A DNA stretch of 64,000 nucleotides from Promethearchaeota archaeon (GTDB lineage: Archaea; Asgardarchaeota; Lokiarchaeia; Sigyniarchaeales; SOKP01). The notes beneath the pieces are model-generated. The model was given only the letters and a program-made list of their open reading frames with translations. It was not told where the DNA came from and did no database searches. Each line of letters opens with the position of its first letter. Within the stretch, counting starts at the first letter, position 1. The translations under genes were made by a program, and so were the position numbers. Positions 1 to 64,000 of this stretch are shown piece by piece. The stretch spans positions 288,001 through 352,000 of the forward strand of contig JBHLOY010000001.1 of the NCBI GenBank assembly GCA_048939995.1, in the 5' to 3' direction.

Positions 1-302
1 CAAGAAGCAATTAATCCACCAAAAGATCGATCACTCCATTGAATAGTCACACCAATTTCATCAGCAATCCAGTTACATACATCTACATCAAAACCCTCAA
101 TCTGGCTTGTAGAAATGTTTACAAACTCGAATGGGGGATAATCAGTACTGGTTCCAATTATCATATAACCTCGGGATTTAATTGTATCAAGTAATGAAGT
201 GCGTGGGGCACCACCAATAAGGGGTGAGGGAATAAACCAACCGCCAAGTAGTCCTCCAACTAAACAAATGGCCATTCCTAGCACTGCTAATTCTCTTTTC
301 AT
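1..302 (-). CDS. Polar amino acid ABC transporter substrate-binding protein (5' part, runs off window)
   Basis: Not in ORF track. My translation from ATG at 302: MKRELAVLGMAICLVGGLLGGWF...IKSRGYMIIGTSTDYPPFEF...IEGFDVDVCNWIADEIGVTIQWSDRSFGGLIAS; SBP family 3 signature with N-terminal membrane anchor. Confidence 0.9.
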   Translation of the reverse strand, partial: MKRELAVLGMAICLVGGLLGGWFIPSPLIGGAPRTSLLDTIKSRGYMIIGTSTDYPPFEFVNISTSQIEGFDVDVCNWIADEIGVTIQWSDRSFGGLIAS

Positions 303-481
303 ATAATTATCATCTCTACTTTTTTAATTTTCTATAATTATAATTTTTGGATAAATTCTGATGGGGATATAATTCTCAAGTAGATATATAAAGATTTCTG
401 TTACTGGGTTGAATATACCAATTATTGTTAATTCAAGATTTGAATTCCCAATAGAAAGATCTAGTTATAAAATGAAAAAAA

Positions 482-853
482 TTATTTACTTTTTAATACA
501 ATTGCTATTGCTCTTGTTAGACGAATCACTTCCATAACCTTACCTTTTTCAACAGTAATTTGTTCTCGGGAAATAGCATGAGTAAAATCTCCTTTTCCTT
601 CACAAATTCTCGCTATTGCCGCAGAATCTCCAGACATTATGACTTCTGCATCGGGTTTAATACCTTTAGATAATTTGATTTTCCGATTTATGATCTCTAA
701 AAAGAAAGGATCTTCATTATCAAGATTGAATTGAAATGACATTTCCCAGCTAATATCTTTTCCTGCAATATTAGTAACAAAAACATCTTGTGCTTTTGGA
801 TTTTTATTCAAATTATCAATTATCTTATTTAAATAATCTATTGCTCTTTCCAT
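482..853 (-). CDS. SCP2 sterol/lipid-binding domain protein
   Basis: 123 aa; FQFNL...FFLEI...PDAEVIMS...G.GD...AI...ITVEKG pattern; in operon with thiolase-like and DUF35 genes. Confidence 0.75.
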   Translation of the reverse strand: MERAIDYLNKIIDNLNKNPKAQDVFVTNIAGKDISWEMSFQFNLDNEDPFFLEIINRKIKLSKGIKPDAEVIMSGDSAAIARICEGKGDFTHAISREQITVEKGKVMEVIRLTRAIAIVLKSK

Positions 854-855
854 AA

Positions 856-1350
856 TTAATCTCCTCCTTCATATTCCGGTTTTGATGTCCATTTATCATA
901 TTCATCTTCAGGTACAAAGAAAAAATCTGTCATTTTTCCTTCTCTTTCTTTACTAAAAACCGCTCTGACTCTTTTCCCCTTTCTTATTTTTGATGGAACT
1001 AGATTTTCAGAAAATATGCCTTGAAGTAGAGCTGTTTCTGCTCCATCTAGCTTTATAAATCCTATACCATATGGTATTGCTTTTATAAACGCTGAAGTAG
1101 TATACCATACTATCGTGCTGACTTCTATGGTTCCAGTTTGTTTTAGTTCCACCCAATCTGCGGGAGAATAGCAATCTGAACAATTGATCCTCGGAGGCAT
1201 CCATGTCTTACCACAATTATTACATTTTGTGCCTAATAATTTCTTGTTATTCATTAGTTCAATAAAGAATTTGGATTGTCCTCCCATTGTATATTTATAA
1301 TCAATTTTTATTTTATCTCTGATTTGATGATCTTGAAATTCTTTACTCAT
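856..1350 (-). CDS. DUF35/ChsH2-type Zn-ribbon + OB-fold protein
   Basis: CNNCG..WMPPR..CSDC zinc ribbon followed by OB fold; overlaps thiolase stop. Confidence 0.9.
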   Translation of the reverse strand: MSKEFQDHQIRDKIKIDYKYTMGGQSKFFIELMNNKKLLGTKCNNCGKTWMPPRINCSDCYSPADWVELKQTGTIEVSTIVWYTTSAFIKAIPYGIGFIKLDGAETALLQGIFSENLVPSKIRKGKRVRAVFSKEREGKMTDFFFVPEDEYDKWTSKPEYEGGD

Positions 1351-2615
1351 TTCTTCAACCCCTCCTCATTTGCCATTACAATTACTGCGGCATATGCCGC
1401 TCCAGGACCCCCTATTGAATGGGCAATTGATCTGCCTTTTTCAATTGCCACTTGATGTTTACCAGCTTCTCCTCTTAATTGCAAAGCAGCTTCCCCAGTA
1501 CTCATAATACCAGTGGCACCAACCGCATGTCCACATCCAATTAAACCACCAGAAGGGCAACATGGGAGTTCTCCCTCTAACCAGGGACCTTCGCCTGACT
1601 TTTCAAAGGTTTTCTCAATCCAAGGGCCACCCTCTCCAAATGGAACAAATCCAAGCTCTTCATAGGAAATTACCTCTTGCCCCGAGAAAGCATCATGAAG
1701 TTCAGCGCAATCGATTTGCTTCTTTATGTTTTTATAATCTAAACCCCCCATTTTATATGCAGCCTTTGCAGCATAGATATTTGAGTACAATCTGCCCATA
1801 TCTTCTCGATTGCCAATAAAACAATCAGTATTTGCTGCAGCTACTCCAGTAACCCAAATTGGTTTCTCAACCTTAAGTTCTTTTACTTTTTGTTCATTTG
1901 CCAAAATTAATGCTGCTGAAGCCTCTGAATAAAGACAGCAATCCAATAATTTAAAAGGATAACATATGATTCTTGAATAAAGTACATCTTCCACCGTTAT
2001 TTCCATAGGAGATTGAGCTTTTGGATTTAACATAGCGTTACTATGATTTTTAACACTGACGTATGCCATTTGTTCTTCAGTAGGGTTCCCAAATTCTTCA
2101 TAATGTGCATTTACCATGGAAACATATGAACTTGCTGCCATCATACCCATTGGATATTCATAGGTCATATCAGCTGAATAAGCAATAGCATTTAAAACTT
2201 CAGGAGTAGTAGTACCCGTCTGTTCATCATAACAATCATTACATTTCTCAAGCCCTATACATAAACATAGATCACTCAACCCTGATGCTACTTCTGCAAA
2301 TGCCATTCTCACAGTATATCCTCCAGTTGCTCCACCAGTTGCTACTCTGGTGCCGGGTTTATTATTCAATCCTAAATAACTGTTAGTAAAGATATCTGGC
2401 ATAAATTGACGCTCAAAGAGTTCATTATAAATACCATAGACAGAAGATTGAAGGTCATTGTGAGTTATTTCTGCTCCATTCTTATTTGCATCTTCTAAAG
2501 CCAATTTTGTAGCATCATAAGCAAGCTCAAAGTAAGTTTTATCTAAATATCTTGCTCTAAAAGGAGTTATTCCTATACCTATAATTGCTACTTTTTGCAA
2601 AATTTTTTCACTCAA
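1347..2615 (-). CDS. Thiolase-superfamily protein (SCP2-thiolase/Ltp2-like) lacking the catalytic Cys
   Basis: VAIIGIG, KNH.NA..NP.A, ELHDAF, GHAVGATG motifs; TGGATGG at the usual CxSG position. Confidence 0.85.
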   Translation of the reverse strand: MSEKILQKVAIIGIGITPFRARYLDKTYFELAYDATKLALEDANKNGAEITHNDLQSSVYGIYNELFERQFMPDIFTNSYLGLNNKPGTRVATGGATGGYTVRMAFAEVASGLSDLCLCIGLEKCNDCYDEQTGTTTPEVLNAIAYSADMTYEYPMGMMAASSYVSMVNAHYEEFGNPTEEQMAYVSVKNHSNAMLNPKAQSPMEITVEDVLYSRIICYPFKLLDCCLYSEASAALILANEQKVKELKVEKPIWVTGVAAANTDCFIGNREDMGRLYSNIYAAKAAYKMGGLDYKNIKKQIDCAELHDAFSGQEVISYEELGFVPFGEGGPWIEKTFEKSGEGPWLEGELPCCPSGGLIGCGHAVGATGIMSTGEAALQLRGEAGKHQVAIEKGRSIAHSIGGPGAAYAAVIVMANEEGLKK

Positions 2616-2735
2616 TTATTTTTTTAGAATAATTAGTGATTGGTTTTTATAGTATTTAATTATTAAAAGAAGGGTTTTTTTTTCATTACATTAATAAAAT
2701 TTTTACAAAATAACGAATAATGAGAATTATAATCT

Positions 2736-3530
2736 ATGTCTCGTCTTAATAATTGGACCGAACATTATTTTGATACCCAAGGAAGTCATATTCGGTATTT
2801 TCGCACTGCTGGAGATAAACCATCAATGATATTACTCCATGGGGCAATGGATAATGGTTTGTGTTGGTCAAGAGTTGCGAAAGCATTAGAAAATGATTTT
2901 GACATTGTAATGCCAGATGCGCGGGGACATGGGAAATCTATTTCTTATCAAAAAGAATTCACTTTATCGGATATAGTTGATGACACAGCAGAATTAATTA
3001 AACATTTAAAATTTACTCCCGCAATTGTTATGGGGCATTCTATGGGAGCACAGGTGGCTACTGAACTTGGTGCCCGATACCCAAACTTTGTAAAAAAACT
3101 CATTTTAGAAGATCCTGGCTATTTTTTCAAAAATCCAACATTTTTAGATTTATGGTATTATAAACGGAGAATTCGAAGAATTAAAAGGAGCTCTCTCGTT
3201 CAAATTCGAGAATTTTGCGATAAAATTCACAGAGATTGGCAAGAGGTTGATAAGAGACTATGGCTTATAGCTCAAAAAGAATGGGCTGAAAATAAATCTA
3301 AGACGAAATCTTTCGATCCAAAAAGGAATTGGCATGAAATTTTTCCAAGAGTGAAATCACCCACTTTACTTCTTATTTCTGAAAAAGGTATAGTTCAAAG
3401 GCCAGAAGTAGAACAATATATTACTGAATTTGTTAATGCTAAATATCAATTTATAGAAAATGCAGGGCACCATATACATCGAGAAAATTTCAAAGCATTT
3501 ATGAAGAATGTACAAGATTTTTTGAATTAA
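2736..3530 (+). CDS. Alpha/beta fold hydrolase
   Basis: LLHG, DARGHG, GHSMG nucleophile elbow, AGHHIH. Confidence 0.9.
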   Translation: MSRLNNWTEHYFDTQGSHIRYFRTAGDKPSMILLHGAMDNGLCWSRVAKALENDFDIVMPDARGHGKSISYQKEFTLSDIVDDTAELIKHLKFTPAIVMGHSMGAQVATELGARYPNFVKKLILEDPGYFFKNPTFLDLWYYKRRIRRIKRSSLVQIREFCDKIHRDWQEVDKRLWLIAQKEWAENKSKTKSFDPKRNWHEIFPRVKSPTLLLISEKGIVQRPEVEQYITEFVNAKYQFIENAGHHIHRENFKAFMKNVQDFLN

Positions 3531-3673
3531 GAATTAGTGAATATCCTAATTATAGTTGACATCGTTATATTTATATTTCTTTAGGAAGATGCAGATTAAA
3601 AAGTATATAAGAAAAATTCTCTTAGTTAGATAGTATTCCGAGTTGAAAACAAAATATAAAAAGGAAACCTAAA

Positions 3674-3745
3674 ATGAAAGATATATTTGAAAAAGTTGAA
3701 AGCGTTGTTGAAGAATTAAGAAAAGCAAGAAATAGTCAAGACTAA
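3674..3745 (+). CDS. Putative 23-aa peptide
   Basis: MKDIFEKVESVVEELRKARNSQD with upstream AAGGA; amphipathic helix pattern. Confidence 0.3.
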   Translation: MKDIFEKVESVVEELRKARNSQD

Positions 3746-3852
3746 TTTTTTCGAATAATTAGATTGAATTCAAAAAGAAAAATGGAAAACAAAATACTTA
3801 AAAATTTAAAGATTCAATAATGCATAATTAAAATGATAGATGAGTAATTATA

Positions 3853-5535
3853 ATGTCTTGGGAAGAATTTAAAACGGTTCCTCATACAATTAATGGGGTT
3901 GTAGAGAAATGGGCTAAAGAAAAGCCAGATAAAGTTGCGTTAATTTTTTATGATACAGAAAAGAAATATACTTTTAAAGATTTTAACAATGCTATAACTA
4001 TAATGGCATTTAAACTTTACAATTTAGGATTACGAAAGGGAGACATAATCGCAACCTCCTTACCTTTTCTTTATGAACATATAGTATTAGGCTATGCTTG
4101 TGCAAAACTAGGAGTAATGTGGTGTCCTATGGATTTACGCTTAAAGCCCCCTGAAATTATGAGGAACTTGAGTTTATTGAAAGAAAAATGTAAAATGTAT
4201 TGCCATTTAGGTAAAACATCTGTTGCAAACTTTGGTATGATTGGGGCTGCTGTCATGAAAAATAATCCCTGGCTAAAATACGTCATCCAATTTAGTTCTC
4301 CTGATGATAAATATCGGAAAGGAATTATCCCCGCATTTGAGTTAATACAAGAAGCCCAAAAGGACTTTGAAAAAGCACAAACGGACTCTAAAATTATGAA
4401 AGAATTTATAGTAGAATGTGATAAAGTAGGGGAGGATGATCCAATATTAATCATATTTACCACAGGATCTACGGGATATCCAAAACCTGCTATGTTAACA
4501 AACAAGGGAATCACGTGCCAGAATATGTGTTTAGCAAAGGGGCTTTACTCCGAAGAGGATGATATCATGTTAGTTAATTTACCACCGTCACATGTAGGAG
4601 GGACAACAGAACAATTTATGACTCCAATTTTTAAGGGTGGAGGAGTGGTTATACTTCATATTTTTGATTCCGCAAAAAGTCTTGATGCCATTCAAAAATA
4701 TAAGGTTACTATTATGGGACAAATTCCTGCGTTATTTGTAATGGAATGGAGGCTTCCTAATTTTGATGAGTATGATCTTAGTTCTTTAAAATATGCGATT
4801 GCAGCAGGTCAACCAGTTGATAAACCATTCTTGGAGCGATTAACAAAAATGGCTCCAAATTTGTTTACTGGGCTTGGATTAACTGAAACTTCGGGATTTT
4901 GTTCCTATACCCCCACAGATCTTACTTTGGATGAATTTACGGGTACTTTAGGCTATGATTTTCCAATTTACCCGATGTCTATTAGAAAACCAATGAAAGT
5001 AGATGGAAGCGCTGGAGAAGAATTACAAGAAGGAGAGATTGGAGAAATCTGCTATAAAGGACCTCAAACATTTTTAGGATATTTCGGAAACGAAGAGGCA
5101 ACACGTAAGACCTTATCAACAGATGGGTATCTCTATTCAGGAGATATGGGCTATATTGATGTAAAAGGGCTCCATCTTGCAGGGCGAAGAAAGTTTCTTA
5201 TTAAACCGAAAGGGTATCAGGTCTTTCCTCCGGAAGTTGAGGCTTATGTCGCAGAATTACCACAAGTAGAGTTTGTGGGAGCAATTGGTGCTAAACATGA
5301 GATCTTTACTGAAGGAATCGTCGTCTATATTAAATTAAAAAAAGGACAAACCCTCACAGAACAAGAGGTATTGGAACACTGTAAGGGGATGGCATCCTAT
5401 AAAAGACCCTCAATGGTTGTATTTTTGGATGAATTTCCGCTTAATCGTGTAGCAAAAACGGATTATGTAGCCTTACAATCTAGAGTTGATGAGGATGTTC
5501 AAGCTGCAAGAGCACAAGGCGGCTGGGATAGCTAA
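3853..5535 (+). CDS. Acyl-CoA synthetase (AMP-forming, ANL superfamily)
   Basis: FTTGSTGYPK, GLGLTET, SGDMG, terminal K motif. Confidence 0.92.
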   Translation: MSWEEFKTVPHTINGVVEKWAKEKPDKVALIFYDTEKKYTFKDFNNAITIMAFKLYNLGLRKGDIIATSLPFLYEHIVLGYACAKLGVMWCPMDLRLKPPEIMRNLSLLKEKCKMYCHLGKTSVANFGMIGAAVMKNNPWLKYVIQFSSPDDKYRKGIIPAFELIQEAQKDFEKAQTDSKIMKEFIVECDKVGEDDPILIIFTTGSTGYPKPAMLTNKGITCQNMCLAKGLYSEEDDIMLVNLPPSHVGGTTEQFMTPIFKGGGVVILHIFDSAKSLDAIQKYKVTIMGQIPALFVMEWRLPNFDEYDLSSLKYAIAAGQPVDKPFLERLTKMAPNLFTGLGLTETSGFCSYTPTDLTLDEFTGTLGYDFPIYPMSIRKPMKVDGSAGEELQEGEIGEICYKGPQTFLGYFGNEEATRKTLSTDGYLYSGDMGYIDVKGLHLAGRRKFLIKPKGYQVFPPEVEAYVAELPQVEFVGAIGAKHEIFTEGIVVYIKLKKGQTLTEQEVLEHCKGMASYKRPSMVVFLDEFPLNRVAKTDYVALQSRVDEDVQAARAQGGWDS

Positions 5536-5585
5536 CACTCTCTCATTAAAAATTTGTTTTTTTAATAAAAATATCATATTTATCA

Positions 5586-6179
5586 TTACATTATGCATTT
5601 TTTCAAGAGTAGAATGCTTTCTTCTCTTGCCTTTAATAAAGTTCTTTCTTCTATACCTTCCATCTCTATTTTATGTAAAATCTTTTCTTTCAATACCTTT
5701 TTATACCATAAGTACTCGTCCTTTCTGCTAATAAATGGGTTTACTTTCCGTGTTTCAATGAATTTTTCAATTGAGGTCTTTTTACCATTGTTATTTCCTT
5801 CTGTGAGATCAAATCTATATTCTTTGTAGACTAAAAAGCAGTGGACCATAGGAACATAGGGGATGCTATATTTTTTTAAAATTTCCTGAGCTCCTGTAGT
5901 AATCTCTTCAGTAAATTTATATACACCCACATTTTTATGAAGTGGAATATCAAGTTCTCTGGCAAGACCCGCAATAATAGCATGTTTGGTGGTGCATGTA
6001 CCCTTATTTTCCTTAAATAAAATCAAATCATCTTCATAGGTCGAATTATAGCCATACTCTATTTCATGAATATATTTACACGCTTCCTTAAACGATTTAA
6101 TACCCAACTCTAAAAACTTCTTCGATAATTCTCCTTGAGGTATTATCTTACCATCAGGCAGATAATCATACGAATCCAT
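5586..6179 (-). CDS. Hypothetical protein, possible transglutaminase-like Cys-His-Asp fold
   Basis: KGTCTTKH, VHCFL, FDLT in triad order. Confidence 0.55.
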   Translation of the reverse strand: MDSYDYLPDGKIIPQGELSKKFLELGIKSFKEACKYIHEIEYGYNSTYEDDLILFKENKGTCTTKHAIIAGLARELDIPLHKNVGVYKFTEEITTGAQEILKKYSIPYVPMVHCFLVYKEYRFDLTEGNNNGKKTSIEKFIETRKVNPFISRKDEYLWYKKVLKEKILHKIEMEGIEERTLLKAREESILLLKKCIM

Positions 6180-6404
6180 AATTTCAATGAGTTTATTCTC
6201 TCATTTATTTTGATCCTATATATTATATAAAGAAAATTATCAAATAGATTATTTTTAATTAGTAGTATGATCAACAATACCTTGCTAATATTCGTAATTC
6301 ATTCACTAAGATGTCACAAATTATCAGTATTATATAGATAATTTTTTTAAGTGCTAAAGTGTAATCTTAACCATAATTATTGGTATTTTAGAAGTGAATA
6401 TTAA

Positions 6405-7427
6405 ATGATTAAAACGCGAATAACAGAAATGTTTGGATTAAAATATCCTATTGTTAGTGCTCCAATGGGTCCTTTCTATACGACTGAATTATGTGTCGCT
6501 ATTTCTGAGGTTGGAGGTTTAGGTGTAGTAAGTCATGCTACACTAAGAGGAAAGAATTCATTAGAAGATATGAAGAAACAATTGGAATATGTAATTGAAC
6601 ATACTGACAAACCATTTGGGGTAAATGTTCGAACAGCGAGAATTCAAACAGATCATAAAATTATGTTAAGAAAGATTACTCAATGGTGTAAAGAGAACTC
6701 TAGATTACGTGAGCAGTTAGTATATTTTCTTACAAGTGCAGGAGGGGCTAGATTTGCTAGTCGGATTTTAAAGGAAAAAGCACCGCAAATTAAACATTTC
6801 CACGTAGGACCTGCTTTATGGTTAATTGATAAGATTGTTAATGTAGGATGTGATGGAATTGTGGCTACTGGTACTGAAGGAGGAGGACATCAAAGTTATG
6901 AAGGTATTAGTACTCTTGTTTTAGTACAAGAAGCAGTTAGGAAATATCCTAATATTCCATTAGTCGCTTGTGGGGGTTTTTCTAGTCCAGAGGGAGTGGC
7001 TGCAGGATTAGCGATGGGAGCTGATGCTATTGCAATGGGTACTAGATTTATTGCTTCTAATCAAAGTGAATTTCACCCAAATTACAAGGCTCTTATTCCT
7101 CCAGCATCATCTAAGGATACGTTATTAACAACTGGAGGATTTGGACCTATTAGATTATTAAAAAATAAATATGCTTTAGAGCATGGAAAGGTCATTTCAA
7201 AAGAGCAGAAAATTTCTCAAGAATTAGCATACGAAATGGATGAGTACTTAAAAGATCTTTATGCTTACGAAATAGTATATACCAAAGGAGATGTGGAGAG
7301 TGGAGCAGTACCCGTCGGTCAAACATGTGGCCTTATTGATTCAATAATGGATGTGGATGACATCATAAGTAGTTTCAGTGATGGAGCAGAAAAATTATTA
7401 AAGAGATTATGCTCTCAAATTTCTTAA
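6405..7427 (+). CDS. Nitronate monooxygenase / FabK-like flavin oxidoreductase
   Basis: TDKPFGVN, GTEGGGH, ACGG, MGTRF. Confidence 0.9.
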   Translation: MIKTRITEMFGLKYPIVSAPMGPFYTTELCVAISEVGGLGVVSHATLRGKNSLEDMKKQLEYVIEHTDKPFGVNVRTARIQTDHKIMLRKITQWCKENSRLREQLVYFLTSAGGARFASRILKEKAPQIKHFHVGPALWLIDKIVNVGCDGIVATGTEGGGHQSYEGISTLVLVQEAVRKYPNIPLVACGGFSSPEGVAAGLAMGADAIAMGTRFIASNQSEFHPNYKALIPPASSKDTLLTTGGFGPIRLLKNKYALEHGKVISKEQKISQELAYEMDEYLKDLYAYEIVYTKGDVESGAVPVGQTCGLIDSIMDVDDIISSFSDGAEKLLKRLCSQIS

Positions 7428-7470
7428 CTCTCTATTACCACCAAACTCGTTTTATTTTAAAAGAATGCAA

Positions 7471-8082
7471 TTAAAAGTTCTTCCAAAATTTAGGAAATAG
7501 AGCTCCTGTATTTTTTTTGTATATTAGATAATTTTGGCCAAATTTCTTTATTAAATCTTTTTCTTCAAAATATATAACAATGGGAGTAATAAGCATCATT
7601 AATAATGCGATCCAGATTAGTAGGAATAGAGAATTTATTATTAAACAAAATATAAAAAACATTAGTATTGAACCAGAAATCTGAGGATGTCTGATATATT
7701 TATAAATACCTCCATACATTTGAGTTTCTCTAGATGTTTCAACACTTTCTTTTCCGGCGTCTCTTAATGCTTTTATAAGAATATAAAAAGAAGGAATAGA
7801 AATTAAAATAGATATTATTACTAAAATTAGGTAATTATCTAGAATTTTCCAATTAAGGGAAGAAATAGGGAACCAAATCCATATAAAAATTGTTATGATA
7901 AGGATTAAAAATAGAATATCTGATAGTAATCTAAAGATATTGCTCTGTTTCCACACTTTTGCTCCGATTTTCTCTTCACGAGTGAATGGGATTACACTTA
8001 AACCATAAAACAAGAAGCTTAAAATAACACTCAAGTTCAAGATTACAAAGTTTATCCAACCTATTAATTCAGCTAAATTCAT
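7471..8082 (-). CDS. Isoprenylcysteine carboxylmethyltransferase / PEMT family membrane protein
   Basis: GIYKYIRHP, EEKDL..KFG..Y..YK; several TM helices. Confidence 0.85.
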   Translation of the reverse strand: MNLAELIGWINFVILNLSVILSFLFYGLSVIPFTREEKIGAKVWKQSNIFRLLSDILFLILIITIFIWIWFPISSLNWKILDNYLILVIISILISIPSFYILIKALRDAGKESVETSRETQMYGGIYKYIRHPQISGSILMFFIFCLIINSLFLLIWIALLMMLITPIVIYFEEKDLIKKFGQNYLIYKKNTGALFPKFWKNF

Positions 8083-8134
8083 AATAAATAATATGCCTTA
8101 GGTTAAATAAAAATATAAAATAATGAAAAATTTG

Positions 8135-9916
8135 TTATTCTCTTAATTCCCTTCTCAATATTTTACCTACTACTGATTTTGGTAACTCTGGAATAATCTC
8201 TATTATTCGTGGATATTTGAAGGCGCTTATATTTTCCTTGCACCATTCCATAAGATCATCTTTAGTTATTTTTCCTTGGTATTCGGGCTTTAGCGCCACG
8301 TATGCTTTTATATTTTCCCCTGCATCAGGATCAGGCACTCCAACAACTCCAACTTCAGCTACTGCATCATGAAGATACATTAAATCTTCTACTTCTCTTG
8401 GAAATACAGAATGGCCTTTGTATTTAATCATGTCTCTCTTCCTATCCTTTATATGCAGGTATCCATCTTTATCAATACAACCAATATCTGTGGTATAATA
8501 CCAAGTTCTTCCTTCTGAGTCCTTTCTCAAAGCATATTCAGTAGCTTCTGGGCGATTTAAATAACCTAAAAATACTTGAGGGCCACATCCGCATATTTCG
8601 CCAATATATTTTGTCTCATCTGCACCACAGTTTTCGCAACTTTCATTGGGGCATGGAGATAAAATTTTAGTGCCATTTTCTAGATCTACGATTTTTATAA
8701 GAGTATCTGAAACTGGAAATCCCACAGTATTTTCTTTATATTTATGAAAAGGAGTTGCAGTTAAAAGGGGACTAGTCTCACTCATACCAAAACCTTCTAT
8801 AATTAAAGCACCAGTTGTCTCTTCAAATTGCTGCTTAACCTCTAATGGTAAAGGAGCAGCACCGCTTAAGCAAGCAATTAAGGAAGTTAATTCTCCTTTA
8901 TATTTTGGAGTATCTGGATCAAGATTTATTTTTTGCCAGAGGGTTGGAACTCCAGGTCCAAATACTGCACCTTCCTTCATACAAACATCTAAAATTTTAG
9001 AAAGTTTAGCAGGAGGTTGGGGAAATAAGATTAATTTATATCCCATTTGAACTCCGAAATTCATAGCTATTGATAAGGCAAATTCATGTGCTAATGGTAA
9101 AACTACAAACATTCCTCCTGAGCCAAAAGTCTTTTCTACTTCTGGTAGTTGCGTTTTCGCCCAGAGAGCCCCTTGTTGAGCGTTAACTACAAAATTAGCA
9201 TGTGATAATTGACATCCTTTTGGAAGTCCTGTGGTTCCTCCCGTGTAAATAAGAGTTGAGACATCTTGCTTCGGATTTATCTGAACTTTGGGTAATTCAA
9301 TAGGAAGCCCTTTTGCTAATACATCTTGAAAGCTATGAAAATTAATATCTCCAACTTTCATAGGCCACTCCTTCATCCGAGGTACTTTCCCTAATGCCTT
9401 TCCTAATTTAGCTTTGAGTTTTGGAAGATATTCACCGACTCCTGTTAAGATAATATCTTTTAAACTGGGCATTTTACTTAAATCATTATTATGTAAATGT
9501 TCTTCATAAAGTACGTCTAATATTATCATTACTTTCCCTTTCGAATCATTCACTTGATGAATGATTTCACTAAATCGATTTAAAGGAATGATGGGATTAG
9601 CAATTGCTCCAATTCTTATTATGGCATAATATGATATTACAAATTGTGGAAGATTTGGGAGATCTATAAGTATAACATCTCCTTTTTTGATTCCCATCTT
9701 TGAAAGTGCTGTCGAGAACTGATCTACTAGAGTATCTAATTCTCCATAAGTCATTCGAAAACCTTCAAAATAAATAGCTTGACTGTTTGGACTTTCGTTT
9801 GCCGTTTTTCTAAGCATTTCACCCAGTGATATATTTTCATAATCAAAGTGTCTTGGGGTTTCTTCTGGCCAATTTTGGCCAATTCCATAAAATGTGAATA
9901 AATCTTTTTTACTCAT
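8135..9916 (-). CDS. Long-chain fatty acid--CoA ligase
   Basis: YTGGTTGLPKG, EGFGMSETSP, DRKRDMI, LPKSVVGKILRRELR. Confidence 0.92.
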   Translation of the reverse strand: MSKKDLFTFYGIGQNWPEETPRHFDYENISLGEMLRKTANESPNSQAIYFEGFRMTYGELDTLVDQFSTALSKMGIKKGDVILIDLPNLPQFVISYYAIIRIGAIANPIIPLNRFSEIIHQVNDSKGKVMIILDVLYEEHLHNNDLSKMPSLKDIILTGVGEYLPKLKAKLGKALGKVPRMKEWPMKVGDINFHSFQDVLAKGLPIELPKVQINPKQDVSTLIYTGGTTGLPKGCQLSHANFVVNAQQGALWAKTQLPEVEKTFGSGGMFVVLPLAHEFALSIAMNFGVQMGYKLILFPQPPAKLSKILDVCMKEGAVFGPGVPTLWQKINLDPDTPKYKGELTSLIACLSGAAPLPLEVKQQFEETTGALIIEGFGMSETSPLLTATPFHKYKENTVGFPVSDTLIKIVDLENGTKILSPCPNESCENCGADETKYIGEICGCGPQVFLGYLNRPEATEYALRKDSEGRTWYYTTDIGCIDKDGYLHIKDRKRDMIKYKGHSVFPREVEDLMYLHDAVAEVGVVGVPDPDAGENIKAYVALKPEYQGKITKDDLMEWCKENISAFKYPRIIEIIPELPKSVVGKILRRELRE

Positions 9917-10030
9917 TTTCTATCTAAATTGATTTTTATGTAAATATGTTAATATTTCTTTCCTTACTATTTAAAATTTTAAGAATTCTATAATAAAGAT
10001 ATTGATCAGCATTTAAATTTAAATTTTGGG

Positions 10031-10456
10031 CTAATATAGATTATGATTTGGGATAAAACTCATCATAACTAAGTCATTTCTTATTTCCCAACCTAATTTT
10101 TGATAGAAAGTTATTACATCTTTGTTACGTTTTTCAATGAACAAGTGAACCTTATGAATTTTTTTTTCACGGAATTTTTTTATTAATTCAGCGATTAGCA
10201 TTCTTCCAAATCCTTTTCTTTGATATTTTGGATCAATGGCCAGATGATGAACATAGCCCCTTCGACCATCGAATCCTCCCATTACAACTCCTATAATTTT
10301 TTCATCGATCTTGCAAATCAAGAAGAATTCTGGGTTCCATTTTAACATTCTTTCTACTTCTTCCCTTGAATCTGATGATGTAATTGTTAGGTTTGTCTTT
10401 TTCCAAAGTTGAACAACATTTTCGTAATCCTCAATTGTAAATTTTTCAATTTTCAT
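10031..10456 (-). CDS. GNAT acetyltransferase (YpeA-like)
   Basis: MGGFDGRRGYVHHLAI, QRKGFG, FYQKLG. Confidence 0.9.
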   Translation of the reverse strand: MKIEKFTIEDYENVVQLWKKTNLTITSSDSREEVERMLKWNPEFFLICKIDEKIIGVVMGGFDGRRGYVHHLAIDPKYQRKGFGRMLIAELIKKFREKKIHKVHLFIEKRNKDVITFYQKLGWEIRNDLVMMSFIPNHNLY

Positions 10457-10487
10457 AATTCATATTCTAACTTATAATTAAATTAGT

Positions 10488-12599
10488 TTAGTTAAAAAAA
10501 GAACTTATAGAGAGATTATGCATCTCTTTTCTGATTTCTACTTTTTTATTAATAATTTCTTTTATCACGTTTGAAATTTCTATTCTTTTATTTATATCTC
10601 TTGGAAAGGGCAATATGACTTCCATTATTCGGTTTCCAATCGTTGCAATAGTACCTTGTATAAATGTAATTGCTTGGATCTGCTTTTGAACAATATCAAG
10701 GTTTAACAAATATAAAAGCAAAAAGGAGTTAATTTTTTCTTTATTTGGGAGGGTTTTAATTTGAAAAATGTGGCTTTGTATAATTATCTTAGTATCAAAT
10801 TCAGTGATATATGCAGTGTTACCGATTAGATGAGGTCCACCATCTTTAACTAAAATTATATCTCCAACTTCAATATTTTGTTTCTCTCTATAAATTTCAT
10901 ATATTTCATTGCTAGTTTTCTTATGTGAGTCTAGATTTACTTCCCAATTGTTTATATCGCTTGTACGGATAAAAGGGATTTCCCCTAATCCATATAAATT
11001 AGATCCTATCTCATCTCCTCTGGGGAGATAACCAGTTTTAGTAGTAAAAATGATTTTTTTTACTTCTAAATCCTTAATTGAATACAAAATGATGTTTTGA
11101 TCATTTTCAAGTTTTTTAAGTGTTTTTTCTACCCCTGTATAGTAAGAAGGAATAAATATATTATTTTTTATCTGGCTAAAATTGACTTTAAATACCTGCT
11201 GCTCTTTATTATAGTCAAAAGATTCACAATTGTATAATATTTCGTGTAAATCAACTAATTCATCATTAACAATAGGTAAACCCTCCTTATCTAAAATCTT
11301 GGTTCCATCCTTATGTAATTTATATGAAACTTTGCCATCCTTATCGTGACCAACATTATCAACTATTGCAAAATTAAGCTTATAGTCAGGAGGTACAATT
11401 TTTAATTTTTGAAAAAATAGAATGCTAGTCTTATTGCATGTATAAGGTTGAAATGTATTCGGATCTAAGGATACGATGCCTAAAATTTTACCATTTGAAT
11501 TTAAATAGTCCCAGATATACCGATCTGTGGGATTACCGAATAATCCTTCCGGTAAAACTATACCCAATTTTCCTCCATCTTTAAGTAATTGAATGCATCT
11601 TTCAATAAACAAAATCTGTGGGGGTTGTTGTTTTGCAATTCTTTTTTCCATTCGCCATTTGCTTCCTGTATTTTTCCAAATATGACCAAGCTGGTAATCG
11701 CTTAAAATAGATTTTTCATCGATGGGAATCTTTGACCCAAAAGGCGGATTGGTTATAATGTAATTAAAGGAGTCGTTTTTTATAATTTCTTTAGTTTGGG
11801 TTTGGTAATTTTTAGCATCCAAAGAATCTTCACAAAATATATTAGATATCCCTCCAGTTAAAATTGCTAAATACAATTTGCATAGGTTGACTAAGAATGA
11901 ATCTTTATCTATCCCATACAGGTTTGAGACAACTTCAAACTTCTTATCTTCACAAGTTTTTTCATTTTCCTTAAATTTTTTTTCGATTTTTGACCATAAT
12001 AAATCCTTGGTTTCAAGTAAAAAACCGCCATGCCCACAAGCAGGATCAAGGACCCTATCTTTAATGTCTGGATTCAAATAATTTACCATAAATTTTACTA
12101 CATTAGCTGGAGTAAAAAATTGTCCACCTTCATCCTTTAAAACTTTACTCACAAATATTTCAAAAGCATCACTTAAAACGTCTCGAGATGAATTTAAAAG
12201 AGAGATATGTTGTAACTCTTTAACGATTAGATAGATTAGTTCTTTGTTTAAATTAATTTTTTCATCTCTTTCAATTACATCTTGATATATTCTTTTAACA
12301 CTCTTATTGAACAGATCCTTTATTCTTAGTGATAAACTAGATGCCTTTTCTCCTTCTTTAACGCAAAACTCAACAGGTTCTTCGGGGCTTGTATTTTTCT
12401 CATCTATTATTTTGCATAAAAGCAAATTTATAATTTCTTTGGACCTTGATCTCGTGTCTGTATGAGTATATTTTAATTTTCCATAAAGATGTTGATTTAT
12501 TTGAGTAAAGATTTTTTTTAGGTTTGGTACCTTTACTAAATCTTTTTTCCTTAATACTTTCGGCTTTTCCACTAGGTAATCAGTTATTTTAGTTTTCAT
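10488..12599 (-). CDS. N6-adenine DNA methyltransferase (HsdM-like) with fused C-terminal target recognition domain
   Basis: GQFFTP, LDPACGHGGF (motif I), NPPF (motif IV), C-terminal IPFIRTSDI...GDIILVK HsdS-like TRD. Confidence 0.88.
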   Translation of the reverse strand: MKTKITDYLVEKPKVLRKKDLVKVPNLKKIFTQINQHLYGKLKYTHTDTRSRSKEIINLLLCKIIDEKNTSPEEPVEFCVKEGEKASSLSLRIKDLFNKSVKRIYQDVIERDEKINLNKELIYLIVKELQHISLLNSSRDVLSDAFEIFVSKVLKDEGGQFFTPANVVKFMVNYLNPDIKDRVLDPACGHGGFLLETKDLLWSKIEKKFKENEKTCEDKKFEVVSNLYGIDKDSFLVNLCKLYLAILTGGISNIFCEDSLDAKNYQTQTKEIIKNDSFNYIITNPPFGSKIPIDEKSILSDYQLGHIWKNTGSKWRMEKRIAKQQPPQILFIERCIQLLKDGGKLGIVLPEGLFGNPTDRYIWDYLNSNGKILGIVSLDPNTFQPYTCNKTSILFFQKLKIVPPDYKLNFAIVDNVGHDKDGKVSYKLHKDGTKILDKEGLPIVNDELVDLHEILYNCESFDYNKEQQVFKVNFSQIKNNIFIPSYYTGVEKTLKKLENDQNIILYSIKDLEVKKIIFTTKTGYLPRGDEIGSNLYGLGEIPFIRTSDINNWEVNLDSHKKTSNEIYEIYREKQNIEVGDIILVKDGGPHLIGNTAYITEFDTKIIIQSHIFQIKTLPNKEKINSFLLLYLLNLDIVQKQIQAITFIQGTIATIGNRIMEVILPFPRDINKRIEISNVIKEIINKKVEIRKEMHNLSISSFFN

Positions 12600-12707
12600 T
12601 AAAAATTATGTTTAATCTTTATTATAACATCCTTTTAGTTTTACTATAACATTTTATTGTTATTCAAATTATTATTCTTTTTTATTAAAAGAAAATTAAT
12701 TTAAATT

Positions 12708-13493
12708 ATGTCTTCTAATGATTTAGATTTCGGACAATATATTGACTTTTCCACGCAAAAAAGATTTGGAATAATAAAACTTAATAGGGTTAATAGATCG
12801 AATGCGTTTACAATTGAGCAATTAGAAAATTTGAAAAAGGTATTGATTTATTGCCAAGAGAAAAAGACAATTAAGGGGTTAATACTTACAGCTAATGGAG
12901 ATAGCTTTAGCACGGGGATGGATTTATCTGCTGTGACATCATACAACTATGAAGGTGTTAAAAAGTTAGAAAAATTAGCGGCTCAAATATGTGAATTGCT
13001 ATTTAATGGAAAGCCTTCTATTTGTGCTATAAATGGGCGAACATTGGGGGAAGGTGTAGTATTTATGGTTTGTTGTGATTATCGCATCGCTGTAGAGGGT
13101 AGTTACTTCCAAATGCCTGAAATTAACTCTGCTATATTTCCTGGTACAGGGTGTATAGTCTTGTTTTCAAAAATAATTGGAATCTCTTGGACTAAGAAAA
13201 TGTTAATGTTTTCTGAGAAAATTGACACTCAAAAAGCCTTAGAAATTGGATTAATTGACAAGATCGTTAGTTCGAGAGATGATTTGATAAAGTCAACAAT
13301 GGAAAAAGTACAATTTCTTTATTCGAAAAATCAAACTGTCTTAAATGCAATTAAATTGTATAGTAATCATTTACTTGATAAAAATTTTAAAATCGGCTAT
13401 GAATTAGAAAAAATTGGTTCTGATTGGTATAAGTTCGAAAGAAAAGAAGAGATGATTAATAATCTTAGGGAAAAATTCAACTGGAAACCATGA
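12708..13493 (+). CDS. Enoyl-CoA hydratase/isomerase family protein
   Basis: LNR...SNA, FSTGMDL, KPSICAING, PEI. Confidence 0.88.
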   Translation: MSSNDLDFGQYIDFSTQKRFGIIKLNRVNRSNAFTIEQLENLKKVLIYCQEKKTIKGLILTANGDSFSTGMDLSAVTSYNYEGVKKLEKLAAQICELLFNGKPSICAINGRTLGEGVVFMVCCDYRIAVEGSYFQMPEINSAIFPGTGCIVLFSKIIGISWTKKMLMFSEKIDTQKALEIGLIDKIVSSRDDLIKSTMEKVQFLYSKNQTVLNAIKLYSNHLLDKNFKIGYELEKIGSDWYKFERKEEMINNLREKFNWKP

Positions 13494-13717
13494 ATAATCG
13501 TTAGCTTATTTCCATGTATATTTTTTAAGAAATAACTCTCAGCTAATTTGATAATTAGCATAATTTTTACAAGATAGGTTAATTTACATAATCTTTAAAT
13601 CATGGTTTAAGTTAATTACCCATAACTATCTTTACATATTCTATATTAAAAATCAATCTTTGACTAAAAAAGCTGAAAATCGAAAGAAATCAACAATCTA
13701 CCTGTAGGTGATAGAAA

Positions 13718-14014
13718 GTGGCAAAGAAAAAGAAAGTTGAAGATGATACAGAAAAAGTCTTTATCGGTAAAAAAAAATCTATGAGTTATGTAATGGCAGC
13801 AATGGTCATTCTAAATGATAGACCGGTAAGAATTCTTGCTCGAGGGAGATCAATATCCAGAGCAGTAGATGTGTCTGAAATTCTCATTAATAAATTTGTG
13901 CCTGGAAGTACTTATGGAGAGATAAAAATTGATACCGAAACATTAAGTAATGATGACAACACTCAAACAAACGTATCATCTATCGAAATTGAAATAATCC
14001 CTCCCAAAAAATAA
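13718..14014 (+). CDS. albA: DNA/RNA-binding chromatin protein Alba
   Basis: VFIGKK..MSYVMA, ARGRSISRAVDV, NVSSIEI. Confidence 0.92.
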   Translation: MAKKKKVEDDTEKVFIGKKKSMSYVMAAMVILNDRPVRILARGRSISRAVDVSEILINKFVPGSTYGEIKIDTETLSNDDNTQTNVSSIEIEIIPPKK

Positions 14015-14132
14015 CAAGTAAAATCTAAATAATCAGGAGAAAATCAGGAGACTTTCTCGTTTATTTTTTTTATTTTCTATTTTGTTATGATTTTTTACAG
14101 TTTTTTGAATCTATAATAATTCAAGTGTCAGT

Positions 14133-14432
14133 TTAAATGTCTGCTTTAATTTCCTCTAATTGATTCTGAAATTTTTCTATTTGCTTCTTTGTAATTGTCC
14201 TATTATTTATATCAATTACTAGTTTTAGAAAATCTTGAATAATTGGATTTTCCAAAACAATACATGTTTGATTCAAAGTATTAACATTCAAAATTAACGT
14301 TGATTTCAAGATTTCTCCTATACCTAATACATCTTTACATAATAATTCATAATTTTCATTGTAAGATAGAATGACTATATCCTCCAATATCTGAGCCCCA
14401 TCATTTTTCTTTATAATCTTAAATTCACACAT
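14133..14432 (-). CDS. cooT: CooT-family nickel chaperone with C-terminal extension
   Basis: N-terminal MC motif, LEDIV...DVLG; divergent from cdhBC. Confidence 0.7.
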   Translation of the reverse strand: MCEFKIIKKNDGAQILEDIVILSYNENYELLCKDVLGIGEILKSTLILNVNTLNQTCIVLENPIIQDFLKLVIDINNRTITKKQIEKFQNQLEEIKADI

Positions 14433-14586
14433 ATTAGACTTATCTCAAAATTTTTAATTATAATAGCCTTATATCTACTTTAATTAAATAAAACCAAATT
14501 TTTTAAAATACGCTTAATAAAATAAAATATAGCAATTATTTTAAAACATATACGTAAAAACTTTTACAGAGGAAATTGGTGGAATT

Positions 14587-15117
14587 ATGGCAAGACCATA
14601 CCAAAAAGCGAATATTCCTGGACCAGAAATGGGTACTACTGTTTTTGAACCGCAAGTCATGGCTAATTTACTGAAGAGTCCTAAGAAGAAAGTGTTTGTA
14701 ATTGGTGCTGAATCACTAACATGGGAACTCAATGGCAAGAAAGTTGTCGATTATTTTGTTGATATTGCGAAAAAGCTAGATGGGCATATCGTCGCTACTG
14801 GACACACATACAAATATCTAAAGCAAAAGATCGACACTACTAAACTTTGGGAAATGTCATTAATCAATATCACCGCAAGATTAGTCGACAAAGATTGGAA
14901 AGGATTAGATGGAAACGGTCAATATAATATGGCGATTTTCGGAGGTCATCTCGTATTTTATGTCAGTCAAACCCTAAGTCGAATCAAGAATTTCTCAAAT
15001 TGGGTAAAAACAATTGAATTAGATAAATATGCACACCCAAATGCGCGCTTTAGCTTACCTAACTTTAGCGATAACGATTGGAAAGAGTTTTTAGAAAAAT
15101 TAATTGAATTATTATAA
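14587..15117 (+). CDS. cdhB: CO dehydrogenase/acetyl-CoA synthase epsilon subunit
   Basis: WKGLDGNGQY, SQTLS..KNF, LDKYAHPNARFS. Confidence 0.92.
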   Translation: MARPYQKANIPGPEMGTTVFEPQVMANLLKSPKKKVFVIGAESLTWELNGKKVVDYFVDIAKKLDGHIVATGHTYKYLKQKIDTTKLWEMSLINITARLVDKDWKGLDGNGQYNMAIFGGHLVFYVSQTLSRIKNFSNWVKTIELDKYAHPNARFSLPNFSDNDWKEFLEKLIELL

Positions 15118-15156
15118 TAAGAAATATAAAAGGAACTTTATGAGGAGAAGTATAAA

Positions 15157-16566
15157 ATGAGTTTTTCAGATATGCCTGTAGATGTTGGCCCCGTGTATGA
15201 GGGAGAACGTATCAGAGCAAACCAAATGTTTGTAGAACTCGGCGGACCCAAGATCGAGAAGCATTTTGAATTGGTTAGAGTAAAAACAGCAAAAGAGATC
15301 AAGGATGGTCAAGTTACACTTCATGGTCCTGATCTTAAAGACATGAAAGAAGGTGAAAGATATCCTATTGGTATTTTGGTAGAAGTAGCTGGACCTGAAT
15401 TAGAAGAAGATTTAGAAGCCGTATTTGAAAGAAGAATTCATGAATTTTGTAACTTCGTTAATGGTATTATGCATTTAAATCAACGTTATACTAACTGGAT
15501 GCGAATTTCGAAATCTGCTTTTGAGAAAGGTTTTAATTCATTCGACTTACTTGGAACTATCTTAATTAGATTATATAAAGCAGAATTACCAATTATCGAG
15601 CAAGCTCAAGTGACTTTCTTTACTGACGAAAAAGAAATTGAAAGACCTTATGATATGGCAATTGAGATTTATAATAAAAGAGACGAAAGAGCTCGAACTA
15701 TCCATGATGAAGATGTCGATATGTTTTATGGTTGTGTGTTGTGCCAGTCTTTTGCGCCAACTCACGCATGTTGCATCACTCCTGATAGGACTTCATTATG
15801 TGGTTCAATAAATTGGTTTGACGCTCGTGCAGCTGCTAAAGTGGATCCTAAAGGTCCTATCTATGAGATCCCCCCCGGTGAATGCCTAAATGAGCTAGCA
15901 GGAGAGTTTTCTGGTGTAAATGAAATGATTAAGAAACGCTCCCTTGGTGAGATTGAAAGAATTTATCTTTATAGCGGAATGGAATTCCCTCATACTTCTT
16001 GCGGATGTTTTGAGGCGATAGATTTCTACATCCCTGAAGTGAATGGTCATGGAATTGTTGATCGTAACTTTGATGGTGTCGCGATAAATGGTTTACCATT
16101 CTCAGCAATGGCTAACCAGACTGGTGGAGGAAAACAAATGCCTGGTTTCAATGGAGTAAGCATACAATATATTGCAAGCCCGAAATATCAAAAATATGAT
16201 GGTGGAATAGAAACAATTGTTTGGATGCCAAAAGCAGTTAAGGATAGGCTTGGAGAGCTACTTCCACAGGACCTTTTACCCAAGATTGCTACAGAAGAGG
16301 ATATCCAAGATATTAATGAGTTACGTGATTTTCTAAAAGAAAAGAATCATCCTGTAGTTAAAACCTGGACTGAGCTTGAAGCAATGGAGGAAGAAGAAGA
16401 GGAGGAATGGGCAGAGGAAGGCGCAATGGTCCCAATGGGTACTGTTGGCATGACAATTCCAGGCGTTGGTGGGGCAGGTGGCTTTAAAATTATTTTAAAG
16501 AATTGTAAGATACATGCTGAATCAATAATCATTAAAAGAATAGAACCTTCAAAAAAGAAGAAATAA
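15157..16566 (+). CDS. cdhC: Acetyl-CoA decarbonylase/synthase beta subunit
   Basis: PVDVGPVYEGERIR, FYGCVLCQSFAPTH, PHTSCGCFE A-cluster ligands, acidic linker. Confidence 0.97.
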   Translation: MSFSDMPVDVGPVYEGERIRANQMFVELGGPKIEKHFELVRVKTAKEIKDGQVTLHGPDLKDMKEGERYPIGILVEVAGPELEEDLEAVFERRIHEFCNFVNGIMHLNQRYTNWMRISKSAFEKGFNSFDLLGTILIRLYKAELPIIEQAQVTFFTDEKEIERPYDMAIEIYNKRDERARTIHDEDVDMFYGCVLCQSFAPTHACCITPDRTSLCGSINWFDARAAAKVDPKGPIYEIPPGECLNELAGEFSGVNEMIKKRSLGEIERIYLYSGMEFPHTSCGCFEAIDFYIPEVNGHGIVDRNFDGVAINGLPFSAMANQTGGGKQMPGFNGVSIQYIASPKYQKYDGGIETIVWMPKAVKDRLGELLPQDLLPKIATEEDIQDINELRDFLKEKNHPVVKTWTELEAMEEEEEEEWAEEGAMVPMGTVGMTIPGVGGAGGFKIILKNCKIHAESIIIKRIEPSKKKK

Positions 16567-16738
16567 TTTTCTAATCTATTTTATTTTACTTTTATTTCTT
16601 TTTATATTATTTGAAGTAAGTATTTAGTTAATTTAGCTAATAAATTATTAAATAAATTATTATTTATTAAGAGCTCCTATTTCTTATTTACTTAAATTGG
16701 AAATCAAAATTTAATTAGGAATAAGGAATTTAGAGGAG

Positions 16739-17272
16739 TTGAAAGATTTAATGGGCAAAGGTGGAATAGTTTTAGGAATGATTGCTCTATTATTAGGTGC
16801 TAGTGGTTTAGGTTTAGGGGTGATTACATATATAAACCAAGGTAATATACAAATAAATCAAGAAATCACACAAGTAATTCGACTGCCACCAGAATTCTGG
16901 TATGTTTATAAAGAAGATATTTTTACACCCACAAGTGGTGTATATATAAACGTTCCTGATTTATATGTAATTGTTTATTTGGATGTCGCTGCTACGGTCC
17001 ATCTTTTATTTACTACAAGCACAAGAATACTTCCTGATCCATTCAGTTTTGCTGACATGCTTTTCTATTTCTGGATTGATGGGGTCCGATTAACTAATCC
17101 ATTCACTCGTGCTGGTCCTTTTGAAGGAGATGCAACCTATCAATATTATCCTGTCGCGCTACAACATTCTCAGGCTTTAACCGCTGGATTTCATAATATT
17201 AGCATAACAGTATTTTCTGAAACTGCGGGAAACTTAATGAGAAGCAGTGGTCTTGCAGTAACACGTTATTAA
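16739..17272 (+). CDS. Membrane-anchored hypothetical protein with beta-rich ectodomain
   Basis: N-terminal Gly-rich TM, beta-strand-rich remainder, AGGAG RBS. Confidence 0.65.
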   Translation: MKDLMGKGGIVLGMIALLLGASGLGLGVITYINQGNIQINQEITQVIRLPPEFWYVYKEDIFTPTSGVYINVPDLYVIVYLDVAATVHLLFTTSTRILPDPFSFADMLFYFWIDGVRLTNPFTRAGPFEGDATYQYYPVALQHSQALTAGFHNISITVFSETAGNLMRSSGLAVTRY

Positions 17273-17337
17273 ATATCGAAAAAATTAATTCTTTTTATTT
17301 TTTTATTCTATATATAGGAGTATTTCTTTAAACTCAA

Positions 17338-17631
17338 CTATCTTTCTGTATATCCGATAAAACCTCCTATTAGTACTAGTATTCCACCAATTAAACTTGT
17401 ATATACAATCATAATTATTCCTAAAACTACAAACAGTATCCAATTTAAAGGGATAGGATTATTAGGACGAATAATACTAAGTAGTATAATTACAGCAATA
17501 ACTATAGCAGCGATTAAGGTAACTACCTGTATAAGATCTAAATTTCTTTGATTGAATCCCAATATTGCTTCGATTAATGAGATTGCTCCACCTATACCTC
17601 CTAAAAGTTTCATTAAATCCTCGTTTCGCAT
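17338..17631 (-). CDS. Small membrane protein
   Basis: 3-4 hydrophobic Gly-rich segments. Confidence 0.7.
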   Translation of the reverse strand: MRNEDLMKLLGGIGGAISLIEAILGFNQRNLDLIQVVTLIAAIVIAVIILLSIIRPNNPIPLNWILFVVLGIIMIVYTSLIGGILVLIGGFIGYTER

Positions 17632-17877
17632 TGGTTAGAAGAAGCTAAACTACATTTTAATTATATTTATTATAAAAATTCATTATAAAAAATCTAATGA
17701 TTTTTTTCAAAATAATGATACATTTTAATTTTTAGGTGCATTGATTGAGGAGTATCCGTAATCTTTTATCTTTAAGGAAATTAACTAAAATAATTAAAAG
17801 TACGGAGGAAAAGTTTATAAATAATATAAAATAGTTATAAGCTTGCCATTATGCTAATTTTTGGCAAGTGACTTAGA

Positions 17878-18366
17878 TTGAAGTATCAATCAGATGTTAA
17901 TACTTGTTTTTATGGAAAGTGTTTAATCGCAACTGAGGATTTATCCCCAAATATTGTGGTTGAAAAACTCGAGGGCTATTATGTTCAAAAAGGAGAAATT
18001 CCACCAGACGAAATATGTCACGCAATTCTAGTCGATAAGGGAATGTGGATGGTAATTCAAACAAATGCAAGATATATTAACCATTCATGTTCTCCAAATT
18101 GTTATATTAATGATAACTTAGAAATAATAACTAAGCTTACAATAAAAAAAGGAGAAGAGCTCACAATTTGCTATAATATTGTCCATAATGGTGAAAATCC
18201 AGGACAATGGGATGATAAATGGAGCTTCCTTTGTCTTTGTGGTTCAAAGAATTGTCAAGGGATTATTAATAAGTATATTACTGAAGATGGATTAATGTAT
18301 ATTGCGCCTGTGAATGAGGGTTTTAAAAATCAAATTGAAGTTCAAAATATATCTATCGAATACTAA
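17878..18366 (+). CDS. SET-domain protein lysine methyltransferase with post-SET
   Basis: RYINHSCSPN, IKKGEELTICY, CLCGSKNCQG. Confidence 0.9.
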   Translation: MKYQSDVNTCFYGKCLIATEDLSPNIVVEKLEGYYVQKGEIPPDEICHAILVDKGMWMVIQTNARYINHSCSPNCYINDNLEIITKLTIKKGEELTICYNIVHNGENPGQWDDKWSFLCLCGSKNCQGIINKYITEDGLMYIAPVNEGFKNQIEVQNISIEY

Positions 18367-18506
18367 AAAACCACAATTTAGACTTCTAATTCTATATTTC
18401 TATTTTTATTTTAAATGAAATATTACTTTTTTCACAGCCTTTTTCATTTTTTAAATGATGTATAAGCTTTTTAACTTATTATTAAATTTTTGTATCTTGT
18501 TTTCTA

Positions 18507-19688
18507 ATGTTAAAAACAAACTTATTTTATACAAAGCTTGGAGGATTTGTTAAAAATCAAAATCCAGAACTAACTACATTTATCCATGCTAGTGATCTAC
18601 ATTTAGGAAGCCATCAATATAGGAATGACTTTCGTGCAGATGATTTTATTAAAGCTTTCCAACAAATTTTAGAAATTTCTATATCAAGTCAATCTGATTT
18701 TATTATACTAGGTGGAGATGTATTTACTTCACTAGAAATGCTTCCAGGAAAACTAGTTAAGATTATTGATATATTAAAAGAGTTTAAAGTCTATACTAAT
18801 GAATCTATCCCAATTATTGCAATAGAAGGAAATCATGATATTCGTCGGTTTTCAAGAGGAGTGAAATTCTCTCAACGCGGACAATCGTGGTTAAAACTTT
18901 TATCTAGTCTTGGTTTAGTAATACTCCTTGATGGAGATTTAGATGCCCCACCATCTTCAGTTTACTTACCATATGACTATTACTTTAAAAAAGGGGGAAA
19001 AATTAGAAGGAAAAATGTAATTATCTATGGGAATCATTATATTGGTGAGAACCCAGAAGACTATATTCAGAAAATAGGAGAGGCTATAGAGAAAGAAAAA
19101 GATTCATTTTGTGTTCTTCTACAACACTTTGGTATTGCTGGTCAGATGGAACATGTGCCTGGTATCAAATTGAATAAATTATACCCATTGAGAGAAAAAG
19201 TGGATTATTTAGCATTAGGTCATTATCATTTACAATTTATATTGGATAATTGGATTTATAATCCCGGTTCTTCAGAAGCAGTCTGTTCAATTGATTCCAA
19301 ATTTAAGCGTGGAATTTTTATTGTAAAAATAAAGGGGAATGAACATTTTATAAAAGAGGTTTATCCCATTAAACTCCTTAATAGGAACCATATCTGGAAA
19401 ACAATCCATCTCCCTCATCCTTTTAAAAATAAGAGTGAATTGATAAATTTTATCATAAATAAACTTAAGTCTGAGTTGAGTTATTTAGATAACAATCATA
19501 ATAATCTTTCAAATCCTAAGGTACCTATACTATATCTTGTATTAAAGGGTAAAAAACCCTTATTACGCAGATTCAATGAAAAAGAACTTAAAACAGAATT
19601 ATTAAAAATACTTCCAATTGTAGAGGCTAGGATTTATCAGAAGTATAGTGAATATACCAAAAGTCTAAATCAATATCTTTATCTCTAA
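18507..19688 (+). CDS. Mre11/SbcD-like DNA repair exonuclease
   Basis: SDLHLG, GGDVF, EGNHD, QH, LGHYH, YNPGS metallophosphoesterase motifs. Confidence 0.88.
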   Translation: MLKTNLFYTKLGGFVKNQNPELTTFIHASDLHLGSHQYRNDFRADDFIKAFQQILEISISSQSDFIILGGDVFTSLEMLPGKLVKIIDILKEFKVYTNESIPIIAIEGNHDIRRFSRGVKFSQRGQSWLKLLSSLGLVILLDGDLDAPPSSVYLPYDYYFKKGGKIRRKNVIIYGNHYIGENPEDYIQKIGEAIEKEKDSFCVLLQHFGIAGQMEHVPGIKLNKLYPLREKVDYLALGHYHLQFILDNWIYNPGSSEAVCSIDSKFKRGIFIVKIKGNEHFIKEVYPIKLLNRNHIWKTIHLPHPFKNKSELINFIINKLKSELSYLDNNHNNLSNPKVPILYLVLKGKKPLLRRFNEKELKTELLKILPIVEARIYQKYSEYTKSLNQYLYL

Positions 19689-19732
19689 TTTTAGTAATAG
19701 CTTTTTAAACTTAAACGATTAAAAATATAATT

Positions 19733-21331
19733 ATGAATTTAAAAATCTATATAAAGAAAAACAAAATGTTTAGCATCCTAACCTTACTTTTTATTACTTG
19801 GGTCATATTTCTGATAATTTTAGCCATCAGAAATCAAAAAGTGGTTATATTCTGGGAAAATATATCCAATACGGATGTTTCTTCCGATTATATGATTATA
19901 TTACCATTACTAAGATATATTTTAGAACCGATTGCACAATTGTCATTTACTTTAGAAATGGAATTCACTTGGATGTTTCTCTTTTTCATATCCTATCCTA
20001 TCCTTCGTATTCTTTATTTAGTATTAAGAAAGAAAGGGAGATTTCAATCTCAAAAGTATAAATTATTAGCAATTCCACTAACAGATATTTTAACATTCTC
20101 TTTTAAAATTTTAACAACCGCAATATTCATAATTGGGGTAATAATGCTATTTGGTTATTTAATTCAGGGATATTTTTTTGTTAGTAGATACTTTATGATA
20201 CCAGTTCAAATTGGAGTGCATTTATGTATTATCCTTATTGTTATTAAGACTTTTTATGTTTTACTTAAATTAATTCATCCTAAACTACAATTTCGTTACT
20301 CTAGAAAGAAGAGTGTTGGTAAAAAGAATATTAGATTAAGAAATGTTAAGAAAGAGGTTATATATTTAATTGGGATTGGCTCAATCCTTTTAGGGACCAA
20401 TATTGTACTCATTTCATTCCCATTTCCCACTCAAATAATATCAACTCCACTTGAAAATGATGAATTTCTCTTTGATTTTCATGTTCACACAATTTATTCT
20501 GATGGTTGGCTCACTCCTGAAGAGAGAGTGTTATGGTATATCCAGCAAGGAATTTCGGGAGCAGCGTTTTCAGATCATGATAATATCAGGGGCGCTTTAG
20601 CAGCTCAAAATTTTGTCGAAGAGAATGGACTTAACTTTTTAGTCTTAATGGCCGAAGAATGGACCGATAATGGTAATGATATTCATATGAACTATTATGG
20701 TATAGCAGAAGAATTGATGCCTCTTCAATATTATACTCCCGGAGGACCTTTAGCACTAAACATTACAGACACAATAAATTATGTGAAAAGTCAAGGAGGA
20801 TATATCGTAGTAAATCATTATAATTTTGACCCGAATCCCAATGGAGGGTACGGTGTTCCCTATAATTTGACTCAGTTACGCGATTGGGGTGTGGATGGCT
20901 TTGAAATTATTAATGGCGGTAGTTACGGGGGAAAGTATCAACAAGTAAGAGACTTTTGTATCCTAAATAATTTAACTTGTATTGGAGGTAGTGATATTCA
21001 TACCAATGAACCATTAAATACATTTGTTAAGATTAAACTAGCTGATCCTTCAAATTTAACAATCGCAAATATTTTCGAAACTTTGAAAAACAATACGAAT
21101 CATGAAGTTATCGCTATTGAGTTAAATCCAAAATTAGTTGATTTCTCTAATGACTTAAATGATTTTGGGTTCTATATATTTGAAGAGTTCATCAATTATT
21201 TTCTAAATATGAATACATATCAGAGTATTTCGTGGATATGTTGGTCTGGGAGTATATATCTAATAATATTCCTCCTTTATAGAAAAATTAAAAAAGTAGA
21301 TTTAAGCCTATTACAACGGAAAATTAACTAA
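19733..21331 (+). CDS. Multi-pass membrane protein with PHP metal-dependent phosphoesterase domain
   Basis: ~5 N-terminal TMs; DFHVHT.YSDG, SDHD, EEW, H, VNH, GSDIH; C-terminal TM. Confidence 0.85.
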   Translation: MNLKIYIKKNKMFSILTLLFITWVIFLIILAIRNQKVVIFWENISNTDVSSDYMIILPLLRYILEPIAQLSFTLEMEFTWMFLFFISYPILRILYLVLRKKGRFQSQKYKLLAIPLTDILTFSFKILTTAIFIIGVIMLFGYLIQGYFFVSRYFMIPVQIGVHLCIILIVIKTFYVLLKLIHPKLQFRYSRKKSVGKKNIRLRNVKKEVIYLIGIGSILLGTNIVLISFPFPTQIISTPLENDEFLFDFHVHTIYSDGWLTPEERVLWYIQQGISGAAFSDHDNIRGALAAQNFVEENGLNFLVLMAEEWTDNGNDIHMNYYGIAEELMPLQYYTPGGPLALNITDTINYVKSQGGYIVVNHYNFDPNPNGGYGVPYNLTQLRDWGVDGFEIINGGSYGGKYQQVRDFCILNNLTCIGGSDIHTNEPLNTFVKIKLADPSNLTIANIFETLKNNTNHEVIAIELNPKLVDFSNDLNDFGFYIFEEFINYFLNMNTYQSISWICWSGSIYLIIFLLYRKIKKVDLSLLQRKIN

Positions 21332-21353
21332 AAACTATTTTACAACTTTTATT

Positions 21354-21809
21354 TTAAATGTAATAAAAAGATTTGTCATCATCGTATCTATCCTTTTCAT
21401 CATCTTTATCTTCGTCATCATCATTCAGAAATTTTTTTGAAAGAAATTTCAAAATCTCTTCTGGATCCATATCGGGATCAAAATCTTTAAGATCATTTAG
21501 ATTGATAGGGATAATCCCTCCATTCTTAAATGGAATAGCTTTCGCTTTAATTTCTCTTTCTATTTTTTCTTGTCTTCTAGCATTTAACGTTAATTCTTTT
21601 TTCATAAGCTCTCTTAATTGATCCGCGACTAGTTCATCCAATTCTTCTGGTGTTAAGTTCAGAAGCATTTCTACTCCATATAGTTTAGTAAGCTTTTTTA
21701 AAGCTTTTTCTTTCTTTGATTCTGGTATTTGTTTAATTGATTTTAAACCTAGAATTGTTATAATATTTAACCAATCTAATTGATGAGTCCAAGTTTCTTC
21801 TTCTGACAT
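21354..21809 (-). CDS. Hypothetical charged protein with acidic C-terminus
   Basis: 151-aa ORF with typical composition. Confidence 0.7.
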   Translation of the reverse strand: MSEEETWTHQLDWLNIITILGLKSIKQIPESKKEKALKKLTKLYGVEMLLNLTPEELDELVADQLRELMKKELTLNARRQEKIEREIKAKAIPFKNGGIIPINLNDLKDFDPDMDPEEILKFLSKKFLNDDDEDKDDEKDRYDDDKSFYYI

Positions 21810-21974
21810 TTTTTCATAAAAAATTAGTTTTCAAATTTTAAAATTTTGGATACTTGTTAAATGTTTATCTTTTTGTTTATAAAGACAGTTTATTGATATA
21901 AATTTATGGTTTGTAATCTATTAAAGTTTTACATACTTTGATTTCAATGTTTAAAAGAAAGATTTTAATAGATT

Positions 21975-22826
21975 TTAGTTTTTAAAAAACATTTTAAAAT
22001 TTGAGATTATAATTTCTGGTTGATCATGAATAACCCAATGAGATGAATTTTCTACTCGAATAATTTTTAAATCTTCTACATATTCCGATAATCCATCCAG
22101 ATTTTGGGGTAAAACTGCAGTATCTTGCATTCCATGAATCACTAGTGTGGGGACTTTTATAATGCCTGTCCATTTATCGAAATTAAAATTTGCTCTATAA
22201 TAATTTACACCACTTATTATTGCATTCGGTTGAGACCACGCTTCTATATATTTTTCTTTGGTAAATTCATCAAAAGCACTTTTATTCTTTGCAGCTCTAA
22301 AAACTGCTGCTTTTAACGCCTTAAAATTATCGACAATTACAAATTTCTCTCCTTGGGGTTTTTGAAACTCAAAAATGTAAAAACTAGCTTTTTGCTGTTG
22401 CTTATCAGTTCTTAACTTATGTTGAAATATCTTAGGGTGAGGTCCATTCAAAATAGCTAACTTTTTAACCTTTTCAGGGTACTTTTCTGCGAAAACCCAA
22501 GCAACAACAGCTCCCCAATCATGAGCTCCTAAGTAAATTTGCTTCAAATTAAGTTCATCAATTAAGCCTTTTAGATCTTCTATTAAAATCTCAATTAGAT
22601 AATTTTCCTTTCCTTGAGGCTTATCTGATAAATTATAACCTCTCATATCAGGGATTATTAATCTGTAGGATTTTTTAAGTTCCGGAATGATTGGAGCCCA
22701 TCCAAACCAAAAATCAGGAAAACCGTGAAGTAAAACCAAAGGTTCACCAGACCCAATAATCACGGTATGCAACTTAACTCCATTGGTTGTGATGAATTTG
22801 GTTTCAATTTCATTTATCCAGTCCAT
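21975..22826 (-). CDS. Epoxide hydrolase-like alpha/beta hydrolase
   Basis: LLHGFP, DMRGYNLSDKP, HDWG, NYYRA, SHW. Confidence 0.92.
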   Translation of the reverse strand: MDWINEIETKFITTNGVKLHTVIIGSGEPLVLLHGFPDFWFGWAPIIPELKKSYRLIIPDMRGYNLSDKPQGKENYLIEILIEDLKGLIDELNLKQIYLGAHDWGAVVAWVFAEKYPEKVKKLAILNGPHPKIFQHKLRTDKQQQKASFYIFEFQKPQGEKFVIVDNFKALKAAVFRAAKNKSAFDEFTKEKYIEAWSQPNAIISGVNYYRANFNFDKWTGIIKVPTLVIHGMQDTAVLPQNLDGLSEYVEDLKIIRVENSSHWVIHDQPEIIISNFKMFFKN

Positions 22827-23069
22827 TTTTTATCACCGATAGTTAATTTTATTGAATCTTCCTTTTATCTAAAAATTATCTGGCTATAATTCAAAAGTTA
22901 TAGGAAAAAGGATAAATTTTCCTAAAATATAGACTTTCTAGGAAGAAAAACACATAGTATTAACCAAGGAATAATCTATTTGATGATAATAAATAATGAT
23001 TTTGAATAATTTAGTTTAAATAGGGAAAAGAAACAGTAAAATAATTTCAACAAAAAAAATTATACATAC

Positions 23070-23279
23070 CTATTCAAAATAATTTCTGAATGATTCCTCA
23101 AAATCATCAACAGATTCACTATTCAGTTCAGCAAATTTATAACGACCATGTGGTAGTTTTTCCTTTTTATTAAAGTGTTTCTTAAGAGAACTCTCAAAAT
23201 CACTTGCACTCATACTTTTTTGTTCAGCAAATTTGATTTCACCAAAATGTTTCAGATATTCAGGATCTGGTTCACTCAT
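23070..23279 (-). CDS. Small hypothetical protein with internal duplication
   Basis: Two KFAE..S.S..DFE.S....F repeats; GTGA RBS. Confidence 0.7.
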   Translation of the reverse strand: MSEPDPEYLKHFGEIKFAEQKSMSASDFESSLKKHFNKKEKLPHGRYKFAELNSESVDDFEESFRNYFE

Positions 23280-23738
23280 TTTTTTATCACTATATAGTTT
23301 TGTTCAAATGTTTGTTTAATCAAATAAATGTTAACATAAATAAATCCAATTCAACTATTTAAATATTTTCATACAAATAAACCTATGAAAAAATTTTATT
23401 CGGAAAAGATTCCCACTTGTCTTACATTGAACTTTTTAGGAATCTTGTTAGGTTTTTTAATTTTTGATAAAATCACTTTCCCTTCTCCAATGATAAGATC
23501 AATTTCGACAAAAATCTTTGGTTTATCATGATAAATTCATTTCGAATTTGGAAGATTTTACAGATTTTGATAGCAAAAAATTTTATACTTTAGCAAAATC
23601 TATTATCCATTTCTGTTAATTTATTGACAAAATTAATAATCGATAGGATAGCCCAAAAATCATAAATATCAGAGAATAAATTTATTATAGAAAAATTTAC
23701 AATTTTAAGTATTTTTATAAAAAAAATTTGCCAGGAAT

Positions 23739-24695
23739 ATGAATAGGAAAATAGAAAATAAGATATTTTTAAATTATTTATTGCAGTCTCTAAACTTAGA
23801 TGAGTTAAAACAAATTTGTCGAGATTACAAGATAAAAGGTTTTTCAAAATGGAAAAAAACTGAATTAGTTGAGAATCTATTAAGCTTTTTATCCGATGAA
23901 GAAATAGAATCCATTATAAAAGAAAAAGAAACGGAAATTGTATCAAATTCGATAAAAGATGCAATAAAAATGATTAAAGGTGAGGGCAGAGAAAAATTAA
24001 GGGAAATTAGAATAGTAAATGAAGAAGAGCATGTAGTTGAATTAGATTTTAAGGGCTTTAACTGGGAGACTTCTTCTTATCTGGCTATTAATCCTCAGAA
24101 TATTAATAACCCTGAAAGAGATTGTGATTGTCGCATTGGGAGTAACATGGGACTGTGTAGTCATTTTTGGGTAGGTTTTATTTTATCTCTAAAACATAAT
24201 TATTTTGCTTTATCAGATTGGAATCTAACTTTATTGCCAAGTAACTTTAAAGAAATGATAGAATCAATAGAAATTTCAACGTTATCAACACAAAAAGGTA
24301 AAGATCAAACTGTAACATTAATAGATTCTGAATCAGATCGTGTGGAATATATGAAGCATTTGGATAAAAGTATTACAATTTATGAAGGAGAGATCTCAAA
24401 GATCGATAAGAAAGTACAACAATTCCAAGATATTGAAACTATATATTATTTGGTCTCCTTAACCAATGTTAGATTTGGTCCAAGAGTCAAGAGAAAAAGT
24501 GATTTTAAAGAAGAAGATATTGAAAATTTAGATGAGTTATATATTCGCTTAAGCGAAAAATTATATGAAGAAAGTCACTTGAATATTGGGGGCAAAATAA
24601 CAGTAAATGGAAAATTAACGAGGGATGACTTCCTTAGGCTGTATATATTGAAAAACATCAGAAAAATTACGAAAATTAATCCCCAAAAAGATTAA
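23739..24695 (+). CDS. SAP/Rho-N-like + SWIM zinc finger + OB-fold-like protein
   Basis: LDELKQICRDYKIKGFSKWKKTELVE; CDC-x8-CSH; C-terminal beta-barrel pattern (ITVNGKL). Confidence 0.7.
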   Translation: MNRKIENKIFLNYLLQSLNLDELKQICRDYKIKGFSKWKKTELVENLLSFLSDEEIESIIKEKETEIVSNSIKDAIKMIKGEGREKLREIRIVNEEEHVVELDFKGFNWETSSYLAINPQNINNPERDCDCRIGSNMGLCSHFWVGFILSLKHNYFALSDWNLTLLPSNFKEMIESIEISTLSTQKGKDQTVTLIDSESDRVEYMKHLDKSITIYEGEISKIDKKVQQFQDIETIYYLVSLTNVRFGPRVKRKSDFKEEDIENLDELYIRLSEKLYEESHLNIGGKITVNGKLTRDDFLRLYILKNIRKITKINPQKD

Positions 24696-24758
24696 TAATC
24701 TCTGACTAATATATACTAAAGATTCGATAATAATTTTACTAATTTTGTTGTAGGATAT

Positions 24759-26138
24759 ATGAATAATGTAAAATCTGGTTTTATTGATGATTTCAATATG
24801 ATTTTATCAACGGATTTCTATCAATTAACGATGAGTGCGGCTTATTATCAGTATAATCTTGAAAATAAAATTAATGAGAATGATGAAAATGCCACTTTTG
24901 AATTATTTATACGACACTATCCTAAGAATCGAAATTATTTTGTTTTTGCTGGCTTAGAACAAGTAATTCACTATTTATCAAATGCAAGATTTATAGAACG
25001 CACGATAAACTTTTTGAAAGAAAAAGATGTGTTTAAAAATATCGATTCAAGTTTTTTCAGTGATTATCTACCCAATTTTAGATTTAAACTTAATGTATGG
25101 GCATTAAGAGAAGGCCAGTTTTTCTTCCCAAATGAACCAATTGTTCGTGTTCAAGGCCCAATTATTCATACTCAATTAGCTGAGACATATTTATTGAATG
25201 TCATCAATTATCAAACATTAGTTGCTTCCAAAGCATCGAGAATAAGAAATATTGCCCCTAATAAAATTCTCCTTGAATTTGGGACCAGAAGATCCCATAG
25301 CCCACTAGCTGGAGTCTATGCTGCTAGAGCAAGCTATATTGCTGGTTTCAATGGTACTAGCAATGTAATCGCAGATCTAGAATTAGGAATTCATTCTACT
25401 GGAACAATGGCTCATAGTTTCGTTCAGAGGTTTGATAACGAGAACGAAAGTTTTAATTTATATTGCAAACTCTATGAAAAAGACTCAATCTTGTTAATTG
25501 ATACGTATGATACTGAAAAAGGAGCAGAACAATCAGTTAAATATGGAAATATTATAAGGGGAGTTAGAATAGATTCTGGTGATCTTATTGACCATTCTAG
25601 AAAAGTTAGGAAAATTTTAGATATTCATGGTTATAATGATGTTATAATAGTAGCAAGTTCAGATTTAAATGAATATAAAATTAAAGAAATTATTGAAAAA
25701 GATGCACCTATTGATGCTTTTGGAGTAGGCACTGAATTAGCAACTTCTAGTGATGACCCAACAATCTCAGGAGTATATAAATTAATTGAGTATGATGGAA
25801 AACCAAGAATTAAAATTAGTGAAGAAAAGCTCACTTATCCAGGAATTAAACAAATTTTTAGGTTTTATGACGAAGAAGGAATGTTTAGACAAGATGTCTT
25901 AGCTTTAGAAACAGAAAAATTTTCTTCTGATTCAGAGCCATTATTAGTCCCAATTATGGAAAAAGGGGAAATAGTTTGTAAACTCCCCTTTTTAGATGAA
26001 ATTCGTCAATATTACTTAAAAAATATTGAAAAATTACCAACTAAATATAAAGAACTTAATGAAAATCATGTTTTTGAATTAAAAATCTCTGATGAACTAA
26101 AAACATTGACAAATTCATTAAAAGCAAAATATAAGTAA
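24759..26138 (+). CDS. pncB: Nicotinate phosphoribosyltransferase
   Basis: TDFYQLTM, EFGTRR, GTMAHSFV, LIDTYD, RIDSGD. Confidence 0.95.
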   Translation: MNNVKSGFIDDFNMILSTDFYQLTMSAAYYQYNLENKINENDENATFELFIRHYPKNRNYFVFAGLEQVIHYLSNARFIERTINFLKEKDVFKNIDSSFFSDYLPNFRFKLNVWALREGQFFFPNEPIVRVQGPIIHTQLAETYLLNVINYQTLVASKASRIRNIAPNKILLEFGTRRSHSPLAGVYAARASYIAGFNGTSNVIADLELGIHSTGTMAHSFVQRFDNENESFNLYCKLYEKDSILLIDTYDTEKGAEQSVKYGNIIRGVRIDSGDLIDHSRKVRKILDIHGYNDVIIVASSDLNEYKIKEIIEKDAPIDAFGVGTELATSSDDPTISGVYKLIEYDGKPRIKISEEKLTYPGIKQIFRFYDEEGMFRQDVLALETEKFSSDSEPLLVPIMEKGEIVCKLPFLDEIRQYYLKNIEKLPTKYKELNENHVFELKISDELKTLTNSLKAKYK

Positions 26139-26183
26139 TATTAGGGTAATTGAATAATTAACAAAATTCAATATTAAAACTTT

Positions 26184-26486
26184 TTGAGGTTAGAAAATTT
26201 GACCGAAAATCCAAAATTGGGTTACAGAATCATCGGTACTATAAAAAGTGTTAAAGGCACTTGTTCAGCGGGCCATAAGCCAGGAGATAGTATAGAACTC
26301 AGTGGATATGATTCTGGAGGATTGTGTGGATTTTTTTACCACGATATCTTCCCTTATATTATAATGTTGCAGTTTGGAGGAGCTTTCCCAGCAGACTGGG
26401 AGGGAAATCCTGATATAATCGAGCTTGGATGCATTGACAAAATAAATACGGTTACAATAGAATTGAGAAGAATAATAGAAGATTAA
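26184..26486 (+). CDS. TIGR04076-family small Cys protein
   Basis: VKGTCSAGHKPGD, LC..FYH.IFP, C.D; true start may be TTG at 26199. Confidence 0.75.
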   Translation: MRLENLTENPKLGYRIIGTIKSVKGTCSAGHKPGDSIELSGYDSGGLCGFFYHDIFPYIIMLQFGGAFPADWEGNPDIIELGCIDKINTVTIELRRIIED

Positions 26487-26632
26487 TTTTTTTTTTTTTG
26501 AATACTAATTTAAAAAATATTTATGTATTAATATTTTATTTGAGTCAAATTTTTATTTCTTCTTTCTGGATGATATCTAATATACGACATAATATTTTTG
26601 TATAAATAAGACTTAAGGAGTGAGGTAACCAT

Positions 26633-26806
26633 ATGGAGAATGAATCAAATTTACCTCCAAATCTGCATATTCTTTCTTGTCCTTTCTTAAATAGTTGTAG
26701 CCTCCCAAAATCTCAAAATGTATGTAATTTTCCTGAATATAAAATATGTCCAGATTATCAATCTAAATTAAATAATTTAAAACATGCTTCAAAAGTATTA
26801 CATTAA
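26633..26806 (+). CDS. Unannotated 57-aa four-Cys protein
   Basis: MENESNLPPNLHILSCPFLNSCSLPKSQNVCNFPEYKICPDYQSKLNNLKHASKVLH; strong RBS AAGGAGTGAGGT. Confidence 0.65.
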   Translation: MENESNLPPNLHILSCPFLNSCSLPKSQNVCNFPEYKICPDYQSKLNNLKHASKVLH

Positions 26807-26915
26807 TTAAGTTTTCTCTATCTCTTTCACTTTTGATTTTAGTTTAATTAAATAACAATTTATAATTCAAGTAATATTTCTAGATCTTGATTTTTAGTTA
26901 GGAAATGAATCATAG

Positions 26916-28385
26916 GTGTTAAAATTGCAAGCAAATAATATTGTTGATACCTTCCTTAACCCTAAGTCTGTGGCAGTAATTGGGGCTTCGAAAAATCCAT
27001 TAAAAGGAGGACATCGTATTTTAAAAAATCTTGTTGATAATAATTTCAATGGAAAGCTTTTTCCAGTCAATATTAATTCGACCGGTAAGGTTTTAAATTT
27101 AGAATTTAAGAAGTCTGTTCTTGATATAGAAGATGATTTAGATATTGCTATTTTTTATGTACCAAATCAATCTATTCCGAAATTATTGGAAGAATGCATA
27201 CAAAAAGGTGTAAAAGGAGCAATCATTGAAGCCTCTGGATTTGAAGAGGTTGGAGAAAAAGGAATTGAATTAAGTGAACGGATTATTGATATAACTGCTA
27301 ACTTTTCTAAGATAAGAGTTGTTGGACCTAATTGTATGGGTCTAACAAGAATCGATGAGGACAGTGACAGCGAAAGAAAAAGTGGTCTCTTTACCTCTTT
27401 TTTAGTATTTAATGAATATAAAAGAGGAAATATCGCTGTAATAAGTCAATCTGGTATGCTTAACGGAGGATATTTCACTCACATTGTGACTAAATATCCA
27501 TATATGGGCTTCAGATATATTTGTACCATCGGAAACAAAATGGATTTAAATGAAATAGATTTTTTGGATTACTTCTTAGAAGATCCTGAAATTAATGTTA
27601 TTGCTTTATATCTGGAATCATTTAAAAATTCAAGAAAATTTATTAATTTATGCCAAAAAGCTGAAGGTATACAAAACAAAACTATAATCCTAACTAAAGG
27701 AGGAATAACATCTCAAGGTCAAAAATCAACCTTAAGCCATACAGCCTCGCTGTCAGAAAACTCTAAACTAATTCAAGCTACAATAAAACAATCAGGTATA
27801 ATTCAAGCTCGAACCTTTTACGACTTATTTGAATTTGCCAGAACTTTTTCATGGATGTATAATACTAAGAAGAATTTCCCTAAGAAAGGCGGAATAGCGC
27901 AAATCTTTGGGTCAGGAGGAGCAGGTACTATTTCGGCAGATCTTACAATGCAATATGGTTTAAAACTCCCCTTCCTTAAAGAAAAAACATATTCAGTGCT
28001 TCTCGACTTATTTCCAAAATGGATGCCTCCTAATAAGTTTGCATTTGTAGATATTTGGCCGGCAATGGAAAAGGCAATGACAAATGGGATTAATCCTGGT
28101 GATGTTGTAAGAAAGGTCTACAACGCTTTGTTAGAAGAACCTGAAATAGAAGGTATTTTTAACATGCTCTTTTGCTCTAAACAATTTAGAGTAGTGAATG
28201 ATGTAAATTACTTGATTGATATTATTAATACATACCCTAAACCTGTTTTTCTCTTCTTGGTCGGAGATTATAATGAAGTCCGCTTAATTTCTCAACAATT
28301 AAGCGAGCATAACATACCCAGCTTCTCAAACTTAGAGGATATGGTAAAGAATTTTAGCATTTTACTTAAAAAAAAAGAAAGTTAA
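26916..28385 (+). CDS. Acyl-CoA synthetase (NDP-forming) alpha-subunit-like, CoA-binding protein
   Basis: PKSVAVIGAS, GPNCMG, ISQSG, IGNKMD, SHTASL, GSGGAG. Confidence 0.88.
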   Translation: MLKLQANNIVDTFLNPKSVAVIGASKNPLKGGHRILKNLVDNNFNGKLFPVNINSTGKVLNLEFKKSVLDIEDDLDIAIFYVPNQSIPKLLEECIQKGVKGAIIEASGFEEVGEKGIELSERIIDITANFSKIRVVGPNCMGLTRIDEDSDSERKSGLFTSFLVFNEYKRGNIAVISQSGMLNGGYFTHIVTKYPYMGFRYICTIGNKMDLNEIDFLDYFLEDPEINVIALYLESFKNSRKFINLCQKAEGIQNKTIILTKGGITSQGQKSTLSHTASLSENSKLIQATIKQSGIIQARTFYDLFEFARTFSWMYNTKKNFPKKGGIAQIFGSGGAGTISADLTMQYGLKLPFLKEKTYSVLLDLFPKWMPPNKFAFVDIWPAMEKAMTNGINPGDVVRKVYNALLEEPEIEGIFNMLFCSKQFRVVNDVNYLIDIINTYPKPVFLFLVGDYNEVRLISQQLSEHNIPSFSNLEDMVKNFSILLKKKES

Positions 28386-28536
28386 AAGAGATGAATAATA
28401 CTATTAAGAGTATGAACTATTGATAATATTAAATATAGTAAAAGTAGTAAAATGTTTAAATAATTTGAAAACTACATCTTTTTAATTACTTAACTAGTTA
28501 TTTGAATAAAACATTAAAAAAAGGAGTAAAAATAGT

Positions 28537-30300
28537 ATGTATCATTTAGACGATACAGATGTCTTAGACGCTAAATACTACAGAAAGACTTTCAGTATAT
28601 GTCCTGAATGCTTAGAACGTATCCCCGCTGAAGTATACGAAGATGACAATGAAGAGATATGGATGAAGAAAAATTGCCCCGAACATGGAGATTTTAAAGA
28701 CAAGATCAGTTCATCTGCTAAATATTATAAGTGGACACACCATGCAATGAAAGATAAAGATGGAAAGATTGTATGGCAATTTGATAAGGATGGAGAAGCT
28801 AATCCTGCTGATTGTGCTCCAGAAGATCCACGAGGTTGTCCTTATAATTGTGGACTCTGTCCCGAACATTTATCTACTTGTTCCTTAGCTCTAATAGACT
28901 TAACTAATCGCTGTAATTTTTCTTGTAATTTTTGCTACGCGAATGTTGAGAAAGCTGGCTATTTAATTGAGCCAACATTAGAAGAAATCGGACGAATTAT
29001 GGATCACTTTAGAAATAAGCCTATTCCTGCCGTTGCTATCATGTTTACGGGAGGAGAACCAACAGTCAGAAAGGATTTTCCTGAAATTTGTAAGATGGCA
29101 AAGGATAAGGGATTTAAAGAGGTCATTGTAGCTACAAACGGATATGGATTCCAACGTAAGAAAGGTGGACTAGAATTTACTAAAAAATGTTGGGAATTGG
29201 GGTTAGATACCTTATATTTCCAATTTGATGGAATTAATGATATTACTTATGAAAAAACTCGGGGTATTAAAAATCTTATGGCATATAAGCAAAGAGTCAT
29301 TGATAACTGTCGAGAGGTAGGTCTTAGTTCCGTTGTTTTAGTTGCTACAATTGCTAAGGGTGTCACTGATATTGAAATTGGAAACATTATCCAATATGCG
29401 ATCGATAATATTGATGTTGTACGAGGTATTACTTTTCAACCAGTTTCACTCTGTGGAAGAATTACAGCAGAAGAGATGGACAATCTCCGAATAACAAATG
29501 CAGATGTTCTAAAAGCAATTGAGGAACAAACTGGTGGAAAACTCAGCATGGATAATGCATGGTACCCACTAACAACCATTGTAGAATTCGGCAGACTTGT
29601 CGCATATTTAGCTGATGTAGAAGCTATAGAGTTTACCTGCCACCCAGATTGCGGTTTTGCAAGCTATCTAGTTGTCGATCCTGAGACGAACGAGATGGTC
29701 CCCATCATGGATTACTTCGATCCATTGAAAGTAATTGATTTTGCAAATAGATTCTGGGAAAAAGTAAAACATAAAGAAAAAGAGCAGATCAAATTCTTTG
29801 AAAACTTTCTTGGTGATTTTGGGAAGACCTTAGATAAAGGGCTCAACTTTTTGGATAAACAGCAGCTTCGGGCAAGGTTTTTACTAGGTGTATTGCAATA
29901 TATGAAGAAGCCGGGAAAACTTATGGAAATGTTTGGTAGACTAATAATGAACGGAGATTGGGAGAGTATTAGCTCATTCAGTCATGGAACACTTTTACTA
30001 TCAAGTATGCACTTCCAAGATGCATATAATATGGATCTTGAAAGAACTAAAAGATGTATTGTGCATTTTGGAGTAGCTATGCCCGATGGAACAGTAAATG
30101 AAATTTCATTCTGCACTATGAATACAATACATCGCCCTATTATAGAAAAGCAAGTTGCTAAAAAGGTTACCCAAAAAGTTAGAGACGAATTTGATACCTC
30201 AGTTGGTCAAGCTAGAGAAGACCTTGAACAGAAAATAGAGCCTGAGGTCGCTCAAAATGGTGGTATTGATATAAATGAACTAGAAGAGGAGGATGAATAG
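28537..30300 (+). CDS. tes: Tetraether lipid synthase Tes / GDGT-MAS (radical SAM)
   Basis: CPEC...CPEHG, GCPYNCGLCPEH, CNFSCNFC, CHPDCG, FQDAYNMD..R..RC.VH, FCTMN. Confidence 0.88.
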   Translation: MYHLDDTDVLDAKYYRKTFSICPECLERIPAEVYEDDNEEIWMKKNCPEHGDFKDKISSSAKYYKWTHHAMKDKDGKIVWQFDKDGEANPADCAPEDPRGCPYNCGLCPEHLSTCSLALIDLTNRCNFSCNFCYANVEKAGYLIEPTLEEIGRIMDHFRNKPIPAVAIMFTGGEPTVRKDFPEICKMAKDKGFKEVIVATNGYGFQRKKGGLEFTKKCWELGLDTLYFQFDGINDITYEKTRGIKNLMAYKQRVIDNCREVGLSSVVLVATIAKGVTDIEIGNIIQYAIDNIDVVRGITFQPVSLCGRITAEEMDNLRITNADVLKAIEEQTGGKLSMDNAWYPLTTIVEFGRLVAYLADVEAIEFTCHPDCGFASYLVVDPETNEMVPIMDYFDPLKVIDFANRFWEKVKHKEKEQIKFFENFLGDFGKTLDKGLNFLDKQQLRARFLLGVLQYMKKPGKLMEMFGRLIMNGDWESISSFSHGTLLLSSMHFQDAYNMDLERTKRCIVHFGVAMPDGTVNEISFCTMNTIHRPIIEKQVAKKVTQKVRDEFDTSVGQAREDLEQKIEPEVAQNGGIDINELEEEDE

Positions 30301-30588
30301 ATGTCAGAAGAGCTAATAGAAACAAAAGATGGACTAAAACTTCGTAAATTGGCTGAGTTAAAGACCTCGACAGCAAAAGAATATGAAGATGCGATGTTAA
30401 ATCGAGTAGAATACTTTAAGAAGAAAAATGAAGCAAAAAGCGGATTCAACAGTATTTTGCAGAACACATTTTTTAAAGCCTTCAGTTCTGCTTTAGATTT
30501 TAAGATAAACATAGATAAAGCCATAGGAGAGGAAAATTTAAAAAAAATTCATGATGTAATAGACAACATCCTCTTATTTGGCTTATAA
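30301..30588 (+). CDS. Hypothetical protein translationally coupled to tes
   Basis: ATG immediately after tes TAG; GAGGAGG upstream. Confidence 0.75.
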   Translation: MSEELIETKDGLKLRKLAELKTSTAKEYEDAMLNRVEYFKKKNEAKSGFNSILQNTFFKAFSSALDFKINIDKAIGEENLKKIHDVIDNILLFGL

Positions 30589-30787
30589 ATTACTTTTTGA
30601 TACTTTTTTTATTTTATTTTGATTTTCCTTTTAATTCATATTATTATGTATTAATTTCCCTGTAATGATAATAAATATATTTTAAAGGAACTTTATGTTG
30701 TAAAGATCTTCTCATCTTCGATTTCTGTTTAAATTTAATTTTATTTCCAAAACCTATTTTTGAAATAAAATTTTAAATTAGATTATT

Positions 30788-31870
30788 ATGGTATTTAATT
30801 TCTTTACCTTACCTATTACTATCCTTTTTATTATAAATGGATTTATTCAATTATACTACGCAATTAGGTTAAGGAAGAAGTTTGCTCAAAAACATAATTT
30901 TCAAAATTCTATTTTGGTATTTTTTTTATGGATCATTGCAGGGGTCCTATATCCATATTTCTATTTAAGAGAAACTTTCCAAATCAGGTGGTTTCAGGCG
31001 TTATCAATGCAAATTATTTGCATTTACGCCCCACTTCTTATTCTTGGGATATTATTCTACCAATATCAGTTTGTGGTCAAGAAAAATCAAGATTTAAAAT
31101 TAGAGAGAACTATTGAGTCCTTTCAGAACAAAATGATTTTATTATATAATGAGAAGGTGAATAATAAGAATTATCCATTAATTACTGATTTGCATAGAAA
31201 GGCTTTTCATTTAATTCCAGCAGTAGTTATAATTTTTTTGTGGTTTTTTGCGGTTTATCTTTGGGATGGAATTTGGAATGCTGATCTTTTTTGGGGGATC
31301 ACTGGTGAAGAATATGGTATTTTTTTAATTCTAACTGTAGGATATGCCGGATTAATTATATTTGCAGCATTAGACTATATTCGATTATCATATATATTTG
31401 AAAATAGGAGCATATATCACCTAATGCCAAAATCTGTTTCAAATTTATTAGTAAAAACGTTAAAGCCTAATGAAATCTATGAGTTCACTAAACCAGTTGC
31501 GTTAGTATTATCATTTGTACCAATTTTTTTCTTACCAATTAGTATATTTTCAGCTGCTGCCCTTATATCTACTTTGGGAGATGCTGCAGCATCTATCTTT
31601 GGGATATGTTTCGGTAAAAAGAATTTCCCTAAATCTAGTAAAAAAACTATAATCGGATATGTTGCAGGATTTTCCTCTTCATTTATATGTAGTTTATTAG
31701 TGTTTTGGATATTTGAACCCTTACTTTCAGTAATAAAGTTAATGATTATAGCTCTTAGTGGAGCATTAGTTTTTTTAATAATAGATCTAATGAGTCTAAA
31801 AGTCGATGATAATATTCTAAATCCAATATTTTGTGGGCTAGTTATGGTTCTTCTCTATTTATACATTTAA
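30788..31870 (+). CDS. Polyprenol/dolichol/phytol kinase-like (CTP-dependent) membrane protein
   Basis: RKAFH, GDAAASIFG, KKTIIG, DDNI. Confidence 0.82.
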   Translation: MVFNFFTLPITILFIINGFIQLYYAIRLRKKFAQKHNFQNSILVFFLWIIAGVLYPYFYLRETFQIRWFQALSMQIICIYAPLLILGILFYQYQFVVKKNQDLKLERTIESFQNKMILLYNEKVNNKNYPLITDLHRKAFHLIPAVVIIFLWFFAVYLWDGIWNADLFWGITGEEYGIFLILTVGYAGLIIFAALDYIRLSYIFENRSIYHLMPKSVSNLLVKTLKPNEIYEFTKPVALVLSFVPIFFLPISIFSAAALISTLGDAAASIFGICFGKKNFPKSSKKTIIGYVAGFSSSFICSLLVFWIFEPLLSVIKLMIIALSGALVFLIIDLMSLKVDDNILNPIFCGLVMVLLYLYI

Positions 31871-34776
31871 AAAAACGCATCAATCCTTTTAATCCCACGT
31901 ATCTCATCATAAGTTATACCAAGAGCATCTAAAATTTGTTCTAAAGCCGATTGCAGCCGCTCTTTATACTTTTTTGAATCTATATCTTGAAGACTTGCTA
32001 TCTGTTTTGCTTTAGCACCCACACTTCCTCTTGTAAGTACAATACTGATTGTCTCTCCTTTTTGATATTTTTTCCCCGTAATTTTTTCTACTTCTAATGC
32101 GGCTTTTACATGTTGAGGAACTACTTTATATCTATCTAAGGGTTTCTGTAGCGTCATATTTATTGCATAATCGTCCAAGGTAAATGTTTCGGGTTTTCCA
32201 ATTTTTTTTAAATTTTCTCTGACATTTTTTATTATCTCCTCCCTAGCCTGCTTAAATTCTTCTTTATTGGTGACATTTTTAAGAATTTCTAGTAACTCAT
32301 TAAAAACCTTTTTAATGAACTCAGGTGTATTTCTTTTCTTCGCAACTAATCCCTTAACATCGATATATTTGGTATCTTTATATATTCCTAAATAATTCTT
32401 TTTCCTTTGGGAAAGTGCTAAAAATTGATAAGTCTTCTCTTCTTCTAGGTCTAAATCAAGCTCATTTCTGCTCCAATCAGAGATTTGCTTCATTTGCTGC
32501 TTTGTAGGGTTTAATAAAAAAACAGAATCTGTGTCACCATATAAAACTGTTACTCCTAGTTCTTCAGCCTTTTTAATTGTCTGTTTAATGGAATATTGGC
32601 CTATTCCAGTGGTGCTTTCAGCTACAGGTAAACAAAAGAGAGGGAAGTTTTGACTTCCAAAAACACCATAAGATCCATTTATAAAAACTTTAAGCGCTTG
32701 CTGAATTGTTTGATAATAACTTCTCTGTTTTTCAGATAAAGTTTTATCTCCTGATTTAGGCTTAAAGTATTTAACTCTAATATCACGGAAGAATCCAACT
32801 ACATATGCAAATATTCCTTTTCTATGTGTGCAAATATGATAAGGTGTACCTTTTACAAGATTGTCTTTATCGTCCTTATGTGGACATAATACCGTTTCAT
32901 AAGATAAATTATATTCTTTAATTATTGAAGGATATAGGGACGCAAAATCCATTACTACTACATTAAAATGAATTCCTGGTACAGGTTCAACCACATAGGC
33001 TCCTAAGAATTTATCATCATCGAATTTTGACATTAATGCCCCTCCTTTCTTTGATTCAGAAATCTCAGCCCTTCTTGGAATCAGATATCCTTTTCTTCTG
33101 TGCTCAAAATAGAAGATATTTTGTATCCAAGTTGAAATTTGACGTCGAACCATTTCATGGATAGGCATTTTTGTTATTCGACATAATAGGACTATCAAAT
33201 TCCAAACTAACGAATTGTTGAATTGAGTCAATTCCAACGTTAAAATTGAATCTTTAAGGTTGTACCAAGAGAGGATATCATATTCCATTTCATGGATTTC
33301 TTCTTCATGTTCATATTTTTTCCTGCCTAATAACGCCGCACTTATTGCATTAAGTGAGGCGCTTTCATATGCTCCTCCAAATGCATATCCTGAAATACTT
33401 CGGTTAAAGAAAAAATTGAACAAATCTATGTGAATTCCCTTTCTTAAATCACAATCTGATTGCGATAAGAGTCCAAATCCCCTTTTAACATGAATTGGAT
33501 TTATACTTCTTTTTATTTTTAATTTATTTGCCCTATGAAACATATAATTTAAATCAAAATTATCTCCATTAAATGTAATAATAATTGGGTATTTCCATAA
33601 AATTCTAAAAGTTTCTTTTATTAATTCCTTTTCATCTTTAAAATAAGCAATCCTAGCATCAACCGGAAATTCCTTATGAGGTTTACGATAAAAGAAGCCC
33701 TCACGTTCTAATACATATACCAATTTAAGTCCATCATTAGACGCAAATGAAACACTGATAATTGCTTGATTCGCAAGTTGAGGATCAGGAATAATTATAT
33801 CTTCCTGTTCTAAGTTCACTTCAATATCCATTGCTAACAGCTTGACTTCTGGAATTGGAGTAAGAAAAATATCTAGAAAACGATCTGAGAATTCTTGGAT
33901 TTCTTGGGATTCGTCTTTAAATAGACTACGTAATTCATTAGCAATTTTTTCAGATTCTGCTGTTTCTTTTTCAAAGCTCACTCTTTCTAATTTACCATCT
34001 TTAATTTTATAAATTAATCCAGGTATCAGTTGAGTATCAAAGATATAATTCAAATGATATCTAATATCTGCTTCCCATGCTTTAATTTCATTTTTTCCTA
34101 ATATGTTTTTTATATTTAACCCAGATCCCCCGATATTCGTAGGTGTCTTACCATATAGCTTAGTCATCCTTAAGCTTTCATCTTTTATTAAATCATAGCG
34201 CTCTATCTCTTCAAATCTCTTAAATCCATCATAATCAGTTAATTTTTTTTCTATTACATGTTCATTAACCTTCTCTTCATAATAAATATCATTTAAATTC
34301 GAAATTGTTTCTTTACTTAGACAATATGGTTCATGTCCAGTTGTATCAATCCATATTTTTATGTCATCAGAATCTAAATCATAAAATTTACAGTAAGCTT
34401 TATTTTGACCCCCGTCATAGTCAACATCAAGTAGCAACCCCCTTTCTAAATTTTTTACAATTTCACCTTTCTCAATTAAGTGACGAATATACTTTGAAGT
34501 CATTGATTCACGTAAGACCTTTTCTAATTTTATACCACCTATTTGCAATCCGATTGGCTCATCATCTGCTCTAAAAAATAGTTCTTTAGGAATCTCTCTC
34601 ATTTTAGACTCCTCAATTACTATTTCTTTCACATTTTTTTGCTGCCCTTCTTTCAATAATTGCTTTTTAGGAGGTTTTTTAGTAGCTTTTTTTTCTTTTT
34701 CTTTATTCTCTACAAAAGGAAAAAGAGATTTCTGTTTTTGGTCTTCCTTTTTATTCGATTTTTTCGAGCTGGGCAA
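31867..34776 (-). CDS. polB: Family B DNA polymerase (PolB1 type)
   Basis: Exonuclease DIE, FNGDNFD; polymerase DFASLYPS, K...N.SYG, YGDTDS, KKNYLG. Confidence 0.95.
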   Translation of the reverse strand: MPSSKKSNKKEDQKQKSLFPFVENKEKEKKATKKPPKKQLLKEGQQKNVKEIVIEESKMREIPKELFFRADDEPIGLQIGGIKLEKVLRESMTSKYIRHLIEKGEIVKNLERGLLLDVDYDGGQNKAYCKFYDLDSDDIKIWIDTTGHEPYCLSKETISNLNDIYYEEKVNEHVIEKKLTDYDGFKRFEEIERYDLIKDESLRMTKLYGKTPTNIGGSGLNIKNILGKNEIKAWEADIRYHLNYIFDTQLIPGLIYKIKDGKLERVSFEKETAESEKIANELRSLFKDESQEIQEFSDRFLDIFLTPIPEVKLLAMDIEVNLEQEDIIIPDPQLANQAIISVSFASNDGLKLVYVLEREGFFYRKPHKEFPVDARIAYFKDEKELIKETFRILWKYPIIITFNGDNFDLNYMFHRANKLKIKRSINPIHVKRGFGLLSQSDCDLRKGIHIDLFNFFFNRSISGYAFGGAYESASLNAISAALLGRKKYEHEEEIHEMEYDILSWYNLKDSILTLELTQFNNSLVWNLIVLLCRITKMPIHEMVRRQISTWIQNIFYFEHRRKGYLIPRRAEISESKKGGALMSKFDDDKFLGAYVVEPVPGIHFNVVVMDFASLYPSIIKEYNLSYETVLCPHKDDKDNLVKGTPYHICTHRKGIFAYVVGFFRDIRVKYFKPKSGDKTLSEKQRSYYQTIQQALKVFINGSYGVFGSQNFPLFCLPVAESTTGIGQYSIKQTIKKAEELGVTVLYGDTDSVFLLNPTKQQMKQISDWSRNELDLDLEEEKTYQFLALSQRKKNYLGIYKDTKYIDVKGLVAKKRNTPEFIKKVFNELLEILKNVTNKEEFKQAREEIIKNVRENLKKIGKPETFTLDDYAINMTLQKPLDRYKVVPQHVKAALEVEKITGKKYQKGETISIVLTRGSVGAKAKQIASLQDIDSKKYKERLQSALEQILDALGITYDEIRGIKRIDAFF

Positions 34777-34928
34777 TTTAATTACCGTTAAAAATTAAAT
34801 TTCACTTATTATTTAATAATATTCTAATCTTTATTATATTCTCAACTATTTTTAATTTAATAATCCCACCCTAAGAAAAAAGACTAAATATAACTTTAAT
34901 TAACTAGCTTTATTTAAAGACATAAAAA

Positions 34929-35288
34929 TTAATGAGGCATTCTATTTTCTTGAATGACTTTTTTTATCTCTTCTAAGAGGAGTTGCTTTTCAGCAATAAA
35001 CCAATGTAGTTTAGATTTCTCGGGATGTTCTTGGTAAATTATTTTAGCAATTTCTTTAACATCCTCTTCTTGAGGCTTAATAATTTCCCCATTTACATCT
35101 TCTCTTATTAATAATACTAAATTATCTGTTTCAAGGGGCTTAACGTCATAACCGTTTTTGATATTGTCATTAATTGTTACACATAATTCTGCAAGATACC
35201 ACACACTTTTATCATAATCCTCGTCGGTTTTATATCTCTGGTATGCCAATATCTCAACATCTTCTTTTGTAAACAAGTTTTTAAACAA
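34929..35288 (-). CDS. Hypothetical protein with two DUF2934-like motifs
   Basis: EDVEILAYQRY...WYLAE and EDVKEIAKIIY...WFIAEKQL. Confidence 0.65.
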   Translation of the reverse strand: MFKNLFTKEDVEILAYQRYKTDEDYDKSVWYLAELCVTINDNIKNGYDVKPLETDNLVLLIREDVNGEIIKPQEEDVKEIAKIIYQEHPEKSKLHWFIAEKQLLLEEIKKVIQENRMPH

Positions 35289-35519
35289 CTCCGTTATTTA
35301 TATAATTTTTCAAGGTAATATATTATCAAAAAAGATAATTTTACATTTAATTATTTGTATTCAAATAATTTCATTATTTAAAAAGCTCTCAATGCCCCAG
35401 ATTTATCATATTTAACCTTTATTCTTAATTCAAGCATTTAATCTCTATCAACAAAAAATCTTTTATACTAATCAAGTATAAAATAACTTTAATACTATAA
35501 AATTTGGTTAGTTTAAGGG

Positions 35520-36140
35520 ATGTTAAAATATAAAATCATTTTAGCTGGAGATAAAAATGTTGGGAAAAGTTCTCTTATAACAAGATTCTGTGATAATATT
35601 TTTAAAGAGGATATGAAAGCTACAATAGGTGTGGATTTCAAGAGAAAGGTGATTGATCTCAAGGGTAAACATAAAGATTTTTCTTTAGATTTAAATATAT
35701 GGGATTTTGGAGGTGAAGAAAAATATCGTACATTATTCCCATCTTATGCAAATGGAGCTGCAGCAGCTATGATATTATTTGATACGACTAATAGAAACTC
35801 TTTATATGGCATAGATAATTGGATAAGAATTATTCATGAAAATGCATTGGAAAACGTTGTAAAGATCATTATTGCAACAAAAATTGATCTAAAAAGTATC
35901 CGTGAAGTTTCTAAAAGTGATGCTACAGATTTCTGTAAAAAGTATAATTGGTTCGAAAATTTCATTAGTACTTCTGCAAAGACTGGAGAGAATGTCGAAG
36001 AAGCTTTTTTGCATGTGGCAGAAGAGATTATAAAGAATAATCTGCAATTTTGTAAGACTTGTGGAGAGGTCTTCAATCGAAAACTGAAACATTGTCAGCA
36101 TTGTGGAGAAAAAGTAGAAATGGAGATATCACCTCTTTAA
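35520..36140 (+). CDS. Rab-like small GTPase with C-terminal zinc ribbon
   Basis: GDKNVGKS, TIGVDF, IWDFGG, TKID, SAKTGENV; CKTC...CQHC tail. Confidence 0.93.
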   Translation: MLKYKIILAGDKNVGKSSLITRFCDNIFKEDMKATIGVDFKRKVIDLKGKHKDFSLDLNIWDFGGEEKYRTLFPSYANGAAAAMILFDTTNRNSLYGIDNWIRIIHENALENVVKIIIATKIDLKSIREVSKSDATDFCKKYNWFENFISTSAKTGENVEEAFLHVAEEIIKNNLQFCKTCGEVFNRKLKHCQHCGEKVEMEISPL

Positions 36141-36146
36141 ACTTTT

Positions 36147-36977
36147 TTATAAATCTTCTTCTTCTCTATTATAAAGAGAAGGAGGTGGTTTTGCTTTTTC
36201 TAATGGTTTACTTTTAATTCTATTAATGAATGCTTCAAGTTCCATTTTAGCGTTGATTATTGAATTATCTATCTCATCTTTAACTTCTTTTTCATCTAAA
36301 ACAGAGATTCCATGACTAGGATAAAAGCCTTTAATCTTTAGCGTGTTTAAAATCTCAAGTGAATCTATATACTCAGAAATTGAACCAGATTCATATATAT
36401 TTGTTATAGCCCCTTTAAATAAAGTGTCACCTGAGAATATATAATTTTGGTAAGGTTCGTATAGACATATGCATCCAGAGGTATGACCAGGAGTCTCAAC
36501 AACTTTTAGAACCGTATTACCTAAATCTATTATATTTCTATCCTCTAACCAAATATTAATACGAAGATCAGTTAAATCTATGCCCCATTTTTTGCCTTTA
36601 GTAATTAATTCATCACTATTTTGGATCTTTGCTGCTGCCCATCTATGGGCTGCAACGGGACAATGAAAGTAGGCATTAGAACTAATATGATCAAAATGCT
36701 CATGAGTATTAATAACTAAGTCAATATCTTCGATCTTTAAACCTACTTCTGTAGTAATTAAATAATTAAAACTGTTGAATTTTGTAATAATACCTGTATC
36801 TATCAATACGTTCAAATCTTCCCCTACAAGGAGATAAACATGGCAACCTGATCCTCCTGAATAAAATTGATATACATTTGGTCTTAATAAGTTTAAGGTA
36901 TATCCATTCTTCGTGCCATATAAGTCATCTTCCTTAATAAGTCGAGGTTTAAAATATTCGATATTGCTTGGAGTAAT
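36147..36977 (-). CDS. Metallo-beta-lactamase fold hydrolase (start extended to a probable ATT at 36977)
   Basis: THEHFDH, TPGHT, FSGD, PSHG; frame stays open 54 codons upstream of the tracked TTG and encodes VYQF...GCHVYLL. Confidence 0.85.
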   Translation of the reverse strand: MTPSNIEYFKPRLIKEDDLYGTKNGYTLNLLRPNVYQFYSGGSGCHVYLLVGEDLNVLIDTGIITKFNSFNYLITTEVGLKIEDIDLVINTHEHFDHISSNAYFHCPVAAHRWAAAKIQNSDELITKGKKWGIDLTDLRINIWLEDRNIIDLGNTVLKVVETPGHTSGCICLYEPYQNYIFSGDTLFKGAITNIYESGSISEYIDSLEILNTLKIKGFYPSHGISVLDEKEVKDEIDNSIINAKMELEAFINRIKSKPLEKAKPPPSLYNREEEDL

Positions 36978-37163
36978 GTATCTTCACTTTTTTAATTTAG
37001 AATTAAGTATTAACATTAATGAATAAAATAAAATATAAAAATCAAATCAATTCTTATAAGAAAAAACCAAACAGTTTTACATAAATGTTAGATCTCAACA
37101 ATTGCTCTAATCTATTTAGTCACTTTTAGATATTTCAATTTGAATACGAAAGTGAAGTACTTT

Positions 37164-37244
37164 ATGAAAAAGAAAGCATTAACAAAAAAAATCATTCTGC
37201 TCCTTCTAATTGCCTTAATAGTTTTAAACATGAATGGAAAATAG
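37164..37244 (+). pseudogene. Isolated signal-peptide-like ORF, possible truncated secreted-protein gene
   Basis: MKKKALTKKIILLLLIALIVLNMNGK* with GTGAAG upstream. Confidence 0.3.
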
Positions 37245-37290
37245 ATTATATTCACCAAATTTCTAATTTCGCATCAGCAAACTGTATTTG

Positions 37291-37345
37291 TTTAAAAAAG
37301 CTCTCAAAGCCACAAAATGATATCTTTGAGAGTCATTTTAAAAGA
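37291..37345. repeat. Degenerate hairpin-forming intergenic repeat, copy 1
   Basis: CAAAATGA.ATCTTTG.GAGT.A.TT.AAAAGA-like block shared with 38001-38051; internal CTCTCAAAG/CTTTGAGAG inverted repeat. Confidence 0.45.
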
Positions 37346-37916
37346 TTTTTATATAATGATCTGGCATTATAAGAGGGAAGACTATAGAAAAAATAAATAT
37401 TATACAAAATATACAAAGATAAATTGCTTTAATTTTAATAGCGAAGTACAAATAAACAACTACTGATATTGCCATAATAATTGATGCTATGGTATTAATT
37501 ACCAAAGGAAAAAAATCAAAACTATTCAGTAGAATAGAAATTATAGATAATCCCCCTGAAACTATTAAGTAGTTTCCATAATTCTTTTTGTTATATAACC
37601 CTATAATGATATTAGAAACTCCAAGACTAACAATAAGAATTATTCCTGGAACTAGTTTATGCCAAATCAACGAATATATTTCAAGAAATTGAATTTCCTC
37701 TGCTGATGGAAGTGATGTAAACATAATTGCAGGAATAAAAAAAAAAATAAAGTACCATACTGCAGCAAGAAATCCACTTAAAATGAACAACCAAGATTTT
37801 TTAACACTCTCGATTTTTTTCCTTAATAGAAATCCAGCAAATATGAGAATTGTGAAATCAACTATAAGAATAATATTAACGATATCTGGATTTGCAAGAT
37901 GATAGATGATTACCAT
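37338..37916 (-). CDS. Hypothetical ~6-TM membrane protein
   Basis: 192 aa, hydrophobic segments throughout. Confidence 0.75.
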   Translation of the reverse strand: MVIIYHLANPDIVNIILIVDFTILIFAGFLLRKKIESVKKSWLFILSGFLAAVWYFIFFFIPAIMFTSLPSAEEIQFLEIYSLIWHKLVPGIILIVSLGVSNIIIGLYNKKNYGNYLIVSGGLSIISILLNSFDFFPLVINTIASIIMAISVVVYLYFAIKIKAIYLCIFCIIFIFSIVFPLIMPDHYIKIF

Positions 37917-38000
37917 TGTTTACTAGTTTACCATGATTTAATTTGTTTATATTAGTTTAATTGATTAAAGAGAAGATTCTAAATAAGCTTTATTTACTTC

Positions 38001-38051
38001 TCAAAAAAGCCAAAATTCCAAAATGAGCATCTTTGGAGTTAATTTAAAAGA
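38001..38051. repeat. Degenerate hairpin-forming intergenic repeat, copy 2
   Basis: CCAAAATGAGCATCTTTGGAGTTAATTTAAAAGA resembles the block at 37310-37345. Confidence 0.45.
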
Positions 38052-38331
38052 CAAATGGCTATAAAGATCACGCAATAATTCCAAAATTATAAAATGCTTA
38101 ATTGATATAAAAGGCCATCAAATTCACGTATATCCATTTAATTACAACTTTCGAACTTAAGCTTTAAGTATTGTCATTCAAAAATAAAGAAAGTATACCT
38201 AACATCCTTTATTCACATCTTCCTTTTCAGATTATTTAACTATTCTATCAAATTTCTCAATAGGAATAATGATAAAAATCATAAAATTAAAATTTAATAT
38301 TGCCCTATCTTTAAATTATCATTACAGAAAT

Positions 38332-38433
38332 GCCTCCGTAGCTTAGCGGTATAGCGGCAGTATTTAAATTAATCTCTAATAATTGTTGATACTTGTAATC
38401 TGCAGGTCGGGGGTTCAAATCCCCCCGGGGGCT
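38332..38433 (+). tRNA. tRNA-Thr(UGU) with 30-nt intron (38361-38390) at position 30/31
   Basis: Acceptor GCCTCCG/CGGGGGC with U73; D-arm GCTTAGCGGTATAGC; anticodon arm GCAG^A-CTTGTAA-TCTGC after intron removal; T-arm GGGGGTTCAAATCCCCC; no encoded CCA. Confidence 0.93.
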
Positions 38434-38538
38434 TTCATTCTAAGACAAAGCTCTTTCTCAGATTGTTTTGAATATTATTTTAGACATATACTTAATTTAC
38501 CTAATCTTATAGAATTTAAAGACGGTACTTAAAATAAT

Positions 38539-40125
38539 ATGAACAAAATTAATAGAGTAATACTATGTATTATTGACGATGTAAGTTCAGAGCACTTCTT
38601 TAGCTTAATAAATATGGGAATCCTTCCAAATTTTGAAGAATTAATGAATAATGGAACCTTTTCAAAAAATTGCATAACTGATTTCCCAGCAATAACTTTT
38701 CCAGCTCAAGTATCAACAATTACTGGTACTTATACAGGAGATCATCGAAATGAATATTGCCATGGGGTTCCGATGTATGATTGGATGGACAGAAGCTACG
38801 TACCTCCTATTTTACGATCTTATGGAACATATGGTTCTAAAAAAAGAATTCAAATCTATAATATCAATGAAGATATGGGAGACAAATGTAGAACCTTAAT
38901 TGAAATGATCGATGAGGGAAATTCAGTAAGCATTCCTCAATTTATAAACCGAGGAACCAATTTTTTTTTCCCAGAAAGGAGACCAAAAATGATATTATAT
39001 TATCTTTTTATCAAATATTACCCCAAAATCAAGGAAATGCTTGTTAGAGCAAATACAATCATTATTAAAAAGCTATTAAGAACATTTGAAAATCCAAAAC
39101 ACTTTTTTGAGTCTAAAGAACCTCCTATTGTCTCACTTCTATGGTTTATGACCTCTGATTTGCTAATGCATATATTTGGTTACGATTCGTTGCTTTATAA
39201 GCTAAATCTTAGACATATTGACAAGGTTATCGGTTATTTAATCGAAGAGCTTAGCAAATTAGGTTATTTAGACGATACTTTAATTGCTATTACTTCTGAT
39301 CATGGAAATTACAAAACTAAAAAGATTGGAAACTTAGATACTTTTTTTAAGAAAAATAGGCTAACTCAATTTCATCCTCGTAAAAACCTGAAAGGGAATA
39401 TAGATTTAGCAGAATTCGGTGGATTAGGTTTTTTTTACTTTAAGGAAAATTATCCCCATTTAAATAAAGTTTGGATACCTCCTAAAATAGAAACACTTAG
39501 AACTTATGGTCCAAATGGAGTGAATCTATTCCAAGAATTATTTAAAATTGAAGGAACTGAATTAATGTATTACAGAGATTCTGAAAATTCGATAAATAAG
39601 GGGAGGATTTTTTTAAAGAGAAAAAAGCAGAATAAAGAAGGCTTTATTACAGGATTTATCGAATATGAGGGTAATTCTAATAATCTTAAAACAAAATATA
39701 GTGTTGGTGAGGATGTTGATCATGATATTTTCGGATACTTACATGATGAAAGTGCTATAAAATTGATGGATAATAAATATCATACAATCGATGAATGGCT
39801 AGAAGCAACTTATCATTTAGATTTTCCATTATATCCTGATCTATTAGTTAGACATTTTAAAAACCCTCGAAGTTCTGATATTATTATAAGTACTGAGGGG
39901 AGAATCGCCTATAACATAAAGCATGGTAAAAAAACAAGTAATAATTATTACTTACATGATATAGGTCTTAGAAAATGTTCTGTTGTGCCTTTAATATTAG
40001 CCGGTACTGATCAAATTCCAAAGAAAGAAATAACATATTGTAAAATAACTGATATTGTACCTTCTTTACTAAGAATGCTGGGAAAAACTCCACACAAAAG
40101 TGTCGTGGGGAGATCCCTTATTTGA
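38539..40125 (+). CDS. Alkaline phosphatase superfamily protein (nucleotide pyrophosphatase/phosphodiesterase-like)
   Basis: IIDD, FPAITFP (Thr nucleophile), D...H, TSDHG, HD. Confidence 0.85.
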   Translation: MNKINRVILCIIDDVSSEHFFSLINMGILPNFEELMNNGTFSKNCITDFPAITFPAQVSTITGTYTGDHRNEYCHGVPMYDWMDRSYVPPILRSYGTYGSKKRIQIYNINEDMGDKCRTLIEMIDEGNSVSIPQFINRGTNFFFPERRPKMILYYLFIKYYPKIKEMLVRANTIIIKKLLRTFENPKHFFESKEPPIVSLLWFMTSDLLMHIFGYDSLLYKLNLRHIDKVIGYLIEELSKLGYLDDTLIAITSDHGNYKTKKIGNLDTFFKKNRLTQFHPRKNLKGNIDLAEFGGLGFFYFKENYPHLNKVWIPPKIETLRTYGPNGVNLFQELFKIEGTELMYYRDSENSINKGRIFLKRKKQNKEGFITGFIEYEGNSNNLKTKYSVGEDVDHDIFGYLHDESAIKLMDNKYHTIDEWLEATYHLDFPLYPDLLVRHFKNPRSSDIIISTEGRIAYNIKHGKKTSNNYYLHDIGLRKCSVVPLILAGTDQIPKKEITYCKITDIVPSLLRMLGKTPHKSVVGRSLI

Positions 40126-40169
40126 TTATTAAATAATTTAAATTAAAAGCTTAATATACTACTCTAACA

Positions 40170-41099
40170 TTGACAGATACAATTTTGATTACTGGAACTG
40201 ATGGTTTTATTGGCTCGTATTTGAAAGAATTCTTTGTTGAGAATGACTATAAAGTTATTGGAACCACTTTTATGAAAGAACCAGCTGAGAATGAAGTCAA
40301 AATTGATTTTCGTGAAAAGAGGGAATTTGAAAAATTACCAAAAAGTAATTATCCTACTATTATTAATACAGTTGGTATCGTAGATCAAACTGCTTCAAAA
40401 AAGACAATCATGAAAATAAATGCCAGAGGAACAAAATACATATGTGAATGGGCTTTAAATCATAATTGTCAACACTTTATCTTTATTAGTTCTGTATCAG
40501 CTTATGGAATCAAGCTTTTAGGAGAAAATCGCTCTGAAGAGAATACTAAAAGAAATAGGGGGATATTTGGAATTCCTTATATGAAATCAAAAGCAAAAGC
40601 AGAACGATATGTTGAAAGAAGTGGTTTGAATTATACTATTTTAAGATTACCCCCAGTTTTAGGTAAAGCTGATACTTATCTTTCTCCTTCTATTATCCCT
40701 AATCTACTTGACGGAACGTTTTATTATTGTGGTAACCAAGATCATAAATATTCCACGCTATATATAAAGAATCTTGGACCAATTCTTAAGAAGATCATTG
40801 AGAATCGCCCATCTTGTGACATATTTAATTGCACTGATTTTCAAATTACTTGGAGAGAACTAATAAAAGAGTATGCAAATATTTTAAATATTAATATTCT
40901 TGAACAAAATAAACCACTATTAAGCATTATTAGAAACTTTCATGACAAGCAGTATTTATTAATGATTTTGTTTAGTCGCTTTGGATGTCATTATCCAAAT
41001 GAAAAATTGAAAAACAAATATAATATTAATCCTATTTACTCATGGAAAGAAGGTGTTAAAGAAGCTGTTGATAATTATTTACTGGAGATTTTAAAGTAA
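40170..41099 (+). CDS. NAD-dependent epimerase/dehydratase (extended SDR)
   Basis: ITGTDGFIG, ISSVSAYG, YMKSK. Confidence 0.9.
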   Translation: MTDTILITGTDGFIGSYLKEFFVENDYKVIGTTFMKEPAENEVKIDFREKREFEKLPKSNYPTIINTVGIVDQTASKKTIMKINARGTKYICEWALNHNCQHFIFISSVSAYGIKLLGENRSEENTKRNRGIFGIPYMKSKAKAERYVERSGLNYTILRLPPVLGKADTYLSPSIIPNLLDGTFYYCGNQDHKYSTLYIKNLGPILKKIIENRPSCDIFNCTDFQITWRELIKEYANILNINILEQNKPLLSIIRNFHDKQYLLMILFSRFGCHYPNEKLKNKYNINPIYSWKEGVKEAVDNYLLEILK

Positions 41100-41291
41100 T
41101 CATATTTCATCAGTCACCTTTTAATTGAAAAATTATTTTATTTAAGAAAAAATATAATCCGTGATATCGCAATATACGAAAAGTGAATTGTTATAAAGTT
41201 ATATTTATATTATTAATATTATTTCAATGAGCTAGTCTACACTAATTAGCTTAAATTTAAATAAAACTATCATAAGATCGATGCTTTATTT

Positions 41292-41912
41292 ATGGTTCAA
41301 TTAAATAGGATCATTGAACAATTGAAAAAGATGCGAAATTTAATTCGCATAACAGTTGTGGGAGATGGAGCTGTAGGGAAGACCACATTGGTTCAAGCTA
41401 TTCTGAGAATCGCTCTAAATTGTGCTGAAAATCCCCCAATTACTAATTTTATGAATACAAAAAAAATAAACCGTACTCCTTTCATGGAGATAGAATCATG
41501 GAATTATAAAGATCTATTAATTCAATGCTATGATCTGGCAGGACAAAGGAGTCCAGGAGCTCATCCTTTAGATATTTTACAAAATCAAGTGATAAGTTCA
41601 ATTGATATTTTCATTTTTGTTTTTTCAGTCGATAGATATGAATCTTTTGAAAATCTTAATAATTGGATGACATTGATGCATTTGGATAATTCTTATGTCA
41701 ACAAAAATAAAACGGGATTAATTCTTGTTGGAAATAAGATAGATTTAGGCAGTAATGTATCGAAAGATTTAATCCAATCGATAGTAGGAGACAATAAGTA
41801 CTTTCATTCTTATGTAGAAACAAGTGCCACAAAAGGAATAGGAATTGATGAGTTATTGGATGGAATAGCAAATATCGGTAAAAACATTCTTAACACATAC
41901 ATGAAAGGCTAG
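41292..41912 (+). CDS. Ras-superfamily small GTPase
   Basis: GDGAVGKT, DLAGQ, GNKID, ETSAT. Confidence 0.92.
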   Translation: MVQLNRIIEQLKKMRNLIRITVVGDGAVGKTTLVQAILRIALNCAENPPITNFMNTKKINRTPFMEIESWNYKDLLIQCYDLAGQRSPGAHPLDILQNQVISSIDIFIFVFSVDRYESFENLNNWMTLMHLDNSYVNKNKTGLILVGNKIDLGSNVSKDLIQSIVGDNKYFHSYVETSATKGIGIDELLDGIANIGKNILNTYMKG

Positions 41913-41962
41913 TTCATAGCAATGAAGTAATCGATTTAACTACTTATAGATGATAACATTAT

Positions 41963-44182
41963 ATGACTGAAATAACCTGCAGGCTTTGTAATGAAAGTAT
42001 TAGTTTTAATATTGAAGATAAGGAGTCTTATTTACATAAAAGCGAAACTGGAAATCCAATAATTGGAAAATTGTATACAATACGAGTAGGACATCAATAC
42101 AAAAGAGGTTTAATACATATCAATGTAGTTGTTATTGATGAAAAGGGAGAGTATCGAGCCCATAAAGATTATTACGAAGAAAAGGAATTAAAGCAGAAAT
42201 CTTTTGACAAATGGGAAAGATTTTTGCACCAGATTCCAATAGAAATTAGATCTTATTTAACTTTAGCAAATGATAATGAAAAGAGAATCTTATCCTCAAT
42301 TACAGACCCGTTAAATAAGTCACCAACTGAATTGTATTATAATTTAGCAAGATTAAAACTCGAAAATCCATTTAGTCAGTTGTTAAGCTTTTTAGCTGTG
42401 AAATGGGGTTTTATAATTGGAACAGGAAAGTCACTTTTACAAGAGAATTATCTTTCTAATTCTTGGAGTTATCCAATATATTTACGTTTGCAAGCAAGAT
42501 TTTCCCCTAAGCCAGAACTGGTGGAGATCATAAAAGGCTTGGATTTTAGTTCAGCCCCAGCTTTAATGCAATTAGAAGTAGCAATTGCCAAAGCGGAAAT
42601 ATATCTTCGTTTAAGTGAATACAATTTATTAGAAGAATTATATAATGAGTCCTTAAAAAATTGGGGTCATGAGACGTCTATTGAAATGAAGAGTGGTTGG
42701 ATGTTAATTCAAGGGTATTATGGATTTGGTTTTTATTTTCTTGGAAATATAAATAAAGCTATAAAATTAATAGAACCTGCTTTTAATTTTGGACAAATAA
42801 TTGAGAATCGTGAAATAATTAATGTTGTGGGGAATTTTTATGCAGCAGTACTTCAGTCTAGCGGAGAGTTAGAAAAAACTCTGCAGACTTACCATATTGT
42901 TTTGAATGTGAGTGAGGATATGGGAGATGAGAGAACAAAAGCAGTAATCTCATCAAATATGTCTGTTGTTGAATCAAAACAAGGATTATATGATCAAGCT
43001 TTAGAGCGTCAGAGAGCTATTTTGGAATTACCCATTGTTAAGGATGAGTACTTTTTAAAAATGTCTCTCCAGAGTATTATAGCTGAGACTCTCTTTATTG
43101 CTGAGCATTATGAGGAATCAATAGACTTATGTAAGACTTTAATTTTTGACAGAAATATGCCTACAAATTATAAATTTGATACGCTTTCTACTCTTAAAAA
43201 GATTGCTGGTAAGACTGACTCTCCTGAATTATTAGAATTTGTTAAAAATCATTTAATAGATGATAAAGAATTTTTAGAATCTCCAGTTAATAAAATCTTT
43301 AATTATGATTTAAAGGCTATTGATGCTAAGCTGCAGGAAAAATGGGATGAATTGGTTGATTTGTTGAAGAAAGAACGCAAAATTATGTTTAGTAACAATT
43401 TAATTGAAGATGCTAGCGATATCGAAATTAGGCTCGCTGAAGGCTACTTTAAATTATACCAACAATTTGAAAAACTTGAGGATCTGAATCATGCATATAG
43501 TCACTTAGATCTTGCTAAGATGATTGCATTTGAACGTCAAAATTATTTAGACCTATGTAGATTAGAGATACTTAAGGGACTACTCGCAAACGAAAGCAAA
43601 GTAACTGATCAAGCAGAATTAAATCTAAAAAATGCGCTAAAAATTGCTCAAGAGCACAATTTGCAAAATCTAGAGCCCCAAATTGTTGAACAACTTGATC
43701 AATTAGATAAAGGAATAATTGAAAAATCAGCAAGTTCATTTCTACGAAAATTATTTAATAGATTATCATTCAGGAAAGCTGAAGAAGCAAAACCTAAACA
43801 AGAAGGTGTAGTGTATACAATTTTTGTTGCAAATCAAGATTCAACTTGGAAATTGGTATTACAGAATGAAAAAGTGGGATCTTCTGAATATACCCATTAT
43901 TTGTTAGGTTTTCGTGATTTGTGGGAACAATTAAGGAGAACTGATATTAATCAACCAAAAAATTACTTTAATACAGAAAAAGGAGCAGTTCTAATTGAGA
44001 ATTCTCCTAATTTTCAATTAATTACTCTATGCGATCAGTTGGATTATTTAACAAGATTAACTCTTCAAAATATTTTGCCCACATTAGAAGAGTTTTCATT
44101 TAAATATATTCCCGAAGAGTTGTCTCAAAAAGTACTGGAGCTTATAAATACTAATATCACAAAATTCATTAAAGTTGATTAA
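41963..44182 (+). CDS. TPR-repeat protein with N-terminal C2H2-like Zn domain and C-terminal longin/roadblock-like domain
   Basis: CRLC...H...H N-terminus; TPR-like helices (G.YDQALE, A...L..AL.IA); C-terminal beta-alpha-beta pattern. Confidence 0.7.
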   Translation: MTEITCRLCNESISFNIEDKESYLHKSETGNPIIGKLYTIRVGHQYKRGLIHINVVVIDEKGEYRAHKDYYEEKELKQKSFDKWERFLHQIPIEIRSYLTLANDNEKRILSSITDPLNKSPTELYYNLARLKLENPFSQLLSFLAVKWGFIIGTGKSLLQENYLSNSWSYPIYLRLQARFSPKPELVEIIKGLDFSSAPALMQLEVAIAKAEIYLRLSEYNLLEELYNESLKNWGHETSIEMKSGWMLIQGYYGFGFYFLGNINKAIKLIEPAFNFGQIIENREIINVVGNFYAAVLQSSGELEKTLQTYHIVLNVSEDMGDERTKAVISSNMSVVESKQGLYDQALERQRAILELPIVKDEYFLKMSLQSIIAETLFIAEHYEESIDLCKTLIFDRNMPTNYKFDTLSTLKKIAGKTDSPELLEFVKNHLIDDKEFLESPVNKIFNYDLKAIDAKLQEKWDELVDLLKKERKIMFSNNLIEDASDIEIRLAEGYFKLYQQFEKLEDLNHAYSHLDLAKMIAFERQNYLDLCRLEILKGLLANESKVTDQAELNLKNALKIAQEHNLQNLEPQIVEQLDQLDKGIIEKSASSFLRKLFNRLSFRKAEEAKPKQEGVVYTIFVANQDSTWKLVLQNEKVGSSEYTHYLLGFRDLWEQLRRTDINQPKNYFNTEKGAVLIENSPNFQLITLCDQLDYLTRLTLQNILPTLEEFSFKYIPEELSQKVLELINTNITKFIKVD

Positions 44183-44226
44183 AATATTTAATAAATAAAT
44201 AATGGAATAAAATTTGGTCTTATAAT

Positions 44227-45243
44227 ATGGAACCAAACATTGCAGCCTTAAATGCCCTCAAATATGTTTTAGAAGCAAAACCAGGTGAATCAATACTTAT
44301 TATTTCTGATGATGTGAAAAAAGAAGTAGGTCAAGCATTTGCTAAAGGAGCGATTGAATTAGGCTTATGGACTCGCTTGGTCATTTTAAATACAGAATTA
44401 AACTTATTCAGAACAGAAATTCCAAGTAATTTGTTAGAAATGTTAAACTCATCTTATAAACCAGACATTTATATTAACACGTTAAGAGATACGGCTAAAG
44501 AAACCCCATTCAGAATTAAAATTATTCAATTACAAACTCGAAAGCACTTATCCCGATTGGGTCATTGTCCTGGTATAACAATGGATATGTTATCAGAGGG
44601 AGCTTTATCCCTTTCAAAAGAAGAGCATACTGAAATGCAAAATAACGCTCGAAATCTATTAAATATATTGCAAGATGTTGATAAGGTCCTTGTGAAGGCC
44701 CCAGCAGGTTCAAATTTTGAATTGAGTGTTCAAGAACGTACATGGTTTAGTGACACCTTCCTTAATTGGAAGGAGATGAAATGGATGAATTTACCTACTG
44801 GTGAAGTTCTTGTAGGCCCTATTGAAAATTCTATGAATGGAACGTTGGTATGTGATTTAGCTATAGGTGGTATTGGGCCTATTAAGAAGCAAGTGAAGTT
44901 AGAGGTCCAAGATGGACGTGTTGAGAAAATTGAAAGTGATGATAAGGATGTCCTAAAGATAGTAAAAGAAACTCAAGCTACTGATGAGATGGCAAAGTAT
45001 ATAGGGGAATTTGCTTTTGGTCTCAATCCTAAAGCCAGACTAGTAGAACAATTTCTTGAATCAGAAAAAGTGGGAAATGCAGTACATGTTGCTTTCGGCA
45101 ATAATATAGATTATCCAGGGGTAGTAGCAAATAATTCAGCAAATCATCAAGATTTTCTAATTAATAAACCATCAGTAGATATTATCTACTCTAATGGCCG
45201 TTCTCGAAGAGTGATGGAAAAAGGTAAACTATCTTTAAAATGA
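44227..45243 (+). CDS. Aminopeptidase, M29/thermophilic metalloprotease family
   Basis: NLPTGEV..GP, IGEFAFGLNP, ESEK, HVAFGNN, HQD. Confidence 0.88.
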   Translation: MEPNIAALNALKYVLEAKPGESILIISDDVKKEVGQAFAKGAIELGLWTRLVILNTELNLFRTEIPSNLLEMLNSSYKPDIYINTLRDTAKETPFRIKIIQLQTRKHLSRLGHCPGITMDMLSEGALSLSKEEHTEMQNNARNLLNILQDVDKVLVKAPAGSNFELSVQERTWFSDTFLNWKEMKWMNLPTGEVLVGPIENSMNGTLVCDLAIGGIGPIKKQVKLEVQDGRVEKIESDDKDVLKIVKETQATDEMAKYIGEFAFGLNPKARLVEQFLESEKVGNAVHVAFGNNIDYPGVVANNSANHQDFLINKPSVDIIYSNGRSRRVMEKGKLSLK

Positions 45244-45302
45244 ATTTTTCCTGTTATAATTAATGTTATAATTTCCACTATAGAACAAGATAATAAATCA
45301 GT

Positions 45303-45737
45303 TTATAGAGGTTCTCTTACTAAATAGTAGGTTTTTTCAGAATTACATTTTGGACATATAGTTTTGCTTTCCCTTGAAGCTGTTTTATCTTCCCACTCTT
45401 CATTACAATTTAAACATCCATATCCAATAAAACCTTTTTTAACGTCAACATTACCACCATATACCGTAATAAATTTTCCCTCCATTAAGGCTTGGGTTAC
45501 TTTTTGATGAGCTCCCTCTAGTATTCTAGAAAAAGTAGGTTGAGATACTCCCATCTTTTCAGCAGAATCTTTTTGATTCAACTTGATATAATGTTTGAGG
45601 CGTAAAGCCTCAAATTCAGCCATATTTATAACTACTTGATTTTCAGATGGGCGTTTCTCTATCATCCTATGAAAATACTGATTATCAGGGGGGTTTTTTA
45701 TCATTCTCATTCTTGTTCGGCGGCCCATAATAATCAC
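45303..45737 (-). CDS. DUF134 HTH protein with C-terminal Zn ribbon
   Basis: EFEALRL..Y..L.Q..SAEKMGVSQPTFSRIL; CLNC...CPKC. Confidence 0.88.
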   Translation of the reverse strand: MIIMGRRTRMRMIKNPPDNQYFHRMIEKRPSENQVVINMAEFEALRLKHYIKLNQKDSAEKMGVSQPTFSRILEGAHQKVTQALMEGKFITVYGGNVDVKKGFIGYGCLNCNEEWEDKTASRESKTICPKCNSEKTYYLVREPL

Positions 45738-45925
45738 TATTATATTATTTATATTTGAAATATTTATTCATTTACTTATTCAAATTTCTTATAATAATAA
45801 TGAAAATTTTAATCCTTTGTTTTTGAATCATAATCACTTTAATTGATTCTCAGATTCATCATTATATTTAAAAATACATAAATCTAATCTATATCTAATT
45901 TTAATAAAAAAAAGAGACAAAATAT

Positions 45926-47314
45926 ATGACCGAAAAAGAAGTTGAAATACATCACTCAAAGAAAAACATGGCATCATATGGATTTGCGAAATTTTTAAGT
46001 GAATTTATAGAGATGGCTTTTGCGACCTGGGCATTTGCTTATTATCAAAGTGTACTTGGATTACATCCAATCTATGTGGGAGTAGGATTTGCATTATTCG
46101 CTATTTGGAATGCTGTCAATGACCCTCTTTTAGGTTTTATCACAAATAGACCTTTTAAATTTACTAGAAAGTGGGGACGTAGGTTTCCTTGGATTATAAT
46201 CGGAGGTATTCCTTATATCTTAAGTTATACATTAATTTTTTTACCTATAAATGTAGATCCTGTGTCTGATGCGTGGATACTTTTTGTCTGGCTAATTTTT
46301 TCTACATGCCTATACGACACTTTTAATTCAATATTTTTTATAAACTATGTATCTTTATTTCCTGATAAATTTCGCTCTGTGAAAGAACGTAGAACTGCAA
46401 CAGCAATACAAACACCTATTGGAATCATTGGTATTGCTCTGGGCTTTCTTATACCGCCATTAATAGTTGATGATGCCTTTCCCTTTACTTTTATCATTCA
46501 AGGAGCAATAATTAGTGCGATAGGTCTAGAAGTATTAGCTTTAGCAATACCAGGATGTACAGAAGACCAAATAACTATTGATAAATATCTGAATAAACAT
46601 AAAGATTATGTTAAAGAGACGTCATTCTTTAAATCATTAAAAACAGCGTTTAAACAAAAAAACTTTGTGATTTTCATTATTAGTTACACACTATATCGTT
46701 TTCTAATTATCTCTATTCAAGCATCTATTTATTACGTAGTTACATTTATCATGGGCGAACAAGAAGAAATAATGACTTATCTTTCAGCGAGTTTTCTTAT
46801 AGGGGCACTATTCAGCTCCCCTCTATGGGCTTTATTGGCACAAAAAACAAATAATAATAAAAAAGTTATGGTTATTTCAAGTTTTGTGCTCGTAGCTACT
46901 ACAATTCCATTAATGTTTATTGATAACTGGGTTTTTATGCTTTTTCCGATCGTTTTATGGGGTGTAGGGGAAGGTGGATACTGGGCGATGATAGCTCCAG
47001 TGTTAGGTGATGTAATTGATGAGAGTGTTACTCTCACTAAAAAGAGAGAAGAGGGATTATATAATGGGTTTCTTCAGTTCTTTGGTAGACTTGGGCTTCT
47101 TATGCAAGCTGCTTCTTTTACAATCATTATGCTTATAACCTCATTCCATGTCGATCCTTATTCTGGATCTGCTCTTTTCGGAATAGACCTCTTTTTTGCC
47201 TTAATTCCTGGAGTTGCAATGCTGATTGGTAGCATTATATTTCTAAAATATTTCAAACTAACTCCTGATAAAGTTAAAGAAAATCAAGAAATAGTTAAAA
47301 AATTAGGATTGTAA
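45926..47314 (+). CDS. MFS transporter, glycoside-pentoside-hexuronide (MelB-like) family
   Basis: WNAVNDPLLG, TRKWGRRFPWI, DVIDE, REEGLY. Confidence 0.92.
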   Translation: MTEKEVEIHHSKKNMASYGFAKFLSEFIEMAFATWAFAYYQSVLGLHPIYVGVGFALFAIWNAVNDPLLGFITNRPFKFTRKWGRRFPWIIIGGIPYILSYTLIFLPINVDPVSDAWILFVWLIFSTCLYDTFNSIFFINYVSLFPDKFRSVKERRTATAIQTPIGIIGIALGFLIPPLIVDDAFPFTFIIQGAIISAIGLEVLALAIPGCTEDQITIDKYLNKHKDYVKETSFFKSLKTAFKQKNFVIFIISYTLYRFLIISIQASIYYVVTFIMGEQEEIMTYLSASFLIGALFSSPLWALLAQKTNNNKKVMVISSFVLVATTIPLMFIDNWVFMLFPIVLWGVGEGGYWAMIAPVLGDVIDESVTLTKKREEGLYNGFLQFFGRLGLLMQAASFTIIMLITSFHVDPYSGSALFGIDLFFALIPGVAMLIGSIIFLKYFKLTPDKVKENQEIVKKLGL

Positions 47315-47413
47315 CTCATCTTAAAATCTTTTTTTTTTCAGATTGATAATTTTAAAAAATAATCTTATCTAAAAAGATTATAAGAATTAAATAAAAATTA
47401 GTAAATAACATAA

Positions 47414-48529
47414 ATCATTACTTGGTGGGTCAAAATTCGGTATATTGAATATCAAATAATAATTGGAGATGCACCTCCTGGAATAATAATTGAGGATATT
47501 AAAAATAGTGCTACTCCCGGAAGAATTGATCATATTGAGGAATATATTAATGAAGCAAAAAAGGAAGCAAAACTCTTCCCTAAGGGGATCATTCATCATC
47601 TCTCAACAGAAGCTTATGCTTGGAATTTTTCTTTAATCTATAAAGCCAATAATTTTGATGTTATAAAATGGAAAACTGCTTTCTCTTGGAAAGAACTCAT
47701 CGACGAAGAAAAAAATAAATCATATGAACTTGAAAAGGGCTTATTTATAGGGGTTGTTGCGGGAGTTTTCTTTTTTTTAATAGATGAAAACATCGATAGA
47801 AATTATATAAGATTAGCAGAGATGATTGACGTATTTATTCAAAAGACAAATCAAGAAGCCCCCTTTTTAGTTTATGGATTCTTAGAAAATAAAGAAAAGG
47901 CTGCCAAATTAAAGGCAAATAAAGAGATGCTAGAAAATCTTGCGGACATAAAGGCATTAGTATCCAAGTATGGTGGCGAATTCAAACTTGAAAATTTGAA
48001 AGAAATTAAAATGAACTTGCCTTTCTTAATTAGGGAATATTCACATTATTTTTTAACTCATTTTAAGTCAATATCTTCAAACTATTCAGATCTTAAACTT
48101 AATCAGGTTTTTTTCTTAGATTATGAGGATCTGACAGCCTTAAAAGAAATTGAATTATCTCTTAGTGAAGAATTACAGACTGGTCAGACCGTGGATGAAT
48201 TACTATCTGAATTATTTTTTAAGTATTTAAAACAATATCAGGAAAAAATAGAAGTAATTTTAGAAACTTCCAAATCTGAAAAAATTCAAAGACCAATTCT
48301 TAATAAAACTGAAGTAATTAAGGTAATCATTGAAGAAATTAAGAAAGGCATTAGAAGACAATGCCCTAATTGTCTGAATAATGATAGGAATAAAATAAGA
48401 GAAGTAATTGACCGTGAGAATGTTATAATGGAGAATCCCAACATATATGGTTTTAAATATATTTGCGGGATGTGTGGTCATGAGTTTACTAAAAGAGAGA
48501 TGATTAAAAAAGTCGAGAAACAAGAATAA
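47414..48529 (+). CDS. Hypothetical protein with C-terminal Zn ribbon; frame open 136 codons upstream of tracked ATG 47822
   Basis: Stop-free from 47414 with no ATG/GTG/TTG until 47822; CPNC...CGMCGHEF; exact start uncertain. Confidence 0.7.
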   Translation: MITWWVKIRYIEYQIIIGDAPPGIIIEDIKNSATPGRIDHIEEYINEAKKEAKLFPKGIIHHLSTEAYAWNFSLIYKANNFDVIKWKTAFSWKELIDEEKNKSYELEKGLFIGVVAGVFFFLIDENIDRNYIRLAEMIDVFIQKTNQEAPFLVYGFLENKEKAAKLKANKEMLENLADIKALVSKYGGEFKLENLKEIKMNLPFLIREYSHYFLTHFKSISSNYSDLKLNQVFFLDYEDLTALKEIELSLSEELQTGQTVDELLSELFFKYLKQYQEKIEVILETSKSEKIQRPILNKTEVIKVIIEEIKKGIRRQCPNCLNNDRNKIREVIDRENVIMENPNIYGFKYICGMCGHEFTKREMIKKVEKQE

Positions 48530-48540
48530 ATATTTTAAGG

Positions 48541-49725
48541 GTGGACAACATTCAGATAAAATATGCTAATCGGTTAGAACGTTTACCTAAGTATATTTTT
48601 GCTGCTATTGAAGAATTAAAGGAGCAAAAAAGAAGAGTAGGTATGGATTTAATATCCCTTGGGATTGGAGATCCAGATTTACCCACGCCAGAACTAATTA
48701 TTAATGAATTAATTCAACAGGTAAAAATATCTAAAAATCAGAACTATCCTTCAAGTATGGGTGAAAGTGATTTTAGGGAAGCTGTTGCAAGATGGAATAA
48801 AGTGAGATACTCTATAAATTTAGATCCCGCAACAGAAGTATCACATGTTTTGGGTGGTAAAGAAGGAGTAGCAAATATCGCAAGAGCTTTTATCAACCCA
48901 GGAGATTTAGTCTTATGTCCAAATCCAGGATACCCTGTTTATGAAAATGGAGCGACAAAATTGTGTGATGGAGAACCATATTTACTCCCTTTAACTAAAG
49001 ATAATGGTTTTTTACCTGATATTGAATCAGTCGATACTAAGCTTCTTAAAAGAGCAAAAATAATGTACTTAAATTATCCAAATAATCCCACAGGGGCAAT
49101 TGTTTCTGAAGAATTTTTAAAGAAAATAGTGGATTATGCGGAGGATTATAAATTCATCATAATCTACGACAATCCTTATTCTGAATTCACTTTTGATGAT
49201 TACATCGCACCGTCTCTTCTGCAGTTTAGTTTAGATCATGTTGAGATCAACAGTGCCTCAAAAATGTTTAATATGACAGGTTTCCGATGTGGCTGGATTG
49301 CGGGAAATGCGGATATTATTGAGGGTTTAAGAAATATAAAATCTCAAATCGATTCAGGAGGTCCAATCTTTATTCAAAAGGCAGTAATTAAAGGCCTTAA
49401 TGAATATAATTCTAATAAAAAACCCTTGATCGTCTCAGAAATCATGGAAGTCTATGAAAAAAGGCGAGATCTTTTAGTAAAAGGTCTTAATAACATGGGT
49501 TGGAAAACTGACACTCCTAAAGCGACATTTTATGTTTGGACACAAATACCAAAAGAAGAAGGAAGCAGTATGGAATTTACAAAGAGATTAATAAATGCCG
49601 GGGTAATTGTCACACCTGGTATTGGATTTGGAAAATATGGAGAAGGATTTGTTAGATTTGCATTAACTCAACCTCCTGAGAAAATAAAGGAAGCTTTAAA
49701 AAGAATTGAAAAAGTAATTAAATAA
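48541..49725 (+). CDS. Class I/II PLP aminotransferase (LL-diaminopimelate aminotransferase-like)
   Basis: LGIGDPDLPTP, GGKEG, NYPNNPTG, SASKMFNMTGFRCG, PGIGFG..GEGFVRFAL. Confidence 0.88.
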   Translation: MDNIQIKYANRLERLPKYIFAAIEELKEQKRRVGMDLISLGIGDPDLPTPELIINELIQQVKISKNQNYPSSMGESDFREAVARWNKVRYSINLDPATEVSHVLGGKEGVANIARAFINPGDLVLCPNPGYPVYENGATKLCDGEPYLLPLTKDNGFLPDIESVDTKLLKRAKIMYLNYPNNPTGAIVSEEFLKKIVDYAEDYKFIIIYDNPYSEFTFDDYIAPSLLQFSLDHVEINSASKMFNMTGFRCGWIAGNADIIEGLRNIKSQIDSGGPIFIQKAVIKGLNEYNSNKKPLIVSEIMEVYEKRRDLLVKGLNNMGWKTDTPKATFYVWTQIPKEEGSSMEFTKRLINAGVIVTPGIGFGKYGEGFVRFALTQPPEKIKEALKRIEKVIK

Positions 49726-49743
49726 AAATAAAATATTAATTTA

Positions 49744-49929
49744 TTATTTCTTTTTTGAATATTTACTCCTAAGGTATCCAATTCTTCTCTGATCCTCAAT
49801 TTCTATCTTTCCTTCTGAGGAATCAAAGTAGTCTAAAGAAATCATAACAGGAGCCCTATCAGAATCCCAATTTTTATAATAATCTAATATCATTTTAGGA
49901 TCTAAATTCTCTGCCGCCTTCCTCTGCAT
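49744..49929 (-). CDS. 61-aa hypothetical protein
   Basis: ATG at 49929 follows a perfect GGAGGTGA RBS; the tracked GTG at 49938 lies inside the RBS. Confidence 0.75.
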   Translation of the reverse strand: MQRKAAENLDPKMILDYYKNWDSDRAPVMISLDYFDSSEGKIEIEDQRRIGYLRSKYSKKK

Positions 49930-49959
49930 TTTTTTCACCTCCTTTTGTTTATTTATTTA

Positions 49960-50167
49960 TCACGCAGAGAGAGAAACCCTACCCCAACCTCTTTCTTAAA
50001 ATGTAGTAAAATATTATGTTGAGAGAACAAATCCCAAAAAATTATTAGAAAAAGGTCAGAAAAAGGGGTTTATTCTCTCTTCATAACACTACAACTGGGA
50101 TAAAGGCTCTCTTATAGCCTCCCCATGAGATTGTAGTATTATGTTGTGAAAATATCATTTTTATTGT
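49960..50167 (-). promoter_or_regulatory. Candidate bistable structured 5' leader (riboswitch/attenuator-like)
   Basis: Mutually exclusive long helices with G-U pairs favouring the minus strand; TATA-like TTTATAAG at 50197-50190. Confidence 0.55.
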
Positions 50168-50308
50168 TAGAAATATGAAATCGTGTAAACTTATAAATTT
50201 ACCCATTTCATTCCCATTTGTTAAATTATCCCGACATTTGACTACACAGTTTTGTATAAATCATATTGTTTAAGAATTCTTTAAAGAGACTAATAATTTT
50301 AATGAATT

Positions 50309-51628
50309 ATGGACAAAAAGATTGTTTTAGTTGGAGCAGGGAGTACATCTTTTGGACTAACTATGTTAACAGATTTATTTCATAGTAGGATATTAACAGG
50401 ATCTACTATAATATTACACGATATCAATAAAGAGCATCTAGAATTAATTTTCCAATTAATATCTGCTGAAAATAAGTATCAAAATAATAAATTCAAAATT
50501 GAATACACAACAGAGAGATCTAAAGCCTTCAAGGAAGCAGATTTTATAATTAGCTCGATTGAAGTTGGAGAACGCTTCAAACTGTGGAGGGAAGATTATG
50601 AAGTTCCAAGAAGAAATGGATCAACACAAATTTTGGGAGAATGTGGAGGACCGGGAGGGACTATTCATGCCTTTCGAATTATTCCTTCAATTATTGATAT
50701 TGTAAAAGATGCCGAGAAAATTTGCCCCGATGCTTTTTTTATAAACTTTTCAAATCCCCTTGCACGAGTATGCTTAGCAATTAAAAGAGTAACTAAAAAT
50801 CTAAAATTTATTGGGCTATGTCATCAAATTGGATTTTTAAATAAGCATTTACCTGCCCTAATAAACAAGGCTTTAGATCAAGTAAAGATTAAAGTGGGAG
50901 GCTTAAATCACTTTGCTTTTCTGCTAGGTCTAGAGGAGAGAAAGACTGGAAAAGATTTAATGCCTGAATTCAATTCAAGAGCATTAAATTATTTCAGACA
51001 GAAGGAAGATCGTTTTGAGTATTCAACTCTGACTTTTGAGGTTTATCGAAGATTTGGTTTCTTCCCCTACGTAGGAGATAACCATTTAGGAGAGCATCTT
51101 CAATTTGGTCAAGAATTTATTAAGAGCCAAGATATGATTGATTGGATTGATCAAACAGAATATAATGGAAGATTAATTTTTGAGTATATTATGTGGAGAT
51201 ATAAAAAATTTAAGAAAGGCAGATTCCCCAGAAAAGGCATACTTCCTAAAATATCTTCCAGAGAGAGGGCTATACCAATTATCGAAGAAATTATTCAAAA
51301 TAAAAATGCCTATGAAGTTGCTGTGAATATTCCAAATGACCAAATTATTGATAATTTGCCTCAGGATTTGATTTTAGAATGTTCTGCTATTGTTAATAAA
51401 GAAGGGGTTCATGGAATAAGGATAGGTGTAATTCCAAAACAACTTGCTGCGATATTGAATATAGAAGCAACAATACAGGACATTTGTGTTGAAGCAATAC
51501 TGAAACAATCTAAAGAACTAGCAATAACTTGTTTAGCAATAGATCCTAATGTAGGTAATTTTGAAGCGGCTGAAAGGATATTTAATGAGATAAAAAGCAA
51601 AAATAATTATTACATTTATTTTAAATAG
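50309..51628 (+). CDS. Glycoside hydrolase family 4 (alpha-galactosidase/glucosidase-like)
   Basis: VGAGS, GE.GGPGG, NFSNP, GLCH, GLNH. Confidence 0.92.
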   Translation: MDKKIVLVGAGSTSFGLTMLTDLFHSRILTGSTIILHDINKEHLELIFQLISAENKYQNNKFKIEYTTERSKAFKEADFIISSIEVGERFKLWREDYEVPRRNGSTQILGECGGPGGTIHAFRIIPSIIDIVKDAEKICPDAFFINFSNPLARVCLAIKRVTKNLKFIGLCHQIGFLNKHLPALINKALDQVKIKVGGLNHFAFLLGLEERKTGKDLMPEFNSRALNYFRQKEDRFEYSTLTFEVYRRFGFFPYVGDNHLGEHLQFGQEFIKSQDMIDWIDQTEYNGRLIFEYIMWRYKKFKKGRFPRKGILPKISSRERAIPIIEEIIQNKNAYEVAVNIPNDQIIDNLPQDLILECSAIVNKEGVHGIRIGVIPKQLAAILNIEATIQDICVEAILKQSKELAITCLAIDPNVGNFEAAERIFNEIKSKNNYYIYFK

Positions 51629-51735
51629 ACTAAGTAGAGAAATTTGTTATTATTTTCTTGTGAATGGCATATTTTACGAATGATTAATGAAAAAACCCTA
51701 AACATTTATTTACTGATATTACTATATAATAGCTC

Positions 51736-54700
51736 ATGGGATCCAATGAGAAGAAAAAATCTAGTGAGAGAATTGAACGTGCAACTACCTTTCTTACGAA
51801 ACTTTGGTGGTTTTTTGCTTTTTTAATAGGAATTCCAGTAACTATTTCCACTATTAGTTTCTATATTTTCAACTTCATTATAAGAGATATTTATATCTCT
51901 ATTGGACTTTCAGTGGTTGTCTATTTATTCGCCATTTTCATTTTTTATAAAAGTTTTGACCAATACAGAAATAGTCCTTTCTTTCTTAATAATAAAAACA
52001 ATTTTAGCGCCAGAATTCACACATTTTATATAATTAGTAGCCTTGCTTTAATAGTTACTCCTATATTTGTTTATATAACTCCTGAGGGATATTATTTTGA
52101 ATTACTTCCTTTAATTTCTTATTGTATTTTATATAATATCATTTATTTTTATTATTTTTATAAGCCTATTGAAGATTATGATATCTCTGAATCAAGATTT
52201 AAAAGTGGAATAAGTTTTAAATCATCGTTGAAAGAGTTTCACAATGTAGTGGTTATATTAAATTACATAATTCATATTATTTTCTTAACCTATACCCATT
52301 ACACGAGATTATCATGGCTATTTGCTTTAATATCAAATATTGTTTTCTATATCTACACAATATTAACAACAAGAAATTTAAGGAAGAACTTTAGAATTGC
52401 TATTGACAAAGGGGAATCTATTCTTAACTATTTAATAAAATTTAAGAAAAAGTTCACAATATCGATTATTAGCCTGTGTTTTGTGCTCTTAATTCAATTA
52501 CCATTTGATTTTTATCTAATAAATACCCTATCTGGTGCCATCTATACCTATTTTGATTATATTATGATCATATTCTATTCAATGATCTTCTTCTTTTTAT
52601 ACTTGAAACTACGGATATATGCCTCAATATATTACGAGAAGGAAGTCTTTAAATTATCTAATCAGGGAATGAATGAATCAAATGAAGATTCTTCAAGAAT
52701 TTTAATGAAATATCAAAAATGGAATATGATAATATCTCTGTTTTTCAGTATTTTCGTGCTTTTATTTTCATTAGGGATCAATTTTCCGGTAATAATCATT
52801 ATTTCCTTGCCAGCTATTATTATAGCAACGTATTATGAACAAAAGGCTAACTTTTGCCCAAAGAGATATAGTCGTTATATATTTTTATTCAATAGTATTA
52901 TTATATTAAGTTCAATATTATTTTTAGGAGTTTTTTATCTCGAACTTCAAATAATTCTATTTCTCCTAAGTATCTATTTGGATTTACAAATTTTTTCTCA
53001 TTATAAGTATTTTGATAAAAATAAAATCATTTTGACCCAACATTTAATAGCTTTCATATGCTTCTTAGTAATTTCTCAATTATTTTATCCTTTCATTTCA
53101 TTAATCTATTTAGGGTTAGCTATTGACCCTTTTTTGTTAAATCTTATAAATATCTTAATCTATATATTATTAGTAAGTTTAGCATTATTAGGTACCTTCT
53201 ATTATTTATATTTCCGTTACTTTAGAAAAAGTAAATGGAAGAATTTTAGTCTAATTCTAAATATTGTTATCTTTTTAATCGAAATTCTTTCATTTGCTCT
53301 TATAAATTTATATAGTATTTTTTCTGTAGAATTTAATGTATATATTAATTATGTTATAATAAGTGCTATTTTTCTACCAATAATTTTTGATTTGTTTATT
53401 GGGCTTAACTATCTCCTTGGAATCACATCTAAAAAAATTTCTTTGAAGGAATTATACTACTCATGTTGGATTTTAATTTTAACAATATTTAGTACCCTAC
53501 TTTATTTTTCCCTAAATAATTACATGTTCCTAATAGCCGATTTATTATATCTCTCTATTTTTTCCCTGATTTTACTTAAATTTGGAGTGAAAATTGAGCA
53601 AGTAAATATTAAGATCTTCAAAAAAATTGTGAGTCTTAACTCAATTTTTATCCTTATAGAGCTTTATTGCTTAACATTCTCAATTATTTTTTCGAATCTT
53701 ATTTTTTTAGAAATTTCACATAACCTTTTGCTTTCTTCTTATTTCTCATTGGTTTCAATCGCAATTTTAATAAATATATTCCTAAGGAAGATTATTTCAA
53801 TGGTAATAATAAAAATGATTAATTTGGTTAGTTTACTGTTTTCTACAGGAATAATTTTTTACAATTTATACGCTTATACTCTTGGATCTTATTTTGTTAT
53901 TATTATTCCGATTTTATCTTCATGCCTTTTCTTTTATATTTTCATTTTTTATCTTAAATCATTAATACATGGGTTTTTACCAAAAAACCTTTTTTTAATA
54001 AATACAATAATCATATTCATCTCCTTATCTCTTATACCGTCATTCTATGCATTAGAAAGCATTAAGTTAGGATTAACTGTTGATTTTGTTACAGTATTTA
54101 ATTCAACCCTTTACATTATTCTTGGAATATTGTTTTTTATCACTGTTTTCTCGCCACAATTTAAAATTAGAGAAGGAAGGAAGCGATTTGTACTATTTAC
54201 GCTGATTCTTCTTCTGTTCATTTTAGCGGGAACCACAGTTTTTTATTATTCAAATCTATTTTTATATACTACTTTGTTTGGAGAAACAGTTCCTTTAATC
54301 GCAAGCTCAGCTTTTCTTTTCGTTCCTTTAATATTACTATATAAGTATCAATTTATTAAAATTAAAACTAGTAAAATCCTTATCCTTTTAAACTATCTTT
54401 TTCTCTGGGGAGCGCTAATATCTATTCCAATTGTTTTTTGCTTAGAATTTATAAGATTAGGTAATTTTATTCAAACTTATCTCATGGTAACATTATTAGT
54501 TGTAATATTTTATGGGTTTTTAAAATCTCTATCCCCCATATCACAATCGCTTGAATTTAGAGCATCTTTTGATTATAAAATACGAATAATGCAAATATGC
54601 ATTTGGTTTTGTATTGCAGTCTTGATCTCATTAATTATTCCTTTTTTCTTTTTATTCCAACAATATTATTGGTTAAATCTATTTACAATAAGTTGTACAC

Positions 54701-57700
54701 TAATTCTTTTTTTCATCCTGAATATAGCAAATCTACCTCAATTAGAGAGTTTCAAGCAAAAAGTCTTTGAAAACAAAAGAAGCAAATTAGATTTTTATAA
54801 AATTTACAAAATTTATGAATATTATAAAAATATTATTTATTTTGGACTAATTTTTTCAATATCTTTCTTTTTTTACTCAATCTTCCAAGCTTTCAATCTT
54901 GTTTATATAATTTTTCAATCAACTGATAGCTTATTAACGGGTTCTTTTAACCTAGTAATTTTTTTGATATTTACTTTATTACTCTTACATTTTACAAGTA
55001 AGATAATTAGATTAGAATTTGTTAAAACAAGAGATATAATTGAATTAATAATTTGGTTAACTATAAAATTCAGTATTTTATTGTTCCTCTCTTTATTGCC
55101 CATTCAAATTTCAATTTCTAATAGAATTTTTCTAATAATCCTAGCGTTTGCTATTCAAAGCCCAATTACCATTAACTATCTCGATAAACATATGATGTTT
55201 TTAGAAAATACTAAGCTACTCATGAATAGAGTTATAGGATTTTTGTTTTTTGTAGCAGCTTTAGGGTTTATTATGGAAAATCTATGGAGTGTTAATATTA
55301 GTATATTATACTTTAATCAAAATATTCCAATTTTTATTGGCTTTCTTATATGTTTAATTTTTACATTTTTTAATTATTACATTATACATTTTAATGAAAT
55401 TATCCAAAAAGGAGGGAGATTTAGAATATACAGATTGTATCTAATCTCCTTTCTGTTATTAGTTCTATTTCTATTGATGAATATTCAATTTATTCTAATA
55501 TTTTTATTTGGTGTTCTTGTTATACTTCTTCGAAACAAGAATAGAAATTTTATATGGCATCTAATCAATTATTTCGTAATTAGTTTTCTTTGTTTAATTG
55601 AATTAAATCTTTTTATAATAAAATTTAATCTTCTTCCTTTTACTTATATCCACCCAGGAATTTTTGCTTGGATATATTTTATATCCTTTATTTCTATTTT
55701 ATTTATTTCAATTATTCTTAATTTTAAAAGAATCAATATTCTTGAGGAATTATTATTGGATTTTTTAATTCCTTGTTTAATTTTTACCTCGATTTTAATT
55801 TTCTTTCCGATTCCTATTTTTTATAACATCACAATTTCTATTACTATTCTACTATTTTTAATAAGCTTATTCTTTTATCGCAAAAAAGATGACATATATA
55901 TTTGGTTTATACGTCCATGCGCCTTATTATTTCTCTTTAACCTAATAAGTATTGGCTCTTATTTCATAATATTTAGTTTACCCATCTATCTTGAATACAA
56001 TCTGATATTAAGTTCCACCCTAACTTTTAGTATTATAGGTTTTTGCTTTGCTTTATTTTATCATAATTTAGAAAAGAAATTTAAAAGTAAAGTAATATCA
56101 ATTGTTCTCATCTTAAGTGTCATCAGTTCCTTTATATTTTCTTACCTAATCATAGAAATATCATTTACATTAGCTTTTATTTTTCCATGGTTGATTGCTG
56201 GAAATATGGCTATCATCTTATTATATATCTCCATTGGAATTTATCAATGGAAAATATCATGGGCAATTTGGAAATCAGGGTATTGGATTTGGATATTTGT
56301 TCCGATCGTTAATTATCTTTTAATCGCTCAATCATTCGCAGGAATTGATGTTTATACAAATGCTCTAAATTTATTTGGTTTAAACATTTATGGTTCGTAT
56401 TTAATAACGTTTGTCATTTGTTTATTATTATCATTACCCTTCTGGTATACATGGATTAAAGACCACTTTAATGTAGTTTTGTTTACGATTTGGGGTTTTA
56501 GTTTGTTTTTAATATTTTGGTTTAGTCAAAATGCTTTCTTTGGATTTGATATATTAATTATTTTATCATTTCTGGGAATTGCTATAATATTCCTTATGCC
56601 AATTTTTTATAGATTAGGTTTTTGGAAAATTCTATCTATTCTTTGGCTAATATTCACTTCACTTCTAACCATTTTTATAACATTCATTTTTGTTGGAATT
56701 AATTTCCCTTTAAACCAGATTATTCCATTTGATTTAGTCGTGGTTGGATTTCTTTTCATAGTATTTTCCTTTTTTCCAAATTTGAAAGCTATGAAATACA
56801 TAATATTGATTACAGCTTACTCCGTAGCCATGATTGGTATTTTTTGGATACTATATATCCTTATGGTTTCAATAACCTATAATATTCCTGTATCAATCAA
56901 TATCTCTTTCATTATAATTGGTTTTAGTCTATTTAGTTCACGTATATTGAAATTAAATAAAAAATTATTCAATTTTCTAATTTCTACAATGTTAACTGTG
57001 AATTTTTCACTTTTAACATTCTTCACTTTTATCATGATCCCTCATTTTGAATTTTTCGCGTTATTTTTAGCTATAACTGTTTGTGGAGGATCTCTTCTTG
57101 TATTTAATCGATTTCGAATGTTTTCTCCGATTAAAATGATCATTCCTTTATCTATCTTATCTATGGGAATATCCTTAACATTCTCTACTTTAATCTATAT
57201 TTTTCTACCAAATTCTTTTTTCCTTATATCTGCTGCGTTCATTTCGATAATTTTATTGATTAATTATCCCGTTTTAAAATATATTCGCCACATTTTATGG
57301 TATTCTGTTCCTTTGCCTTTTTGTTTGTTTATTTTGCACTTTTTATCATTACTAGGGCCGTTCCAATCAATATTTAATTTAACCTTGGTTGGATTGATTT
57401 TATATACCTCGATATTTCAAATACTTACGAATTTATTTTATGGTAAAGCCAGGAGTATAAATCTTTTAGCTTTTGTTTTAAATTCTACCTATATATCCCT
57501 ATTTATTGCTATTCTCAGTCCCTTATTTATCGTCTATAAGATTCTTGAATTTTTTATAATTTGGTCAATTTTGATTTTATTATGTATTAGATATATAGAG
57601 AAGGGGGGTCAAGAACTTCTCAAAAATAAGGCAATTACCATTTTACTTAAAATTAGTAGTTATATAGCATTATTCCTCTACCTTGAAATTTCTCTTCTAA

Positions 57701-60216
57701 TTACAGGTATATTAAATGAATTTATAGTGCCTGAATTCACGAGTAGTGTTTTGATTTTTTTTGGAACCTTACTTTTATTATCATTACTAGATATTTTCCT
57801 TATTAAGAAAGTTAGTAGCAAGTTAGTTTATCCAATTAATGTGATTTGCTACATTTTAATTTCAATTTATTTATTTATATTTCTAAATCGCTTTTTAGCT
57901 ATAGATATACAATTTATTTTCTTAAATCTAATCATATTATTGGCGATGCAATTTTATACCATAAAAATCATATTTTCTCTTCTAAATCAATTAGAACGTT
58001 ATGATAGAGAGAAGTTAACCTCTTTACAAAAGATTTTTCAAACGATTTTACTTAATACTATATTCGTTGTTATTAGTTTATTTGGATCATCTTATTTCAC
58101 ATCAATATTCCTAAATGTTTCACCATTGCTTAGTGGATTCTCTGCTATTTTCTTGTTTCTAATGATTTTTAGTTTTCTAATGTTTAATCTGAATCAGTTA
58201 GTAAAGATTAGGTTTAAGCTAAAGGTGTTATTTGTTTATTATCTAATATTTATAGTAAGTTTTGTTTCATTTTTTACCTCTTATATTATGATTTTCAATC
58301 TTATTACTATCTTATATCTGAGTCTATTTTCTCTTATTATCACTAGTTTGTTATCTTACTTTATCTCCTTGCTAAACAAAATATATATAGAAAAATTAGG
58401 GACTGAGATGATAAAGAAAGTTTATTCATTTTTACAATTTATTCTTTACTTAGAAATTTCATTGATTTTCTATAGTCAATTTTCCGTTTATTTCAATATA
58501 TTCGAAAGTATATTAACGTCTCAAATAGTCCTAAGTTTAATTTCCTTAATCGAATTAAAATTTATAAAAAAAGTAAAAGCCTCCTATGTTCTTCTTATTC
58601 ACACGATTAGCTTTTTTAACATTAGTTGGGCTCTATACGTTATTATATTTCAATTTACTTACAATTATTTTAATTTAAATATCATTTTCTTCATTTTAAT
58701 GCAATTTTATACGAATCACCTATACTTTATTACTAAAGCTGAATTTAATCCAACAAAAAAACCTAATTTTAAGAAATGGAAATTAATTAGACAAAAAATA
58801 ATTGGATCTTGTTTCTACCTTGCTTTATTAGTATATATTGTGCAGTATTTAATTCTATTTATTCCTGATATTCTGCTAGTAGTTTTAATCTCAAGTATAT
58901 TACTTCATGGTTTAATGTATTTAGATAAATATGTGTCTAAATTTTTAGCTACCTGGTCAAAATATCTAATTATATTTTCTGGGATCTTAATTATAGGTGT
59001 TTCTATTTTGTATTCGTTGAATTGGATCTTAACTATTTCTATACAAATCATTCCTATAACAATACTCATAGTTTTACTTGAAGTAACCTATTTGATAAGA
59101 TTATTACATCTGTGGAATATTTTAAAAAGTGAGTTTGCTAAGAATCGAAATTACCTCATTATCTTATTCTATTTAGATATCATAACTTGGCCTCTTTTTT
59201 ATTTAAACTTGCAAATTTATAATTTTCTGAATATCTTGTTGATATTTTTTATAATATTAATAATAATTTCTCTGATTGATATTCGGATAAAAGCCATTAA
59301 ACCGAGTCTAAGAAGAACAATCTTTAAGGTTGGTTATACAATTTTTGATATAATATTATCAATACAGATATATACGTTATTAGAATACATAATTCAACCA
59401 AACTTACCATTAAATCTTTCAATAGCAGGTCTAGTATTTATTATAGTAATTGGTTTTTTAATAAAGCCTTTTAAAAAGCGTAGACTTATTTCATTCTTTT
59501 ACTGGTTCTTTATATATCTATTCATTAGCCTTATCATTTTTTACGCCTATTTGAATCTTTGGAGTTTTACAGTAGTTGTATTTGGAATACTATTATATCC
59601 GTTTATTTTCATGCTTGAGGAGTTGAGAGAATTATTTAATCATTTCTTAGATTATCTTCAGAAGCTTATAATCAAAATTAAATATATCATAATAGCTGGT
59701 TATAAAAAATTGATTAAATTCATTAAAGACAACTTCAAGATAGTCCGAATTTTAATTTGTATAATCTTTGGAATAATGATGGGTTTTATCTTTTCTGAGT
59801 TTGTTTTAGTCATTTTAAATCTATATCACTCAATTCTGTTAGCAATAGCTTCTTTTGGGATTATTTATGCTTTTACTGACTATTTATGGTACTTTTTTTA
59901 CGTCAAAAAGCTTGGAGATGTAAGACAAATATTCAGACAAAAGTTAAAGATATTTATAATTATTTGGATTAGCTTCTCCGTCTTTATATTTACATTAATA
60001 CTACCCTATGTTGGTTCTGTCCTTTATTCATTATTTCTTATCTTAATACCATTTTGGGGTTTAGGATCAATTTTAATCTGGGTGGTTAATCGAAAAGAGG
60101 CTAAACAAAAAATTTCGGTAAAAACTAGGTTCTTTATAACCTTGTCTACAATAGTAATATTTGTTATTTGGGTAACAGTTATTCTAATTTGGTACTTTTT
60201 TGAAATTCGTGTTTAA
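51736..60216 (+). CDS. Giant polytopic membrane protein of unknown function (2826 aa)
   Basis: 8.5-kb stop-free frame in AT-rich DNA; continuous TM segments with Lys-rich loops. Confidence 0.88.
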   Translation: MGSNEKKKSSERIERATTFLTKLWWFFAFLIGIPVTISTISFYIFNFIIRDIYISIGLSVVVYLFAIFIFYKSFDQYRNSPFFLNNKNNFSARIHTFYIISSLALIVTPIFVYITPEGYYFELLPLISYCILYNIIYFYYFYKPIEDYDISESRFKSGISFKSSLKEFHNVVVILNYIIHIIFLTYTHYTRLSWLFALISNIVFYIYTILTTRNLRKNFRIAIDKGESILNYLIKFKKKFTISIISLCFVLLIQLPFDFYLINTLSGAIYTYFDYIMIIFYSMIFFFLYLKLRIYASIYYEKEVFKLSNQGMNESNEDSSRILMKYQKWNMIISLFFSIFVLLFSLGINFPVIIIISLPAIIIATYYEQKANFCPKRYSRYIFLFNSIIILSSILFLGVFYLELQIILFLLSIYLDLQIFSHYKYFDKNKIILTQHLIAFICFLVISQLFYPFISLIYLGLAIDPFLLNLINILIYILLVSLALLGTFYYLYFRYFRKSKWKNFSLILNIVIFLIEILSFALINLYSIFSVEFNVYINYVIISAIFLPIIFDLFIGLNYLLGITSKKISLKELYYSCWILILTIFSTLLYFSLNNYMFLIADLLYLSIFSLILLKFGVKIEQVNIKIFKKIVSLNSIFILIELYCLTFSIIFSNLIFLEISHNLLLSSYFSLVSIAILINIFLRKIISMVIIKMINLVSLLFSTGIIFYNLYAYTLGSYFVIIIPILSSCLFFYIFIFYLKSLIHGFLPKNLFLINTIIIFISLSLIPSFYALESIKLGLTVDFVTVFNSTLYIILGILFFITVFSPQFKIREGRKRFVLFTLILLLFILAGTTVFYYSNLFLYTTLFGETVPLIASSAFLFVPLILLYKYQFIKIKTSKILILLNYLFLWGALISIPIVFCLEFIRLGNFIQTYLMVTLLVVIFYGFLKSLSPISQSLEFRASFDYKIRIMQICIWFCIAVLISLIIPFFFLFQQYYWLNLFTISCTLILFFILNIANLPQLESFKQKVFENKRSKLDFYKIYKIYEYYKNIIYFGLIFSISFFFYSIFQAFNLVYIIFQSTDSLLTGSFNLVIFLIFTLLLLHFTSKIIRLEFVKTRDIIELIIWLTIKFSILLFLSLLPIQISISNRIFLIILAFAIQSPITINYLDKHMMFLENTKLLMNRVIGFLFFVAALGFIMENLWSVNISILYFNQNIPIFIGFLICLIFTFFNYYIIHFNEIIQKGGRFRIYRLYLISFLLLVLFLLMNIQFILIFLFGVLVILLRNKNRNFIWHLINYFVISFLCLIELNLFIIKFNLLPFTYIHPGIFAWIYFISFISILFISIILNFKRINILEELLLDFLIPCLIFTSILIFFPIPIFYNITISITILLFLISLFFYRKKDDIYIWFIRPCALLFLFNLISIGSYFIIFSLPIYLEYNLILSSTLTFSIIGFCFALFYHNLEKKFKSKVISIVLILSVISSFIFSYLIIEISFTLAFIFPWLIAGNMAIILLYISIGIYQWKISWAIWKSGYWIWIFVPIVNYLLIAQSFAGIDVYTNALNLFGLNIYGSYLITFVICLLLSLPFWYTWIKDHFNVVLFTIWGFSLFLIFWFSQNAFFGFDILIILSFLGIAIIFLMPIFYRLGFWKILSILWLIFTSLLTIFITFIFVGINFPLNQIIPFDLVVVGFLFIVFSFFPNLKAMKYIILITAYSVAMIGIFWILYILMVSITYNIPVSINISFIIIGFSLFSSRILKLNKKLFNFLISTMLTVNFSLLTFFTFIMIPHFEFFALFLAITVCGGSLLVFNRFRMFSPIKMIIPLSILSMGISLTFSTLIYIFLPNSFFLISAAFISIILLINYPVLKYIRHILWYSVPLPFCLFILHFLSLLGPFQSIFNLTLVGLILYTSIFQILTNLFYGKARSINLLAFVLNSTYISLFIAILSPLFIVYKILEFFIIWSILILLCIRYIEKGGQELLKNKAITILLKISSYIALFLYLEISLLITGILNEFIVPEFTSSVLIFFGTLLLLSLLDIFLIKKVSSKLVYPINVICYILISIYLFIFLNRFLAIDIQFIFLNLIILLAMQFYTIKIIFSLLNQLERYDREKLTSLQKIFQTILLNTIFVVISLFGSSYFTSIFLNVSPLLSGFSAIFLFLMIFSFLMFNLNQLVKIRFKLKVLFVYYLIFIVSFVSFFTSYIMIFNLITILYLSLFSLIITSLLSYFISLLNKIYIEKLGTEMIKKVYSFLQFILYLEISLIFYSQFSVYFNIFESILTSQIVLSLISLIELKFIKKVKASYVLLIHTISFFNISWALYVIIFQFTYNYFNLNIIFFILMQFYTNHLYFITKAEFNPTKKPNFKKWKLIRQKIIGSCFYLALLVYIVQYLILFIPDILLVVLISSILLHGLMYLDKYVSKFLATWSKYLIIFSGILIIGVSILYSLNWILTISIQIIPITILIVLLEVTYLIRLLHLWNILKSEFAKNRNYLIILFYLDIITWPLFYLNLQIYNFLNILLIFFIILIIISLIDIRIKAIKPSLRRTIFKVGYTIFDIILSIQIYTLLEYIIQPNLPLNLSIAGLVFIIVIGFLIKPFKKRRLISFFYWFFIYLFISLIIFYAYLNLWSFTVVVFGILLYPFIFMLEELRELFNHFLDYLQKLIIKIKYIIIAGYKKLIKFIKDNFKIVRILICIIFGIMMGFIFSEFVLVILNLYHSILLAIASFGIIYAFTDYLWYFFYVKKLGDVRQIFRQKLKIFIIIWISFSVFIFTLILPYVGSVLYSLFLILIPFWGLGSILIWVVNRKEAKQKISVKTRFFITLSTIVIFVIWVTVILIWYFFEIRV

Positions 60217-60256
60217 AGGATTTAGGTTTCAATGAAAAATTTATTAAAGAATTAGG

Positions 60257-60418
60257 TTAAAGATTTCTCTTTTTCCACTTTCTTATATAAGACTTAAACT
60301 CGTCATCTTTCATGCCAATTGTATTTACTTCATTAACATGACTGGACGATTTATGATTGGGAGCATTTTTCTTAAAATTTAATGTCCAATCATAATAAGA
60401 TACTGCTTTTGATGACAT
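60257..60418 (-). CDS. Unannotated 53-aa basic-tailed protein
   Basis: MSSKAVSYYDWTLNFKKNAPNHKSSSHVNEVNTIGMKDDEFKSYIRKWKKRNL; fills the gap after the giant gene. Confidence 0.5.
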   Translation of the reverse strand: MSSKAVSYYDWTLNFKKNAPNHKSSSHVNEVNTIGMKDDEFKSYIRKWKKRNL

Positions 60419-60577
60419 AATTAAACAATATATGTACCGAAAGATAAATCAAAAGAGAGTGTTAAATTTCTAAATATTAAAAGGCTAAGAATGGATTAAA
60501 ACAAATATAAAAACCTAAAAAGAATGATTGATTGACTTTAAAATAATTAATTTAAATAAACTCAAAAGGGGAATATT

Positions 60578-61123
60578 ATGGAAAATGAACAAAATAATAC
60601 AAAAATTAATGTAAGAGATTGGATCATTCTCAGTACTACAATGATCGGAGCTGTTTTAACAATTCTTGCCTTGATATGGCAATTTAAACCTTCTTATGGT
60701 ATTATAACCGTAACTTTTCTTCTATTGCTTTCTTTCATATTGTTTGTAAATTCTGTGTCAGCAAATTCAAAAGCAAATTTTGAAATTAAGTCAAAAAGAA
60801 TGAAAGAAAAACAGATCTTTAGATTTGTTTCATTTGCGGAATACACTTTTGGTCTTGGCTTTACTCTTGTAATAACTGCTTTTTCTATTCTTGGCTATAA
60901 ATATTTCATAGATTTTGCAGGTCGAAGTTTAATAGCACTAATTCTACCAATTAGTTTTATGATCGTTACATGGATAATGATCTTTATTTATAATACTATT
61001 AATTACTCTGGAAGGCCACTTAAGAGTTTTAGAAGTTTAAAGAGAAATTTATGGATATTAATGGAAATGTTATGTTTATTTTGTATAATCTTAGATTTTT
61101 TTGAAATTATATTAATTCCATAA
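60578..61123 (+). CDS. Hypothetical ~5-TM membrane protein
   Basis: 181 aa, hydrophobic; AGGGG RBS. Confidence 0.8.
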   Translation: MENEQNNTKINVRDWIILSTTMIGAVLTILALIWQFKPSYGIITVTFLLLLSFILFVNSVSANSKANFEIKSKRMKEKQIFRFVSFAEYTFGLGFTLVITAFSILGYKYFIDFAGRSLIALILPISFMIVTWIMIFIYNTINYSGRPLKSFRSLKRNLWILMEMLCLFCIILDFFEIILIP

Positions 61124-61132
61124 CCTTTTTTC

Positions 61133-62158
61133 TTAGCTCTTTTTTTTTTCAATTAATATATATTCCTTTCTAGGTTTACCGCTGTCTCCTTTAATTTCGA
61201 TTTCTTTAACTATTCCTTGATTAATGAAATAATTTAATATTTCTCTTAGTTTACCCCCTCCAATTTTTGATTCAATGCTTAATTCTTTTGTTGAGATATT
61301 TTCTTTGTCTTGAATTATATTTAGTACAGTTTGGAAGGGCTCTGGATATTCGATTTTTATTCTTTTTATAATAGTTTTTACTTCAAGATATCGTTTTGAT
61401 TGTTGTACAAAATTACTACCAAAGAATCCATCAAAGTGAAAAATATCATCATTTAAGAAGAGAACTGTGTTGAGATATTTTTCATCTATTAAAAAGACTC
61501 CATTGTTCACTATTAAATCATTATAGCGAACTTGTTGACATGTTCTTTCTTTAACTTGAATTATTTCAATTCTGATTCTCTTAAGAATATCAGTAATTTG
61601 ATCAAAATAATTATTTATTGAATCAAAATCCTCATTAGAAAAATATAGAACTAAATGAATCCCCCTCAAAAATGAATTGTAAAAAGCAGGTTCTAACTTC
61701 TTTAATAAAGTCGGGGGAAGTGCTGACATGTATATTTCATTCCTGCAATTTTCTATTAACTTATAATGATATTCGGCAGCAAGGTTTATATCTGTATAAT
61801 GATAAAATGTTATATTTGCATAACATTTACCCGAGGTACTTTCTTCTGCTTTAATTGTTTCTCCGATCAAACTAATTTGTTCCTTAAATCCTTTGATTCT
61901 TTCGTCCAATAATTTGGTTAAAGCAATCTGAGGATCAATTCTGAAATATTTTTTATTCTTTTCACTTTTAGATGAGAAAATTAGTCCCATATCTTCTAAA
62001 ATTGATAAATTGTAATTAACCTGAGCATATGATAGGTTCAATTTTTCTTTGAATTCAAGAATTGTTCCCGATTTTTCTTCGATTATATAATCATATAATT
62101 GAATCTGAATTTCTGATAATCCGATATCTCTTAGATAACTATGGTAATTTTTAAGCAT
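61133..62158 (-). CDS. TrmB-family transcriptional regulator with additional C-terminal winged HTH
   Basis: L..IGLS..Q..LY, V.Y.L..LE..GLI, Y..IDP; C-terminal ISTKELS...GIV...GKPRKEY. Confidence 0.8.
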   Translation of the reverse strand: MLKNYHSYLRDIGLSEIQIQLYDYIIEEKSGTILEFKEKLNLSYAQVNYNLSILEDMGLIFSSKSEKNKKYFRIDPQIALTKLLDERIKGFKEQISLIGETIKAEESTSGKCYANITFYHYTDINLAAEYHYKLIENCRNEIYMSALPPTLLKKLEPAFYNSFLRGIHLVLYFSNEDFDSINNYFDQITDILKRIRIEIIQVKERTCQQVRYNDLIVNNGVFLIDEKYLNTVLFLNDDIFHFDGFFGSNFVQQSKRYLEVKTIIKRIKIEYPEPFQTVLNIIQDKENISTKELSIESKIGGGKLREILNYFINQGIVKEIEIKGDSGKPRKEYILIEKKKS

Positions 62159-62318
62159 TTTTATAATTATTACTCTCTGGCTATCTAATTATTATGTGAC
62201 ACAATTAAAAAGTAATTTCTAAAATATATTGGTTATTTATGGTGTTAAATACACTTCTCAAATAACACAAAAACAATTAAAATTGAAAAATAATAAAAAT
62301 TTAATGAGGTGATATTTT

Positions 62319-62450
62319 TTGGCTCAATGTAAAGATTGTAAATTTTATAAACCAATAAATGATACTAAAGGAGACTGTTTTGGTCATGAGGTTCCTGCGA
62401 CACTTGATACAAATAATTGCCCTACAAATAGTTTTCAACCAAGAGACTAG
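62319..62450 (+). CDS. Unannotated 43-aa four-Cys protein, HpdC/BssC-like Fe-S miniprotein
   Basis: TTG start after GAGGTGA; MAQCKDCKFYKPINDTKGDCFGHEVPATLDTNNCPTNSFQPRD. Confidence 0.8.
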   Translation: MAQCKDCKFYKPINDTKGDCFGHEVPATLDTNNCPTNSFQPRD

Positions 62451-62463
62451 AAGTTGATAAAAA

Positions 62464-63087
62464 ATGACGGTAAAAATAGATTTCAAGAAATCAATGAAAG
62501 AGTTATATCAACCAAGTGCGAAAGAGCCCGTATTGATTCATGTACCAGAAATGCAATTCATAATGATAGAAGGCAAGGGATCTCCAGGCGATTCACAACA
62601 ATATAGTGATGCGATTGGAACGCTATATCCAATAGCATATAAGTTAAAATTCTTAAGTAAAGGGAAGAGTAAAGATTATGTAGTTCCTCCACTTGAAGGT
62701 TTATGGTGGGCTGATGACATGAAAGATTTTATAGAAGGAAATAGGGACAAGTGGAAATGGACAATGATGATTATGACTCCCAAGTGGGTGACCTCGCGAA
62801 TGTATGAGGAAGCAAAGAGATTCGCGTTAGCGAAGAAGTCTGAACTTAAAGAAAGTATTACCAAGGTACGACTTGAGAAATATCATGAAGGTAAATCTGC
62901 ACAAATTATGCACATTGGACCATATTCAGAAGAACATCATACAATTATGAAACTACATAATTATATCAAGGAGCAGGGAGGCAATTTTGATGGTTATAAA
63001 CATAAGCATCATGAAATTTATCTTAGCGATCCAAGAAAGGCTAATCCGGCAACAATGAAAACTATAATAAGACAACCTTTTGAATAA
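62464..63087 (+). CDS. GyrI-like small-molecule-binding domain protein
   Basis: DYVVPPLEGLWW, W.WTMMI, AQIMHIGPYSEE, HHEIYLSDPR, TIIRQP. Confidence 0.9.
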   Translation: MTVKIDFKKSMKELYQPSAKEPVLIHVPEMQFIMIEGKGSPGDSQQYSDAIGTLYPIAYKLKFLSKGKSKDYVVPPLEGLWWADDMKDFIEGNRDKWKWTMMIMTPKWVTSRMYEEAKRFALAKKSELKESITKVRLEKYHEGKSAQIMHIGPYSEEHHTIMKLHNYIKEQGGNFDGYKHKHHEIYLSDPRKANPATMKTIIRQPFE

Positions 63088-63214
63088 ATTTTCTTCTAAA
63101 TTTATCTTATTTTTATTTTTGCAAAATTTTAAACTTCAATTTTACTATTAACTTAAGAAAATAAGAATAGACTCAATTTTTATATGAAATGAGTTCATGA
63201 GAGAGAATTTTAAA

Positions 63215-63601
63215 AGGTGAAAAGGTTTCGAGAAGCTGCAATGACTATCAAAAGGTTTTCCGGACAGCCAAAAGATTATCATTGCGTAGTAATGCTTCCG
63301 TTCCTAGGTCTGGAAATCTCTATGCATGATCGATTTATTAAGTTATGTTGCGTTATGAAAAGAATCTTCATTCATAAGCATAATTGCTTATACCTGTGAA
63401 CGTTCTTATCGTTTGATAATTTTACCAATTCGTTAGAATCGGCAAGATTGAACGTCAAATACAAACTGGAAAGCTTGCATCTTAAGTCCTGATTATGCTT
63501 TTTACACACAACCTCTTTTCATATTGCTATTAACTTTTTTTAGTACCAATGCATTGAGGTTACATTACTGCTTCTCGATGTTCACAGCATTTGATATGAA
63601 C
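63215..63601 (-). ncRNA. Candidate large structured non-coding RNA (~385 nt), family not recognised
   Basis: End-to-end helix, at least 8 further helices with minus-strand G-U pairs, TATA box ~30 nt upstream, U-tracts downstream. Confidence 0.65.
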
Positions 63602-63728
63602 AAGTATTAGTGTGATAAATTTATATTTAAATAAATCTATTAAGGGGTTATTAGTTTACCAACTATATTTGGAAAAATAGGTTTTTTAGTCGACTTATCA
63701 TTCATAGTTAACATTTTCATTAAAATTT

Positions 63729-64000
63729 TTAACCAATAAAACAAGATAAATCTCTTTGAGAAGATTTTTTCCAGTAATCTCGTTTGAGCACTTCTTCAAG
63801 TTCAGGAAATTCGAACGGAAATATATTTTCGAAGGCTCTTTTTAATAGTTCAATATATTTTTTCTTATCGTAGTGATGTATCCGTTTATTATAAAGATCA
63901 GAGATAATAACCTTTCGATCGGGAAAATCTGGGTCGGCATTGGCATTAAGAATTATATACTTTACATTCTTTCCAGGTGTTACTATAGAACCAGATTCTT
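63729..64000 (-). CDS. C-terminus of a family B DNA polymerase (PolB2-like), partial
   Basis: Not in ORF track; ...VTPGKNVKYIILN...HYDKKKYIELLKRAFENIF...SQRDLSCFIG* matches a PolB thumb end plus PIP-like tail. Confidence 0.7.
   Translation of the reverse strand, partial: ESGSIVTPGKNVKYIILNANADPDFPDRKVIISDLYNKRIHHYDKKKYIELLKRAFENIFPFEFPELEEVLKRDYWKKSSQRDLSCFIG

Follow-up and report, generated by a model that had tools for sequence, protein, structure and literature searches.

The 5′ leader of a 61-codon gene in a Promethearchaeota archaeon is, as judged by comparative sequence analysis, a real and family-wide regulatory element, an archaeal variant of ribosome-mediated attenuation whose output we predict below. 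Its trigger is most likely a ribosome that reads the supply of charged tRNA. We assign a probability of about 0.72 to the reading in which it gauges charged branched-chain tRNA, with valine (together with leucine and isoleucine) sensed by the copy described here. This copy lies on the minus strand of a 64,000-nt stretch of genomic DNA (the window; assembly GCA_048939995.1, contig JBHLOY010000001.1, positions 288,001 to 352,000), and coordinates are window positions unless a contig or locus is named. The comparison set comprised 85 distinct leaders, all homologous and all drawn from a single Promethearchaeia (Loki) family.

Architecture of the leader

A sequence-only reading of the window had described a bistable leader between a TATA-like box and a small ORF. 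All of the strands that it quoted were found where it had placed them, and the TATA box (50197-50190), the Shine-Dalgarno (SD) sequence (49942-49936) and the ORF (49929-49744) agree with its description. Its list of features captured the helices and overlooked an upstream ORF (uORF), a closing helix P1, the U-tracts and the start-codon pairing. With these added, the features are:

50200-50217 (minus): tandem ATGGGAA-N4-ATGGGTA repeat adjoining the TATA box, a candidate transcription-factor site
50190-50197 (minus): TATA box TTTATAAG, conserved
50081-50158 (minus): uORF for a leader peptide of 25 codons, no SD, ending F-I-P-V-V-V-L-TGA
50146-50153 (minus): 5′ strand of P1, codons 2-5 of the uORF; partner 49964-49956
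50082-50143 (minus): helix A (50143-50131 with 50094-50082) and its variable interior, wholly within the uORF
50084-50095 (minus): control codons GTT GTA GTG TTA (Val Val Val Leu)
50067-50079 (minus): switch strand X1, immediately 3′ of the uORF stop; partners Y1 (in hairpin P3) or Y2 (in helix C)
50036-50064 (minus): pyrimidine strand X2 and loop U-tracts (50053-50049 and 50041-50036)
50021-50034 (minus): Y1, the 3′ arm of P3, proposed antiterminator
49966-49999 (minus): Z (49999-49985) and Y2 (49983-49966), the 3′ arm of helix C
49961-49971 (minus): anti-start strand, able to pair with the start-codon region 49929-49921
49936-49942 (minus): SD sequence GGAGGTG, conserved
49744-49929 (minus): ORF of the 61-aa protein, of no known family, with an AUG start in the window
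48541-49725 (plus): convergent gene for an aminotransferase, LL-DAP aminotransferase-like (below the cut-off), outside the transcript

When the genome was searched with a covariance model built from the small-protein leaders, one further site emerged (E 2e-4). The gene immediately after it scores above the cut-off for archaeal leucyl-tRNA synthetase (LeuRS):

contig C38 of this genome (G000), 43849-43626 (minus): leuS-type leader (loci L147, L148-L197), a Leu-run uORF before archaeal leuS

Upstream regions of leuS in the same family carried a Leu-run uORF on the same scaffold in 44 of 44 cases, and none of six from other families had a Leu-run leader. A model combining both sets detected the leader in 26 of 40 sampled genomes of the family (11 of 13 genera) and in none of four genomes sampled from other families.

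Conserved helices and the switch

The 268-nt region has a minimum free energy of -70.6 (z -4.6), and none of 200 shuffled sequences was as stable. Helices A and C (the latter taken as a whole), which form State 1 of the sequence-only reading, were each significant in all 85 small-protein leaders, and recurred in 39 and 44 of 44 leuS leaders, respectively. The inner part of helix C was significant in 70/85, and the tree shows 17 two-sided changes for it where slid registers give 0-4; the outer part, the competitor of P3, was 86% paired against 23-65% when slid. P3 (X1:Y1, the core of State 2) was found in 85/85 leaders with 99% of cells paired and in 43/44 leuS leaders. It is the sole helix of the RNAalifold consensus, and it co-varies between the small-protein and leuS paralogous sets. 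Since P3 and outer helix C are both conserved, X1 has two mutually exclusive partners. A second strand, the 3′ arm of helix A, had likewise been credited with two partners. Here the proposal failed, the pairing with a second CAUAAU..ACUACA copy having p 0.08 in the window and being significant in 19/85 leaders. The expectation of two near-isoenergetic states was borne out on folding: the state ensembles lie 3.2 kcal/mol apart in the window, with a family median of 3.2 and a 10-90% range of -2.5 to 8.4. What survives of the original proposal is its center, a conserved two-state 5′ leader linked to the 61-aa ORF, in that homologous leaders keep both pairings of X1. P1, which closes the leader, was significant in 70/85 (6 two-sided tree changes, 0-1 when slid). 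Its 3′ strand directly precedes the SD, and it is not conserved in the leuS copies.

We next folded the leaders with a ribosome-sized block, using a 27-nt footprint of 12 nt before and 15 nt from the P site, as reported for archaeal ribosomes (PMC7261190). The probability of nascent P3 was about 0.9 with the A site at least three codons before the uORF stop and 0.01 at the stop, where the ribosome covers X1. The leuS leaders responded alike. P3 also forms with no ribosome present. In these computations, ribosome position would thus choose between mutually exclusive helices, as in an attenuator.

The upstream ORF and its promoter

The uORF passes through helix A, and its stop (50083-50081) adjoins X1. 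Its AUG occupied the same alignment column in 85/85 leaders, one displaced by a codon, and the frame was open in all 85 over 20-32 codons; the other two frames had stops in 35 and 83 of the 85, and shuffled sequence keeps the frame open 23% of the time. Indels, placed on a tree made from the main ORF alone, were multiples of three in 23 of 29 cases within the uORF, compared to 0/18 and 2/31 in the downstream non-coding parts. The non-triplet cases include the switch between two reading classes, both open: in 44 leaders the stop lies at the foot of helix A, and in 39 the arm is read in another frame and the stop lies within X1. Stop codons interchange among TAA, TGA and TAG. The peptide itself is weakly constrained (354 synonymous and 654 non-synonymous changes), and therefore the act of translation outweighs the product. 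By this evolutionary signature, the element would be a translated short leader ORF. The idea that the uORF is joined to the main ORF by read-through, frameshifting or bypass was rejected, as the frames are not kept, and a start at the GTG within the SD was rejected on the same ground. Sensing of Trp or Cys was also set aside: each occurs as a lone codon, which 9 and 14 of 44 representatives lack. The Trp and Pro codons of the uORF pair with each other.

The distance from the TATA box to the uORF AUG is 30-37 nt in most homologues and 39 nt in the window copy. The standard spacing of archaeal promoters is the basis for placing a leaderless start, and from it we infer that the uORF is leaderless or nearly so; a genome-wide TATA-to-ATG histogram was too flat to prove such a start. 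The tandem ATGGGAA repeat is present in most homologous promoters and missing from L132 and the basal genera, and its second half-site is inverted in one clade. The same tandem arrangement stands upstream of a 67-aa Cys/His-rich ORF (contig C6 near 72886, minus strand). A regulon defined by the repeat was rejected, this genome holding a single convincing additional site.

Control codons follow the downstream gene

In the small-protein leaders the share of Ile, Leu and Val was 0.55-0.60 over the last nine uORF codons, 0.08-0.11 over the earlier codons and 0.30-0.32 in shuffled sequence, a clustering of putative control codons of the kind an attenuator would have. The last nine codons averaged Val 2.0, Leu 1.7 and Ile 1.8 in the window's reading class, Ile 3.0 in the frame-switched class, Leu 5.9 and Val 1.0 in the leuS leaders (the uORF of this genome's leuS ends in five Leu codons) and Val 4.5 and Leu 3.2 in 17 basal small-ORF leaders. 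Because the control codons sit in helix A, pairing constrains them too; the four codons outside helix A have a mild Ile/Leu/Val enrichment (0.38). Codon identity follows the downstream gene: Leu before leuS, Val before the basal small ORFs, and Ile-rich ends before 480-aa Fer4-FrhB proteins with a TrmB-like HTH (L203, L207, L218), possibly a redox-sensing regulator. That one scaffold carries different codons before different genes would be hard to explain by pairing alone, with the reservation that these related copies are not independent. Bacterial-type leuS in two other genera (L202, L204, L209) has the same leader with Leu runs, and therefore the leader serves both types of synthetase. At L207 the uORF apparently starts at TTG.

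In the basal genera, the first gene behind the Val leader is an unannotated ORF of 45-50 aa ending in PAE-x(n)-IAW:

L127, L131, L134, L201, L206, L208, L210-L212, L214-L216: loci of the 45-50-aa ORF family

At eight distant small-protein loci the leader stands about 400 nt farther up, ahead of such an extra 45-aa ORF, and its uORF ends in plain Val runs. The family was not found in this genome, and kinship between it and the 61-aa proteins was rejected, the likeness not being significant. At one locus (L205:217-1455, minus strand; E 0.03) an acyl-CoA dehydrogenase lies behind a Val-run leader. In this genome ileS, a valS-like gene and three ilvB-like genes are without such a leader. A Phe-rich uORF of 27 codons with a TTG start and hairpins occurs near 7511 of contig C28 (minus strand); it is unmatched by the leader models and so has a different scaffold.

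The controlled gene serves the sensed amino acid in the leuS paralogue, and no such link to an amino acid is known for the 61-aa protein. Valine sensing by the window copy also has points against it, namely the shortness of its run and the 39 homologues that use the other, Ile-rich frame. The likeliest of the alternatives, itself improbable, builds on these points: the uORF would still be read in the window but would no longer be a sensor of one amino acid, reporting instead the general supply or speed of ribosomes, and the small protein would be a stress-induced factor. The shortened runs and the frame switch in two genera, the weak constraint on the peptide and the hiding of the uORF start by P1 in the finished RNA all suit it, and there is a precedent in a Sinorhizobium uORF that reports general ribosome supply or speed before a DUF1127 gene (PMC12218461). 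It accounts poorly for the confinement of Ile, Leu and Val to the stall zone and their depletion elsewhere, in both frames, and for the plain Val runs of the basal orthologous loci. We prefer branched-chain sensing.

U-tracts, start-codon pairing and the proposed mechanism

In 70/85 leaders, two or more U4 tracts lie in the loop of P3. U-tract spacing of the type used by FttA was present in 81/85 small-protein and 37/43 leuS leaders, compared to 0-9 in flanking windows; this spacing is the geometry reported as optimal for FttA (PMC11616081). The loop U-tracts are accordingly presented as a candidate FttA/aCPSF1 signal. A hairpin followed by a U-run was also sought, and U4 tracts follow P3 or helix C in at most one third of leaders. 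Neither helix has a conserved 3′ U-run, and the leader is therefore not a bacterial intrinsic terminator. The pyrimidine loop was rejected as an anti-SD (11/85, not above composition).

The main start codon, identified in the 85 homologues by frame and spacing (SD+6 to 10), is TTG in 32, CTG in 30, ACG in 15 and ATG in 8; a small baseline from the genome after the same SD gave ATG 19, TTG 8, GTG 3 and CTG 1. Hence a perfect SD is apparently followed by a TTG, CTG or ACG start in 77 of the 85 homologues, and ACG is retained in several lineages despite low G+C. Pairing of the anti-start strand with the start region was significant in 35/85 leaders against 1-4/85 for three controls, and the strand's own partner was the better one in 71/85. 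In the window itself p was 0.21, and the tree count is weak (6 vs 0-5). Pairing of Y2 with the SD alone was weak (15/85) and was discarded. Opening the ribosome-binding site (RBS) costs 2.9 kcal/mol in the helix C state, 5.0 with P3 and 5.3 with a ribosome at the uORF stop, where blocking upstream sequence tends to raise RBS pairing non-specifically.

A second alternative, less probable than the first, keeps the same sensing and dispenses with premature termination: the output would lie in translation or mRNA stability only, through an anti-start hairpin or cleavage of the completed mRNA. The anti-start pairing above controls, the mostly weak start codons and the lack of a hairpin-plus-U-run terminator speak for it. 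The leuS leaders speak against it: RBS pairing occurs in just 1-3 of 44 and there is no SD, yet the core and the U-tracts are kept. As the leuS copies are without RBS pairing, termination or cleavage is a likelier shared output than occlusion of the RBS. A translation-level layer may coexist with termination.

We propose that attenuation operates as follows. With Val-tRNA plentiful, the ribosome would reach the uORF stop and sit on X1, and P3 could not close; the exposed U-tracts would then be cut by FttA/aCPSF1, terminating transcription (off). With Val-tRNA scarce, the ribosome would stall at least three codons earlier, X1 would pair with Y1 and enclose the U-tracts, and with P3 closed RNA polymerase would read on (on). 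After read-through, helix C, which masks the tract, and P1 would form and leave the SD open. In the small-protein copies a second, weaker layer is envisaged, in which occupation of X1 frees the Y2/P1 strand to pair over the weak start codon. The sign of control was assigned in this way because leuS is expected to rise on starvation. As P3 forms without a ribosome, the off state depends on the dwell of the ribosome at the stop. It is conceivable that coupled ribosomes keep FttA away, which would invert the sign; L205, with its catabolic acyl-CoA dehydrogenase gene, would fit control of the opposite sign. We give even odds to the fuller picture, that of FttA/aCPSF1-dependent archaeal attenuation by a portable Leu/Val/Ile module, an Asgard branched-chain regulon and a 61-aa valine-starvation factor.

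A small-molecule riboswitch or RNA thermometer, with the uORF incidental, is very improbable. The two near-isoenergetic folds and conserved strands would be at home in either. A scan against Rfam matched no riboswitch or T-box model (best E 0.11, well below the gathering scores), the interior of helix A, a possible pocket site, is freely replaced and always in frame, and the codon runs track the downstream gene. The ligand, temperature or antisense trigger suggested from the sequence alone finds no support, a translated uORF with gene-dependent codons explaining the conserved features.

The 61-aa protein and its neighbors

The 61-aa gene is present as a single copy in 96 of 134 genomes of the family and in none of 26 genomes of other families. 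It is under purifying selection (2274 synonymous and 1462 non-synonymous changes, mostly synonymous in the core). The protein is charged and hydrophilic, and the gene is chromosomal and syntenic. We found no Pfam match, no PDB match and no usable ESM Atlas match; the structure model has low confidence (pLDDT 68), and a search among representatives returned family members only, with P0013 a chance match. The long structured leader before a small ORF had also suggested a type I toxin-antitoxin leader or a dispersed repeat, which is scarcely credible for a hydrophilic, chromosomal, single-copy protein that is syntenic across the family and is no small hydrophobic toxin, and for a scaffold whose every recurrence is a gene leader, that of an essential synthetase among them. 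A MITE-like repeat, named in advance as fatal to the proposal, is excluded, as the two related sites in the genome are both fixed gene leaders.

Of about 100 loci, 94 have the aminotransferase as the next gene; it is convergent, and the transcript therefore comprises the leader and the small ORF. At L054, L058, L059, L213 and L217 the 61-aa gene and the aminotransferase are separated by a second small-protein gene, which is diverged and carries a leader copy of its own. Window positions 51736-60216 (plus strand) encode a 2826-aa multi-pass membrane protein that is almost wholly hydrophobic, and at 12 loci a relative is encoded upstream of the element.

Comparison with known systems

The E. coli ilvGMEDA, leu and pheST leaders are the classical leader-peptide transcription attenuators. 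The present leader shares with bacterial attenuators, among them Streptomyces leuS (PMC1262725) and the Corynebacterium ilvB-II uORF (PMC10272879), a short uORF in which codons for the sensed amino acid are clustered, alternative helices whose choice depends on where the ribosome stands, and use before an aminoacyl-tRNA synthetase gene. It differs in its archaeal host, in a uORF that appears to be nearly leaderless and has no SD, in U-tracts that lie in the loop of the first helix with no hairpin-then-U-run terminator, and in one scaffold retuned to Leu, Val or Ile with no Rfam or sequence match. Its off state, unlike that of the classical systems, depends on the ribosome's dwell at the stop. 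We do not file it as a classical attenuator because the terminator of that class was not found. In the poly-Cys attenuators reported from mycobacteria (10.1101/834739), the next gene is likewise controlled by a leaderless uORF that contains a run of one amino acid; the amino acids, the domain and the RNA fold differ, and a conserved helix switch and U-tracts occur here. The LEU element of actinobacterial leuA (PMC1262725) has a Leu-run uORF, pseudoknot-or-hairpin alternatives and no terminator. Its Leu codons pair with the SD, reportedly without control, whereas here they pair inside helix A. Changes of branched-chain codons in the Streptomyces ilvB leader had no effect, and Streptomyces uORFs rich in such codons do not behave as classical attenuators (PMC1262725).

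As of 2021, archaea were stated to have no known mechanism of transcription attenuation or antitermination (PMC8448881); our literature search, of incomplete coverage, found no later report, and so far as it reaches a ribosome-based amino-acid gauge has been described for bacteria only. If correct, our reading would supply a compact and testable case of attenuation in the lineage closest to eukaryotes, would show that Asgard archaea exploit the coupling of transcription to translation for regulation, and would give two small-protein families a physiological cue. A reporter assay would have its internal controls in the naturally occurring Leu, Val and Ile variants. The reading would also link a uORF to a nuclease of the CPSF73 family. 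The U4 tracts of the leader have the optimal spacing of FttA/aCPSF1 termination signals, and Lokiarchaeota aCPSF1 is reported to be functional; the enzyme is known to act at transcript ends and internal sites, and a conditional, ribosome-gated role in a 5′ leader is what we predict here (PMC11616081, PMC13675443).

Follow-up and report, generated by a model that had tools for sequence, protein, structure and literature searches.

The window, a 64,000-nt stretch of a Lokiarchaeia genome assembly, carries on its forward strand an open reading frame at 51736..60216 that runs for 2826 amino acids without an internal stop, with the coordinates and length given in an earlier sequence-only reading of this DNA. 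The gene, the parts of its product and the small open reading frames that follow it are as follows.

51705..51712, + strand: TATA-like box TTTATTTA, read off the sequence, with its centre about 28 nt 5' of the ATG
51736..60216, + strand: whole giant gene, 2826 aa plus stop, N-terminus of the product predicted inside
51736..52671, + strand: N-module, aa 1-312; 8 helices; AlphaFold2 (AF2) model with pLDDT 83.7 and pTM 0.79
53833..54213, + strand: repeat unit A copy 1, aa 700-826; about 4 helices, with the motif IP....LE.I.LG at its end
54217..54606, + strand: repeat unit A copy 2, aa 828-957; from hhalign and the unit HMM
54736..54834, + strand: cytoplasmic loop of high conservation, aa 1001-1033; K/R-rich, with 8 such residues
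55657..57627, + strand: conserved core, aa 1308-1964; 23 helices; the block common to the most distant relatives
56242..56685, + strand: Trp-rich hub, aa 1503-1650; the most conserved part of the giant protein
57625..58386, + strand: repeat unit B copy 1, aa 1964-2217; about 8 helices; LYLEISL ... IKKV ... MQFYT; 225 bits with the unit HMM
58393..59109, + strand: repeat unit B copy 2, aa 2220-2458; 227 bits with the unit HMM
59617..59739, + strand: longest cytoplasmic loop, aa 2628-2668; charged and amphipathic, starting with the conserved E2628 and E2629
60257..60418, - strand: conserved hydrophilic ORF of 53 aa at the 3' end of the giant gene, in convergent orientation to it; neighbour in synteny
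60578..61123, + strand: small membrane protein of 181 aa, 3' of the giant gene, without a Pfam family

The giant gene is real and under purifying selection. Its own genome holds a single copy, and dN/dS measured against two orthologues is 0.18 and 0.20. The TATA-like box before the ATG suggests that the gene has its own promoter, with an mRNA that may be leaderless or carry a short leader. The extreme composition of the protein (I+L+F = 47.5%) and the separate encoding of the N-module in some genomes might point to an artefact, either several smaller genes fused by misassembly or a frame left open by chance in AT-rich DNA, but this reading has a negligible probability and is already refuted by the conservation data: collinear full-length orthologues with 60-77% identity come from independent assemblies, closed single-contig genomes carry homologues, dN/dS is about 0.2, and chance cannot give a stop-free frame of 8.5 kb at 25% GC. 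Misassembly in particular, a hazard that the sequence-only reading had raised itself, is excluded because the full-length frame is conserved across many genomes.

The giant protein is predicted to contain about 87-89 membrane helices, with its N-terminus inside. A hydropathy-based helix counter returned 83-90 helices on the protein and 86-97 on shuffled copies, so that the hydropathy count by itself is no evidence. The distribution of charge separates the real chain from its shuffles: charged residues within predicted helices number 34 versus 105, the lag-1 correlation of K/R between loops is -0.68 versus -0.01, and stretches of 41-63 aa free of K/R occur 35 times versus a mean of 14 and a maximum of 19. 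Counting each of those 35 stretches as two helices and adding 17 stretches of 17-35 aa gives 87 helices without any predictor, and the AF2 helices coincide with those of the counter in both modelled parts (8 of 8 in the N-module and 23 of 23 in the core). On this charge-pattern and AF2 evidence, the 70-85 segments estimated by eye were slightly low, and the accompanying remark that the number lies far above the 38 helices of Piezo holds.

We conclude with high confidence that the chain consists of about 44 helical hairpins that cross the membrane one after another, with very short, uncharged turns on the outside and longer, K/R-rich loops on the cytoplasmic side. The K/R autocorrelation has its maxima at lags of 63 and 122 aa, helices hold 64% of the residues, and loop K/R residues are divided 188 inside versus 8 outside. 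The predicted loops have a median length of 4 aa outside and 14 aa inside and none exceeds 41 aa, in agreement with the earlier view that the protein lacks a soluble domain; the outside loops sum to about 250 residues, with no extracellular domain longer than 19 aa. The amphipathic helix that had been proposed near the C-terminus corresponds to the charged segment of aa 2628-2668. Conservation of the K/R-rich loop is second only to that of the hub, with a mean identity of 61% over its 50-aa block among 19 orthologues. Well-conserved polar residues in the predicted cores of the roughly 88 helices number only 14, of which three lie in the conserved core and none of these three is charged.

Two systems of repeats are detectable in the chain. 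The unit A pair (aa 707-830 vs 835-960) aligned in hhalign with a probability of 99.5% (E 1e-22) and the unit B pair (aa 1985-2105 vs 2241-2356) with a probability of 99.2% (E 6e-20), while reversed profiles used as controls for both pairs reached at most 3.7%. The unit A HMM scored 130 bits, and reversed sequences gave no match to it. As single sequences the paired units share 25-26% identity (z 6-7 vs shuffles), and their scores exceed those of every other window of the giant protein. The repeats are visible only by profiles or by Smith-Waterman scores with controls; plain self-BLAST with composition correction gave no off-diagonal match in the giant protein or in any relative. Both pairs noted by eye are thus real and statistically supported, and lie where they had been placed. 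The description of the protein as built from repeats of about 128 and 256 aa is an overstatement, since units A and B are the only systems detectable and together make up about 27-31% of the chain. The proposal of tandem multi-helix units is supported: unit A, of 128 aa, has about four helices, and unit B, of 255 aa, about eight.

In the A region, weaker similarity spans aa 666-1017, and a third, degenerate copy of unit B may follow copy 2, its sub-threshold scores of 21-29 at an offset of 242-247 not rising above the controls (maximum 28). Elsewhere, comparison of all windows of the chain with one another by hhalign found nothing above reversed-profile controls, and units A and B have no detectable relation to each other. 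The remainder of the protein keeps the 63-aa hairpin rhythm without a detectable sequence repeat. Among relatives, copy number changes in whole-unit steps, from one to four for A and from one to six for B, and the unit A region falls into length classes of 244, 386, 513 and about 640 aa.

The N-module is a separate ORF of about 313 aa in four of the loci compared (L004, L010, L020 and L021), and where it is separate in other genomes its gene overlaps the start of the remaining gene by 4-23 nt; stand-alone forms of 310-318 aa make up about 90 clusters. With high confidence, the protein in the window represents the fused form of a single-copy giant membrane protein, previously undescribed, from Lokiarchaeia. 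The order of its parts is equally firm: the N-module is followed by an N-terminal arm with the A array, the 23-helix core with the hub, and a C-terminal arm with the B array.

The Trp-rich motif seen in the sequence-only reading lies at aa 1503-1519, within the best-conserved stretch of the protein. Hub residues kept across the order are W1512, G1515, W1519, P1523, N1526, D1538, G1553, S1554, P1568, W1586, W1595, N1599, F1601, P1622, W1630, W1637 and F1647, and the series from W1512, G1515, W1519, P1523, N1526 and D1538 to W1637 is retained in at least 90% of 33 sequences and in at least 80% of the 13 most distant ones. Conservation reaches deepest at Trp, Pro, Gly and Asn residues that stand at the ends of helices. 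There is a kink in helix 46 at P1523/N1526, and the longest conserved outside loop (aa 1534-1552), which forms a short helix in the model, holds D1538 and T1541; T1541 is invariant among 20 closer orthologues and D1538 more widely. N1599 lies in the next outside loop. The minimum of AF2 confidence within the core falls on the hub, where conservation peaks.

Searched with a profile of the core, 117 of 400 Asgard genomes contain the family, all of them within a single class and almost all within a single order. The same search found no member in any other Asgard class among the 400 genomes; several genomes at 96-99% completeness from the GTDB family of the window also gave none, which suggests that the role of the protein is dispensable. 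Full-length orthologues share 36-77% identity and have the same hub and units, and full-length collinearity and the A and B arrays are common to family members. Gain and loss of units and splitting of the N-module give relatives of between 2,524 and 4,908 aa; homologues in closed genomes of the same order have 3,940-4,908 aa and an estimated 120-144 helices. Members are labelled as hypothetical proteins (e.g., CEE42_09440, HWN80_01540 and ACFE8V_02415 in Promethearchaeota/Lokiarchaeia assemblies), and no description of the family was found in the literature.

The giant protein matches no known family or fold among those searched. Neither Pfam-A, the Piezo models included, nor NCBIfam gave a family at E <= 1, Pfam found no domain in the relatives of 4,908 and 4,296 aa or in the others scanned or listed, and the core profile had no match among PDB sequences at E <= 10. 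Against 1.84 billion protein representatives the core HMM produced 55 matches, only to family members and their fragments. The ESM Atlas yielded unnamed clusters and one weak lead, a cluster in which 13% of members carry DUF2339 (score 0.81), the sole cluster with a named Pfam family. Modelling in segments followed by a fold search, as the sequence-only reading had suggested, was carried out on the N-module and the core with Foldseek and VIA-align and gave no significant match (best E 0.23-0.32); the best Z values of 7.8-8.5 over about 100-150 residues are within the noise stated for helical models, and no Piezo chain is among the listed rows for either model. For the core, almost all of the Foldseek rows, none of them significant, belong to soluble proteins with hairpin solenoids, such as TPR, HEAT and a designed toroid. 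A match to a characterised family over most of the length, a result that would have counted against the sequence-only reading, was accordingly not found.

What might such a protein do? For the membrane-shaping scaffold, mechanosensor or channel put forward in the sequence-only reading, neither family and fold searches nor the conservation of neighbouring genes favour or disfavour the idea. Our preferred reading, tentative and of low confidence, is that it is a putative array of hairpins with a structural role, lying in the membrane plane, and not an enzyme or a pump. Packed against one another, the hairpins would form a long ribbon or solenoid, taking up and ordering an area of bilayer, gain or loss of whole units would tune the length of the arms, and the hub and basic cytoplasmic face would provide specific contacts with other copies or with partners. 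A structural role is consistent with the scarcity of conserved polar residues in helix cores and the lack of charged ones in the conserved core, with the Trp, Pro, Gly and Asn residues at helix ends being the most deeply kept, and with the failure to recover a transporter or enzyme family or fold. It is also consistent with the nature of the non-significant Foldseek rows and with the absence, among the homologue loci compared, of an operon partner kept throughout the order. Several points argue against the structural array. Conservation of the hub greatly exceeds that of the arms, which a passive filler would not need, and the invariant Asp and Asn of the hub, together with its kinked helix, would suit a gate, a binding site or an active site just as well. 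The lack of a detectable copy in several nearly complete genomes from that GTDB family speaks for a dispensable role, the chain may form a compact bundle instead of a ribbon, and every solenoid-like row of Foldseek lies at E > 0.3.

An alternative that we regard as nearly as likely as the structural array, and still doubtful, is that the hub acts in a channel, transporter or force sensor. The hub would be the gated pathway or sensing site, possibly in an oligomer, and the arms of repeated 4- and 8-helix units on either side of it would serve as levers or would extend the membrane footprint like the blades of Piezo. The strong conservation of a central hub between such arms, the polar residues in its two successive outside loops, the kink in helix 46 and the drop in AF2 confidence, as interfaces or mobile elements can show, would all suit this role. 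However, neither Piezo nor any other channel or transporter family was found at E <= 1, fold searches gave no significant match, the core helices have no conserved charged residue, and the outside loops are small in total.

Less likely is a function in lipid handling or membrane protection like that of bacterial Arc3A (DUF2339), which prevents the accumulation of lysophospholipids (PMC8926400). The dense helices would buffer damaged or detergent-like lipids, or shield the bilayer from lipases, without classical catalysis. The giant protein is a more extreme form of the dense-helix description given for Arc3A, and the weak ESM Atlas lead points the same way, but homology to DUF2339 was rejected: PF10101 has no match in the protein's own genome (E <= 0.01) and none above the cut-off in 301 Asgard genomes, and the protein itself lacks a Pfam match. 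Moreover, ester phospholipases do not use archaeal ether lipids, and the gene has no Arc3B-like or acyltransferase neighbour.

The neighbourhood bears on a further alternative, that the protein is an integral-membrane enzyme, for instance a polymerase, ligase or transferase for glycans or lipids, whose active site would lie in the polar cluster on the outside face of the hub. The invariant Asp and Asn of the outside loops, with a Thr invariant among closer orthologues, could form such a site, and the adjoining gene for a GH4 glycosidase, directly upstream in 14 of the 22 loci listed (L001 being the locus of the window itself), would hint at sugar chemistry, as might the MFS sugar transporter and TrmB regulator nearby. 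Synteny with an aminotransferase and GH4 extends to 14-17 of the listed loci within the same GTDB family but is lost in the sister family, the giant gene has an apparent promoter of its own, the invariant acidic residues number only one, and no GT-C, Wzy, ligase or MBOAT family or fold was matched; we consider an enzyme improbable. On the 3' side, the 53-aa ORF has full-length tblastn matches (36-72% identity) in 12 of 20 homologue loci and no Pfam match, and the 181-aa membrane protein is syntenic in 10 homologue loci from three genera of the same GTDB family.

Lokiarchaeia cells have long protrusions and are not known to have a rigid wall. In its boldest form, which we think unlikely, the structural reading would make the protein a single-chain membrane solenoid of 44-70 in-plane hairpins that mechanically shapes, stiffens or partitions the Lokiarchaeial membrane, with the hub as a site of self-assembly or force sensing. 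Such a solenoid would make the family a new class of membrane protein; the link to the protrusions that the sequence-only reading had drawn is only circumstantial. Provided that the topology holds, members of the family are by a wide margin the most helix-rich single polypeptides yet predicted to lie almost wholly within the membrane. They raise the questions of how such a chain inserts and folds, what use there is for 330 kDa within the bilayer with almost nothing outside, and whether the protein contributes to the membrane architecture, itself unusual, of the closest archaeal relatives of eukaryotes. The quantised gain and loss of units also offers a natural experiment on the evolution of repeat membrane proteins.

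Three known systems invite comparison. Soluble alpha-solenoids (TPR, HEAT/ARM and designed toroids) are likewise runs of antiparallel helical hairpins that grow by whole units, but they are water-soluble and have repeats of about 34-45 aa, whereas the hairpins here are hydrophobic, span the membrane and measure about 63 aa; the matches of such solenoids to the core have TM-scores of at most 0.22, all at E > 0.3. Arc3A of Pseudomonas aeruginosa (PA5114; PF10101) is a large, dense array of helices without residues suggestive of catalysis, and helix number varies between relatives in both proteins (PMC8926400). It differs in being bacterial, in having 35 helices and the partner Arc3B, and in acting on ester lysophospholipids, and the dense polytopic character that the two share is a likeness of kind, not homology. 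Piezo1 and Piezo2 of eukaryotes resemble the giant protein in having many helices per chain and a distinct conserved module outside the repeat arrays, and perhaps in their arms of tandem 4-helix units, to which the 128-aa unit of about four helices (two copies here, one to four in relatives) may be compared. In contrast to Piezo, with which it shares no sequence family and, for the core and N-module models, no significant fold match, the giant protein has about 87-89 helices instead of 38 (up to about 144 in relatives), lacks a large extracellular cap or soluble beam, and places its conserved module at the centre of the chain instead of at the C-terminus.

The reading frame at 51736-60216 on the forward strand of the window comprises 2826 open codons in DNA of 22-26% G+C, and its giant product is rich in Ile (18%), Leu (17%) and Phe (13%). 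Among 5.8 billion proteins, a word-indexed search found 87 relatives (1,570-3,754 aa), all from Promethearchaeota/Lokiarchaeia-type assemblies and every one an unnamed protein. Since there are full-length collinear orthologues (77%, 61% and 60% identity), the gene is present in one copy in its own 3.75-Mb genome, dN/dS is 0.18 and 0.20 against two orthologues, and closed single-contig genomes also carry homologues, the frame is a real gene. The same evidence excludes a misassembled fusion of smaller genes, an explanation that the sequence-only reading had named, the full-length orthologues lying in other assemblies.

How the chain is arranged in the membrane is indicated by its charges rather than by hydropathy. 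Applied to an alignment of 19 orthologues, a dynamic-programming hydropathy counter gave 83-90 helices, and because shuffled chains gave 86-97 with the same counter, the hydropathy count alone is worthless. It is the charge pattern that tells the real chain from the shuffles. Predicted helices contain 34 charged residues versus 105 in shuffles, and the Lys/Arg content of successive loops alternates (lag-1 correlation -0.68, versus -0.01 in shuffles, with a shuffle minimum of -0.22). With the parity corrected once, near aa 1234-1265, Lys/Arg number 188 among the 768 residues of inside loops and 8 among the 249 of outside loops. Lys/Arg density is autocorrelated, peaking at lags of 63 and 122 aa. 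Stretches free of Lys/Arg number 35 at 41-63 aa, where shuffles average 14 and never exceed 19, and a further 17 at 17-35 aa, so that a count made without a helix predictor, 35 x 2 + 17 = 87, agrees with the hydropathy counter. AlphaFold2 (AF2) placed 8 long helices in aa 1-312 and 23 in aa 1308-1964, both equal to the counter, and outside turns are short (median 4 aa, maximum 16) compared with inside loops (median 14, maximum 41). Charge pattern, predictor-free count, AF2 models and loop lengths thus give a predicted topology of a row of ~44 hairpins with the N-terminus inside, in which ~9% of residues are exposed outside.

When 128-aa windows of the orthologue alignment were compared all against all with hhalign (861 pairs), two repeat systems only reached a probability of at least 50%:

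System A: aa 666-880 versus 790-1017, offset ~128; best pair 707-830 versus 835-960 (99.5%, E 1e-22)
System B: aa 1962-2145 versus 2218-2396, offset ~255 (99.2%, E 6e-20)

Reversed-profile controls scored at most 28 versus 113-129 for A and B, and no other forward pair rose above these controls. On a single sequence the repeat pairs share 25% and 26% identity; their Smith-Waterman scores exceed those of all other windows of the protein, and composition-corrected BLAST saw no repeat in it. The two repeat pairs proposed from sequence alone were therefore both correct, but they account for only about 27-31% of the chain. HMMs of the two units, which had zero matches on reversed sequences, found 1, 2, 3 and 4 copies of unit A (~4 helices, N-terminal arm) in 20, 38, 17 and 10 relatives, respectively, and 1-6 copies of unit B (~8 helices, C-terminal arm). 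The relatives fall into length classes of 244, 386, 513 and about 640 aa for the A-region and 399, 526 and 778 aa for the B-region. No kinship between units A and B was detectable.

The first 312 residues form a module that is a separate ORF of 312-314 aa in 4 of the fetched homologue loci, its stop overlapping the start of a main protein of ~2,540-2,710 aa by 4-23 nt:

L004:5259-6200
L010:13302-14240
L020:5394-6338
L021:5081-6022

The split reflects either fission of the gene, probably with coupled translation, or an ancestral split state. Stand-alone forms of the module make up ~90 clusters, and the window therefore carries the fused form. The core (aa 1308-1964) is the block common to the most distant relatives, and its best-conserved part is a Trp-rich hub (aa 1503-1650, ~65% mean identity). 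Across 33 sequences, sister family included, W1512, G1515, W1519, P1523, N1526, D1538, G1553, S1554, P1568, W1586, W1595, N1599, F1601, P1622, W1630, W1637 and F1647 are kept. The longest outside loop (aa 1534-1552), where AF2 confidence is lowest, holds D1538 and T1541. A cytoplasmic loop (aa 1001-1033) is likewise strongly conserved.

Searched with a core profile, 117 of 400 Asgard genomes carry the gene: 101/134 in the window's GTDB family, 14/19 in three further families of its order, 1/3 in another family of the same class, and none of ~240 in the remaining families searched. Some 96-99% complete genomes of the window's family had no copy detectable with this profile. Sister-family frames reach 3,146-4,908 aa, with 96-144 helices by the same crude counter and longest loops of 71-84 aa. 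Most genomes have one copy; one closed 6.04-Mb genome (G315) has two paralogues of 4,908 and 3,146 aa (L025 and L028). A family member with 46% identity to the core lies on contig DATKTW010000160.1 (L040), labelled 'Candidatus Nanopelagicaceae bacterium', which is probably a mis-binned Lokiarchaeial contig.

The giant gene has the following neighbours:

45926-51628, upstream, co-oriented: MFS_2 sugar transporter, class I/II aminotransferase, GH4 glycosidase
60257-60418, reverse strand, 41 nt past the giant gene's stop: 53-aa hydrophilic ORF
60578-61123, forward strand, downstream: 181-aa small membrane protein
Downstream, divergent: TrmB-family regulator

The upstream genes and the TrmB regulator resemble a locus for sugar use that the giant gene interrupts. 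Within the window's GTDB family the order aminotransferase, GH4 glycosidase, giant gene persists, and among the 22 loci listed 14 have the glycosidase immediately upstream (the window and L001 are the same locus). In the sister family other, unrelated genes flank it: those for histidine synthesis, PhoU, an amylase and an amidohydrolase. A TATA-like box lies 28 nt ahead of the ATG, and we read the giant gene as a stand-alone unit. The 53-aa ORF, which has no Pfam match, is kept full length in 12 of 20 homologue loci (36-72% identity), mostly at the same convergent site, and may be an unannotated microprotein. The 181-aa protein, with no Pfam family, occurs downstream of the giant gene in 10 loci from three genera of the window's family; a Liv-type ABC transporter replaces it in another genus.

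The protein has no match to a characterised family in Pfam, NCBIfam or a PDB sequence profile search. Searching 1.84 billion representatives exhaustively with an HMM gave 55 hits, all to its own family, ESM Atlas returned unnamed clusters only, and a literature search found no paper describing the family. Fold searches were likewise empty: the AF2 core model (pLDDT 73, pTM 0.60) gave a best Foldseek E of 0.32, its top rows nearly all soluble TPR/HEAT-type solenoids, and a best VIA Z of 8.5 over ~100 residues, and the N-module model (pLDDT 84, pTM 0.79) gave a best E of 0.23 and a best Z of 7.8.

Taken together, the giant protein forms a single conserved chain of ~44 membrane hairpins; its hub is conserved, both arms change length in whole units, the N-module is separable and the cytoplasmic face is strongly basic. 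The absence of any soluble domain, the small number of polar residues conserved in helix cores and the tolerated gain or loss of units favour, tentatively, a protein that would act structurally within the plane of the membrane. Nearly as likely, and itself doubtful, is a channel, sensor or binding function, to which the conservation of the hub and of the Asp, Thr and Asn on its outer side point. A lipid-protecting role by analogy with Arc3A would be improbable, and a candidate enzymatic activity very unlikely.

Among known systems, the transmembrane-pass record has been cited for Piezo (PMC9256749). Arc3A/DUF2339 has 35 helices at an unusual density, lacks residues that would hint at catalysis, and keeps lysophospholipids from accumulating (PMC8926400). 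The PF10101 model found nothing in the window's own genome and nothing above cut-off in 301 Asgard genomes, which rules out the giant protein as a DUF2339 homologue. A 975-aa frame in a related genome (L111, G159:C198:4661-6241), distinct from that genome's giant gene, has a sub-threshold DUF2339 match (28.3 bits versus a cut-off of 33.6). The resemblance of the giant protein to Arc3A/DUF2339 is one of kind, not of homology.

Follow-up and report, generated by a model that had tools for sequence, protein, structure and literature searches.

The window analysed here is the whole stretch of 64,000 nt from a contig of a Promethearchaeota archaeon. Close to its right-hand end the minus strand carries a structured RNA gene of about 380 nt (63603-63221), which fills a minus-strand gap free of open reading frames; on one side of this gap an 800-aa PolB gene ends (63729), and on the other a GyrI-like gene runs convergently. 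Upstream of the RNA lies a cassette of a RadA-like gene, a 90-aa partner and PolB2. The complete cassette, which is located just to the right of the window (L033:11729-15799), comprises a RadA/Rad51-like gene, DUF3795, the 90-aa partner and PolB2, and motif C of PolB2 at this locus reads GIVDS. The window also codes on the plus strand (51736-60216) for a very hydrophobic multi-pass membrane protein of 2,826 aa. A 60-aa reading frame runs over the RNA on the plus strand; no reading frame within the RNA is kept family-wide, and the small ones on the minus strand are not kept across homologues. The RNA gene is present in one copy in the source genome, which is 98% complete.

A preliminary description made from the letters alone had proposed a highly structured RNA at this position, and its motifs were all found in place. 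The minus strand folds with -116.7 kcal/mol, compared with -76.3 +/- 5.0 kcal/mol in dinucleotide-shuffled controls (z -8.17), so that the expected excess of folding energy was indeed obtained. Two homologues fold comparably well (z -9.7 and -7.2), and in 21 of 21 tested homologues the RNA strand folds better than its complement. The features of the gene and its surroundings are listed in Table 1.

Table 1. Coordinates of the RNA gene, its promoter elements, its helices and the flanking genes in the window.
Feature	Position	Strand	Remarks
ncRNA gene	63221..63603	-	about 380 nt; G63601 is the predicted start, judged by the distance to TATA
polB2 3' end (context)	63729..64000	-	800 aa; runs on beyond the window
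Convergent GyrI-like gene (context)	62464..63087	+	
Distal promoter box CGAC-N2-AAAA	63682..63692	-	at about -90
Pseudo-palindrome TAAYAA-N4-TTAAYAG	63637..63653	-	conserved, just upstream of TATA; putative activator site
TATA box	63624..63631	-	begins 28 nt ahead of the conserved 5' end in homologues
H0, 5' hairpin	63579..63602	-	covaries; absent in two homologues, extended in one clade
P1 5' strand	63571..63578	-	GAGAAG nearly invariant
P2 5' strand	63563..63569	-	98% paired; both partners replaced in 3 of 7 pairs
P3 5' arm	63514..63558	-	interrupted stem toward the cloverleaf; holds the CAAUGCAUUG palindrome
H1 hairpin	63491..63513	-	type A cloverleaf only
H2 long hairpin, internal loop	63450..63489	-	strongest covarying pair of type A
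H3 hairpin	63422..63445	-	5 pairs changed on both sides
H4 hairpin	63406..63419	-	
H5 long hairpin, internal loop	63364..63405	-	
P3 3' arm	63318..63363	-	
P4 hairpin	63296..63315	-	variable; missing in one homologue
P2 3' strand	63288..63294	-	
P5 3' hairpin	63238..63285	-	closed by GCAAUGA/UCAUUGC; longer in the window's clade
P1 3' strand	63228..63235	-	100% paired
3' tail N(1-3)CC + U-tracts	63212..63227	-	putative archaeal terminator
U-tracts, confirmed	63223-63220 and 63215-63212	-	

From 5' to 3' the fold consists of H0, P1, P2, P3 with the H1-H5 junction, P4, the return of P2, P5, the return of P1 and finally CC with the U-tract. P1, which closes the ends, P2 and the 3' hairpin P5 meet in a three-way junction and form a fixed core, and an exchangeable cloverleaf of four to five hairpins sits on P3. 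RNAalifold, applied to 22 homologues of the window's class, gave 73 pairs, 21 of which changed on both sides. Using a hand-set structure of 87 pairs, 93.4% of the cells were paired over 22 homologues and 23 pairs had changed on both sides, compared with 35-45% of cells paired in a control with the partners slid. Because these counts were not tree-corrected and the hand-set structure was derived from one member, they support the fold but do not prove each helix. Sequence invariance is concentrated within the paired P1 and P2, more than pairing demands, which suggests contact with a protein or a tertiary contact of these bases. The loops are interchangeable stable tetraloops (UUCG, GNRA, UAAC), the junction linkers differ in length and sequence among homologues, and no conserved single-stranded guide is present in the homologue alignment.

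Several of the helices first proposed were recovered where they had been drawn: the 5' hairpin (63601-63580), which covaries in homologues, the helix of 63523-63514 with 63363-63354, and the hairpin 63445-63422, which is H3. The helix thought to close the whole body had to be divided. Its outer part stands as P1 (63578-63571 with 63235-63228), but the extension GUAAUG/CAUUGC does not: GUAAUG (63568-63563) pairs with CAUUAC (63294-63289), and CAUUGC together with GCAAUG closes a separate 3' hairpin. Over 38 sequences the CAUUAC partner, which was chosen by best match, is paired in 96% of cells versus 68% for CAUUGC, and the alignment of the 22 homologues agrees; the extension is an accident of the window's clade. 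Three further proposed pairings (GACGUUC/GAACGUU, AACCUC/GAGGUU and GGCUGUC/GAUAGUC) are not kept in homologues. A pseudoknot between the loop of the 5' hairpin and the P2/P5 joint is no family-wide element either; it is complete in 9 of 66 sequences, has 3 of its 6 pairs here and competes with P2.

The TATA-like element recognised from the start proved to be conserved together with further upstream boxes. In 39 homologues from several different loci these boxes keep fixed offsets, with the TATA box at the distance given in Table 1, TTAAYA at -40 and CGAC boxes at -93 and -63. The second CGAC, 30 bp nearer in most homologues, is degenerate at the window locus. In three genomes an insertion of 11-13 nt, close to one turn of the helix, lies between the boxes; this suggests that proteins bind there in phase. 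The promoter scores 39 bits in the source genome and the next site 12, so that no second promoter-like site was detected there. As to expression, parts of the stretch occur in twenty RNA-library runs, in most cases only a small share of it. Four metatranscriptome studies contain contigs of 86-268 nt within 63236-63572, including 99-100% identical ones, and several related RNA variants occur per sample. These contigs give moderate support for transcription, although they carry no strand, ends or level, come from runs picked because they contain the stretch and may include DNA carry-over. Cover from the RNA libraries is absent on polB2 and the GyrI-like gene, and the libraries cannot rank expression.

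To classify the RNA, four variants were scanned against Rfam 15, a comparison proposed from the outset. The classes covered include OLE, GOLLD, ROOL, HEARO, 6S, tmRNA, introns and riboswitches; the best scores of 15-24 bits are far below the cut-offs, and no family matched. The model of archaeal SRP RNA (RF01857) does not match at the locus and finds the SRP RNA at C13:51784-52104 (E 1e-15). With 70.9 bits this SRP RNA stays below the Rfam cut-off of 96.5, and standard annotation would therefore miss it. The RNase P / MRP RNA model (RF00373) does not match the locus either; the RNase P RNA of the genome was identified at C7:131556-131880 (126.5 bits). The RNase P signature had already been reported missing, in agreement with the absence of the P4 pseudoknot, CR-I and CR-V from the homologue alignment. 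Since the SRP RNA and the RNase P RNA are encoded on other contigs, the RNA at the locus is an additional large RNA. ARAGORN detected no tmRNA in the genome. A Y RNA was rejected because Ro60/TROVE (PF05731) was not found in the 98% complete genome, with positive controls, and a retron or other RT-associated ncRNA because PF00078 was not found in the genome and no RT was recognised by eye among the flanking ORFs. An OMEGA/TnpB guide RNA (HEARO, reRNA) does not agree with two conserved and paired ends, nor with the lack of a nuclease among the flanking ORFs (by eye). Box C/D and H/ACA guides were discarded because conserved boxes are lacking and no other part of the genome is significantly complementary to the RNA (best E 0.07), and a riboswitch or cis-leader in view of the U-tract after P1 and of a next gene that is mostly convergent and differs between loci. 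Membership in CsrB/RsmZ is disfavoured by the absence of repeated GGA loops, the loops being of the UUCG, GNRA and UAAC types. No description of the RNA was found in the literature, most subscription papers lying outside our reach.

Homologues were first of all provided by BLAST, with five full-length relatives of 76-91% identity as well as partial ones of other lengths. A wider search of 135 genomes of the family with a promoter and 5' core model and with a whole-RNA profile extended the set to 60 genomes, and about 70 distinct sequences were collected in all. The RNA occurs in about 59 of the 135 genomes, which belong to one Promethearchaeia family, and almost all of the carriers fall into two genera: 21 of 41 others in the genus of the source genome and 37 of 54 in the second, compared with 1 of 6 in a third and 0 in ten more. 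One weak match was not confirmed. Nothing credible was found in 151 phylum-wide genomes outside the family, in searches that scored few candidates per genome and that diverged relatives may escape; two borderline matches (E 0.004-0.007) were dropped for want of the core. No RNA was found in three closed Loki genomes from a sister family either. When GTDB was scanned for an exact pattern, the matches were Promethearchaeota/Promethearchaeia records and two bacterial ones due to chance. A few matching records entered under Hodarchaeota or Hermodarchaeota consist of the very contigs that also occur in genomes of the RNA-bearing family. Metagenomes contained further members of the same family only, and non-Asgard pattern matches in GTDB and metagenomes were chance. 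The viral contigs gave 0 and 4 pattern matches, none of which scored with the profile. The RNA is confined to part of one family and is dispensable there.

The homologues fall into four length classes with a common core. On P3, type B (258-295 nt) bears four hairpins; type A (323-383 nt), the class of the window, bears five there and has a longer stem. In the nested class (664-668 nt) one core encloses an A domain, a B-like set and additional sets of hairpins, and the tandem class (729-742 nt) consists of three consecutive units, joined head to tail, under a single promoter. The units of the tandem class are 62-65% alike, and one 259-nt allele reads as unit 1 fused to the closing part of unit 3. 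Covariation is seen in the two long classes as well, with 28 (664 nt) and 35 (740 nt) pairs changed on both sides. The P1/P2/P5 junction, P3 and a cloverleaf are always retained, and the existence of two separate routes to more cloverleaves, tandem and nested, suggests selection for valency. In one case (L096:2128-2990) two complete RNA genes, each with its own promoter, follow polB2 at a distance of 512 bp from each other. One genome (L094 and L095) carries type B next to polB2 and, at another locus, a degenerate copy of type A; types A and B can therefore be paralogues. A three-unit allele on a 6.3-kb low-coverage contig is nearly identical to those of the other genus (L100 / L170), which is due either to horizontal transfer or to a binning error. 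Decayed or truncated copies exist as well (L093:5286-5579, L098, L101), one of them with a protein-coding gene over the 5' half.

Taken together, covariation, the conserved promoter and terminator, the lack of an Rfam match, the SRP and RNase P RNAs elsewhere and the metatranscriptome contigs bear out the initial proposal of a new large archaeal ncRNA with its own promoter. We have very little doubt that the locus is a real and uncatalogued gene that stands alone, with a promoter of its own and a U-tract terminator, and that its product is a stable RNA with a high degree of base pairing. The RNA family is new, its modular build is unusual, its range narrow and its function putative only.

A functional link to polB2 had been called speculative, and the distribution of the RNA does not show the two to be mutually required. 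The expected synteny holds in part: in about 26 of 59 genomes, from both main genera, the RNA comes immediately after polB2 or with a single gene in between, but at the other loci it adjoins unrelated genes, and no neighbour gene was found that accompanies it at every locus. PolB2 is present in 114 of 135 genomes, mostly without adjacent RNA, and in many genomes polB2 lies within about 20 nt of the next gene, so that the RNA site is empty. At three empty sites just after polB2 (L113, L114, L117) only the distal CGAC-A-tract box is left; empty sites and box remnants point to repeated loss of the RNA. PolB2-PPB2-iRadA is the published mutasome cassette, of which the cassette next to the RNA is an ordinary member, and the abstracts of the published work name no RNA component (PMC11791011, PMC4104785). 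The position after polB2 and the box remnants, which suggest an old location, would suit an RNA that serves the PolB2-PPB2-inactive RadA mutasome in a DNA-damage response, either as its cofactor or as a regulator induced along with it. We regard this role as quite unlikely, because five RNA-bearing genomes of 93-100% completeness have no PolB2 match, most PolB2 genomes lack an adjacent RNA and neither the PolB2 operon nor the radA-like gene was found to be preceded by the promoter boxes of the RNA. Co-occurrence does not place the RNA in the mutasome, and the RNA is not obligately tied to the cassette. Since RNA without PolB2 and, in five near-complete genomes, PolB2 without RNA both occur, the link is old synteny at most.

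The filled and empty sites at different loci, together with paralogues, tandem duplicates and decayed copies, could also be explained by a mobile RNA element (of the HEARO/omega-RNA, retron or SINE-like kind) that is selfish, non-autonomous and moved by a trans-acting enzyme. The patchy distribution and the decayed copies, which would also suit an element that is selfish or nearly neutral, count against the scaffold or decoy reading given below. A mobile element is nevertheless improbable: the source genome has a single copy and no detectable reverse transcriptase, no nuclease or transposase gene adjoins any copy read, neither end carries a variable guide and no real match exists in the viral contigs. 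Moreover, the external promoter travels along with the RNA and would be lost in retrotransposition. Invariant bases clustering at one junction, and a helix order loosely echoing that of RNase P/MRP (P1, P2, P19), would be compatible with a ribozyme or ligand-binding RNA having its active site at the P1/P2/P5 junction. The variable junction linkers argue against such an activity, as do the missing P4 pseudoknot and CR-I/CR-V in a genome with a true RNase P RNA elsewhere, and the lack of an expression platform and of a co-oriented downstream gene; the chances of this reading are slim. Protein-free self-assembly into homo-oligomers or cages, as known for bacterial OLE, ROOL and GOLLD, which oligomerise without protein (PMC12286853), would agree with a large, ornate, hairpin-rich and patchy RNA, and tandem tripling could covalently mimic an oligomer. 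We consider it unlikely, given that the RNA has no Rfam similarity to these classes and that no consistent covarying loop-loop run appears outside the secondary structure (32 and 19 sequences, low power). Dimerisation through CAAUGCAUUG, as suggested in the preliminary description, finds no backing in the homologues: only 10 of 39 of them have the palindrome in exact form, and it is buried in helix P3. That the stretch is no RNA at all, and instead a cluster of DNA palindromes or a decayed gene, is highly improbable. The plus strand also folds above chance (z -4.32, dinucleotide shuffles) and the contigs leave the strand of transcription unproven, but G-U pairs are frequent on one strand only, as had been noticed for the minus strand, and are accompanied by compensatory changes, tetraloops of the RNA type, promoter and terminator at fixed offsets and contigs from RNA libraries.

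The reading that we prefer, with a probability somewhat short of even, is that of a free-standing gene product acting as a multivalent protein-binding scaffold or decoy. An activator would bind the phased boxes upstream of TATA, so that the RNA is made conditionally. The RNA would work in trans by its shape and not by base pairing, the near-invariant P1/P2/P5 junction serving as a putative docking site for a protein and the cloverleaf adding further binding sites. Lineages might then raise the valency by tandem tripling or by nesting cloverleaves, as CsrB-type sponges multiply their protein-binding sites. A guide or antisense role is unlikely because the tetraloops are generic and no complementarity was found, and a role in cis is unlikely because the RNA is not regularly followed by a gene in the same orientation; most of the genes downstream are convergent, leaving no cis target. 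With guide, cis and coding roles discounted, we infer that action by shape remains. A short repeated binding motif like that of CsrB was not found in the RNA. The missing GGA repeat lowers the case for CsrB/RsmZ membership, not for the working analogy.

To our knowledge, large structured RNAs of archaea beyond rRNA, RNase P, SRP and introns are rare, and large ornate RNAs of bacteria have yielded new structures. The RNA described here comes from the lineage closest to eukaryotes. About 70 aligned homologues, a fold backed by covariation and environmental RNA support are available, as are natural variants whose deletions and multiplications delimit a minimal core, and the RNA can be made by in vitro transcription, which renders structure, oligomer state, catalysis and partners directly testable. 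In its most specific form the scaffold reading, which we hold to be rather doubtful, describes a modular Asgard RNA with a constant docking core, interchangeable and multipliable cloverleaves and a dedicated activator, which would organise or titrate an RNP, possibly in stress or DNA-damage control. If true, it would be an archaeal parallel to the scaffold ncRNAs of eukaryotes.

Compared with known systems, the Asgard RNA resembles CsrB/RsmZ in being transcribed on its own behind a probable activator site, in its many hairpins and in valency by repetition. Unlike these sponges it is almost fully paired, has a long-range core and lacks the repeated GGA loop. Y RNA and Ro60 are tied to DNA-damage responses in some bacteria. 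The end-closing stem, a variable domain and a U-rich tail are reminiscent of Y RNA; in contrast to Y RNA, the Asgard RNA has no bulged-C Ro site and is much larger. RNase P and SRP RNAs are similar in size and in a terminal helix joining the ends, and the P1-P2-P19 junction order of RNase P is comparable; the Asgard RNA differs in that it has no catalytic P4 and no helix 8 motif and is dispensable and lineage-restricted. With OLE, ROOL and GOLLD it shares no sequence or model match, and it is distinguished from them by its archaeal TATA promoter and its one-unit, three-unit or nested build; no kissing-loop signal was found in it, and it was not found in viral contigs. In their general architecture, however, the Asgard RNA and these three bacterial RNAs, the functions of which are still unresolved, are alike: all are stand-alone, several hundred bases long, built around many multi-way junctions and patchy in distribution (PMC12286853).
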